Of a stretch of 64,000 nt of DNA, positions 1-64,000 are shown one piece after another. The position numbers and the translations under genes were made by a program. Numbering within the stretch: the stretch's first letter is position 1; each line of letters opens with the position of its first letter. Under the pieces are notes generated by a model, which was given only the letters and a program-made list of their open reading frames with translations, ran no database searches and was not told where the DNA came from. Where the stretch lies: assembly GCA_965113315.1 (NCBI GenBank), contig OZ220364.1; one strand, written 5' to 3'. The DNA is from Podarcis vaucheri (lineage: Eukaryota).

Positions 1-269
1 ACTCGTTTTATCTGATATTAATTATTCTCAAAATGATTAAGAGTTAAGCCAATAAAAGCAAAACTTTGAGTTGCTTCCATAACACAAAGCAAAAACTATG
101 GACATATATTTCATTACTAGCCATTGTTACCCATGTTACTTGCTCTGGGTAGCTCAATAGTGAATGAGGCTTTAATTTTATGTTCTTCTTTGACCTCATA
201 TATTTAGATATCATTCATGGGAAAACCAAGAAATTACAGGCCTGTTAAAGTCTGTCATTACGTTAGTGA

Positions 270-370
270 AAGGCATTATTAAATCTCAAATTCTAAGTAT
301 ATAGGCCTTGCTGAGGACAAATCAACATGGTTTCTGTAAAGAGCAGTTCTGCTTCATGAACATCTTTAGG
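270..370 (+). mobile_element. Old CR1-type LINE reverse transcriptase fragment
   Basis: Translation LRTNQHGFCKEQFCFMNIF resembles the CR1 RT motif NQHGFxKxxSCLTNL; short and degenerate. Confidence 0.55.
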
Positions 371-1938
371 GTTTTCTTAGAGAAGAAATGGCAGCCGGCA
401 GCCACCAAAAGACCTAGGAGTGCCATGAACAGGTTCTGCAAACAAGCAGTGAGCCAATGGTGGTTCCAGGGAAGTTCTCATCCAACTAATCCCACAGTTT
501 TAAGCTCCTCTAGAAAATGGCTTTGGAAAGACACAATTTTCAGGGAAGATAGTATAGGTGAGAGGAGGGATACTTAACTCTTGCCCCATACATCACTTCT
601 TCACCACAGTGGCTGTCTACCTAATTAGGGTTCCTAACCCATGTCTTTGTAAGGGATATGTGAACACAGTCTTGCTCACCCCCCAAAATCGATGAGAATT
701 TTTAGGGTGTTGCTATCGGATGTTGAAAGAAAAAAACCAATGCAAGAATGCTCAAAAGCATCAAATCTTATAAACCTTTAAAATCACCTTGATATCATAG
801 CCTTAGGCTGTTATGCAACTTGACTGGGCCTGAGAAGGTTTGTATATTGGACTGCTACAGCTGGGGATCCCATGCTATCCTCTGCTTTGCAGAGGAGAAG
901 TAGCCAGGGTTTGGACTGTCAGTTTCGCCTAGTTAGTGAAGAGACAAACATTTTATCTGCAGGAAGAGTCCATAATTTTAAAAGGCCTCGGAAATGAAGT
1001 ATGTTAAAAAGGAAGAGGCTTAGAGGAATAGTCTGGTTAATTATTAGATCCCAAATAAGAGAGACTCAGTGTCATACTGTGCAGAAGTGTATGATTTTAT
1101 CTTCATTGTTTAACAAAGTAAACAAAATTTATATATTTATAAACTTATGAAAAGCAAGCATTTATACATATAGACACATTCAAATGCATACCCAAAGCAT
1201 CTTCAAACTGGTGACTCTACTAAAATTTCGTAAGCAATTGAGGTGCAGCAACCTCCGAGATCTTGATTCCCCCAGATCTGTACTGCTATCCAAAATCGTC
1301 CCTGCCATATATATTTTGCATTATCTTTTCATGTGCACAAGTAGTATCACCTGACTTCCAACTGCCTTGGCAAATGTATCAGCATGTCTTCAATTATTCC
1401 TTCTGCCAAAGGGTGGATGGAGGGATTTCAAGAAATATCCCAACAGTATATGCAATTCATTCACTGTGGAAACCAACCTAATTGAATGAATATTCTCCAC
1501 CTCCCAAGAGACAGGGCAGAAAATGATAGCTAGGAAAATTACAGTGTGCTTAGAAGGTTGAGAGACTAACCTCTCTTACTAGAGCAGGCTCAACTGGGAA
1601 ATCTCCATTTGAATTAAGAGGGGGAAATGTGTAATTTGCTGGTACTAGAGTTTGCTTTAAATGGGCATTAGACCTTGGGGAGATGTTTATGGTATAGGCT
1701 AGGTTGGTTTCAACAAGCAGCTGCTCCAACCTTTCTTTGATGTTGAGATGATTTTCAATATTACAAAGCAAGGACATCAAAAAGCACAGGTGTAACAAAC
1801 AGCCTCAACAAAGATGGATGCTGGGTATTGTGAATGATATTGTGTGTGTTCTACTAGATAAAGATTTCACTGCACCCACACAGTATAGGTCTACAGTTAA
1901 CTGTTTGAGGTAGCGTTCATGTTTTAACAACAGCAAGG

Positions 1939-2589
1939 TGTTGTATCTCCGTGAAGGCTACCCAGTGACAACTCACTCTCAACTCGGAGGTTCAAAGCAT
2001 GAGGAGGCATTTATGGAACAAAACAATTTTTTTATTTAATTACAGTCAATGAATGTTTAACATTTTCTGGTTTCAAAAGTGTGGCACAAAACTTAGTTTA
2101 AAATACAAACTCTTTACATAGGAACTTTTAAACAGCAGTCTTTTACAAACCAAGTCACAGGTAGACAACACCCCCCGCACCAAAAGTCTATCAGTGTTCT
2201 AACCAGCAACACCCACTCTTCCTTTTCTTGGATTTAACTTGCCCTCGGGGAATGAAAACTGAGTTGCCCTGCCTAGCTAACTGCTCCCAGTTCTGATCCC
2301 AACTGTCCACACTGTTAGTCCCTCTCCCACTGAGAGTCAAATCCCTATCTTTGAGAGCCAATTCACTATCTGTCCCTCCTGACAGATACGTGTTAAGAAG
2401 ACCGCTCAGACAGAAAGTCCCTATCTGCCTGTTAAACTGTCAGCAGCTCATTTAAATTCCACAGTCACTCTCCTGATTGGCTGATTGCCTCAGCTGCTAT
2501 CACTGCTTCAGCTCCTATGATATTATTGATCTGCCTGGAAAGTAATGGTCACCAGGCCTTGGTCTGCTGTTCCAGGACACTGATGCACA
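1939..2589 (-). mobile_element. Putative solo LTR
   Basis: TGT...ACA termini, near-TSD caagg/aaagg. On the minus strand: CCAAT (2476-2480), then a TATA-like TTTAAA (~2451), then AATAAA (2031-2036), in LTR order. Confidence 0.45.
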
Positions 2590-3317
2590 AAAGGCCATTT
2601 CTTGCCATTTACTTAATGCAAAATTAAGATTAGCATTTCAGTCGCCAAATATGAGAATGTATTGAGAGTAGTACACTCGCTGTAGAGCTCTTTTATTCAT
2701 CTCATTGCTGCTAGATTAGTGTACAATGGATAACTGCAATTTATCCAACATTTATAGTCCTATTTAGCTAATGTTTTTGCTATTCATAACCTAAGCATTT
2801 TATGTAAGCTTCCTTTTTTTGACAAGTTTGCAAAACATCTGTGAAATGTGTTCCTGTGTAATAAAGAGTTTACTTGCTTCAAGGAGTTTAATTATCAGGT
2901 TTATAAAGCAGAAGTTACAAAAACAAGAATGAGATTCTGGGTGGAGTTGCATATATTTGGAACTCATCAAAGTTAATCTGAGCAAGAATTTTTTTGTGAT
3001 TTGATTTGACTTTACTTCTGTTGTGATCTCTATGTCTAGGATAGTTGCAGGAGAAGTTAAAGCTAATTTCACCTTTCACATGGTAAGGGGCAAAATACAG
3101 GCTGAAATCTTTTTAAGCAATCTATAAGCTGTTCCAGGGGCCTTTTTTAGATGAAGAGTGGAACAAACATTATTTTAATAAATGCTGATGGTGCTATGCC
3201 ACTTGGTATGTGTATATTGAACATTATTAATGCTGCTACCCATGCCCACCTTCAAAGCTTTCACTCTGGTGTCTTACATTAGCAAGTATAATGTTCTGAA
3301 GACAAGTGTGTGAAATA

Positions 3318-3560
3318 CAGGTGAAACTCGAAAAATTAGAATATCGTGGAAAAGTTCATTTATTTCAGTAATTCAATTTAAAAGGTGAAACTAATATATG
3401 AGATAGACTCATGACATGCAGAGCGAGATATGTCAAGCCTTTATTTGTTATAACTGTGGTGATCATGGCGTACAGCGGGTGACAACCTCAAATTAACAAT
3501 CTCAGAAAATTAAAATATTAAATGAAATCAGCAAAACAAGGATTTGCAAATAGAGCAATT
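3318..3560. mobile_element. Tc1/mariner DNA transposon end (single terminal inverted repeat, IR/DR type)
   Basis: TA|CAGGTG start. Internal direct repeats aaaattagaatat (~3332) and aaaattaaaatat (~3506) bracket a ~200-bp TIR. No partner TIR or transposase seen. Confidence 0.75.
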
Positions 3561-4454
3561 CTTCCCAGCATCCAGCACCCAAAGCTGCTGAGAACTTTTG
3601 AAAGAAAACATTCACTAATTGATGTGCAAAAGTGGAGAATGGAACTTAAGATTCAAAAAATGAGAAAGTGAAAGAAACAAAAATGGACAGATTCTCCTAT
3701 CCCATACTATGACTGAGCAAGAATGAGTACTGCTGTCATAATACATTTGGACTCAAAAAGCCAACTGCAGTAAAAGTAAGTCAAAATAGAATAAATAAGA
3801 AAAGAAGAGCTTGGGAAAGGTGGGCAACAAGAGTTTGGGTGTATTGACTGGAATGAGAACACAAAAGAAACCTCCAGAGAATCCCACCAGAACTCTTCTT
3901 GCATCCTGCTCCTTAGAGACAGGACTTTCCTGAAGAAACACTGAAGAGCAAAGTTCTTTATTTCATCAGACCTCTTCTTCCCAAAGCACTGTGATTGAAG
4001 AGCACTGATAAAATTATTCCCTCAGATTACAAAATAGATCTGTAATCTGGTTTGGAACCCTCCCTTTCACATTTTCCCCCTATAGTAAGCTTAAATACAT
4101 AGTTTGACTTTTTAGCAGATGCGCTGTAATTGTGTCTTTGACACCCACATCCCCAGTGCACCACAAAACACTTCAGGGGACATTGCTTTGGTTGAGGGCA
4201 TGTTGGACAGATCCTGTTTCACCTTGAACAACATTATTATCCCTCCAAAGCATTCTGCTTGGGATTCATCTGGATCCCTGCACACCACTAAGATTAACAT
4301 ATTAACATTTTAAATTGGTATGTTTCAATATATTACAATTTATTTCTTATTCCCAATGGTTTATAATCCTCCCACCTTGCTGGTTTCATTACATAAATGT
4401 TACATGTCTAAATAATATGTACTGTTGATGTAAAGGTAAAGAAAGAAAGGTAAA

Positions 4455-4809
4455 GGCGGTGCTGTGGTCTAAACCACAGAGCGTAGGGCTTGACAATCAG
4501 AAGGTCAGTGGTTTGAATCCCCGCAACGGGGTGAGCTCCTGTTGCTCGGTCCCAGGTCCTGCCAACCTAGCAGTTCGAAAACATGTCAAAGTGCAAATAG
4601 ATAAATAGGTACCCCTCTGGCGGGAAGGTAAACGGCATTTCCGTGTGCTGCTCTGGTTCTCCAGAAGCGGCTTTGTCATGCTGGCCACATGACCCGGAAG
4701 CTGTCTATGGACAAACGCCAGTTCCCTCGGCCAGTAAAGTGAGATGAGCGCCACAACCCCAGAGACGTCCGCGATTGGACTTAATGGTCAGGAGTCCCTT
4801 TACCTTTAC
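4455..4809 (+). mobile_element. Sauria SINE (tRNA-derived, BovB-dependent), slightly 5' truncated
   Basis: tRNA-like head with B-box-like ggtttgaatccc, characteristic body (gccaacctagcagttcgaaa...agataaataggtacc) and (acctt)-type tail cctttacctttac. Confidence 0.9.
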
Positions 4810-5306
4810 TAGCCACTTATACTAGTGAATTAAGATTCCAAATGCTCAGATGGGCAAAGACCCTACTGAGGCCACTACTGATCAATTACTTTTAGGGAGT
4901 ATAGTTCTAATTGTAATTAGCATTGGGGGGTTTTCTCCCTCCCCCTACCCTTTCTAACACAACTATGGCAAAATCATTCAACATAACATTAAGAGCTCAT
5001 GAAAGATAAGCTCATTTCTGTTTAGTTTTCCTATACTTGTCAAGCATGACATTTTATTACAGTTTTGTTTTTTAGAAATAGAATTTTATTGCCTACAGAA
5101 CTGTATATTTATTTAGGTAATGGAAATAGCTAGATGACTTGCAATGGAATTTAGAAAGTATAAATGGATATTCTGATTTTAAATTTTGTCTTGCATCAAA
5201 TGTTTCTTTGAATTGTTGGGGGGGGGACTGAAAAATGTTTGCATTCTTTCCCAATATTTAAATTCATTCTTTTATGTTTCCTCATTTATTATGCTTACGT
5301 CATCAG

Positions 5307-5315
5307 GAAGTTGAG
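5307..5315 (+). CDS. SPOCK1: SPOCK1 9-nt microexon encoding Glu-Val-Glu (probably alternatively spliced)
   Basis: catcag|GAAGTTGAG|gtatgt with an upstream pyrimidine-rich tract. Phase 0/0. Inclusion gives FRD-EVE-DDYF, the sequence found in testican paralogs. Confidence 0.88.
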
Positions 5316-5360
5316 GTATGTTTGCTTCTTCTTCTTAACAATTGAATACCTAAAAGGTAC

Positions 5361-5366
5361 TGCATG
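5361..5366 (+). promoter_or_regulatory. RBFOX element (UGCAUG) downstream of the microexon
   Basis: Exact TGCATG 46 nt after the microexon end; downstream RBFOX sites typically enhance exon inclusion. Confidence 0.55.
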
Positions 5367-6669
5367 GCATTTTATACACAGTCAACATTTTAAATAATGG
5401 TTTAGCCTCTTTGTTCCAAAACTTGTTCATTTTCTGGTCTCTGGTCTATGAAATAGACTGGAAAGTATTGAGCAAGAGTTCGTTCTGTTTGGAAACTATA
5501 TCAGGTGATATTCAACTAAGCTTTCCTCGGAGTAGACCCACAGAAATGAGCAAAATGTAGCTGAATGCTGCCCATTAAACTTCTGTATTGTCATCCCTGG
5601 TTTAACATCTAGGTACAAAATGGCTCTAGGCAAACTGATCCAGTAGGGAGGGAAGATCAAACTGGTACAGGCATTTAATCACACAAGCTTCACTAAGTGA
5701 GCACTCCTCGAACTTTTCCAGTGCTCAGTTAATAAAGCAGTAATAGCACAATAAATGCTGTTGTTAATCTTTATTTATTTAAAATATTTATAAAGTGTCT
5801 CCCATTAACATAGTATCACCACTTCAGTGTACAAGAAAGCATGTCCTTTTCTACATGCTAAAAGTTTATATATCAGAGAAGGTTTGTCTAAAAACAAAAA
5901 CAAAAACCCCCACAGTTCCCTTATCTATGTATTTTCCCCCATACACAAACATGCTTTTATTCCTAAGAGACTTTGAGTTGTATTGAACATAGCATTAAAA
6001 CTAAGGTTCCATCAGTGCCCCTCCTCCCCCTGTGTGCTCCCTAAATCTGTTGTTGGAGCTCCCCCAACTTTCCAGAGCAGAACTGGGGATAGCATTCTCA
6101 TCACACTAGATGGAATCATTGTGCTGCCTTCCCCTACAGTGCAGTGGGTTAAATGAATATGTTCCTCTCAATTTAGATAATGTAAGTAATGAATAGCTTG
6201 GGGAAGAAAAGACACTTAAGAAATACTAAAGCATTGTATTTTGTAGAGGAATAAATTAAAAGCAATTAAGCTTAAAGCGGGGGTCAGGTCTAATAATACT
6301 TTTTGTGAGAGTGAAATATGCTTCTGCAAGTCATTTGTTCAGTTGAGCAGTAAAACTTCGTAGTAGTGAATCCACTGCATTAGAAGAAGCCCTGGGATGC
6401 AGAAGCTGCTAAAATAAAATGATGCTAGTTTAGAATATGTACATTGAAAATATCTTATTCTTAACTAGCTGTCATTTCCTGCTTCGTGTGATTAGATCTG
6501 CATTTGATCAATTTCCCACTCCAGCTCACACTTTTTATATACCGCTCTGCCCTTTTGTAAACCGCTTTGAGGTTTTATTACAATCAGGAGGTATGTAGAT
6601 CTTATGGAAGGGGAAAAAACCCATTAGTATCACCTTCAAAATATGCCTAATGCCATATAAATTAGCAAG

Positions 6670-8640
6670 TTGCACACAAATTAAGCAAGCTTTGTCTGTA
6701 GGCTTGCAATCTAACAAAAAGGCACGATGATATTAGGGAGGAAATGGAAGAACGGTAAAAAGGGGTTGAAGAGCAGCAGTTGGGAGAAGCAAGAATGTAA
6801 AGGAGTTTTTACTTCATTGTAAAAGAGAGTCAGCTGTTAAATGGAAGAGCACTCCAGGGAACGAGAAATGGAAGTAGGTGGGGAATAGAAAAAGTGTACT
6901 TAGGTTTAACTAGGAAATTGGTACCTTTAGAGTGAAGGTTTTAGGAAGAAGTGTGTATAGAAATAAGAGATGATAGAGAGGCGAAAAGATAATGCAAAAT
7001 TATTTAAATACAAGTAGCTTAAAGCACTGATGAGAAGGAAGAGGAACCAAGTGACAGGAGCAGTATAACCAGAGTGGGGTTGGGAATTGCATGAGCTGAA
7101 AGGCAAGTAGAATATATCAGGCAGGTGGCAGAGTTGAATACAGACTATAGAATTTTGAGAGCAGAAACAGCAATACCAACAAGAATAATGCTACAATTTA
7201 TCTGTGCAGAAAATGGAGGAAATAATAATGACCATGAATAAGTGCAGTCTACTTCATTTGGTAGTGAATGGTTTATCTTAAAAGTTAAGACTTTGAAAGA
7301 CCATGGACATATGGAGGAAATGAGAATGCCTAGATTTTAAGCTTGAGGAGAAAAAACAATATGAACATGCGTAAGAGAAAGTTCTGCATAAGAGGAAAAA
7401 TCAGAAGCTCAATTTTGACCCAAATTAAGTTTGAGAAAATGGATATTATTCATATGAATATGAATACAAGGGTATCAGAAAACCGCAGGGGGTTGGAACA
7501 TGAAAAGAAGAAATGGCTTGGGTGTAGGTGAGTATAGTTGCAACTCAATATAAATGTGTATGTGAGAGGAAAAAAGCAGATAAAAGAGCTAAAAGGGAGA
7601 ATGTCAGGGATGAAAAGAAAAGGGCCCAGTACTCAGTTCTTTCAGAAAGCATAAGAGGTGGTTAAGCAGAACCATTGTTAGAAACTCTGAAGTAATGACA
7701 AGAAAGTTACTGCTTAACTCCAATACTCAAGCAAGCAATGGAAGTGGGTCAGTCAGCTGGACTAGAGGCTAAAGAACCAGAAGAAGGAATACAGAGAAGA
7801 GATATTGCTGCAATAAGATTACTAGAAATAGAAGTGAGAGAGTGAAAAGAACTAAAACCAATTTGAAAACGACCTATGGAAAGACTATACTTTCTAGAAT
7901 TATCTCTGTACTGTCAAACAAGGGCTGTAATCAAAACATTTGGCCAAGTGAACTGTGAGGAGCAAACCTTTTCTGAGCTGGAAGCAAGTGGGCAGTGTTG
8001 CATTCATGTAGCTGTTACTTGCTATTTTTTGACCCTTAAGCTTTTTTTTTCTCTAAGAGGGTTGGAGGAAGAGAAGATAGGCTGAGCAGCTTTAAAAAAA
8101 AAAGTGACAACATTTGGAGGAGGGAAAGTAAGACATTGGAAAAGAGCAGTATCCTCAAGAAAGAGAGGAACAATGAGAGAGAGTGGGGAATGAGAATCAA
8201 ACACTTTTTTTGTGTGTAACAAGGGTAGACTTACAGGAATGAAAAAGAGAACATATAGAGAAAAATTACAAATATGCAATAAAGAGGAATGCTAGGGCAA
8301 TGGATGTCAGGAAGCAAGAGAAAATTGAGTGAGGGGCATGAGTAGTAGAGTGGAAAGAGAGAATCATGAAAGACAAATATGAGTGAATAATCACAGAAAA
8401 AGAAGCAAATAAGGAAACCTCAGCTAATACAGGAGAGGAGGAGGAGGAATGTAGATGGGGGTAAAGGGAATGGATTTTTAAAATCTGTTTTAAAATGCTT
8501 TCACCAAAAACTTCTGGAGGAAAGGATGAAAGGAGCACGTGAAGAAGTTATACAATGTTCACAGCAGCAGGGGACTGAAATGGAAAGAGAGATGAAGAGA
8601 AGCTCTCAGAATCAATTGACTGAAGGTTGCAAAAGGGACA
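6670..8640 (-). mobile_element. Ancient L2 LINE remnant
   Basis: Strong purine skew on +. Minus-strand degenerate motifs VLGPFLF (~7620), FLKLN (~7430) and QA*NLGIL (~7330) occur in L2 ORF2 order. Boundaries approximate. Confidence 0.7.
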
Positions 8641-10153
8641 AGTAGCAATAATTTTGCTTCATTAAGAGATAATAATTTGTTTTTTATTTGAACAAAATGA
8701 TGTCCAATATTAGTGATACTCAGATTAGACTCACTGAAATCAATAGATTTTATAACTTAAATCCATTGATTTCAATGGGTCTACCCCAGAGTGTATTGGC
8801 TATAATCCAAGATCACTAAAATTACCACGTGCAACTTTAATTCATTTTTTAAAATGTAGATAAATGTAGGGGGTGGGTAATGTACTAAGGTTGACTAGTT
8901 AAACTGTTAAATTAAAGACAGCTCACTAAATCCTTTGCTTGTTAAGTAGTTGAAAATATTGGGTTTTTTAAATGTCATTTGCATGCCACCCTTCATGACT
9001 TCTTTATTATCCCAGAGTGCTTTACAGGAGAGGAATACCTAGTAAAAAAAACAACAACAAACCTGTGGTATTTTTATCATCTCTAGCACAGAAATATGAG
9101 GCCTACACCCAGTCAATTCTCTCCCATGCAGGATATGCACACCCAGGAAGAGCCATTTGCCATGCTTACAAAATCTGGTATTGTAAATTGAAATCCTGGT
9201 TGTGCATCTTGAGGAGGAAGAGCTAATAGCAGCCAATGTGTGGCCCTGTTGAGAAAGGAAGCAACCTCTGCCTCTGCTTGTCTTGTGCACACTACTTGCA
9301 CAATATTACAGTTCCTTATGCATAGCTCTTAAACAGATGCCTTACCACAAAGGCCAGTTTCACAGACTTCATTTGTAAATATGTTGCTAGTGCTGATTTT
9401 TACAGGTATACATGCCAGAGACAGAGGAAAGGTCACTTACCACTAACGTGTGTAATGGGTAAAAGAACCTTTGCTATCAGATTTAGTCACTGCAGTTCAT
9501 AATGCCTTTGCTTTGAATATGAATATCAGCAAATTAAAAAGCCCAACTGTAATATGAAGCATTATTACTTCCAGAGTTTTCCTCTAACTCAGATATAACC
9601 CAAGTTAACCCTTTTCCTTTCCCAATCCATTCCAGGTATAAATTTTGGAATGGAGTAAGGGAGAAAAGTGAACTGGTTATGGGGAAGGATTTCAACCATG
9701 TCATTCTCCACATTATGTCATTGGGTGTGCAATGATATCCTGAAAAAGTTTGGGATTGCACTCAAAAATAACCAAGATCTCTGCCGAGTTTAAAAGAAAA
9801 TTGGTTGGGCTAGATGAGCCCAATTCCAAATGAAGCCGAGAGGAGTTTTCCCTTCACTGGTTAGGCTTCTTTGAAATTCCCTGGATATATACACAACCCT
9901 GGAGCCACTAAGATAGCACAGTATTTTGAAATATATCTTCATTTTCTGTGTTATATTTTGTGTGTATATGTTTGAAAGCAACATTTTAAATTTTTAAACT
10001 TTGTTTTATCTTGAGGCCAAACAGTAAATGGATTACAGAAAAAGAGTTTGCATGTTTGTTTAACAAAGAAATAAATAAAAGACCTGCCCAAAAGAATACC
10101 TACGTTTCATTTTAACAGTTTAACTGTTTTCACTCCTATTTTCTTCCCTTTAG

Positions 10154-10199
10154 GATGATTATTTCAGAAACTGGAATCCAAACAAGCCTTTTGATCAAG
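10154..10199 (+). CDS. SPOCK1: SPOCK1 (testican-1) internal coding exon, DDYFRNWNPNKPFDQ(A)
   Basis: ttcttccctttag|GATGATTATTTCAGAAACTGGAATCCAAACAAGCCTTTTGATCAAG|gtaaaa. The peptide matches the SPOCK1 N-terminal region as I recall it (SPOCK3 reads DDYFRTWSPGKPFDQ). 46 nt, phase 0 to 1. Confidence 0.96.
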
Positions 10200-13100
10200 G
10201 TAAAAGAAATATTATATTCACTCTATAAAATTGCTTTGTTTTATAAGTATCAATATCCATAATGCTTGGTTTCTCAACAACATAGCTTCACCTATTGGTT
10301 TAAAACAGCTACTGACAGGAGCAGCCAGCCTGGCTTATTTCATAGAAATTGCTTACAAGGGTACCTGCACATTTTGCTTCACAACTTCCTTTTCCAGGAG
10401 GGCTAGAACCTTAAAAACACTAAAGAAAGCAAATAAATCTTAACATCTAGATGCTCTGCCCAGGAGCACCAGTGAAGGCCTTCACAGTTATCGTAGTGAC
10501 TGTGGGCGCTAGGTTGGTGACCCCAGATTAAACAATAAAGTTCCATTCTTTCAACTATACCGTAGTCTCACTGAATTCATATTATTACAAAGGGTCAAAG
10601 TAGTTGCAACATGGAATTAGGATCTTCTGTGATACTTCTTTTACTCATTAGCAGCCCAGTGGGAATGCTTTGAAAACTGAGAAAGTGGTGCTTTGGAAGA
10701 GAGTGTCTAATTTACTGTTGTGCCTTTCCCCAATATAAATTACTTTCTCATGAAGACTGGTGCTTCGCATGTTCTGTAAAGATCTCATTTTTTGCAGTAA
10801 CCTTTCTATGATCTCTCATCTGTATTGGAATAGTGTTGTGAAAGTAAAAAAAATAATGCACTGCAAAAAAAACAATGCATATTTGTTATGTTTTGTGATT
10901 CTTTCACTTGTAATATCTTTAAATGCATTTTGTCAAAGTTGCCAGTTTATGATGAAACAATTGTGCCAAACATGGCTTTAGAATTTCAACAGCATCATCT
11001 GCTGTATTTTCATTTTTCTTGCTACATTTCTGTTCTTTTTCCTTTTCCCTTTTTTGTGTGCTTGTGTGCAAGAGATATTTTAGCTTGCTTCCTCATCTGA
11101 AAATAAAAGGTCACCGTAAACAATAGTGTAATGCTACCCCTGGAAAGACTGCTGTTAAATGCAATTTTTGTTTCATTGTGAGTGCAAAAAAATCTCCCAC
11201 AGCAAAGAGTACACCCATCAAATGTGCTAAAGGAAAAGGTGTCAGAGCTGTCTTGCTCTCATGTGCAGTATACAGAAATAAAAGAGTCAGTGCTGTGATG
11301 CAGTACCATATGTTGGCAAGGAAATACTGGTAAAGTGTTGATGAAATCTATCACTCAAGAAAACAATGTTACCAAATGATGGAATCATTAACCTAGCAGA
11401 CCAAAACTCACCTGCCTTGAGGAAAGTAAAATGGTAAAGGAATATCTGGCCTGCCATTACTCTATAAATTCATATAGCCGAATAATAACCTGTCTATAAC
11501 GGTAACATATGCCTGGATTCGTAAAGAATATAGAGCAGCACAGTATATTCACGATCCATTTCTAGTCAGATCAGTTTTGGTAAATCACAGATTCATGGAA
11601 GCCACAAGTACTTTAGGAAAGGTATTTAATAAATTCTGATTGGCTGGAGCACATAGAGATTCTACATGTGGGTAGTTTAGAAGTTTATCATAGCATCTAG
11701 AATTTCCAGAGACTCTACAGCAGTTTCTCAAACTTTTAGATCATCCTCCATCCTTAATGCCTGACTCTGGCTTCCGACCCTTTTATCTTTGTGCTGTCAT
11801 CTGTTGTACAGATGAACATGCCAAGATCCTTGGTTATAACCTCATTTATACGGCCTGTTGCTGCTGCTTGTGTTGATCTGTGGGATACTAATCTGAACAC
11901 TGGCACTATAAGAGGAATAGAACATATCTCTAATCCTATCCATAAACTATAGTCAGGAAAATACCGTTAACCACAAAGTGACTACTCTCTCTAGCTCCCT
12001 TCTTTTCAAATCATATTAGGATGTTATGAAAGTGGGGGTGCTGTCACAGTCCTCTGTCAGGGATATATAATGCACCCAGGTCTTGGCTGGAGGTCAGGAA
12101 GGCATTACTTGCTTAACGAACATACATATCCATGTTCCTTTCAAGGGGGAAACCACCATATTGAGAACCCCTTCTATACAGGGTTGTGCAGCAGATTCTT
12201 TCCAGATCTCATACGGAGAAGATAATAAGGCACATTAGCAGTCCTGCTGGGGTTGTACATATCAGTTTCTGCCAGTTGAGTAAAAAGCAAAAATCTGCAA
12301 CCATTCAACTGGAAAGTAGTTTAAGTGCATATTATAAACTGATGGTACCACACTAGATTTCTAACAATGTGACGGCCACATTTCTCCCTTAGAACTTAAC
12401 ATTTCTGCTGCACCCAACAGCACGGCAGAAGAATACCATTCTGCACTGGTGTCCTGAAAACCCTTAAATAAGAAAAAAAAAGCTGCTTGAAATAGTTTTT
12501 CATTAAGACTCTGTTACTAGCAAGGAGAACATGTGGGACAATTAACCTTCCCTGGGTCTTGCCTCATTAAAATTTTAGCAGATGCTATTGATCATCTTTA
12601 CACTGCATGGTGTCTACTGCAAACAAGCACTGCTGGCACTCTGGCATATATAAGAGGACAGCTTCCTAGGCTGGTGACCAGCATTATAAAGCATGCAGTT
12701 TTGTAAATTACTGTGCAGTAACCAACCAGTTCCATTACAAATTTTTAAAATCCCTGACATTTCACTGGCACATTACAGACAAATAGTATTCTCTTCCATA
12801 TTTATTGCTGTATTATGTGATGTACATCACAGTAGTTACTGACCAATATGTGTCTGATGAAGTGCTAAAAGTATCCTTGAGATCCAATCATTTCTACAAA
12901 AACAGCTGGATTGTGCTGTTGTTCTACCTCGGAATTTATCTCCTGTGTGTTTCTGGATGCAACTTAAGGACAATCCACTCATGCAAGTTTCAGGTTTGCC
13001 ACTACTGGAATACCAATGAAATACATCTCTGTTTGGATTAGATGTTCAACAGAATGTCTGTAGGCTACCTAAATCCCTCCTTAAGCCTTGTGTTTCCAGG

Positions 13101-16100
13101 ATTTAAATTTGGTTTTTTTGTTTTTCACTGTTGATTGGCACAGGAATTACTTTCCTCTGTGGACATACAATGATTTGAATGTGCAATTCTTAATGCATAA
13201 TTATCTCGTTCATGCAAAGAAGGTATTTGTGAAAGGACTCGCCCATTTTCTAACCGGTACATAATCACAAGCTTCCCGGCTGTATTATGTGGTGATTGAA
13301 TGTGCGTGTGTAATGGTGATGTGTGTTGGGGTGAGTTCAGGAGGGCTCGGTTTCATTCTTTACTGAAATGTGACCATTTTATATAAGTAAGCCTTATGCT
13401 CCTGCATTGCATTGCTGGTTTTTATTGTCTTGTATTTCCTGGGATGCTAATGTATTTGTGCTCTTGGAATTCTAATGATGTCAAGTTCTCTCTCATATTT
13501 GTAATTGCCTTACTTTCAAGCCGCTAATCAGTTTGCTGTTATTGTGAATGCCACGTTTCCTCTCCAGGGCTTCTAAAGCTAGTCTGCACATTTTCTCCCC
13601 CTCTCTCTAAAAATCCAAAGCACAGCTATTGCACTCTGACATATAATCAGTGACCTGTTTAAAATTATTGATTTAAGCTGTTCAGAAATCAGACTTCATA
13701 AACTGGGCAGTTTTAATACAGATAATTGACTCTTGGCAGTTAGGTCCCGTTACCTTAGGCCAAAATAAAGCAGGGCAGGGAATGATAGTGTTGTTGATAC
13801 AATGCTACACAACATACACCTCTGTATGTCCTAATTGTTAAGAGATTCATGTCAAAGCCTCCATTGTTAGATGGGCCAAGTAATCCTTCTTCCATAGTTT
13901 CCCATCATCAGAATACCACTCTGTGAGCTCCAAGTACATGTGAAATGAAGTCAGAGAAAAGGGCCCCATGTCATGTGTCTTATAGTCTCCCTATATGGGG
14001 TTTTATATTGGTGGTAGTGTGCTGTGAATGGGAGTTGTTATGCCATATCCTATGCTCTGCCACAGCAATATTGGTAGGATGGAAGGTGACCGGAGGTGGC
14101 TACTTTGTTTTGGGAGGTAAATTCCTTACACCAGGTTGGCAGCTTGTCTAAAGCTTTGCAGCCATGTTCTGGGTGCATAGAAGATTTTGCATAAGTGTGC
14201 CCTTACGCTGTCCCATCCACAGCTCACCCCAATTTCATCAACATACTTTCACTGGTGAAATAGCTCTGCAAGCAGAGTATTCTACAGGTATGTCAGAGGA
14301 TTTCTACTGGCAGATCTGTCAGGACAGTAGCATATTTTGAGTTCCACCAGCATAATTAGGCTTCTGCCACTTCACAATATACCTCTGCTGGTGGATCGGA
14401 CTCCACCCTGAAAGTCTCACATAATTGATCAGTAATCAGCAAAAGTACGTAGTTCTAATTTCAAAGTCTGGGTTCCTTTTAATGCTGGGAATGTGTATTT
14501 TTGACTGCTCGCTGTGACTAGGAAGTAGGATTGGGGGATAGGAATTGCACAGGTGGAAGGTTTGCCAACTTGAAGTCTTATTCCTGAATTTAAAGTGGAG
14601 GGGGGAAAGATATTGGCAGAACATGTTTATAGTCATAAAATGGAAGGGATTTATAGCCAACAATTAAGCTATTAAAATAACCATTAGGATTCTATTCTCC
14701 TCTGAGATTACAATATTGACTCACTTTTCTCCCCTTAGAGAATGTGGGAATTCTTTCACTTCATATGTGAGGACTTGACAGAGAATGAGAGAACAGGTAC
14801 ACAGGCAGGAGGATGAAAGGGAGATTTTTCTTCCACTGTTAGCCCCGTAGACTAACAATGGCACCCAGTAGAGATAGAGAAAACTCAAGGGTTGGAAGCT
14901 TAGAAGCCGCAACACTCCATGCTCTTTTGCTCTTGGATGTAACACATTCAGAATTAAAGATAGCTCCAGGGACTGGAAAAGAAACCAACAATCTGTACTT
15001 TGTCCAAAGCAGTTGTGGATTTGAGCCAAAAGAGAAGCGCACAATGGAGGTTTCTTCTGATATTATGGAACGTAGCAGTTACAAACAAATGCAGATGGCC
15101 CACACTGCCATGCTTCCACATCTTTCCTCCTTCATTCAGAATAAAAGGTTCAGATTTATATTGTAAGCCACTCTGTGATCCGTGGTATAGAAATGAAATA
15201 AATAAATAACTTTTCCAAATGAGAATATGCCTGTACCTGTCCCTGAGAATGGAGGGAGAATGCAGAGGTTTGGCTTTGCATGATAAAAGAGAAGTGCAGG
15301 GTATTTGTACTCCTCTCTGCCTGCCACCCATGTCCCATGATGATGGAGGTTTATTGCCTGCTAAAATAAGGAAATATGTACATAGGCCACAAATGCACCC
15401 CTGATTGCCTATTGGCAGGAGGTGTGACTTCACTGTCCTATTTCTTGTTCCTAGAAGAGCAGCAAATACAGCTTAGTCAAAATACCACTGCTTGCCCTTC
15501 AAGTCATTCCAGAACTTGGGTGTTGTGTAAATGTACCATATATTCCAGTTGTGCAGCCTGACCCCCCCCCCCCGCACTTTTTTGCAAATAGTGTCCTTCC
15601 TGTCATTTTTACTATAGCTGTTCTGCTACTGCTCACTGAACTACATTATAGGGCCGGCTCTCAAACATAAAGAAACCCATTAAACATGCTCTATGGACTT
15701 GAACAGTTCACCTTGTTACATTTGAGTCCTGATCCCTGCAATTATTTCCTCTCTTTTTTAATAAGATGGTGCCAGATTTTAAAGAAAGAGCTGGAAAAGT
15801 GGTTGTATACCTTTGCTACATACTTCATAAGTACAAGAGAAAAAGTCAACAGTAGGTGTAGCATAACAGCAACATTTCAGTGTAATCACTATGAGCAATA
15901 ATAATAATATATGTAGATTATAGAGTGTTTGGCTCTATAAATAATAATACAGACATTTGCCCTATCCTCAATTCTCAATGCAGTAGAGATGATAAAGGAA
16001 GAGGAGTTGAAGGTGAAGGTAAACAAGGGAAGGATATGTTTTAGTTCAGTTATAGGTACTTCAGCTTCACCACACTAGAGGATAAGAACTAAGAAGTTGT

Positions 16101-17698
16101 GCCAACAAAGTTGTTGTTAAGAATAATATTTATATCCTCCCCTTCCTCCTGAAGGAGCTCAATAAACACATCAGTGGTAGAACAATACAATAAAACAAAA
16201 TGAAAACAATCCTTGATTAAAAACAATTAAATATATCTGTATAAAAATAATTACAGGTGCAAATCAGCATAAAGATCTCCATTTAAAAGTCTAGTTGAAA
16301 GAAGAAGGAGATTTTTTTATGAAGGGTTTGAAGGAAGGATGTGCCATCAGAAATGTGTTCATTTTTATCAATGGTTAACTGTTGAAATGTTAAAAGAACA
16401 TATATCCAGCACAAGAAATCTTACATGCTACTGTAGCAGAGGTTCATTTAAATTCTTAACAGATTTGCAGAATCCTAGATATGCAAGCAGATGCTGTTAA
16501 TTTTTCTGGTAATGTGCACCAATAAAGAATAAACATTGATAGCCTTAAAATCAGTGAACCAATTTAGAATGGTTTATAATTTGTTTGCCATATGGCATTT
16601 TAAAAAGCATCATTACCCAAAAGGCAGAAACACTGGAAGTAATGGGATGCTTTTTGTACTGCAGAAATATGCTTTGAATTAAAAAATACTGGTCTCACTG
16701 AATGACCATTATTATTTCTAATAAGCAAGCAGATGGATACACTGAAAGAAGAAAACCTGTCTCGTAAATGAGACTATATCCAATTTCTCCAGAATGTTGG
16801 GTGCAAGAGATTATAGAACTGCCAGATATAATAGATGTAGGAGGTGCAAGTGTCATTCACCTATTTGGCAGGACCTTTCGAACTACATTTCCCACACGCT
16901 CCACGGCAGTTTCTGAAATTGCTCTAGTGAGGGTATACAAACATTTGTAATTAACCCCGAATAAGCAACCCAACCTCTCAAAGTTCACAGTTACATTAAA
17001 GCAAAATATCAACTTAAAAATGGCATGGTGCATGAATCTTCATTAATATCTTATTTCTGTATTGACTAAATACCAAGGATAGCATAAATGAAAAGGCTTG
17101 ATGTCACGATGGGTCTCAGTGGTTCAGCAGAATTGGCTGCTTCCATAAAGAGCTCTCTGAGACCCAGGCTAGACATACTAATTGGGACTGAGGAAGGGGA
17201 AGTTTAAGTCTTTCCTTTCTTGCCATAGTCCTGACAGAAATCACTCAGTGACCCAGTTTGCAAGTAATGCTAATGCTGAGCCAAACCCTGTCTCAGAGTG
17301 AATGAACAAATGAGAGGCTTACAGAGTGATATCATAGCTGCAGGACTCCTCCCCACAGTCTGACCGCTACCACATTACCCAAGGCTAACAATGGGTTGGC
17401 TTAGTGTTACTGAACTAGGCTTCACCAACATTAATTGCAGGGCTCCATACCTTAAAAACAACTTAGGTCAAACTAGGCATGGCAGTGGCTCAGTTTACAT
17501 GTAAAGCTAAGGCAGATCTTGTCTTAGTGCATGCAGGCTCCCAGAGAGATTATGATGCCTTTGCTGCTCCTCTGGTCCTCCTGCTGCTGTCAGCTAAGTC
17601 ATAGCCATTAGTGTGTTACCTGAACCCAAGTTTATGGTTTTGTCTTACACAGTCTTTGCTTGCCAGCTTTCTGTTTGATTGAATGTTGAACTCTAGAG

Positions 17699-17838
17699 CA
17701 TGGATAGCCAATGTAGCACCCTCCAGATGCTGTTGGACTACAACTCTCACCATCCCTGGCCATTGGTCATGCCGTCGGGGGCTGATGAGACTTACCGACT
17801 AACTACAGCATATGAGCGCATCGTTTCTGCTACTCCTG
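17699..17838. mobile_element. hAT-type MITE (~140 bp hairpin family)
   Basis: Exact 8-bp TSD ctctagag (17691-17698, 17839-17846); internal tccagatg...gactacaactc motif shared with 35021-35153. Confidence 0.8.
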
Positions 17839-17943
17839 CTCTAGAGCCTGTACCCTTAAGGAAGACCAACCAGTTCCCAATACCAATATTCCAACTGGTG
17901 AAAATCCTCATCCATTGTGTTTATGGTATTCTGATTAGATCCA

Positions 17944-18063
17944 CTAAGTTTGTTCTGGTATAAGCTTTCATGTGCATGCACACTTCTTCAGATACCTTCA
18001 GATGCTACTGGACAATTTTTTAGTCCCCTCTCCTGACTTCGTCAGACCAACACGGCTACCTAC
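17944..18063. mobile_element. Penelope-like element 3' remnant with internal inversion
   Basis: 13-bp direct repeat ctgattagatcca on both sides (17931-17943, 18064-18076); hammerhead motif on -; plus-strand end agaccaacacggctacctacc typical of squamate Penelope ends. Confidence 0.8.
17957..17996 (-). ncRNA. Minimal type I hammerhead ribozyme motif (Penelope-associated)
   Basis: Minus strand reads GGUAU-CUGAAGA-A-GUGUG(CAUG)CACAU-GAAA-GC-UU-AUACC: 5-bp stem I, 5-bp stem II, palindromic AGCU stem III. Confidence 0.7.
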
Positions 18064-19877
18064 CTGATTAGATCCAACATCTTTGTATCCTTTTCATGGC
18101 TCCACCTTTTGAACCTTTTCTCATTCTTCCCTAATTTTGAACAGCCACTCCTATTCATTTTACCAGGCCAACTCGTAACTCGTTATTTCTTGCTATTTGA
18201 TTTTCCACACCCTGTCATCAAAAATTATTCATTGCCTTTTAGCTCTGTGTTTTGTGCAGGAAGCAAATTCCATCTATGCATTCAGGTCATTATGCCTTCT
18301 TGTTCTCTCATGTGTGGAAGAGAAGAAGTGGCTGGCAGACACTTATGCCCCGTTTGCGGCACCTAGAGCTTTAACCCTCTATGCCTCTTGACACCCACAG
18401 CTAGGCAGTACAGCTGGTACTGCCTAAAAGGCCCAAGAATGCCAAAACTGTTCAGATTTTTAAAGGGCCAGTGAGCATGCAGTGTAGTAGATTATTCTCT
18501 CTTCCGGATATTGTCTTTTCCCCAAAAGGGGGGGGGCTGTTCTCAGACACAGGTATATACTATAGTAGCTCATCCTTTCTATTTTCACAAGATTCTTTTT
18601 TCCAAGAAGGAAGGATAATCATCAGAGATATCCAAGCATCCTTCTGCACAGAAACTCCTTTATGCTTCAGCTGGAAAATATGATTCATCCTCTGCTCCCT
18701 TGTTCTATTGGTATGCTAGCTGGTTTCTGGGCAGCCTTATATAAACTGGTGCATGTGAGACAGCAATATGCCCACTGGTCCAAGGAAGAAATGTCTCCAA
18801 GAAGCACGTTAAGGTATTTAGCATTGTATCAGCTGGGAGCCCCTGGCATCTGTGTACGATCATTAAAGCTTTTATCTACAAACACCTGAATGTAGATCAG
18901 TCCTTCCACTTTGCCATATGAAGTAAGAATAGGACCCACATCTTCCTAGTGTCTGACAGCTGAATTATGACCCACAAAATGGTTTCTCTCAGTACTTCTG
19001 GGGGGTGGGGGAGGGAGAGAAAGAGAAAGATGATGACTGGAGTTAATGAATATCCTTCCAGAAGGAGATAATGAGAGAATTGTGATGCAGGGCAAAATCA
19101 TGGAACCTGCAATTATTTTTGAAGGCTTCAATTTTCGTTTAGCCCTAGCCAAGATGTGCTTTTTGAGAAGCCACTCATAAATCCATTTTCTGGAATTGTT
19201 TATTTCTGTATCTATTTTGCTCCCCATAAATGTGCAGTTTCCTAAAATCTTTCTGTTATTTCTGTTTCACTTGGCAGATTTTCTGTTTGGCCACTTATAC
19301 CATCCCCCTCCCCCCAGTACTCTGGGTTTTGATGTTTATTAATAAGAGTGATTGCCCAATAAATCAGCTTTATTTTAATAGTGCTTGAATATGCAGAGAA
19401 CAATAACTGAAACTGTGAATGAAATGAAGTACTTAGCATTAAAAAATATAGTTGGAATAGCTGTAGGCTCTGACAAACCACATATGAGCAAAATCTATAA
19501 GGATGTCTTCCTGTATTATTTAATTCTTCAGTACGCCATATCAGAATGTCTCTGTGTTTGACTTGCCATCAGATTTGCAATTCAGTTTGACATTAACAGA
19601 GCAATCCTAACCCCAGCCAGGCAGCAGCAGGGTGTGACCAAGCAGCACAGCCTCGGCTGCATCCACCACTCTGCCGCTTACACTGGGGCTGGGGTAGAAG
19701 ACAAGGCAGGCAAACCAGGAGCGGACACAGCAGCTGAGCCCAATGATGGCATGGGATGGCAGAGGATCCAGCTCTGGGGATCCTATGTTGCCTTCCAACA
19801 TGCTCTGTTTGGGGGAATTCCTACAGGTTGCACACTGGGGAACAGAAGACAGCAGAGCTGTTTGGGGCTGGGTAGAG

Positions 19878-20419
19878 CAGAGGTCGACAAATTTTTTTAG
19901 CCGCAGGCCGGCCGACTGTCCCTTGTGGTGGGCCGGAGAAGCGGCACCAGTGGAGGGGTAGCTGGAAGAAGAGGCGAAGAAGTAGTCCTCTCCCCACCCC
20001 CCAGCCCCAGCCACTGTGCTTACCTTCCCTGGGGCTACCACCACTACCACCACCACTGCTTCATGTGGGTAGGCAGAGCGAGCTCGGCCGCTCCGCTCTC
20101 TGGGCCACAGGAGCACCAGGACGGCAGTTGCGGAGGGAAGATTAGCGGTGCGAAAGGGCTGGATCCGGAGAAGGGCTGCTTAAAATGGCGCACAGTCAGG
20201 TTAGCCCAGCCCCCTTCCTCCTCTAGGCAGGGTGGGAAGAAGGAAGGAGGAAGGAGGTGCCGCCGTGGTGTGGGGGAAGGAATGGAATGGCGCAAGGGGA
20301 AAAAATGGCACAGCCTGAACGAACAGAATCCCCACGCCGATCCACAGACAGTCTGTGGACCGGGTCCTGAAAGCATTTTGGCCTGATCCGGCCCACAGAC
20401 CTTAGTTTGCTGACCCCTG
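19878..20419. mobile_element. Non-autonomous hAT transposon, GC-rich
   Basis: TIRs cagaggtcgacaaa / tttgctgacccctg; exact 8-bp TSD gggtagag (19870-19877, 20420-20427). Confidence 0.85.
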
Positions 20420-22357
20420 GGGTAGAGGGAGATTTCCACCCCATCAAATCCTGTGATAGCAGGAAGCCATGAGTTTAATTTCATATGGTGGTGGGATAAA
20501 AAGTTGGGGGGGAAATCAGGATCTATAGGGTCAGGTTCAAATGATGAATTTCAGCAGCAGAAGTCCACACAATGACTTCTGCTTGTGCAGTGGGTCTCCC
20601 CACCCCAGAGGTATAGGATTGCAATGTAAATATGTATTGTATACTAGTGAAAATTGAATTAAAGTTGCAATTAGGAAACATTAAGCACCAGTATTGAAAC
20701 TGTCAGGCACCGGTATTTTGAGGAGTGTAATAATATTGCAAAGTATTATTGGCATCATCCAACCAAAGTTTATAAACAGCTTATGCTTAACCCTGTCATT
20801 GAAATTAATTGAAATTAAAAATGCTTAATTTTGGCTGTCTCAAGATTTATATATTCAGATGAGACACAAGATCTGTATAATTTGTGTTAACTTTCTGCTT
20901 TGATTTTTACATTCAATTTTCTGTGTGTGACCTTACTTAACCCAGAGTGTCTGTGTCTCAATTTGCTCATAATTAAAACAGAGGGTAATACTTAGGCTTG
21001 CACTCAGAAATAAAACACTGTGAAGTAAAATACTCCTGTTAAGTGGAGGGACATTATTTTAATGCTGTGCATATTTTTAGATTATAGATTCTGAAAATAG
21101 ATGAAAAGCCTGATTAGAAACACAATGGTAATTTTAAATACCTAAATTGCCTTTGTGTCACACAGTATGATGTGCTATAAAGATTTATTTAGATTTTTTA
21201 TTTATTTACTGTCTACATTTTTTATTAGAACAATAAATGAAGAGGTGAAATGATTTGGATGGTGAGGCAGCCAACATTTCGTTTAATATCCAGCCTGATC
21301 TTGATAGATTACCTTACTCATTTAGTATGCCTTTCATTGCAAAATAACACCATTACCACTTAAATAAATTTGCATTTCTTTTCTTGAACTAACAATGAGA
21401 AAATATCATTTTTTAAAGTATTTTTGGTGACAACTTCTACAACTTTCATGTTGTAATAATTTGAAGTGTCCAAGGAAAAGAAAGGCAAACCAAGATTACA
21501 ATAAAAAGCTCGGATAACCCTTTCAACTATTAGACGTCCAGGTGCTATTTTAACACAGTGCAATTTGTTTTAATGCAAGCAGTAATGACGATAACTGCAA
21601 ATCACTGCATCAAGAAGCTTTTAGAGACTGAGCGCATGAAACAGAGGTCAAATGTTCTATTTCCCGTTGTGAATTTTACATGAGTTTAATACATTGGCAT
21701 TTTCAGTACTGAAACCTGTGAAATACTGGCCAATACTTCAAAGGCACAATCTAATAGAGCCTCATAAAAATTGGACTTTAAATGTGCAGATAATTTCCTC
21801 TTATATTTTCATTTGCATGGACCACATTGCATGTGCAAATAAAGCGTTTCCCTGCTTTCACATTCATATAGATGTATCCATTGAAGTTTTGTCCTCTAAT
21901 ATGATCAGTGCAGTTAGTGTCTGGAACACAGCGGAGGGAAAGAATTGGCAGCTCCAGCAGCATTAATGGTGATATCCGTCTTGCCCACAAAACAATGGAG
22001 ACTGCCCGTCCAAACTAGGTGCACATCTGCCCATTTCCCTACTCTCCTCTCGTACAGAAGTTGAGTTTGATGCCAGCAAGTAACACTGTGGGTTCCCAGA
22101 AGAAGCAGAATCACCGTGTTGGATAGAGGTACCTGGACTGGGAAACCACCACTCCCACCCACCATAACTGGACAAAATACCAACATAAATCTACTGTCGC
22201 TTTGCTTCTTAAAGCTGCAGACAATACACAATTTTTGTAGAACATGCTTGATAAATTAAGAGTCTTGCCACAAATGTGTAGCATGGATAGATTGTGTAGT
22301 GCATTACAAATGAACTTTTGATCATATTATTACTTAAAAAATGCAGTAAGGCACATT

Positions 22358-22613
22358 AGAGCCAGTGTGGTGTAGTGGTTAAGAGCGGTAGTCACGTAAT
22401 CTGGGAAACCGGGTTCGTGTCTCCGCTCCTCCACATGCAGCTGCTGGGTGACCTTGGGCCAGTCACACTTCTGTGAAGTCTCTCAGCCCCACTCACCTCA
22501 CAGAGTGTTTGTTGTGGGGGAGGAAAGGAAAGGAGATTGTTAGCCGCTTTGAGACTCCTGAAGGGGAGTGAAAGGCGGGATATCAAATCCAAACTCTTCT
22601 TCTTCTTCTTCTT
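22358..22613 (+). mobile_element. Young tRNA-derived SINE (Squam3/POM-like), copy A
   Basis: A-box tggtgtagtggttaa, B-box-like gggttcg, (ctt)n tail; four related copies in the window. Confidence 0.9.
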
Positions 22614-22989
22614 AAGTATTGCGCTCAGTGGGTTATACAATTAGCTCAAAGTGGAGATTCATGATGTGTTTATCTTGCCATAGTTGCAAATATTTTTATT
22701 TTCAAAAAACAAATACACAATGGACTTCATTCTGTTCACAGGATGGGTGGCCAGCAGAAGAATTTGTTGCATGGAACTGACTTCTTCTCATGTAACCCTA
22801 TCTTCAAGTTATAAAGTAATGTGGCTGACAGTGAAATCTGTGTCATATTATATATTTAAGCTGTATTTAGAGCTAAGGGAAAGTTGGCAGTTCTCAGTAG
22901 TGTATGGATTTTATGTCTTATAAGACTGTGGCTCAATACAACTTCAAAACAGACCCTGCCTAAAATGTTTGTTTCAAACCAGTGCATTT

Positions 22990-23470
22990 CCATTGTCTAG
23001 TACATATCAAAAGCAATGCACAATCTTCTCAGGATCTGATATGCAGTTGGTGACTCTTAAGAATGCTGGCCTGTGATGACAGTTGGAAGACCCTGGTGCA
23101 TAATATAGAAGGGGCATTGCCCATAAGCTGTCCATCTTCTTTGATGATAGATAGCTGAAGAATCTATTCCAAGATTGGCAAGCCCTGCCACAGTTCTTCC
23201 ATCTGTGTATTTCATTGGAAAAACCATGAACAATGCTTTGCTTTCTTGTGCTCACTTCTGTGCTAAAATTGTAGGGGTAATTTCTCATCATAATTTTGAG
23301 TGCCAGCCCAGTGCCTGTAATGCCAGATGTTTCTGTTACTCGCCAGACTTTTCCACTCATTGGTGTCAAATTCTTTTAAGTCACTTTTACAAACATCCTT
23401 ATATCAGTCAGAGCATTGAGGTCTGACTGGCTGGGCATATGGCAGGTGTATAATTGCTTCAGAACATGCA
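22990..23470 (-). mobile_element. Old RTE-clade LINE 3' fragment
   Basis: Minus strand near 23310-23375 reads DTNEWKSLASNRNIW, resembling the RTE C-terminal WExLAxDRxxW motif. Boundaries approximate. Confidence 0.5.
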
Positions 23471-23763
23471 CAAAGTAGAGAGTTGTGAAACATCCCAGAG
23501 AAATTTCACTAGAAGACCAGCTTGCATACATCTCTAGAATTGGCATAGTGAGTAGTGTGTCAGATTACAAATCTTATATGGTTCTATTGACCTAAATTTA
23601 CAGTACACAAATTGGGGCGTGTGAATCGTGTTTCATACTATGTGCTTTATCAGTGAAAGGGCTAGCAAGACATAATATTTGAGAAGCTTTGCCAGAAACA
23701 ACGTTGTGCTGTATTTTTAGACCTTAAAAAATGAAACTGTATCAACAGTTTGGTGCCAGCGTT

Positions 23764-24019
23764 AGAAGAAGAAGAAGAAGAGTTTGGATTTGATATCCCG
23801 CCTTTCACTCCCCTTCAGGAGTCTCAAAGCGGCTAACATTCTCCTTTCCCTTCCTCCCCCACAACAAACACTCCGTGAGGTGAGTGGGGCTGAGAGACTT
23901 CACAGAAGTGTGACTGGCCCAAGGTCACCCAGCAGCTGCATGTGGAGGAGCGGAGACGCGAACCCGGTTCCCCAGATTACGTGACTACCGCTCTTAACCA
24001 CTACACCACACTGGCTCTC
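23764..24019 (-). mobile_element. Young tRNA-derived SINE, copy B
   Basis: Reverse complement of copy A with about 5 substitutions. Confidence 0.9.
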
Positions 24020-25474
24020 AATACATACACCCCCCCCCTTTGTCCTTCACCCAGAGAAGCAAGAGGCATTCTGAGAGTTCGATTATATATTCCATCCAGG
24101 CAAAACCAGACTGTGTCAGTGTGGGGTATGGCCTGGAGAGAATTCTGAGGGCCAGAGCTGAAGGTCTGCATTTGGCCCCTGGCCCTGAGGTTTCCCACCA
24201 TTGAAATATATGCTAAAGTACATGATACATCTGTATTAGTTACATTCAGGCTTTCTCGTGTGTCAGTTTCTCAGATCAGATACACACAATCCCATTTTGT
24301 CAGTTTTCATTTGTTTGAATTACGAAACATCTAGTGATCTGCTTAAGAAAAAATGGTTAATTCACATTCTTTTTTTCTAGTTGCTATTGTAGTGGCAAAG
24401 CAGCTTATGCTTGAGAGTCATGGGTCGCCAAAACAGTGGAATAGCTGGTGTCCTTACAGTGATACTTTTCCCCATATAGCTCCCAGGGCATATAGTGAGC
24501 AGGTTAACCTTACAAAAAAGGATGCGGGTTGAACAAAGAGGTCACTGGAGCACTAAATCTTCATACCATAGTTTCCTAGTCTCCTCCTTGCTCAGCAAAG
24601 ACAGCACACACACTCTGCCATCCCTCAAAGGTTAATATTGTGCTGTACGTTCAAGATGTAAGACATGGCATTCAAAACAATTTTGAGAGCTAAGGTTTGG
24701 CTCAGATAGCACACCAGCTTGTTATCTAGACATGGAGGTCATATGCAAGCTTAGTGGCAATGGTATGCATTTAGCTGTACCAGGTCATACGTTTTATCAA
24801 CATATGTTCACGGTTTAAGTTAAAGGGCAGTCATTTGTGGTCATGACTAATGGTCTCAAAATAATAAGAAGTACAATTTAAGGATGCTCAGTGTAGATCA
24901 TTATTTTCTATCCACATTCACTGTCATGTTTTAAAGGCAATATTCACTTCAAAAAATGCTATAATTTAATGCACTGATGGTGATGCTGATTCAATTTTCT
25001 GCTTGTATAAATATCTTCCAAATCCCTTATTATGAAAGAACATGGTTGGCCCTAGGTATAAGAATTCTTTTTCTAATCACGGAAGCAACCAGAACTAATG
25101 ATTTGGTAATGACTCTGTCATTTGATAAACTGATCAATCTGACCTCATATACTGTACCGTGCCATTGTGTGTGCATCAATTAGTAGAAGGCATTAAATAA
25201 GACAAGATCTGTTAGTACTAAGCAGGATTAAAGGATTATTTAATGGGAGAGAAGCAATGAGGGTGAAATTATTTCAAACAATGAAGAAACCAGCTTGCTG
25301 AAAGCTAGGAATTGTAGCAAAACGTTGGTGAAGGCAATGACTTGCTTAGGTTTGAAGACGAACCTAGTTTTGATTCACTCATGTGCAATACCTTTTCATG
25401 TAAGAAAAACATAGCAAATTAATTTTGTTCATTAAAGTTGTAATGAAGAAAGTGTATGATCATCAGTGTGTAGC

Positions 25475-26187
25475 TGTCAGGGTGGTACGTTCCTCTCTTC
25501 ACCACAATCACCACTTCCACAAGGTGAGGTTTTATGGTCTTTATACACAAGTATTTACAAAAGTCATTACAAGCTCATCACCATTAGTCTGAGTCCGAGA
25601 GATCAGATACCCCCAATGATTTACGATTCTGTTTCCAGCATCTAAAGTGTGGGAACTTTACAACTCTTCTTTGACTCTGTCTCTTTTCCTCCTGCCTGGC
25701 TCCAGCAAACATAAAACTCCCTCCAACTCAGAGCTTAACCCTCACAGTGCCTGCGAGACTGCTTGCTCATCTGCCACTTCTTCCTGCTTCTCTGCCTGCA
25801 CCAACTCCAACCCTTCTCTGCTGGGTCCTGCTTCCCCCCACTGGCGGAGGAAGAGGAGGGCAGGGGGAGCACACCACCCCCGCAGCACGATCCCGGTGGG
25901 GTGCCATCGCGGCTGCCCCTCCCTCCACCTGTGCTGGGCACCACGCCCCCGCAGGTGGTGTGCCATGCCCCCAGGACGCATACCACGCCCCTACGGGTGG
26001 CACACCATGCCCCAGAACGCACACCCCACCCCGCCCCTGCCTGCTCTCTGCCCCCCGGTGCCAGGGCGTAAAGCTCCGCCACTGCTTCCTTCTCCTCTGT
26101 ACCCACACTTTCCTCTGCTGCTTCTGGCTCTTGCCAAATGTTGTCTTCCATGTCTGGGGTCTCTGGAGCTCTGACTCAGCCCTGACA
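25475..26187. mobile_element. Solo LTR
   Basis: Perfect terminal inverted 8-mer tgtcaggg...ccctgaca; exact 5-bp TSD gtagc (25470-25474, 26188-26192). Confidence 0.85.
25839..26084. mobile_element. GC-rich hAT-type MITE nested in the solo LTR
   Basis: TIRs cactggcggag / ctccgccactg; imperfect 8-bp TSD cttccccc/cttccttc; internal repeats of caccacgcccc. Confidence 0.75.
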
Positions 26188-27343
26188 GTAGCAAATGAAC
26201 TATTAACAGGAAAACATACTAACAGTGAATTCACCATTAAATTTACATCATACAGGTTTGATACGCAGGGAAGAGATCATTTAATTTTACATTTGTTTGC
26301 GGACCATTGATTCACCTATGCCAACTTATATTCACATAGTGATAGTACAAGCATAATAAAGTGATATTTCTTAGCTGTGGTTACACACGTTTTTTCATCC
26401 AACTCTGCCCCAGAGCAACTGATCCCCTGCCAAGTTAACCATCATGGGGCAATTGAAATTCAAATTACCCCTGCTTTGTGCCATGCCTGGCAGCTGGACC
26501 TCACTGTTACCAGTACAACAAGGAGGTGCCAGCCTGGATTCTGTGTTTTATTCTGGCTGGATAAGCAGTGGCAGCAATGGAAGTAGCATGGTGAAACCAG
26601 GCTGAGCCAGGCTGTCTGTCTTGGGCAGTCGCACACCTTCAGCCACTGTCGGGACATCCCAAATAACTGCACTAGTAGTGGCCTTATACTGCTGCTGAAG
26701 GGTTGCATCAGAAGGAACAGGTGGAGAAATAATAACATGGCATCCCATTTGAGCAAAGGACTCAATCAACACATCCTTGGCATGGAGAAAGAAGAGGTGC
26801 AGGTGTGCATCAGTGTGTTCTGCAGCCAGGGACCTCAAACTCCCACAAGCGCTTTCTAAAGGTCCCCTCTCATTGAACAGATACTTTAATTTCCTCTGGA
26901 TTCATTACTTTAATGTGCAGCAAAGCTGGATCTTGTTTTGTATGGCTCATAGTTGCTGTGAGTAGCAGTTCAGGGGCAGATACTAATTCCTGAATCTCTG
27001 AGGAGATTAATGTTATAATATCCCATTGCTTAATCACGATGCATCTTACTGTGAACAGACATAATCCTGCCTATTTGGCAGGCTGGCTTCACATAACCAT
27101 ATTTCTTTCATTTGTTTTTCAGCTAAAGGTAAAAACAACTTCTACCGTTATTTAGGAAAAAGCTTAAGAATGTATTTCACTCAAGAGTGAGTAGCCTGAC
27201 ATAGGAAGGCCAACAAATAACTGCTTGAATTTTCTGAAGAAGTCTAGTTGCTGTAAAAAGAACTGGGAAGAGAGGATTTTGTGTGTGTGTTTGTTTGTGT
27301 GTGCGTGCATGTGTGTGTCTGTCTATCAGGAATGTTTTAGTTC

Positions 27344-27467
27344 CAGGTGGCTAACTTGTGGCTCCCTGTATTTTGTTGGACTCTGAACTACAACTCTCAT
27401 CGCCCCTGACCATTGGCCATGGGGTTGGAGTTGACATCTGGAGGAACAGAAGTTCCCCACCCACTTG
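27344..27467. mobile_element. Degenerate hAT MITE copy
   Basis: actacaactctcatcgcccctgaccattggcc...catctggagg motif shared with 17699 and 35021. Confidence 0.55.
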
Positions 27468-30400
27468 ACTGTTTACACCTCAAGCCTGAGATGAGAACCA
27501 TGTGAATCACATTGTGCCTGGCCATTGGGCTTCTGTATTGCCATAGCAGTAGTAAGCAGGAGTCCCTGGTAGACTACTTCACTAGCAACAGCAAAGGCAT
27601 TATAGAGAAACAGAGCTGGGTGACTGGCAAGTCGTATCTTTTAGAGCCACCTGTGACACGCCCTTTGACCGCTCTACCCCAGTTAAGAAAACTAGCTGTG
27701 AACCAAGAAGCACTTATTTTAAATCTCATATTCAGTCACAAGCAAGGGCCCTGCCTTTGGAGAAGCAATGTTTCTCAGTTCCCTGTATGTAGTATGGAGA
27801 CAGTAATATCGTACACATGTGGCAACTTACAAGGTTGTTTATAAAAATGACTGGTGCAATGTATGTAGAATACGGAGGGTCTAGACAGATTTAGCAACAT
27901 TAAGACTGTTGAAGCAACCTAAAAGTGAGGGATAATAAAAACCATGGAAGCTAGAAACACTTGACCTGCATCTGTTTTACAATGATATAAATTAGAGCCG
28001 CACAAAATGGTCTGTTTTGATTGTTTGACCCTATGAAGGTGGGGAGCAGTAATATCCTGCCCCCAAAAAACCTTTTTAAATGTGTGAATGTTTACCCCCT
28101 TTCCCCCCAAAGGTGTTTGCTGCCCTTGTTTCTCTTATCTGATGTTCCTTTTTCTTGGTTAGCATTTATTTCTCCTTATCAGAGTGATCTTGAAAGTCCT
28201 GAGGTCATGGAGTAAATGTCCTGGCTTTCAAGAATGCTATTCAGCCAATGAGGTTTGGCTCTGTGCCAGCAACACAGAGGGCAAGTGAAGTTAGCTTAAA
28301 GAGAGGACAAAACTGCCTGCACATGTATGAATCTAAGTAGTCAGGTTACTGACAAAAGGAAGAAAGACAAGAGAGTGAAAACAATGTTCTCTGAATAGTT
28401 TTCGGTACATCTCTCAACAATCCTTTCTAAAAAAAACATTAAAGGGGAGGGCCGGTGTCTTTCAGTACTGGCTAATTTTCTTCTTCTTCTGAATGCTTCT
28501 CCTCCACTTCAGCTCAGCTGTGTATAGAGCAGCTTGGTCATATAAAGAAATCTGGTACTAAAGTACATTGGGACTTGTCATTTTGGAGAAACTAGTGATA
28601 TAAACAAGCACTGGTTCTTCACATATTTAGAAGGCAATATATTTTCTAGGCCAACAGAGTATTAGCCTTTTGTTACTTGCAGTTGGATGTAACACAGTGC
28701 TTTGCCAGGGAAAAAAACCAACCTCCCAATGGAACTAATAAAACAAAGTGAAATAGCTTGAATATTATCACGCAGTTATGCTCTACTAGATACCTAGAAA
28801 AGCAATTAAAGGGACGCCATCAATGAGAGGACCCATTGGAATGAAAATGAAACCCAATATTACCATTGTTTACCTTAAGCTTCTCTGAACTGAAATTACT
28901 TTTTGTTGCTTCTGTATTCAAACACAATGACAAGAGCAATTTAATCTAATTTATGCCTTTTCAGAGGCTCCCGAAGGGAATGTTCTTGTTCCCAATCAGC
29001 CTTAGATTTATTCATCCATAATAATGAATAGTACTGTGATCAAAAATGCATCAATTTTAATACTGTCTTTCATTTCCAAAGCGTGCCACTTAGAATTTTT
29101 TCCTCCAAGGCTTTCCTCCCTCTTTCTCACCACCATTTATGGCTTTATTGAAAGTCTTCCTGTAGAACGCAATGTATGTTTTTCATGAAACCGCCATTTA
29201 GTCCTGAAGTGAGTGATTTACATTCTATAAAAGGTTGCTGGTGTAAAAAGCAGGCTCAATGGAATTAGAGTTGCAACTGAATTTAGCCTAAATGAAATAC
29301 AGAGCTCCATCAAGACACAATTATTTCCCAAAATATGAAGTAACATGAGCTATATCTGTCCTACTTCAGAGGATTCAGACTCGCTTCTTTTGCACCTTTT
29401 AATTTGTTGGGGTCATTGTAGTGATAGAAACAAGAGATCTGATACAGCCAACCCAATGAGGAAGAACATTCCTGTGCTTTTTATTTTCTTAACTTACTGG
29501 GTTTGCCAAAGACGAAGCACAGCAATTAAAGCTTTGGAAGAAGGCATTGACCCAAAGGAATTTTTCTGTATATTTTACATGACCATGCAGACTTCAGATA
29601 ACACAGACACATATTCCCAAGCAAGGATTCCTAACTGCACGGTGCTTGGAAGCAAAGGTAGTTTTAGTGCATTGTTTGCTGGAACTTGTTCCACTGTCAC
29701 TTTAGAAAATGCAGAATTAGTTTATACATAGTGTAGACAACTGTGGAACTTTAAATATCCAGCCTTAATGCAAAATTGTAGATAGAGAACATCTGTTATG
29801 ATTATGAACATTTAATATATTTCTATTAAGTAGTACTATACTGAAAATGGCTGGTGTATCTCTGAACGATTCATGAGTCTTGCCTTATCCAGTCATCATC
29901 TACTGGGACTTGGTCTTTTTGTATATTCAACTCTATTTCAGAGATGCAGCAGGGTTAACTGCCCTCATAGGATATATTTTGCATGCCAAGACTTTCCTCG
30001 TCTTGCCTCCTTTCAGTTTGGAGGCATGGTCACAGCCACCCAGAGACAACTTCCTTTCTGTTTCCACTGCCCAAGACAGAAATCTCAAAAGCGCTCTCTC
30101 TCGCTCTCGCTCTCTCTCCTTTCATGTGGGGTCTGGGTAGAAGTCAGATCCAGCAGAATGAAAATAGATCATCTTGAATTTGTATGATTTCACACAGAGT
30201 CCGACCTCCCCCAAATCCACCATTAAATTAAAGTTTACGCTTGTAGACTGGGGGTGGGGCAGGGTTGTTGAGTGGACTGTTTATCTACCTGTTGCTAGTT
30301 CTTATTAATTTCCTCACTATTTCAGTTCCCACGTGGGAAGAGATTTAGTCTCCCCCCCCTTCATTGGAAAAAAACACAAAATAGTACCACTCCCCTAGAA

Positions 30401-31348
30401 CAAATAAAAGATAAAACACTTTCAAAATCCTGAGTGAAGTTACATGCAACTTCTTTGAACATGTAATTTGGTCCTAAGGATTTGGACTACTGGACGTTTT
30501 GTACCTGTCTTCAGTAGAGAAGGCAATCTTGAATGTTATATCTTAGACCCTAGGAATCACAAGTGACTTGTGTATTCTCTCTTCGCTTGTTTGTAGAATC
30601 ACAAGCAGAACTTGTGCCTCTTCCTCCCTCAGAGTACATTTTAATTCAGGTGATGAGCAAGAGCAGCAGCACACATTCCTGCTTGCCCTGCAGGAGCTTC
30701 TCTGAGAATGAATTCTTTTGCCTGGGTACTAAAATGGAAACTATATTTTATGAAACAACTTTAAAAGAAATGAATGGTAGTGAAGGAGTAATAATAACAC
30801 TCCTCAGTTTGCCTGTTGGTAGCTCTGCTGTGATATAGGTTTCCTTTTGTTTGTTAATTCCTGTAAAGTACTAGTTTGGGAAAGGTATCACTCCATCCTT
30901 GAACATGAGTTAAGAATTTGAGGTATGTACCAAGCAGTGTGCTGAAGTGGCATTGTTAGTGTCTGTAACATACCTCACAGATCTTTTGTGACGGTGAGCA
31001 CAATCAAATTTTGTGCTATATAAATAATAAACAGTGGCAGTACAGAAAGGAGGCCACTCTTCGAAATGCTCTTATAGAGCAGTCAAGTGTTGACTTGATC
31101 ATCCTGAGTTATTTACAGCCTGAAAGCCCGAAAACTGGAATCATACATAATGAAATTTAGCACAGAACTTGTTGATATATGTTTTGCATTTTGTGAACTG
31201 CAGTCCCCCTTAGTAAAATAGGGTTGTGTGGTATTTTTCACCTGAGCACGTGCTTCAATATTTTTTCTTGGTATGCTTTTTGTAATCAGACCTGCCAAAT
31301 AAGTGTTGACACCCATAGAGTATCTGTTTAGTCCTAAAGACAGTGCGC

Positions 31349-31349
31349 G

Positions 31350-31404
<55 letters not shown>
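31349..31404. repeat. Compound microsatellite (CT)n(GT)n(GA)n
   Basis: Directly visible. Confidence 0.95.
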
Positions 31405-31405
<1 letters not shown>

Positions 31406-32409
31406 ACACTTTAATTTGTGGCTGCTACATAATGACATTTTGAAATATGCACTGGCATTTCTGCTTGGTTGCTTCTCATCATTTTGTTTCCTTGACATGA
31501 AAAATAAAAGCTTACTAACTCTGGAAAGAATTAGCATGAAACGTGTCCATCAATCTCCATGAAGAAGCATTATGCTGTAGAATTATATTAACTTTGAAGT
31601 AAAGGTGGCATAATTGAACAGAAATGTGTGCAATCACTGATACCTGTATAATGAGAAATTCTCTTCAATACCATATTTGCTCTGTCCAAAATTTAATTAA
31701 TTCTTACCTTGCATCTTTCTGTTGTTATACTTTTATTTTTTTATATAAAAATACATCATTCCAATATATAAATGTTATATAAATGTTTTGTGTTGTGAAT
31801 AATTTTACTTTTTAGTATATTACACATTACTTCCTTTTTGGATAAAAGGGTCCAAATTTCCATATATTTTGGAAATGAATTTTAGATTATTAGAGTGGGA
31901 CAATTTTTTTTCTCAACTAGTCTTTTATCTGATCTACCTTCCTGTTCTGGGAATCAGATATAGGAAAGGAAATAGAGCAATGGGAAAAGATTTGCAGCTC
32001 AGCATTTAAACTGACCATATGCATTATATTCCTTTATTTACTTCATATGTCAACAGAAAACTGTAAACAGTTTTCAAAGTCCAATGAAAGAAATCAGCAT
32101 AAGAAACACAATTTCCACATTCTAAACCAAACAATTCTACAACTAGTTATAGTAATAACAATAATTATATATTAATAATTGTACACTATTAGATGCAAAC
32201 TAGAACTGTGAAGAAATAGTGTTTCTACCCAGAATTCATGAAACAGACAAGTAGAAATATTTATGTTGAATTTATCTAATTGAATTCTATTTCATTTAGA
32301 GGGCTCTTTGCTGGTTTTCCTTGGGCAAAAAGGGAGGTGCTAAAGATGACTTTCCTGAGGACATTGGCTAATAAGGAAAAGAGTAATAGCTAGGACCTTG
32401 CTTTTTCTG

Positions 32410-32423
32410 GTTGCCTAGGCAAC
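32410..32423. promoter_or_regulatory. Candidate RFX X-box
   Basis: Perfect 14-bp palindrome GTTGCCTAGGCAAC, matching the RFX consensus GTTGCC-NN-GGCAAC. Confidence 0.55.
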
Positions 32424-33273
32424 ACAAGAGAAGGTTACTCTCTGCAATTCGTGTGCAGTAGAACCGCAGGCTGCAGCAGGAAACTAAGTTTGTCAAAGGC
32501 ATTTCAGACTCACAACCACAAGTGATTCTGAATCATACTTACTTGGGAGTTAGTGGATTTACATGTGAGTAAATATTGTTCCTGTTGTAGATTGTGGTTA
32601 TTGGATGGATAGCACGGATGACCCATGTGTTGAAATTTTCACTTAGGTACAGTCATTCAACTAGCCAATTTTTTGTTTGGTTGACTTGGTTATAAGAAAC
32701 TCTGAAATAAAAAAAAATTGTTGTTAGAAATTCATTTTCTTCTTTTCTGATTCCTTTGCTTACAGTTTAAAATGCAATACTTTCTTGACAACTAAACTTT
32801 CAAACGGGAAGAAAGTGGTTTTGAGCACTTCTAGCCATGGTGGTAGTAAAAGAGATGGTTTGATTCCTGGTCACACTATTATTTTGAAACCTAAATAAAT
32901 AAATAATATTTTAAAGCCAATTGGCTGGCAGTGAAGTTGATTACTCTGGAGGCTGTAATCTTGAGGTGGCTGGTGTCCATTGGGACTGATAGGGTCAAGC
33001 AGAGCCAACGAATTCTAAACTTCTCCCCATCCTCCTCCCTGACAAGTTCCACAAGGGCAACACTGAAACACTGAAGGACAGAAGCTGAGAGGCAGTGCTG
33101 TTAACCTGGACTAGTTGCAAGCAGGTAGGCCAAGCCAGGTGGGGCTGACTGGCTGAGGAAAGACTGAGTATGTGGGGCAATGCCCCATTTTTCTTAATAG
33201 AGCAGCCTCCTGTGGCAGATTTCCTCAGTGAGATGGGAGCTAGGCAACATGACCAAGTCAGGTTGCTGTTTTG

Positions 33274-33276
<3 letters not shown>

Positions 33277-33322
<46 letters not shown>

Positions 33323-33470
33323 ACCCCACCCATCTGGCCGAGTTTCCCCAGCCACTCTGGGTGGCTCCCAATCAAGTGTTAAAAACAATACAGCATTAAA
33401 TATTAAAACTTCCCTAAACAGGGCTGCTTTCAGATGTCTTTTAAAAATAGGATAGCTGCTTGTTTCCTTT
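33277..33470 (-). mobile_element. Young L2-like LINE 3' end with (AAT)n tail
   Basis: (ATT)n run followed by ataccccacccatctggc...ccactctgggtggct; minus-strand FKRHLKAALF resembles the L2 ORF2 C-terminus. Confidence 0.75.
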
Positions 33471-35020
33471 AACCTTTGCCAACTCCTGCCTACCATTCAG
33501 GGGTGCTATATATGTGGCTTCATATCATATAAATCAGCAGCAAAGGTTCTTGATATTGGAGTTCCTTTGACAACTTATTCTATGATCTAAATGTAAACTA
33601 AAGGTGAGGGAACAATGGAAACAAAAACTGTATTTTTATTAACAAATACTCAATGAGGTATACAGCTTGACATTTTCACTATGAAGGCACAGTACTTATT
33701 TTCTATCACAAGTTGTGTTTCAGGTTTAAACAAGAACTTTTCTTATAATTCTTCACAACAGAACTGTTGCTGTTAAATCTGTTCCTTCCTAGAATGGCTG
33801 TCTGCTTTTACTTCCCTAGCCAGGCCCCATTTGCCAGTTCAACAGTTTTAACATCTTCACACTCTCCTGATTGGTAGTTTCTCCTCCTTGCCATGATTGG
33901 CTAAGGGTCTCCAGGAGGACAACCCAATGGTTTGTTTGTCACCCTTCCATTTCCAGATGCCATATATCCTGCAAGTAATCCTTGTGAGTTGCTTCTAGCT
34001 AGCAAGTTTGTTGGTGAGCTGAGATTAGAATTTGGTTCATAGCTCATGTGCTCAACCACTGTGCACTGCCATTCCACAGCTACACATTTCACTATAGCTA
34101 GGTATAGTTCTTCATCCTTTTATTTATTTTGTACAGTCCGTAAGTCAGTATTTCTGTGAAATACCAAGGTGATTAATTGTGGCATAATTTATTGTCTACA
34201 TCCAAATAGCATTACTATATTGAAGCTTTTTCTGCAAAGGCATCACATTCTTAAGATACCAACTTCCATCTCATTGTCATTGGTTTTGAGAAGTATAGAT
34301 GAATGGTGCCTTTATCCTAGTGCTGCATGGCCTATTGGAAGAGCTTTGGGTGCTTCATCCATTTCAAGATCAAGCTTGCGGGCTCATCTTCAGACGCAAC
34401 TGTGTGTTAAAATTCATGAGAACTGCCTTTTAAGATTGGTTATGCCAAGAATGTAAATGCTGACTACTGTGCAAATAATTTGGAATTAAAGATTACTTAG
34501 CTTGACTATTACCAGCCTTGTTCCCATTAAAGGAGTGTATTTTATTTTAACAGATTGCCAGACAAATTGTTAGACTGATGAAAGCTTTTCCTGTAGGCAA
34601 GTGTGGAGAGTTTATATAAAATTTGTAAGGGCTATGAAATGTGGAGCAGCAAAAGACTTTGCAGCAAGCATATTGATGGCCTGGCCTAACAGCAATCCCT
34701 AGAATAGTGAATTTGGGATTATAATTCATTTTAGGTTACTATGGGTTAAAGATTTCCCTCTAAACCCAGTGTAAAGAGAGAGAGCCTACTTTGACTTTGA
34801 AAGCTATGTTCATAAGGTTAATTAGGGCGCAGTTGAAAGTGTGCTAACCTGCTGTCGACATTTGCAGACTGTCTTCAAATGAATTCACACAAGATTGGCC
34901 TAAAACAACCACATGACTCTATCATATTTCTGAATAGAGCGAGATCTTCAGACTCATGGGTTAACCACAGAGTCTGTCAGAAGGGCAAGTGGTTTCATCA
35001 TATGTCATGAAACTGTATAT

Positions 35021-35153
35021 CAGGCTTCCTCAACCTCGGCCCTCCAGATGTTTTTGGCCTACAACTCCTATGATCCCTAGCTAGCAGGACCAGTGGTCAG
35101 GGATGGGAATTGTGGTCTCAAAACATCTGGAGGGCCGAGGTTGAGCAAGCCTG
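35021..35153. mobile_element. Young hAT-type MITE
   Basis: Long near-perfect TIRs caggcttcctcaacctcggccctccagatgtttt / aaaacatctggagggccgaggttgagcaagcctg; 8-bp TSD ctgtatat/ctgcatat. Confidence 0.9.
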
Positions 35154-38100
35154 CTGCATATTACATGCATGTTAGTATATAAAGCCCGTGAGCACTTGGG
35201 ACCAGTTTTCTCATGGGATTGCCTTACCCAATATAAGGGTAACCACTTCGATATGCAGAACTGACGCTTGTAAGAAATTGATCCAGTGTGACAGGACCTA
35301 CACTTTGGAGCTCCATTTCTTTTGACACCAGGCAGGCATATTTGCTGTACTCCTTTTGGCACTTGCTTAAAACAGTGTAGAAGTAATTTGTGTTTTTGTT
35401 TCTTTTTAGCTACTGTTGATTTTAATCATCTTTTGAATATTTTTAATACCATTTTTTCACTGTTTTTTTTAAAAAAACAATAATTACATTTTATTTTATT
35501 GTAAACCATTTAGATTGAATTTATTTACAATGAAACGATTTAAAATTTTTGATAAATAAAATGAGAGAGGTAAACCAGGGACAGAGAGGAGAGAATCTTT
35601 AAGGGAGCTGCATTGTTACAGCTAATACTTCTGGAAAAGCTTGCACATGAAAAGTGTTGCATGCAGTATCTGGGAATCTGCTAAACATATCACATAGAGT
35701 AGAGGTCAATAGCCATTTATATTTGTGTTTGAAGCATCTGAGCAAGAAATGAATATATTTATAGATTAATGAGATTGGAAGCAGGCAGCCTGCTTGAACT
35801 ATTCTTGTCTCCTGCATTTACAAGTGTCTTTGTGTATAAAATGGACTGAGCGTGTGAATAGTGGATCAGGTTCTCTCTGGCTTACATGTGTTGGGTGTCA
35901 TTTGTTGGGTGTCTAAGCCTAAGATATACCGCTTTGGTTATTACCATTGTTAAAGTGCTTATCAGCGATCATTCAACAATCATGTTTCATTCCAGCCCAT
36001 GTGTGTCCTGGATGCTAAACACGGCTGGAACCAGGTTTGAGTCAGCAGTGAGGAGAAGCCTCAACCATTTTAATTTCCCACCATGCCTTGTAGGGTCATT
36101 AGACTGGATGCTCCGGGACACTGTGGAATTTTTTAATGATGGCTTAGAGACACCTGGCAAAAGGACCCAAGGACAGATTCAGTACCCCTGTTGGGATACT
36201 GGGGACCTGTCATCTGCCTGTGGGTGCCAGTCTTCAGCAAACCTCCCCTGGGTCGCAGCTTATGTTCCTGCTACTACATCACTGAACGTGTATGTACTTT
36301 TCTACTTCACAGGGTGCCTTTCAGCTAGAGTTTATATACACCTGTAAAGTACTCTGGATAGCAGGAATTGCTAAATGCAATTTGGGTTTATGTGAGCCTT
36401 CTGAACACAGCACTGGGAGCAAAATATTTATTTTGATGCCAGGTAAAAACAACAACACCTTTTTCAGGCTTTTAGCAGCTGGTGGATGAAGTCATTTCTG
36501 AGTTTGGATGCTGCTAATTATGAGCATTGTTTTAATGTTTATGTTTATTATGTATTACATCTTGTATTGCCTTATTCTGGTGTAAACTGCCCTGTGATCA
36601 TTCTGGTGAAGGGGAAAATAGAGATAAATTCAACATTGTGCTAAGTCAATTGCTCTGTCAGGGCAAGCATTTCAGCTTGCCAGACAGAATGATCCCCCTC
36701 TCACCCTCTCACGACACACACCCCAAGCCAATTTTGGGGGGTGCAGGGGGCACGAAGAGGAGGACAGGAAAGCCCCCCTGTGCAAGCAGAAGTCCTACTG
36801 ATGGGACTCATTAATTGAATCTGCCCATAAATAATATATAAATCAATCAATCTATAGCTATGTGACATTCAAATTCCTAGGAATCTCTTCCTATTTTCAC
36901 ACAGATATCTGCATCTGCTCTGACTGACAGTAGCACTAAAGCCTTTGGAAGCATTTTATTTTATACATTATGTACAGTAAATCGGGGGTGTTTTTTTGTT
37001 TTGTCAGATTCAATCAAGACTAATGGTATGTTATCTACTTCGCAAACTGGGAGAAGAGTCTCTTGATACTTGACTAAACAAATTGTTATGAAAATTGTAT
37101 TCCCTGCCTGGGGTAATGTTCTTCTTCTCCTACTTGTACTAAGTAAATTTAGAGTGTTTTATAGAAAATGCAGAGGGAGGGGCATTTCTTTATGTTTTAA
37201 AATACCATACTATAGTAAGCAATTCATTCACAAATTACACAATGCTGCTTTCAATATTTCTACCAGGAGGTTTGCGGAGTGTTGTTTTTGTCTTTTGCAA
37301 ATTTCACTTTTGCAGTGAATGCCATTTGTGAGCTATTCTTCTGTTATTGTTGGGAGTATGAATTCCTTACTGGATGTATTGAGAAAGCTGCAGCCTTTCC
37401 ATTTAACCAGGGGTGAACAGAATGTTAATAGAATGATCTTTGGAACCATGTCTATCTATGATGAATCCATTAACCAGCTTATGCTGCAGAAAAAGAACTA
37501 TAAATGCTATAACCTTGAGGGTTCTCACTGTTGTTGTTTTTTGTTTTCTTTCATATTTCTTTTCTCATAAAGGCTTAGAATACTATGCTTATTGTTGCCT
37601 GTTTGTTAACAGAAGTTAATGTTGTGTACAGTGTCAGTATTGCATGAATTACCTTCTAAAATGAAACATCAGCTGGGTAGATAGTTACCCAGAGAAATAG
37701 CAGAGGGGAATTCTCCATCACCACATAAGTGGTGGTAGAAAAGTGAATAGACTGAAGTCCATGGGCTCACCCATGGAGCAATGAGAAAAGCACAATATTG
37801 TTTGCCTAGAAGTAGTGCTTAGGAAAGGTTTGTTCCATTTATGTTTGGCAGAATTTCATAGAAGTAACTTAAGGCAGTATTGAGAAAGCCTTATGATTAC
37901 TGACTTCTTTCCTTTAACCCACATACCATCTTGCCATAGTACAAATATTTAATTATTTTTAAAAAAGAACCTGTTATAGTTTCCATTGTGGTTTGGGAGC
38001 AGGGGTAGTTGAGTCAGGCTCTTGTCAAAGCTCATGGGTTTGCTTGCTCAGCAAGGCTTCCAAATGCTTAGCTTTAGAAGTAGCAGTTGAAATGAAGGGG

Positions 38101-39070
38101 GAAAGTACATAATGAATTGCTATGGTCCTGATGTGGTATAATGGGACTGTACAACACCTGACTGCAGGTAGAAGGATTTCACTTTTTTTTTAAAAAAAAG
38201 CCCCCCTAGACTCCAAAATGGGGGCATATATTTGTTATAGCACACGGTTGTAATTCTTAGTAGCTATTATAGCAAAGCAGGGAAAGTCATGGAGATCAGA
38301 CTATCCTCAGCAGATTAGCCCTATTTTCTGAATCTTGACCCAAATCCATTGGAAATTCCATTGTTGTATTGCTTCAACCACAGACTGTAGAAAGATGAAA
38401 GTGTCTAGTGTTCCCTCTACAGCTGCATAGAGAGAAGGAGAATTTTTTAAAAAAACTTTGCAGCGGGGAAACTCCCTCCTATGACCTGTGCAAAATGCAC
38501 ATTAGTCCCCCCCCACCCTGTAATCCTTTTGTATTTCACATAGTTTACAGACCCTCAGCAAATGGTTTCTGCAGAGGGTACCTTTTCAGGTCTTTACTAC
38601 AGGCAGATCAGTCATCCATATGTGATATGCATAATATAGGTCCATTCTCAGCACAGGAGGGAATTTGAATAGCTAGATCCTCAGACACTTTTAACCAGAT
38701 GTTAACACTACTCGTTCCTGAGCTTTAATTTTTTTCAAAACGGGGTGAAGAGTATCATAGTCTAGCTTTCCTGTGCTACTGCAAGCTGTCGATCACAACT
38801 CCTGCACTAATTGTTTTTTAAAAACAAAAACCATCAGGGGGGAGGGAGCCCCACCTTTGGAAGACTGAGTGCTTTATAGATGTAGAAGCCAGTAAAATCT
38901 CAGGGACAACCTGAAATTCAGACCAATGTAGAGACAAAAATCTGTGCTGTAGTTGCTGAAGGAGAATAATATTCCATTGCTATTTTTAAAACAAGTTAGG
39001 AGCGAAACGAAGCTTTATTTCACCCGCGTGAAAGCCTCAGTTTGGTACACACACACACCCGGCACATTTG

Positions 39071-39073
<3 letters not shown>

Positions 39074-39104
<31 letters not shown>
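39074..39104. repeat. (CA)n microsatellite
   Basis: Directly visible. Confidence 0.95.
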
Positions 39105-39107
<3 letters not shown>

Positions 39108-40455
39108 GCTGGGAGCCTCAATGGCACCCTTCTGGAGCCTCCACCCAGAGCAAAAAACCTGGGTAGTCCCCCACCCCCAGTGATGGCACCATTTAAAGTC
39201 ATGATATAATGATCCAGCAGACAAACAAAATCTGATCATCTGGCTTTCCCAGGCACTTGACATTCACGCTTGGTAATCAAAGTAAGCAAGAGATGAGTCA
39301 TTGCCCATGTTGTTTTCCAAATAACAAGCGTTCACGAATCCCTGTCTTATGGATGAATGGAAGTGTAACAATGATAATCTTTTTTTGAGAAAAGCATGAG
39401 GCAATATTCAGATTGCAAAGTCACACATATTCCTTCAGAAGGAAACAAAAACTAGAGAAGGTTAATGTTAAATGTAGCTTTCTTGCCCATGCTTAATCAA
39501 CAGACTTAAGACTTCCAGTCTGTATTCTGCCATCTTATTAAAGAGAGAGAAGAGGGGGGATTTCCTAGTTTCATTGCTAGATTATGGGACATTCAGCTTT
39601 TTAACCATTTTACATGTGTAATGGAGGAGAGATATTTCAACTTCCCAAATCTCAAAGCATATAAGAGCATTTACTTTCATCTCAGACTTCATAGTGGTTC
39701 TCCAATTGTGTTATGTATAAACAGTTGTATTGTGTGTGTTAAATTATTACTAGTTTCTTGTGGGTACTATATAAGCACACAGAATATTTCGAATAACAGT
39801 TTTTTAAAAAAAGATTCTTGGTACAATCAGTGTGGGAAATACTCTTGAAGCACCAATGTATTCTTGTGCATACATTGGATTGGGGAGAACATAGCATGGC
39901 ATGGATGCTTATTCTTCAAGCAGGAGATGAAAAAGTGGGAACCACAGATTGAAGGTGCCAACAGAGAGTAGGGTGACAGCAAAAAGGGGACTGAAAATGA
40001 GTGGCATAGGCTGTTTGGTAGAGAGATACAACTATATTAAATTAGACTAGAGCAGGCAGGGAAGGGAGGTCAGAAGCATATGCAATTCTGAGGAGTGAAA
40101 CAATTGATCCATTAGTCATTTGAAATGGAAATTTTAGTTATTATAATTCCAGCTACTGTACATGTAGAATCAGAAGCTGAATGAAGGTTTGTCTCAATTT
40201 TGAAGGAACTAAAACTCACACAGTTCTGAATGTTTATGACACTGCCTTTTCAGGGGAGAAGTTTCCCAACAAAACAAAACTCTTTTCTATTACTTGGGTT
40301 GCACCTATTTCCCCTCTGATCTCCTGTTGTACAGTTGTGAGTGTGGAGCAAGAAACTAATTCCCATGATCAGAGCAGCAGGATATAGATCACACTGGGAT
40401 ATAGATTCCAACGCACATCATGTTCTGCATTGCATTGTTCTCAATAGAATCCATA

Positions 40456-40797
40456 CAGTGGTACCTCGGGTTAAGTACTTAATTCATTCTGGAGGTCTGT
40501 TCTTAACCTGAAACTGTTCTTAACCTGAAGCACCACTTTAGCTAATGGGGCCTCCCACTGCTGCCGCGCCGCCGGAGCACAATTTCTGTTCTCATCCTGA
40601 AGCAAAGTTCTTAATTATACTGTATTGTTTAATTAGTGTTTTTATGGAGCAGTCAAGTAATTTCATTGTCCCCGAAGGGGGCAATGACAATAAAGATATT
40701 ATTATTATTATTAACCCGAGGTACTATTTCTGGGTTAGTGGAGTCTGTAACCTGAAGTGTATGTAACCTGAAGCTTATGTAACCCGAGGTACCACTG
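40456..40797. mobile_element. Tigger/pogo-type MITE interrupted by an insertion
   Basis: TA|cagtggtacctcgggtta ... taacccgaggtaccactg|TA; homologous to the uninterrupted copy at 54093-54333. Confidence 0.9.
40615..40710 (+). mobile_element. Rex1/Babar-like retrotransposon 3' end
   Basis: Stem-loop tcattgtcccc-gaa-gggggcaatga, then caataaag and an (att)n tail; flanked by ttaa duplication; absent from the sister MITE. Confidence 0.7.
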
Positions 40798-43700
40798 TAT
40801 TTGGATTTATTAATTTTATTCATTTCATAAAATTTATATGCTGCTTGATTGTAGAACAAAAACAACAATCCTCAAAGTGAATTACAGGGGAAAAACATGA
40901 TTCATGTTCCTGTTTAAGAAGTGTGGATCTAAGCCCCTTGACAAGGACACATCTTCCCCCTGGATGCCCATGTTTTATAGTTTCACAGTTTTCCAAGAGA
41001 TGCAGAAAATTATCAAAAGGGACTTCTTAGAATGTACACAGAATGCTGCCATTCCATTTCTGGTCAACATTAATTAGAAATCATGTGCCACTCTGAAAAA
41101 TCTGACTTCAAAGCTTTAAAAATATATCTCAGATTTGTATATTTTACAATACGAACCTTAGAGAGCAGTGATATTTCCAAGCATGCCCCATTTTGCTGAC
41201 GAATAGCATTAGGTAGCAATGGCTCTGGTAGAACATTTCAGTTTGCTGCTTGAAGATTTTAAGAAGTAATAGGAATAACAGTGGTTTGTCTTAATCTCTT
41301 TGATTTAATCTGATTCTGTTAAAATATGTTGTGCCATCAGTTGAGAATTATATGAGGAGATGAAATTCCAGTGTAAGGTTTGCAGATAGTAGTGTTACCG
41401 TTGAAACATGAAGGTGACCTTGGTCAAGTAAAAACTGCTGACAGGAGAAAAAAATCCTTGATGTTGACAGTGATCTACAGGAACTCTTATTTAGAAGTTT
41501 TTATTTTTCCTTTTCTTTGGGGTAGCTGAGAGCAGTATTGCGCAAGAAGTAAATGTATTGGAACAGGTAGCCTTGAAATTTTATATAACCATACAAAGAA
41601 AATTAACTGCTCCAAGGGCACTGCAAATTTCAGGTTGGATGTGGAGTTTTTATCCAGTATGGGAGAATGTAAGCAACTCTTTATTGGGTAAAGGCTTGTT
41701 TTAAAAAACAGAAAAAGCTTTAAGGTTCATTCAACTTTTTTATTGTGTAAACATCCTTGTACAAGTATTGTTTTTACTTCAAGTGGATGTTTAATGTTAG
41801 TAGAAATTTGTTCTACTTGTTTGACATAGGAACATGCCTCACATTTGAAAAAAATGGGAGGGGCTTTTGGGCACTGTGACTAATATGATAAGTCAGTGTA
41901 AAGCAGTGATGCAATGTTAGTGTACTACAGCCTCCATTGTCTCTCACCACCAACCATACTAGCTAGGACTGATGGGAGTTGGAGTCCAACAACAACTGTA
42001 GGGCCACAGGTTCTTTACCCCTCATGCTCATTTAATCATTTAAGCGGCAGGAGACAGAAATACAGTTTTCTAGCTATATGCAGTTCATATCAACTACAAC
42101 AACACTCAAGATTATAAAGTTGATAGATCTCCACAGTAAGATGCTAGAAATGTTAGAGGGTGCCACAGTAATGGCATTTCCACCCCAGCCTGTCTCTGAC
42201 AATACAAAATGCTTTGGGGTCTTAAGAACTACTAAATTGGCTCAGTATGACTTGCTAAGAAGATCACCCAACCTAACAAGGACCTAAAATTTTGAGGAGT
42301 GGAAGTAAGCCATTGTTCCTGTCCTTTGCCAGCTAAATGTGGTGTTTTTTTTGGGGGGGGGGACATTCTGCGAGGCAGTAGGAAATCCTAGTGTCTAATC
42401 CTAGTTGGGGTTTTCCCTAGGGTCAGTCAAAATAATGGTGTTTTTTGGAAAACTGAGATATCCAAAGATTTTGCAGTAGTGGGCAGTACTTGATAGTAGC
42501 AGTAGCAGAGTTGAAATCAGATGGTGTCTAACATGTAGCGGTTAGTAGCATCCTACAGCTGCTGGTGCCTTATGTAAAACATGCAGCAGCATTCAGAATT
42601 TGACAGATCTGACAGCTTGATCTCAGCAGACTTTAGTAATATTTATATTGACAAAAACGTGACTTTCAAATTTAGACGGCAAAGTGTGATTCTGAAATTC
42701 AAATGGAAAGGAAAACTTTGTAATCTGAAAAGCTGCTGCATTTTGAAATTTGGCATGTTTGTTTGTTTGTTTCCAAAATGCCCGTAACTGTGGTGGAAGC
42801 ACCAGCAGTCTCACAGTTGGCTTTGTAGCTGGGCTGCGAATTATCGCCTGGAAATTCATTTCTATAATATATACTGTTTTAAGCATTGGCAGCTGTAGCT
42901 ACATTGTCCTGATTACAGTTTGCCACTGTTTATGATTTCTGTAACACCAAGAGCCTGCTGCTCTCTGTGCTGCTGCTTCCTTTCTTGTGTAGCTAGCGTG
43001 TGGACTGCGAAAGGAATCAGCATCTAGAACTGTCAGTTCAGTACAGCACTTTTCAGTAGTATTCACTTAATCAAACCCAGTGAAGTCTGGCTTCAGGAGG
43101 ATGAATATGTCTCTCAAAGTGACAGTGTACTAAAATTCCTTTTCATATCCTGACAGCAGCATACATGATGGAGCAGAATTGAAAGGCACCCCCTGATGTT
43201 CTCTCCACTTCTGTCTTTTTCTTTTCTTTTCTTTTTTTGAATTCATTTAATGTGTTCTGTTCTGATATTATAGCAATCATTAATTTGTACCTGGTGTTGT
43301 TATAAACATCATTTCTCAGTATTCTTTGAAATGCCACTCAGATGAATCACAGAGGTTGCATTTTCTATTAAAGAGTATGTATATTTGCATACACAATATT
43401 GTAGCAAATGCTTTAAATGTGGAAATTGTAATGAGTAATCTTTTAGACCCCTGAATTAAGAGCCTGAAGCCCCAACCCTGAAATATTTACAAACTGAGAT
43501 TGAATCATAACTTTCCTGCTGAAATATTAAAGAGATTGAATCATAATCTTTTCTTCCACCATATAGATTTGCAACAGTCATATTGTGGAAGTTAATCACT
43601 GAAGCCCAAATCTTTAATCAATTCAGATATGTATGTGGATGCCCCATTGCACTGTATTGGGCTCCTCTGTGAATTATTGTTCAGACTCTAGCTCAAGTCC

Positions 43701-44729
43701 CAATCATATTTCTAATAGGTCATGGTTCTGAATCCATCACACATGCTCAGCATACAATGACTGAAATACATCTGAGCCAAAGAAGAATTCCTGACTTCTT
43801 TAGCCCAGCCGCATCCAGCTTCCCCTGCCTCATATGTCCTGCTAGTTTATCACCACCACAAAATGTGGTGCACAAGAAGAAGGAATAAGATGACTTTTGG
43901 ACACACATGTATAGAAAAAAGAAATTCTCCTAAATATAGAATGTCAACCTTATGCAAATCTCCTTTGAGGGAGATACTGAAAATACAAAGAAATATCTAG
44001 TGTACACACGCATCATATGCATGCACGATAGGGCTAAAAATACAGCAAGAGAATAAATGGCTCTATGAATATTGATGAATTGTCAACATTTGAAAGTTGC
44101 TGGACAAGTGGTTCAAAAGGAATAAGCCCACTAAACTGGAAATGCTTGTTTTAGGAGTCTCATGCATATTCAATAACTAGATGTTTAATCAACTAATCAA
44201 AGCACTTCAGTAATTGAATGCTGATTGCCTGATGCACTAAGGGGGAAAGTCAGCTTTCCAACCATGGCTGAAGGTGGTCTAATAACTAATCATAGAAAGA
44301 GTTCTTTTTTTAAAAAAAAATTAGTTCTTACTTGTAATACAAATATTAACCTTTTAAAACACCATCCTCACCTATTGACTATTAATGTATTAATTTCCCC
44401 TGCTTTTTAGAGGTTCAGAAGTCACTCCTGCATTTGTATTATTGGGAAACAACACAGAAGCTTCATTACAAATGTAGAATCCCAGAAATAGGCATTCACA
44501 AAGTTTATGAATTGGGCAGAGAGACATCCAAAGAGGGGCTGGGGGAGAGGGAACTGAAAGTTGATGAGCCCTACTTTTTATGCAGCAGTGGAACAGAAGA
44601 GAGTGTTGGGTGTTTTTCTTTCCCCCTTGCCCCGCAGGGTTTTCATTCTGGAATATTGCTTCTTTCATTGGAAACAATCCACCAACTCCTTTGGGTCTGT
44701 GCTCTTCTCCCAGCAGAGTTTGCGGAAAT

Positions 44730-45620
44730 AATTTTTCAGGTTCCTGGCACTTGTGTCATGGGATCTGACAGGGTTCCATCTTGCCCCACCCCCATTCCAT
44801 TTAACCACAGTGTGAAGCCACCAGGAAGTGTTATCCAAAGCCTTGAAATAAAATATCAACAGTATTCAGACAATACATAGATCTGTTTTTCCATGTTATC
44901 TAATGCAGTTGAGGCAATGAAAGGGTCAAATTGTTGACAGAGCTCAGTAGTGTTCTGATGTGGGGAGGGCAATAAACAGAAGCTTAAACTTGATAAGACA
45001 TGGGCATTGTGAGTAGAAGCCAGGATTCATTTGTCTGGTAAGGAGGTGAGGTTCAGATGGGGCTGTACTTTCCTGTAAGATCAGGTTTAATTGATCCAGC
45101 TCTGTCACTAGAGACACAACTGTACTTGGTGGCAGTTTTTGCTTTTTTCCACCTTAGACTGATAATACTGCTGCAATTTCTTCTAGACAGGAATAGTCTG
45201 GTTAACAGTTTTCTAGTATCAACCCGATCAGACTAGTGCAATGTGTTGTGCCTGCAGTTATCCTTAAATACAGTTCAAAGGCTGCATTTAGTTCATAATA
45301 TGGCAGCTAGAATTCTAACTGGGATGGCTCACTGGGAACATTCCACTTTATTTCTAAAAATTAATTCAAGGTTCTTGTTATATCCTATAAAGTCCTTCAT
45401 GGCTTGGAACCTAGAAACCTTAAGAGGTGTTCTCTTCCATATCAACCTGCACAAGAGAGAAGATCTTCCACTGAGGTCCTTCTCAGGGTGTCACTGCCAT
45501 AAGCAAATAGCAGCAAGAGCCTTTTTTTTCATTATATAATTCTCTCCTCAGGGAAGTTAATCTGGTTACCTACACGGTGGTTGTTTGGGCACTAATTAAA
45601 ACATTTTTTTCTTTTCCGAA
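44730..45620 (+). mobile_element. Degenerate L2 LINE ORF2 fragment
   Basis: cagggttccatcttg (QGSIL), then FNHSVKPPGSVIQSLEIKYQQYSDNT (YADD region), then VQRLHLVHNMAARILTG. Confidence 0.8.
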
Positions 45621-46093
45621 ACATTTTAAATGAAATGAAGTTTTTAGATGTGATGGATTAGAAAGCTACCGTATATTTTGAACACTAAGGGTGGAATTCA
45701 GTATTACTGTCTTATAAGTGTTTCTCCAAAAGCAATTGCAGAAGGCACATGGGGTGGGGGTGGGGAGCCCTATTGCAAGGCTTCCACTGACAGGGCTGGT
45801 TAGGTGAATCCCACTCTTCATAACTGGATCATAACCATTGCCAGAATTGATTTGGAAGCTGTAGCGAAGTTGTGAAGTGTTTCAATTGGGTTGCGGTTGG
45901 TTGGCTGTGTGCTTTCTTTTTATTGTAATTTCTTCTTTTGAACCAACTTGGGATGTATGGAGGTCTGTTTGTAAAAAGAGTGAGATACAAATATGTTTCA
46001 TAAATAATTCCTTTTGATCCATATTATGCAGAGGCTTTAAAAGCTCATTTTAACCAAGCTTTTATGAGTTCTTATCTGAACTGGGCTTGTAGC

Positions 46094-46097
<4 letters not shown>

Positions 46098-46131
<34 letters not shown>
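46098..46131. repeat. (TG)n microsatellite
   Basis: Directly visible. Confidence 0.95.
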
Positions 46132-46133
<2 letters not shown>

Positions 46134-46934
46134 TGTACGTGTGTACAAAATATACATGCATATACTGCATATACAGTAAGTATTATACCCAAGGCGAACT
46201 TTTCTAACTGTTGTATTAGTTTTGGTATTGCTGGACTGAGTACACTATTGCATGCAGAAGTTTTCAATAATGCTTTGCATGCTAACAAGGGAAATATTAA
46301 AATTCCCATAAAAACAAATTGAAATATACTAATGTTGCATTTTTGATAAACATTAGAGCAAGGGAGCATGCAAAGTCAATTCAAAAACAGATCCATGCAG
46401 CAGGGGTCCCTTTTTAATGTTATATAAGGGTGATGAGTGTGCATGATTTCTGCTGTGAGTACCTTGCTTGTGGGTGTGCTCAGGAAGACCTTAATGTTGT
46501 TTCTGTATTAACAAATATTCATCACTGGCATTTGCTGTTCAGGAATAATTATGCTTCTGTTCTTTGGGCGCTTTCAGAAATCACTGGTGAATCATGCTAC
46601 ATCCAGTGATGCTACCATATCTAAGGTGGAGGTTCAGACAGCCTAACGGTCTATCAACATTGGTTTGATTCTTTGACAAAACAAGCATTTAACAATAGGA
46701 TCACAAGAAATAATCTAGCTATGCAATCATAACTCTGAAGGTGGGAATACACAGTAATAGGGATCAAGATTTGTCACATGAATTAAAGTCTGCTTTGTGT
46801 TAACTATGTAAACAGATGCTATCTTAGCCACTGCTTAGTGACACAAGTTTCAAAAAGCCCCCGGTTAGGAGCAGTAAACCAGTTGTATCAAAGTTCCTCT
46901 CAAGAGAACACAATAAATATATTTATTACAGAAT

Positions 46935-47055
46935 GGCAAGAATGTGGCCCTCCAGTTGTTGCTGGACTTCAACTTCCATCCCTGACCATGCTGGCTGGGG
47001 CTGATGGGAGCTAGAACCCAGCAACATCTGGAAAGCCGTAAATTCGCCAGTCCTA
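46935..47055. mobile_element. Degenerate hAT MITE copy
   Basis: gtggccctccagttgttgctggacttcaacttccatc...gctgatgggagc...caacatctgga, same family as 35021. Confidence 0.6.
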
Positions 47056-47233
47056 TTGAATTAGGACCAACAAAAATGTCACAAATTCACACTCTCTATA
47101 ACTCCTCTAAAGGAGTGAGAAATTGATTACGATAGAAAATCCCAAAGCCTGTAACTGACTCAGAAACAACATGGCCTCTGGAGGCAGCATGTGTTCTACT
47201 TGATAAGGTTCCATAGGAATGCCAGACTGTCCT

Positions 47234-47410
47234 AGAATCATAGATTGTAGAGTTGGAAGGTATCCTAAGGGTCATCTAGTCCAGCCCCCATATAACGCAG
47301 GAATCTCAGCTAAAGCATCCATGGCAGATTACCATCCAACTTCTGCTTAGGAACATCCAAGGAAGGAGTCTACAAACTCCCATGGGAGACCATTCCACTG
47401 TTTAACAGCT
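47234..47410 (-). mobile_element. CR1 LINE 3' end
   Basis: agaatcatagattgtagagttggaagg...ggtcatctagtcca is the reverse complement of the CR1 3' terminus; ccattccactgt motif follows. Confidence 0.85.
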
Positions 47411-48015
47411 GTCCTGTATGAGGCAGTACTGATGTATGGACACACAAGGGCTAGCTGGGAAGTCACTCATGCATACATAGAGATTTTTGTTTTAAAAAAC
47501 AGAGTATTTATTTTTGAGGAGGGTTGTTTCATAACCCATTGGGATAAACTGTTGACTCAGTGGGAGGTGGTTTAAGATCTGCACCTTCCAGAATCATTCC
47601 GTGTTTTAGCATATTTTGACTTTTTAAAAAACCAAACCAATTGTTCAGCATTTCAGTATGACATTCAGTTTGTTTACTCCCCTTAGCGGCTTAGTGCACC
47701 AACTCTCTTCTGCCTTACATCTTCCTGCAACAAAATAACTCCCTTAAGGGAACAAAATATAAACCAGTCTTATTGTGAACATATATATGCAACACAGAGT
47801 GAATTCATCAAAGGCAGTAGGATTCAAAATATTTCTGTGAATATCTAGACGCCCAAGACTCAGACACACAATGAAGACCTGTAATCACTCCTCTTAGGGG
47901 GGGGGCATATTACAATCTGTGAAAATCTTCTGGGTTTCGAGCAAGGAAAGCAATAGTTTCTTTGGTATTTATAATAAGAAAAGAAGTTCATAGTAAGAAG
48001 ACAATGCTCAAGAGC

Positions 48016-48042
48016 TGTGTGTGTGTGTGTGTGTGTGTGTGT
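48016..48042. repeat. (TG)n microsatellite
   Basis: Directly visible. Confidence 0.95.
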
Positions 48043-49837
48043 ACATGCACTTATTTATATATAGTGCCCTTGGTGCAACTTTACGTAGTTTCTTAAGCAG
48101 AAACACAAACAAGTCTCTGCCCTCAACCAGGGTATAATCTGAAACACAGAGACAATGGGGATAGAACCAAGGGTATGGAAGAGACACAAGGTTTGGAAAG
48201 CATTTTGAATACCACTCCTGTGTTTCTCTTTCCTCCTGTAGACAAAAATAGGTATAGATATATCATAGAAGGACCTTTCCAAGTTCTCTCCAATCAGATT
48301 AATGCAGTTGGTGACATTTATATAGCACTTGAAAAATAGACAAATGTGCAAAGTTCTGATAGTTATCTTTTAATACAGCTATTTTCCCAAAAGGATCTAC
48401 AAAGCAGGAAGAGAGTCCTGGAAGAGAGGGGGACTTAAAGAAACTTCCTGGTATTCAATTTTCACAGTTTTCTGAATTTTAGAGATAATTCCCTCCCCTG
48501 AAATAGCACTCTATGGCAGTAACCTGTTTATCCCTTTTAAGTCACAGAACTTGTCGTCTAATGTAATCATGGAGATATGTCTTGGGGCAGGATTTGTGCA
48601 CCAAGGCCAAACTTGTGTTGCTGTAGTTTCCACTCCAAAGCCTTAAATTAAACAAGTTTGAGTCACGTTAAAGGATTCCAATGTAGCGAAATAAAATGAA
48701 ATAAAATGAGGAGCATAAGAAAGAAAGACAGGTTTGGAGTGATTCAGGGTGTTTATTGCATAGACAAGAAGGAAAGCATTTCAGCTGGAGTAGAATTACT
48801 TGTCCAAAATTGCAGTAATACTGATGAAAAGTTTGAACTGGGCTGCACTTGCGGTGAGCTGACTGTGTTATCATTTAATCATTGTGGATTAAAACACACA
48901 CATGTTCTTTTTTTCCCCAACTGGTGGTCACAGCCAGGTGGAGATTTCATCAGGAGTCCCAGTTCAAGACAAGAGTTCAGGTTCAAAGTAGCACCATGGA
49001 CAGCAATGAGTGATGCTGAGATTGAATACAAGGAGAGTCAAATGTTTTTTCAGAAGCCGAAAACTCTAGTTTGGGACTTAAATGTAGTTTGGTCTGGATT
49101 TGCCTCATCTGGAAGAAGACTCTTATAGTTAAAGAGGTCTTGTCTGATCTATTGGCCATTGGCTCTGATGGCATGGGAGAGACTGTGGGGAGACTGTAAG
49201 GAAGCTGTGGAAAGATGGGATCCTCATGAGCTGGAGCTTCTAGAAAAGTGTGGTCAGCCAGGTCTGGTGCTGAAGGAAATAACCTCTCCATCTCAATCAC
49301 CTCCTGGTGGAGAATCTTACTCCAGAGCCATGACAGTGTAGAACATACCAACCTTTCTCTATGCAGCCATGTACCTATGCATTATGGTTCTTATTGTTAT
49401 TATTTAACAGTCTATATATATTTTTAGTGATCAAAATCTAATGGGGGTGATATGTGAGCCTTTCATTAAAGATACTGAAATGACAAATATCTCCACTGTC
49501 ATTTCCATTCTAGCTGTGGAGTATAAATTCCTTCTGTTCTGAGGAGGAGAGAGGAGTATTTATTGAATAAGCCACTGAGTGTTTTACAGCACTTCTCCCC
49601 CCCCCCAAAAAAAATAGTATTCATTTTTACATGCTTCTCTTCATTCTCACTGTATCTTACCTATTGCCTCCCTCATTATGTTTCAGTAGCATGTGGAAAT
49701 ACTAATAATTGTGTTGCTGTGACTCAGTAATATACATTGCCTATCAGCTGTAATTGTTTGTTTGGTGGTGGCATCTAGCATCTGTACAGTACAACGCTGT
49801 ACATGTCTAGCCAGAAGCACTCACATAAGCAAGCAAC

Positions 49838-50580
49838 TGTAATGAACGGACAGGACAGTGGGGAAGAGGAAGAGGATCCTGGTGAGGGTTGTAGCCAGGA
49901 CTGGGACACACCAGGGAAAGCTGGAGATGGGGAAGAAGAAGTTGGTGTAAGGTTACCAGATTTTTTTCAACTTCAATTGATTTTGTATGGGGAGTGATTT
50001 GTAAATCCGGGAACTGTCCCTGGGAAACGGGGACGTCTGGTAACCTTAAGTTGGTGTAGTAAAAGTACTCATGGAGTGACAGAGGATGATGACAGGATGG
50101 GGTTCAGTGCACAGGAACCAGAGCAGCAGGACCCATCACCAGAGCCAGAGGGGCTGCTGTCTCCATGAACACTCTGAAGTATAGGGGCAGTGGATAGGAC
50201 ACTCCAGGAAGCTGAGGCAGGCAAGGGCCTACAGCCCAGCTCCCTGTAATTCCTCAGCTGGAATAGGCTTGGACAGGTGAGAGTCATGTGCCTCATCAAG
50301 CCCAGATGCTGCCATCAGCATGCAGAGTATAAAAGGGCAGCAGAGCTGAGGTGATGTGTCTGCTCAACTGCCCATGTTGATGGACCTCAGCAGGATGGTG
50401 TTTTGATTTGGACTTTCAGACACGTGGATTGACCTTGGACTGGACACTTGACTGACTGATTTGCTGCCAGGTAAGTCAGGGGTCCAGGACAACAAAAAAC
50501 ATCAACACTGGACCAGGAATGGTAACTCTCAAGTTCATGTAACTGGCCAGCCCTTTGGGTGTCTCCATTAGCCAAGACAT
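49838..50580 (+). mobile_element. Putative solo LTR (right end uncertain)
   Basis: TGTAAT start, purine-rich U3-like body, TATAAAA at 50328-50334; no matching TSD found. Confidence 0.45.
49948..50048. mobile_element. 101-bp hAT (Blackjack-like) MITE
   Basis: Perfect 13-bp TIR taaggttaccaga / tctggtaacctta; exact 8-bp TSD agttggtg (49940-49947, 50049-50056). Confidence 0.9.
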
Positions 50581-51714
50581 TAGTGTGTGTACATGTGTAT
50601 TTGCCATCAGTTACTGACTGCAAACATTTCAATAATAACACCCTTTGTTGTTCAAGATAGAATAAAATACCCCCCCAAAAAAATAATAATTCCCAACTGT
50701 TCTTTGTAAGAGATGAAATTGTGAAATTTGTGTGGGTGTGGGTGCCTGTGTCTGTCTGCCTTTCAGCATTCCTTGATCAATGTATATTCATCTATACATC
50801 TAAACAATGCTTCATTAATCATAGATGGTCTAAATGTAGCGCTCCATTTTGTTGTTTCCCTTCTACTATGAGTGTCATTTATTTTCATTAAACTTTTATC
50901 TAAATGAAAAACTATCCTTTTTCATTTGTGGATAGTTGAGGAATTTATTTGTTCCAGTAAAACTAGTTTAAAAGGGAGAAATTATAACCCTGCTATTTCT
51001 TTTTTTTAAATTAATATTTATTAATATTTGCATAGAGTTCCTATGCAACTGTCCTGCACAGTCTCTGACTTGCAAGATAGAGGCTATATTGTATTATATA
51101 GTGATTAGTATATAATATGTATGTATGATTCACAGTCATATATCTGCTCAGAAATAAGACCCAATGAGTTCAATGGTATGTGTTAATAGGATTAGCTAGA
51201 TAAGTGTTAATAGGATTAAAGCCTTTGAGTTGGCTCTCAGTGTGCCAGCATCCAAATAAGAGTTGCACATAAACACAAGACTTATTCACAAGAGCATAAA
51301 CTGAGGAGGAGCCATCATGTTGCATGGATTTGTGACTTAATTGGCATTCTGCTTGTGTGAGTAAGCTGCACACAAGAACACTGCTGCCCTCTCTGTGTAC
51401 CATGGGAACTGAGTCTGGCTTAATTGAATTGATTCTGGCAATTGCAGAATAGTAAACTGTACCAAACCCTTTGAATACAAAAGAGCATTGTGCCTGCCAG
51501 AATAGTGAAGACTTATTTTCTGTCGTAGGGTAAAACTTCTATGCTGGTCTTTTTTGTGTCAATGCTCACTGTTTCACACTACCCATCATATAATTCCCAG
51601 CTGAAATGGGAATTGAAGGTTTTCTATTTGACCCATTTAGAATGGGTTTATAAGATAGCTGCAATGGAGGAGTGTGTCTTTGGAGGTGAAGTTAAAGCTG
51701 TTGGAAGGTTACAA

Positions 51715-51961
51715 GAGAGCCAGTGTGGTGTAGTGGTTAAGAGCGGTGGGCTCGTAATCTGGTGAACCGGGTTCGCTTCCCTGCTCCTCCACATGCAGCT
51801 GCTGGGTGACCTTGGGTTGGTCACACTTATCTGAAGTCTCTCAGCCTCACTCACCTCACAGAGTATTTGTTGTGGGGGAGGAAGGGAAAGCAGATTGTTC
51901 GCTGCTTTGATACTCCTTAGGGTACTGATAAAGCGGGATATCATATCCAAACTCTTCTTCT
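51715..51961 (+). mobile_element. tRNA-derived SINE, copy C
   Basis: Same family as copy A, with different diagnostic positions. Confidence 0.9.
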
Positions 51962-51969
51962 ACAACACC

Positions 51970-52240
51970 TGCTGTGGCTGTAGAGACCGATACATCCTGT
52001 TGTGCTGCTGCAGATGCACAGTGATGTATTTTCTCTCTTTGCCCCTCCCAGCGGTCATTCCTCCTCTGGTCACTGCTGTGGTTACATGACCTGTCTCCAG
52101 GCATTGCAGTCATTTTCTTGACTGTTGGTTCAAAGGCTTTCTTCATGCCTTCATATATTTTGCAAGTGTTTCTTGTGTCAGCAGTGAGTTGAATGCTCTG
52201 GCACAGCTTTAGCCAGTAGTCATTGGCACACTGTCTACAA
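51970..52240 (-). mobile_element. RTE-clade (non-BovB) LINE fragment, internally deleted
   Basis: Translation RQCANDYWLKLCQSIQLTADTRNTCKIYEGMKKAF resembles RTE ORF sequence between the endonuclease and RT domains. Confidence 0.75.
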
Positions 52241-52804
52241 AACATTATTAGTAGTAGTAGTAGTAGTAGTAGCATCATTGCATGTCCAGGGCTTGAAACA
52301 GCAACAGTACATTAAAAGCATGCATAATAATGACAATCAGCTGAATTTTTTGAAATGAAACCAAATAAATATGAAAATCCAACTCTACCTGGTCAACTTA
52401 ATCATAGGAACCAAAAGTCAGACACCCTCACCACCACTTTAGGAGAAGGCTAAGACTCTGATGTGGCCACATCTGCAGCACATGATAATATCAAAGCTGA
52501 GGGCACACCACCCTTCATTGAAGTGTCCTAGATCTCCTAACCTAGCACACAGTAAGTACGCTCAAGAAGGGTGCTCCTGGCAGAACGGAGATTGTGATGA
52601 GGAATTACTGTTCAGTCTTATGCAGTGTTGAGCAGAGTCAATTGTGATACTAGAAATGTGTATTCAAGTTGGAAGTTATATGGAAACCAATAAGTTCTTA
52701 ATAGCGGGTCAACTTTATGGTGCTCTGTTTTTCTAGGGTTTAGTTGTTCAAACTGTTGACCCAAGAATTGCAGCCGTATTTCTACATATACATATACATA
52801 TTTC

Positions 52805-53070
52805 TGCAGGTTTTGGTGTCTTCGGGTGTCTTCCCGTGTAAGAGTCGGGGTGTCTGTGCGACGTTTCGACGAGGTCTCACTCGTCATCTTCAGGCTGGTG
52901 CTTTCGGCTTCTTGTTACTGTTCCAGTAACAAGAAGCCGAAAGCACCAGCCTGAAGATGACGAGTGAGACCTCGTCGAAACGTCGCACAGACACCCCGAC
53001 TCTTACACGGGAAGACACCCGAAGACACCAAAACCTGCATTCCTGTACCCGTGAAAATCTACGAAAGCAA
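52805..53070. mobile_element. Penelope-like element remnant: inverted pseudo-LTR pair plus 3' tail
   Basis: Arms 52805-52920 and 52924-53039 are exact reverse complements (116 bp, spacer ttc); 31-nt unpaired extension 53040-53070; 28-bp flanking direct repeat (52778-52805, 53095-53122). Confidence 0.85.
52949..52986 (+). ncRNA. Minimal hammerhead ribozyme motif (mirror copy on - at 52858-52895)
   Basis: GC-CUGAAGA-U-GACGAG(UGAGAC)CUCGUC-GAAA-CG-UC-GC: conserved core, 6-bp stem II, palindromic ACGU stem III; stem I only about 2 bp. Confidence 0.6.
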
Positions 53071-53864
53071 ATACATATTTCTACATATACATGCATTTCT
53101 ACATATACATATACATATTTCTTTGTATTTTAAGATTTAAATAAGGAAGTACCGTACTCTGTGCACACACAGTGTAGTATAACTTATACACAAGCATATG
53201 AGCAGGCTGAAAAAGACAACAACAGACAGTTTAACATTCCTGTTTGCTTCTCTAGTGCAGTATTTTAATCCTGCAACTAGATAATTGACATTGGAGAGAG
53301 AGGAGCACACCAATGCTTGAGCTTTCTTCTTTTTATTTGTGTTACTTGACTGTAGGGCCTAGTGGGAACAAATAGGGGCTCATACACACAAAACATGATA
53401 GCACTCTAAAGTGCTAGGCAGGCAGCTACCCAACTAGGGTAGACTTCAATTAGCATGCATTATCCAGGGTTGCAAGAACTCTTCATTTTGGCAAGAGCTC
53501 AGGCATTCATTCTTTGCACTGGGAATTTGCTCATCTCTTTCAGAGACCGTTTAATGAGCTTTATTCAACACAACAATACAGAAAACAACTGTTCATGCTA
53601 GCTCATAAATAGATGGAAAACCAAGATACAACACAACAATTTTTTTGTTTTCATTTCCCCTTAATTATATCCCATTTAACTAAAATTACATCAATAGGTA
53701 GAAAATATTTTGGACGAATGCAGGAAGAAAATATGAATTTAGGTAAAATAAGTATTTAATCCAATTTAGAGAAGCAAACTTTCATGTTATTTATACAGAT
53801 TCCTTTCTACTTATTTTGTCTTTCCCCCCATGTCAATAGCTACAGGGTTAATGTGGTGTAGTTT

Positions 53865-54070
53865 TTAGAATGCCAGGGTAGGCTTGGTGACCCCTGGGTT
53901 CAAATCCCCACTCAGCTTGGAAGTCCATTGAGAAATCTTGAGCAAGTCATTCTCTCTCAGCCAAAACCTCCTTCAGCACAGTAGTTGTGATGATAAAATG
54001 AAGGGGTAGGAGAAGACTCATATAGACCACTTTGAGATTTGTGAAAGAAAGGTGGGATAAAATATATAAA
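53865..54070 (+). mobile_element. Older tRNA-derived SINE
   Basis: tgtggtgtagt...gggttcaaatcccc A/B boxes, aagtcattctctctcagcc core, AT-rich tail. Confidence 0.7.
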
Positions 54071-54092
54071 TAATAAAAATTAAAATAATGTA

Positions 54093-54333
54093 CAGTGGTT
54101 CCTCGAGTTACAAACGCCTCAGGTTACAAACGCTTCAGGTTACAAATGCCACTAACCTGGAAGAGTTACCTCGAGTTGAGAACCTTGCCCCAGAATGAGA
54201 ACGGAAATCGTGTGCCGGTGGTGCAGTGGCAGCAAGAGGCCCTATTAGTGAAAGCACGCCTCTAGTTAAGAACAGTTTCAGGTTAAGAACGGACCTCCGG
54301 AATGAATTAAGTTCATAACTAGAGGTACCACTG
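54093..54333. mobile_element. Tigger/pogo-type MITE
   Basis: TA|cagtggttcctcgagtta ... taactagaggtaccactg|TA; opposite orientation to the copy at 40456. Confidence 0.9.
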
Positions 54334-55154
54334 TATGTTATATAAATACATCCATAATCTAGAAGTCTGAGAAATATATTTTATTTATCAACTTCTTGAG
54401 TAGCCTAAAGTCTTCACGGTACCACATTATTTTTTTATAAGTCCACTATATGATTTCTTTCCAAATTTTATATGGATGATGAGAAAACACCAGTTTTGTA
54501 ATCTAATGAGTGCAGTCATGCCGCAGTACTTTTCTGAAAGATTTCGTTAAGTGATTATAATTCCTTGATCTGCCAATCTGCACATCAAAAGAATCTGCTT
54601 TGTTTAAATACTGTATCTACCAAGATTAATTTAACAGAACAGGTGAGGAAAGATACTCTACAATCTAGTAAATTTTAAATTTGGGGGCCTGTGTTAAAAT
54701 CTCCAACAGCCCCATTTTTATCTAATGCTAGATCAGCAGCTGCTGTGGCAGCAGAATCCCCAGATGAAAGGCAGAAGAGATAAAAGGAAAAAAAGAATGT
54801 TTATTAATTAACTTCAGTTATTTAATGGGCTGCTCTTCCAATTCACTCTATCTAAAATTACTGGCATGTATTATGGTCTGCAGATGGGTTGACTGAGGGT
54901 GTGCATATGGCTGTGAATTTCTAGCACATAGATCATCATTTTGAGCATGTTGAATGACTGGATTCTGGGAATGGAATTGTCCACAGTTGTTTAATACAAA
55001 AAGGAACATAACGTGGTGCATTGCATGAATTGTTGCAATAATTCACATAAAGCTCTGTAAAGATTCACCTATACTTCTTTGTGTATTGGTGATCTGATTT
55101 GAAGAAAAAATACTCCCAAGTAGTAGTCATAGCCATAGTAGTAATATAATGCTT

Positions 55155-55201
<47 letters not shown>

Positions 55202-55300
55202 AATAATAATTTTTATTTATGCCCCGCCCTCCCCAGCCAAGGCCGGGCTCAGAGCGGCTTACAAGCAATAATAAAAACAAGATGAATGATTACAACTTAA
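55155..55300 (-). mobile_element. L2-like LINE 3' tip with (CAA)n(TAA)n microsatellite
   Basis: Trinucleotide run followed by tttatttatgccccgccctccccagcc...ctcagagcggcttaca. Confidence 0.65.
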
Positions 55301-58088
55301 AAACATTAGATATTGATAAAATAATAAAATAAAAAGCATAATAGTATGACAAATTCTTCATGCCACTGGTGCAAAATATCACATTTTAAAATCATCCTAT
55401 GTTTGCCACTCCCCCCTCTCTCTTCATTGCCTATGCAAAAGTTAAAGGAAGGGAACTCTGACACATTTTTTTTCATTGATTATTCTTGGAAAATGAAAAG
55501 GAGACATCGACTCTGCCTCTGTATGCAAAATCGAGCCATTAATTCTTTTTACTATGTTTTATTTAAGATTTGGTGCTACCTTGACCTTGTGTTGGCCTTC
55601 TGTGTATAGAATTAATTGTATAAAGATCAAGTGCTTAGTTTACCTCATTTTAATTCAAAAGTAAACCAATATATCCAACCATTGCTATAAATATAGAAGG
55701 GCAGTGTAAAAAATCTGACAAGTATTGAAGAAGCACATACTTACAAGCATTTTCTTCTAGAGAAGGTGTATAACAGGAACACAGGAAGCTGCCTTATATT
55801 GGGTTAGACCACTGGTTGTTGCACTCACAGAACAATTTCCATTTGAACAATTTCCTCTCCAGACCCCACCCCACCCCTTCAAATCTGCCCTAAGGGTTCC
55901 CCCAACCCCCCAGAGCAGATCTGAGGGTGAGTGGAAGGAGAAAAAGGAGAAGTTCTGTTGTGCAAATAGAAGTTGTTTGCAATTGCAGTGACTTAGTTGG
56001 ATACAACTCTTAGGCCAGTGGGAATTTTTAAGTATGTGCAGAATTAGGCACCCCTGCTGCTGAGGGGTCACCAGGTGCATGGTATACATTGTTAACTAAG
56101 AGGATACCTTTGAAATGTGACTACAAACAATTAATTGATATTGTTGAATTCAAGTATTTTAATATCATTTATTCTACTCCCAAGTAAAGTCAATGGAGGC
56201 TGATCAGATAGAGTGGAGATCAGTAGCCTTCACTGGCACCCCGAGTTGCCAGACTGAGATACCTTCCCCACTCCACCTTTTTTAAGTAAGGGGTTGCCAA
56301 CCCAACTCAAGCAAAGGGACGAGTATAATTATTATTTTTGCTCTGCAGCCAGAGCACTTGCAGTGGTTGGAAGGCCCCTGTCACTTCCATCTCCCCTTGG
56401 CTATGATGTTAACTCCTCCCTTCTTTTCTGGAGGGAAGGATTTCCTTGGGCAATTTTTGCAGGACGAACATGGAGAAGAAAGAATTGGCAAATGTTGAGG
56501 GTGTGGGGGAGTGCTGAGGTTGGTCCACTTCTGTTTTGGCTACCCATGAAGAGAGGAGCTATGAAGGGCTTTGCCTGTCTTGTCTTGGGAAGAGAAGCTT
56601 TCTTGTTGCTGGAGAGGCTTTTTGAAAATCAGGAAGAAGTGTCAGGGCCTCTTTTCCCTCCTCTTTGCTGCCCACATAATAGGGAATTGCTGGGCTAAAT
56701 CCTGTATACCTAGTATGTTATCTCTACTTGCACAGTAATTTTTATAGAAATAGAGTAGCATTCAGAACTGATATCATCATGTGAAGTTTAAAACAGTAAT
56801 CTACTGCTTCTTACCACTGAGTAGCTCACAGCTCAATCTGTCTCAGAAACCAATATACTGTAGCAAATATGGAAGTTCATTTTGCTTATCCCCAGCTTTC
56901 CTGCAGTACTAAAAATTAAGCTGACAAGGTAACAGCCGAGTTAGTCCTTTCCTTTGTTGGTTATTGGAATTAATGGCCTCAGTATTTTTTTCACAGGGTC
57001 TTCAGAACTGGCAGTATGCTTTTGCTCTGTGGGATTATCTTGTTCTGAACAGCTTGTTTAGCACTGATAATAGGTATGTATGTCTACAGAGTTGCCACAG
57101 AGGTGGTAACGTGCCTCTTGGTTTTACAGAACCAACTGGAGAACTTACTGGGAATGAACAACATTGTTGAACTATTGGTTCTGTGATCTCTTTTTGTTTT
57201 GGCAGTGTCTCTTGTCTGTGAGTGCAGACTCAAAACTGATGCCTGAGAAATGTACTTCCGCATTGTGGTTAGCAATTAACATTGTGTTGCCATTTAAACA
57301 CAGCAAAAAAATTCAGAAAGTTGTGAAGTGGCTTCTGATTGCTCCTGCATGACATGACATGTTAGTGTTGTGTTCACTGTTGCTATCTGATGTTGTTCTA
57401 CCCAATTGTGATCCTACTTTGCACCTCCAAGAAATTACAAAGGAACTCCTAAATGTTAAGTAGGAGGCTGTTTGACTGACCCTAGGAAAATGCACGAGGT
57501 ACTGGGTGAAAAGTGCAATATAAAAAAAAATGTATGAAGTCAAATCAAATATTTGTTTGCCTGCTGGTAGCTAGGTGCTGTACATCACAAGACTTCACCA
57601 GTGAAGATCAGTGGTGCTACTAGAATTTGTTAAACTCATTGTGAAGCATCAACCTCATAGCATATGAAGGCTTCTGAAAAACTAGAAGGAAGCAATCCAT
57701 CAAGCAAAGCTGCTGCTGCTCAACTTCCACCATGCAAGTTCAATTTTAAACTAATAGGACTTGTATGAAAATTGAAAGTTCAGTCCATCTTCCCCGGGGC
57801 TCCTAATGGTCTCCTGCCCAGAGACTGATCAGGCTGCTGCTGTGGAAATTTAGATGGCAAGCTTTTTGGATAGGAAACTGTTGTTTTGTCTATATTACTT
57901 TGTAAACCAAAATATACAGTGATATAATAAGAACTCAGCATGGTTTGAGCATTTCTCCAAGCTTACCAACTGAGGTGGCTATGAAAAGATTGCCTTAGAA
58001 GGCCACTCGTAGACCATAGCACTTAGGCTCTTCTACCTCATCTGTGAGACATGATAGGCAAGAACTGAAATATATTGCAATACTGCAG

Positions 58089-58326
58089 AGAAGAGTTTGG
58101 ATTTGATATCCCGCTTTATCACTACCCTAAGGAGTCTCAAAGCGGCTAACAATCTCCTTTCCCTTCCTCCCCCACAACAAACTCTGTGAGGTGAGTGAGG
58201 CTGAGAGACTTCAGAGAAGTGTGACTAGCCCAAGGTCACCCAGCAGCTGCATGTGGAGGAGCGGGGACGCGAACCCGGTTCACCAGATTATGAGTCTACC
58301 ACTCTTAACCACTACACCACACTGGC
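58089..58326 (-). mobile_element. tRNA-derived SINE, copy D
   Basis: Reverse complement of the same family; shares diagnostic positions with copy C. Confidence 0.9.
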
Positions 58327-58393
58327 AGAGGTATTCATCTCTCACACTGACATTTTTTACTTACTTATGCACACATATGTTCTCTTTCACAGA

Positions 58394-59160
58394 TTGTTGT
58401 AGTTTAGTCATTTAGTCATGTCCTACTCTTCGTGACCCCATGGACCAGAGCATGCCAGGCAGTCCTGTCTTCCACTGCCTCCCGTAGTTTGGTCAAACTC
58501 ACGTTGGTAGCTTCGAGAGCACTGTTCAACCATCTTGTCCTCTGTCGTCCCCTTCTCCTTGTGGCCTCCATCTTTCCCAACATCAGGGTCTTTTCCAGGG
58601 AGTCTTCTCTTCTCATGAGGTGGCCAAAGTATTAGAGCCTCAGCTTCACGATCTGTCCTTCCAGTGAGCACTCAGGACTGATTTCCTTAAGAATGAATAG
58701 GTTTGATCTTCTTGCAGTCCATGGGACTCTCAAGAGTCTCCTCCAGCACCATAATTCAAAAGCATCAATTATTCGGCCATCAGCTTTCTTTGTGGTCCAG
58801 CTCTCACTTCCATACATCACTACTGGGAAAACCATAGCTTTAACTATACAGACCTTTGTCGGCAAAGTGATGTCTCTGCTTTTTAAGATGCTGCTAGGTT
58901 TGCCATTGCTTTTCTCCCAAGAAGCAGGCGTCTTTTAATTTCACGACTGTTGTCACAGTCTGCAGTGATCATGGAGCCCAAGAAAGTAAAATCTCTCACT
59001 GCCTCCATTTCTTCCCCTTCTATTTGCCAGGAGGTGATGGGATGGGACCAGTGGCCATGATCTTCGTTTTTTTGATGTTGAGCTTCAGACCATATTTTGC
59101 GCTCTCCTCTTTCACCCTCATTAAAAGGTTCTTTAATTCCTCCTCGCTTTCTGCCATCAG
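58394..59160 (-). mobile_element. BovB (RTE) LINE, 5'-truncated, frameshifted
   Basis: Minus-strand peptides SWQIEGEEMEAVRDFTFLGS, KAMVFPVVMYGSESWT, DAFELWCWRRLLRVPWTARRSN, DSLEKTLMLGK and WHALVHGVTKSRT; (caa) tail. Confidence 0.95.
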
Positions 59161-60592
59161 AAAATATAGGCAGAGTACAAATCTTCAGTGTTGTGCTGTA
59201 AATCAGAAACAAGCCATTAAAGGAAAGTCCAACTCACCTTAGCTTGTAATAGTTTGGTGTTGACATTCTCATCTACTGTCCCCCCCCTTTCTGAATTACC
59301 ATACTTTTGCTGTATACACGTACACACATATATGTCTGTATACAAGTACTTCTTTTAAAAAAAACATTTTTGTGGGTTTAAATGTGCTTTATCAGTAAGT
59401 TTATTCTGTAAACTGCTTAGGGAGTTTTGTGATTAACCAGTATATATATTTTCCTAAATAACATAAATAAATGTCAAGTTGTGAAGAGATGGGAAAAGGG
59501 AAATGACAACCAAAGCATAAGCCAAGAATTGCTTCTAAGCTGCTCTTGTGTTGCTGGTATGCATTATGGGAAGCATAAGGAGGGGGCTTTGTCATGATTT
59601 GGAAGATTCAATTGTTTCATATCCATTATAGTTTCCAGTGTCCCTATCCACAGTGAAAGGTCAGAGCTGTTGTGTTTATCATAGAGACATTTCTTGATTC
59701 ACATCAGGATTTCAGAATGCTCTGACAGACTAGTCCACCACATGACTTAAAGTAGTCTGGCAGTGCAGTGGGTTTTCTGGAAAGAAGAACACCAGTCTGC
59801 ATGTGGCCTTACACAAGGAAATAGAACTACAATACACAATGTAGTCTGAATCCAGATTCTTATTTCTACGAGTTCTGTGCCTTGAAATAAACAGGAGCGT
59901 GCTCCAAAACCTGCATTACAGAAAGCTGGAGTGAAGCATCCAGGAGCCGGGAAGGCTAAATGATTGAAATCCTGAACAGAAACAATTTGTTGCAGTCCCA
60001 CTTGCAATTTTGTAAAGTTCAATAATCCTAACTTTCATCACCTTGGCTCCTCAAGCCAAAAGAAAACTCAACCTCATTATTTACTTTCCTCATAAGGAAG
60101 GGACTCCAACCCCTCAGTCATTTTGGTTTCCCTATTCTGAACCCTATATATCTCTTCAAAGATAAATATATTGAATATATAAAGGCAGACATATACAGAG
60201 GAGAGAGGGGCAGGCAGACACAAAGTGCCTAGGGCTATGTTGTTGAGGTTGGTTTTTATTTAATGCTGTTAGTAGCCTTGTGAATTTTGTAAAGCAGGAC
60301 ACATGTTTTAGGAGAAAAGTATTTGTTTTAACGGCACTGGAATACATGTTGCTTTATTTTCAACATTACGTTCATCATTTTTCAGTGCCACATCATACTG
60401 TGTTGGTGTCTGCAGTGAGCTCTACTGCTTGGATAGCCACGGCCAGCTCAGATGCAACTGTGTGTATGTGGGAAGTTAGGTTTGTTTGGGGATTTTTGGT
60501 CTCAGTATTCTTCACTTAAACACACTGAATCTCATTTGTTTTATCCATTCACCCAATTTGGAAAGGTCATTTTGAAGCTCCTAACGTCACTT

Positions 60593-60771
60593 AGGGAATA
60601 GGCTGTAGCTCAGCAGGTACAGCATATGCTTTGAATGTAAAAGGTCCTAGATTCATTTCCTGGCATGTCCAGGTAGGACCAATGACTGTCTAGAATCATT
60701 GGGAGACACATAGACAGTACTGAACTGGAGGGGTCAATGGGTAGGACTCAGTGTAAGGCAGCTTCCCATGT
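60593..60771 (+). mobile_element. Older tRNA-derived SINE (Squam2-like)
   Basis: gctgtagctcag...aaggtcctagattcatttcctggcat head; 3' end actcagtgtaaggcagcttcccatgtt. Confidence 0.7.
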
Positions 60772-61894
60772 TTTAAATATACTGAGAAAATTGTTGTCAT
60801 CCACAGACTTGAGTGTCTCACTGCTCACCCCTGACTTGAGACAATTATGAACTGGTTGAACATTGTCTGTCTCAATAAAGATTCTTGAAGGACACACTAT
60901 ATCAGCAAAGCAGATGATTCAGGGGATTAAAAGCCTCTCTTGAAACTGAATGTCAAAAGCCACATTTAAAAGTTTTCAGGGGTTGTATTCTGAAATGTTT
61001 GAGTATGTGTGGACTTTCAAAATATTCCCTTTTAAGAGTTACTCTGGTGAAATCTGAATGATCTGAGAAAGAAAAAAGGAACTGTGTAACTGGGCAGATT
61101 TTTCATACGACAAGTTATTATCTTCTCTCTGCTTATGCAAATAAATAAATAAAAACCTGACATCCTCTGAGAATATGAGAAAGTAAGCAGAAAATTCAGC
61201 TCTGATGTTGATGGTTAAACCTGGAATCAGAAGCTTACTGGAAACAGAAATGCATTGCACTTCTTTTATGATGAGAGAACAAGACCTTTTCATAAGTCTA
61301 AAATAAATGAAATACTCTTGCAAAATTAGGTATATGCTTTTCATTTGCAAGAAATAATGGAGGGAGATGCTTTGTCTCCTGTTAATAACTTTACTTCAGT
61401 CTCCATTGTGGAGAATTAATGGACCACCACAGCAAGTTAGGCGAAAGTACTTGATTGTATACAAGAAAATGACAAGAGATTTTCATAGGGTCAGTGTTTA
61501 TTGAATGGAGAGCAGTATGCCTCAGCTTTACATATAGAACCATTCTTGGAAGCATTTAGAAATATTGTGGTTAATATCAAGCAATGTTGAAATTGTTTAT
61601 GCAACCGTTTACCACAGCCATTGTTATCTGTAGCTTTGACATGAATGAGGCGTGTTTAGTTGCCTCGTGTATGTATTTAGAAAAGCATTTATATCCTGCC
61701 TATGGCCTTTATAATTGTAACTATAAAAAACAGACAAGTCAAAAAGAGAAAATACCCTGGAGTCGGAGAGATGGTTACGAAACAATTTTAAAGAATTGAA
61801 ATAGGAGGAAAATGGAGCCCACTTTGAAAGGAAGATGCATGGGGGACCAGTTTGACGCTGGGAAGCAAATAGCTCTTATAGGCCTCAGTGTCGG

Positions 61895-62030
61895 TGTAGC
61901 CGGTGTGGTGCCCTGCAGGTGTTGCTGCTCTACAGTTCCCATCATCCCTGACCATTTCCCATGCTTGCGGAGGCTGATGAAAGTTGAAATCCAGCAATAT
62001 CTGAAGGGCAGCTAAAAGATAGGCTGCTCC
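61895..62030. mobile_element. Degenerate hAT MITE copy
   Basis: gccctgcaggtgttg...ctacagttcccatcatccctgacc...gctgatgaaagttg...atctgaagggc. Confidence 0.6.
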
Positions 62031-64000
62031 AGTGGAAGAAATCAAGAATCTTGCCATGGGGGAGTAGCAGGCAGGAAAGTATCTCTATACCAATTTCACA
62101 CTGTCTTTGTTGGGATGAAGGAGGAAAGGGGGAATTTCTGCCTGTCGGCCTTACAGGCCTGACAGGTATTATGGCAAGCCCTAGCCTAGGCATTTTCCCA
62201 AAGCCAAAGCCATGGTAGGAGTAGCAAGAAAAGGAAGAAATTGGGACTTCTTCCATAACTTGCGACAGATGCAAAGAGCTCTGTGGGCTTGGCACACAGA
62301 AATGTGCACAAGGCAAGGCAACAGACAAAGAATCACTTCACAGAGAGACACAATTTGATTAGAACTTTGATTTGATCGCCATTGAAATCTGGGTAGAGGC
62401 TCTTTGCCAAGCAGCAAGAGTCATATAACAGACATGGAATTCTATTCAGAACAACACAAAGAAGAACACATCTCAAGGGGAATGTGTTGTTGATGTTAGA
62501 ATTAAGTGGGTTGTAACTCTAAGATAAGTTTATATTCAGAAGCAGCAGGGAGGGGAAAATGCAAACCCATCTTAGCTGGTACAGAAAAGAAATGCAAATG
62601 AGATGAAACGAATTTCCTTGAGACATCTAGATTCCCCGTCCCCCCTCCAAAAAAAAAAAAAAAATTGAATGTAGCTCTGATATGGCAAAGTGAATTTTGT
62701 TCCCTCCTCTACCCATGTAAGGGAAACACATTTTTTCTTTTTTCTTTTAAAAAAACAACGATCAGATGTAAGAAATGAAAGAGCGAAGCCAAAACCCTAC
62801 ATTTTACAGCCACATTTGTGGGAGCAATTTGGAAGCGGGTGGTGGACAAAATGGCAACAGCGAGAAGTTCTGTTTCCGGTGATTGGCAGCTGGTAGAAGA
62901 CATCTGGGAATGGTAGTGTGATGATGAGGCATAGCTCCCAGCAGTTTTGGAGTGGGAAATGACAACCACCTGAAGCAGTACTTCTTACTACCACTGTGCT
63001 ACAGGCACGGTGTCCCCTTTTCTCCCTTATATCATCTCATTGGACTTCAGCCAATCTGGTATTCCTGCTAGTGCATTTGTGCCAGTGGCGGATCTTGGAG
63101 TCTCACATTTCAGTGGCACCCTGTGCGATAGGAAAATTCTGCACTCCTCTGCCTCTCACGCTCCATTCTAAAACATAGTTGTGGCATCCCCAATGGTGCC
63201 CCCAAAGCTCTGCCCCCAGTGTGAACGACTATGCCTCTCTCCCTGTCCATCCTAGTATTCTGCACTTACTCAGGTGGCTGGAGAGCTGCTGCTGTTTGGA
63301 AGCCTAAAAGGATGTTTATCTTTGCATACCTGGATGTGGGACAAGGGCTTTAGGTAAAGGAGAAAAACCTTTCCTTGTCCCTTACCTCTACTGATGGTCT
63401 GACTGGGGATGTTTTTGTCTAAGAAAAAGCACGTTTATTAGTTAATGGAAAAATCATTTAATATGTGTGAATAGCTAATTATCTTTTTGCCTTTTATGTT
63501 TTTAATTTTTAATTTTTCTTATTCCCAAGACACTTGCAGCCATTAATAATTTAAGGAGTCTCTGTACAGTTGTGGAGTCTTACCTGGCAGGGGGAATACG
63601 TAGGGTTGTGAGTTTGGCTTTCTGATTACTGTGAATGGATCTATCACTTTGTTTTTGCCTGAAGTATCACCTGATTGAGGCCTGCGTTTGACAAAAGAAC
63701 TTGAATGTTCCATTAAGGGCTGTGGATGTCTCCTGAATGGGTTATTCACCTGCAAGAGCACAGACTCAGCCCAGTGCTGTTTCAGTGTAGATTTCTGTGA
63801 GATCATATAAAAGCAGTTTCAAGTTTGGAGATGGGGGGAAATGGTAGTTGATTAAACTTGAATCGTTTTAGGGTTCAGTGTTCCTTGTGCCCTCCCTTTC
63901 TCAGTGGAGATCTGTCTATCAACATGAAATTATTTTTATTTATTTAGAATAATTTTTAATTTAGATCCCTAAGATGTGTATAGAAAAACAAAACAAAAGA

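Follow-up and report, generated by a model that had tools for sequence, protein, structure and literature searches.

A recent inverted Penelope-type insertion in a Podarcis vaucheri intron, and what its sister copies suggest about the origin of mirror arms

Insertions that combine an inverted pseudo-LTR (pLTR), a tail and a target-site duplication have been described for Pen2a_Av and Pen2_Av of Adineta vaga (PMC3846280; overview in PMC8557442), and the building of Penelope inverted ends and tails is called undefined in the overview. For PAc, the Poseidon element of Anolis carolinensis, the main RT start was measured at +111-118; two adjacent internal RT starts bound the tail, both strands were nicked and extended in vitro, and a dimer was predicted (PMC11167929). 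EN+ Penelope-like elements (PLEs) are defined by a CCHH motif, and a CX2-5CxxC zinc-finger linker is found in Neptune and Nematis (PMC8557442). Opposite-strand pairs of PLE hammerhead motifs lying 100-700 bp apart have also been described (PMC4209133), and evidence for in vivo cleavage by minimal Penelope hammerheads was lacking in PMC4209133 and PMC11167929. Our literature search, chiefly of open-access papers, returned nothing on twin priming by Penelope elements, on the lacertid family described below, or on insertions that start at a hammerhead cut. In twin priming as known from L1, both target strands prime on the RNA, the inverted 5' segment is joined by microhomology, and a target duplication results.

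The window analysed here is a 64,000-nt stretch of Podarcis vaucheri (GCA_965113315.1, contig OZ220364.1). An earlier note on its letters had reported a perfect palindrome with a tail, two hammerhead motifs and a flanking direct repeat, and had read it as a very recent Penelope-like insertion in a SPOCK1 intron. The inverted repeat is present once in the window, and the palindrome is as perfect as had been claimed, with arms at 52805-52920 and 52924-53039 of 116 nt each, 100% complementary around the 3-nt spacer TTC; the 31-nt tail was likewise found, at 53040-53070 and on a single side. The features of the locus and its nearest exon are listed below, with element positions counted from the A of the ORF ATG (52957) as +1.

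10154..10199, plus strand: nearest upstream host exon found, 46 nt, bounded by AG/GT, reading DDYFRNWNPNKPFDQ
52778..53122, no strand: AT-rich (ATAC/ATAT) tandem repeat predating the insertion, present in the empty allele of run X8 with 0 differences
52794..52805, plus strand: target-site duplication, left copy, 12 bp; its last T also pairs with element +83
52805..52920, minus strand: tail-less inverted arm, element +83 to -33
52858..52895, minus strand: minimal hammerhead motif, mirror of the plus-strand one, from pattern and fold
52918..52926, plus strand: junction CTG-TTC-CAG, with a 3-nt CTG overlap of the arms, element -39 to -31
52918..53039, plus strand: sense arm, element -39 to +83, i.e., the pLTR end and the first 28 ORF codons, with the ATG at 52957
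52949..52986, plus strand: minimal type-I hammerhead motif with 2-bp stem I, CUGAAGA, extra U, 6-bp stem II and GAAA-CG-UC
53040..53070, plus strand: Penelope tail, 31 nt, on one side only, element +84 to +114, ORF sequence
53071..53082, plus strand: target-site duplication, right copy, 12 bp, from the empty site in X8

The spacer context CTG-TTC-CAG is the element's own native sequence and not filler, so the sense arm truly begins at 52918 and the arms overlap by CTG. The insert spans 52806-53070 (265 bp), plus a 12-bp target duplication (52794-52805 = 53071-53082), and on the right the element match runs 3 nt on into the duplication (to +117), these 3 nt being shared with the target. The palindrome holds 18 CpG in its 235 bp, and its observed/expected ratio of 1.05 vs 0.195 for the window agrees with the description of a CpG-rich structure in CpG-poor surroundings.

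The locus was compared with contigs of four public runs, one of which (X1, same species) is possibly the window's own sample. In run X8, which carries another organism label, one contig reads straight through the uninterrupted site; it leaves out 277 letters, with 12 letters that can be placed on either side, and shows 0 differences over 615 flank bases; contigs of runs X3 and X5 likewise cross the site lacking the insert. In X1, the unique flanks break off where the insertion begins and ends, and none of the joints listed is an empty site. Since the empty site occurs in a run whose flanks show no differences, the insertion is very recent, as had been supposed. The 28-bp direct repeat (52778-52805 / 53095-53122) and its partial copy do exist, and in this respect the earlier description stands, but they belong neither to the insertion nor to its target-site duplication: the empty site in X8 rules out the repeat as the duplication and makes it older than the insert. 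Among 140 sister pairs, (AT)n lies on both sides in 123, the window pair being among the 5 scored with neither flank. Duplications of 11-13 bp were read by eye at four other sites (L037, L044, L143 and L152), and one at L081 is inexact.

The insertion sits in the intron after exon 10154-10199, the nearest one found, at a distance of >42 kb; on the same strand, ~206 kb past the window end, lies a SPARC/testican Ca-binding exon. From these two exons the host reads as a plus-strand testican-family gene, so that the intronic position given in the earlier note is retained; the name SPOCK1 for this paralogue is provisional, and a Testican-1 cluster appears in the Atlas only at 0.84. The window holds other repeats as well. 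A ~245-bp repeat, SINE-like by eye and headed by a tRNA-like part, has four copies (22358-22612, 23764-24018, 51715-51961 and 58089-58326), the first two of which are inverted, 98% identical and 1.15 kb apart, a possible further intronic hairpin. Two related MITE-like elements with 37-bp terminal inverted repeats (78%) lie at 54057-54347 and 40452-40837, and an old, imperfect palindrome of 133 bp at 35021-35153 (77% self-complementary, MITE-like) is unrelated to the Penelope family.

In the 1.6-Gb genome, a 31-nt exact pattern over the hammerhead core has 5,637 + 5,599 = 11,236 matches, with 0 for the reversed control; the stretch from -56 to -31 has 7,485 matches, and the tail running on into the ORF has 501. 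The window's exact centre occurs in 46 copies genome-wide, most of them with identical two outer ends, and a spacer-less palindrome centre at -42, with 191 copies, is the commonest junction seen. Arm ends in the family fall at +83/84 and +113-117. At locus L038, a whole 2961-bp unit with an ORF of 906 codons lies between two pLTRs, and tandem or partial-tandem 2961-bp units, which form pLTRs, are present in L038, L138 and L155. The L038 ORF encodes an RT domain (RVT_1, E 6.7e-15) and a GIY-YIG domain (E 2e-4) whose 21.9 bits are just below the Pfam cut-off of 22.6; it carries the CCHH motif, with two cysteines between GIY and YIG (GVYEIPCKVCPATYIG) and then two histidines, and no CX2-5CxxC linker was seen by eye upstream of GIY-YIG. 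The protein is 96% identical to a Podarcis muralis protein and 45% to an Anolis carolinensis protein over both domains, and the N-terminus of the latter, compared by eye, agrees but for one residue with the RNA letters printed for PAc in Fig. S1 of PMC11167929. On its domains, the absence of the linker and pairwise similarity to the Anolis protein, the element can be classed as a young, abundant EN+ Penelope/Poseidon-type retrotransposon with intact parents, and the 906-codon RT and GIY-YIG parent and the Anolis/Poseidon similarity bear out the Penelope-like origin first proposed. The special standing given to the window copy has to be given up, since it is one of 46 with that centre and one of thousands of inverted insertions. 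An inverted end, a 31-nt tail and a duplication make up the published Penelope layout, and the window copy is for that reason an ordinary insertion.

Several other loci deserve mention in their own right. A viper protein is 82% identical to the element over 53% of its length, much nearer than the Anolis protein at 45%, and squamate-to-squamate horizontal transfer of the element is a possibility. At L136:1637-7122 (G000:C10:113361136-113366621), a single insertion between two (AT)n tracts holds 17 head-to-tail 294-bp units with 0-1 differences each and a hammerhead in every one, derived from the same family via an internal deletion; the array is preceded by an inverted copy with the identical deletion junction. 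This array is possibly a retrozyme-like derivative, which may have been copied from circular RNA. The window copy itself was rejected as a non-LTR retrozyme, as it is head-to-head, whereas retrozymes need head-to-tail hammerhead units. Head-to-tail arrays of four and five full 2961-bp units lie at G000:C1:24106302-24115214 and C1:127064325-127076197, and of the units at L138, one retains the ORF of 906 codons in full and another has it stopped at 494 codons. A 4.1-kb near-perfect palindrome at L035:1790-5926 has arms reaching -1965 and -1972 that share 8 variants and show no differences; long inverted repeats are thus tolerated in this genome. At L033:6123-8400, an older subfamily (~92% and 80% to the young one), also with inverted arms, is interleaved with young copies, and, as seen there, the (AT)n flank of an existing copy is often the target of a later insertion.

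Each strand of the palindrome carries one hammerhead core of CUGAAGA, U, 6-bp stem II and GAAA-CG-UC, with C3 at 52951 (plus) and 52893 (minus). The plus-strand motif has a palindromic ACGU and a predicted cut after 52984 (+28), and the ORF ATG (52957) lies at the beginning of its stem II. The claim of twin cores, one per strand with a stem I of 2 bp, holds by both pattern and fold. A Rfam search of the palindrome at E<=10 returned no hammerhead family match. A microRNA precursor was also considered and discarded, the Rfam miRNA matches being all below cut-off, symmetric on both strands and hairpin look-alikes. In folding of a single arm, stem II has a probability of 0.97 and stem I of 0.005, vs ~1e-21 for stem II in the full transcript, in line with the suggestion that the hairpin masks the ribozyme; the predicted 116-bp hairpin in the host sense direction has -252.6 kcal/mol. 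As the host pre-mRNA would run through the antisense arm before the sense arm, its ribozyme is expected to be sequestered in the hairpin and inactive. The ribozyme lies within the copied stretch, and the twin hammerheads are thus a by-product.

The places where arms stop are not evenly spread. At 40 core-chosen loci, 31 of 109 arms end between -45 and -31 (2.1 per base vs <=0.33 elsewhere), and this pile-up lies 26-40 nt downstream of a TATA-like TATTTATA box at -71, so placed that the RNA likely starts there. The idea that the CAG near -31 marks the end of an intron was dropped, as the arms retain the upstream sequence. A second stop is found among very short palindromes, of which a gapped pattern recovers 93: in the 50 of these examined, the further-reaching arm ends in 16 cases precisely at +29, the base that directly follows GUC, the next-highest position having 4, and 6 of 18 overlap-free junctions end at +29. 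Microhomology alone was rejected as the cause, given a simple weighted null of <=4.2% vs 32% seen and the 6 of 18 without overlap, and so was a stall at stem II, which would fall near +21; blockage at this base by a bound protein or by a fold could also give such ends. None of the 109 arms in the 40 core-chosen loci ends at +28 to +31, in a set whose core choice excludes most such arms. Indirectly, the position of these ends suggests that the hammerhead likely cleaves now and then in the living animal, and, if true, the class would be genomic evidence of minimal Penelope hammerhead cleavage in the germline. Copies ending at +29 are a small minority, and the window copy's template reached -39 and was thus uncut.

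For the origin of the mirror arms, 140 head-to-head pairs were parsed from 136 loci (38 core-chosen, 17 upstream-motif-chosen and 85 junction-chosen). The set includes a few local duplicates (e.g., in L042 and L076) and leaves out L051 and L101-L105, which repeat other loci, as well as L001-L030 and L136-L138. A tailed arm faces a tail-less one in 124 pairs, with 10 both tailed and 6 neither; in the sets not chosen by junction this one-tail rule holds for 45 of 55 (p 1e-6), vs a ceiling of 50% if the arms were independent. The two arms also agree in their variants: at +31, 33 pairs are C/C, 96 A/A and 2 mixed (50 expected if independent), 18 variable sites yield 22 mixed cases vs 134 expected, and 101 of the 140 pairs are identical across the shared span. 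In the 45 one-tail pairs not chosen by junction, the tail-less arm is longer in 22, the tailed arm in 7, and 16 are within 10 nt (p 0.008). Arm lengths correlate strongly overall (rho 0.62, n=45) and weakly with short pairs removed (rho 0.35, p 0.07, n=27). Of 38 window-type junctions, 19 have the extra CTG-TTC on the tailed arm and 18 have it on the tail-less one. Short arm-end copies are repeated between the arms at L042, L050 and L074, as if the polymerase had slipped while joining.

A tail-less arm that outreaches its partner is no possible copy of the tailed cDNA, and the converse holds as well; the best fit is therefore that priming took place twice, on one template or on two identical ones. 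Our main reading, to which we assign a probability of about 0.7, is that the mirror forms when the start of one element RNA is copied twice at the target, once from each cut strand. In an order of steps deduced from end products alone, the GIY-YIG nuclease would nick both strands of the AT-rich target ~12 nt apart, and the two target 3' ends would prime at internal RNA sites, one at the tail end (+113-117) and one ~32 nt upstream (+84), presumably through 1-3 nt of pairing with AU. Both cDNAs would then extend toward the RNA 5' end, here at ~-39 and probably the transcription start after the TATTTATA box, and their ends would join via the 3-nt CTG/CAG match, the gaps being filled afterwards. 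Against this reading, the agreement of the arms is also expected from two RNAs of one locus or from arm conversion after insertion, the 22 mixed cases exist, and 16 of 140 pairs break the one-tail rule. A more specific version, which we put forward tentatively and at slightly less than even odds, is that a dimeric protein binds a single RNA at two fixed sites separated by 32 nt, that each site is primed from its own target strand, that the tail-less copier leads and the tailed one follows, and that both run off whatever 5' end the RNA has; this end would be the transcription start (-42 to -36) and, in a minority of cases, the hammerhead cut (+29). If true, thousands of near-identical insertions would record the Penelope insertion reaction.

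The published explanation for such inverted junctions is self-priming (PMC3846280), in which a single cDNA (or antisense RNA) would fold back at CTG-GAA-CAG and copy itself, with nuclease trimming leaving one tail, the 'EN-mediated resolution' of PMC8557442. It would account for the shared variants and the similar arm lengths, and the junction can fold with a 3-nt loop; at the window copy itself, where the junction is also a foldable mini-hairpin, fold-back could likewise have produced the arms. Across the family we nevertheless consider it unlikely, as 22 of 29 uneven pairs have a longer tail-less arm, impossible as a copy of the tailed cDNA, a tailed arm cannot derive from a tail-less cDNA, the junction polarity is 19:18, and the commonest junction (-42/-42, 191 copies) has no loop. 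The exact centre common to 46 copies with mostly equal outer ends could instead point to a small non-autonomous element propagated whole from a master palindromic copy. Yet both polarities occur (19:18), family variants combine differently among same-centre copies and do so in both arms, inner ends are continuous from +56 to -2683, and a perfect hairpin RNA makes a poor template, so that this origin is very unlikely and largely refuted. A fold-back error of assembly, which the perfect arms and the want of any single record spanning the palindrome (contigs only) might suggest, is the least credible of all: the tail is one-sided, the 12-bp duplication is backed by an empty site, the same centre recurs at 45 other loci, and in X1, which may be the window's sample, the flanks halt at the insertion edges with no empty-site joint. 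The concern about such an artefact can therefore be set aside.

It is also conceivable that the window copy acts on its host, the hairpin being edited or diced into anti-family small RNAs or altering SPOCK1 splicing or expression. The strength of the hairpin predicted in the host sense direction would favor this, as would siRNAs of transgenic D. melanogaster whose matches lie in inverted stretches of Penelope (PMC3681739). The insert is, however, absent from the relatives' runs X3, X5 and X8, it lies far from the nearest exon found, and it is one of thousands of similar hairpins that need have no special role; we regard an effect as highly improbable, and the copy is most likely neutral for the host. 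By analogy with the Drosophila case, the family taken together could plausibly give rise to small RNA through its inverted copies.

The single window copy is thus of little importance, and it is the family-level counts that bear on the open question of the insertion mechanism. Exact predictions for the existing in vitro system follow from a family this young, whose parents are intact, whose junctions can be read and whose arms are marked by variants. The lizard genome has also received thousands of new long inverted repeats, many presumably intronic, and the family's insertions form a rich set of presence/absence markers.

Compared with L1 twin priming, in which each cDNA represents a different part of the RNA, the arms here copy the same stretch from fixed starts 32 nt apart. 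The lizard insertion resembles Pen2a_Av and Pen2_Av in its head-to-head, 5'-truncated inverted copy, its 31-bp tail at one end, its short target duplication, a pLTR that includes the first codons, a TATA-like box and AT-rich targets, and differs from them in that the window copy is without the ORF body and both arms are ~120 nt. PMC3846280 and PMC8557442 invoke self-priming for the inversion and resolution by the nuclease for the tail, whereas the copy statistics here favor priming from two strands. As in the minimal PLE hammerheads of PMC4209133, the motif has an extra base between 9 and 10.1, a G10.1-C11.1 pair, a 6-bp stem II, a 2-nt palindromic insert in stem III, and a 2-bp stem I as in the D. 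virilis variant; unlike those, the predicted motif has a stem II without a bulge. With regard to PAc, the protein identity of only 45% indicates a separate family. Inverted insertions are not addressed in the covered part of the PAc paper (PMC11167929), and that study found no RNA-seq reads ending at the ribozyme cut, whereas here 16 of 50 short palindromes begin at that point. Shared with PAc are the RT with a C-terminal GIY-YIG, an ORF start at hammerhead stem II with the cut site just after, a tail that two internal RT starts (proposed ones in the lizard) would delimit, and AT-rich targets, and the end of the lizard tail aligns with PAc codons 37-40, the site of the measured RT start of PAc (PMC11167929).
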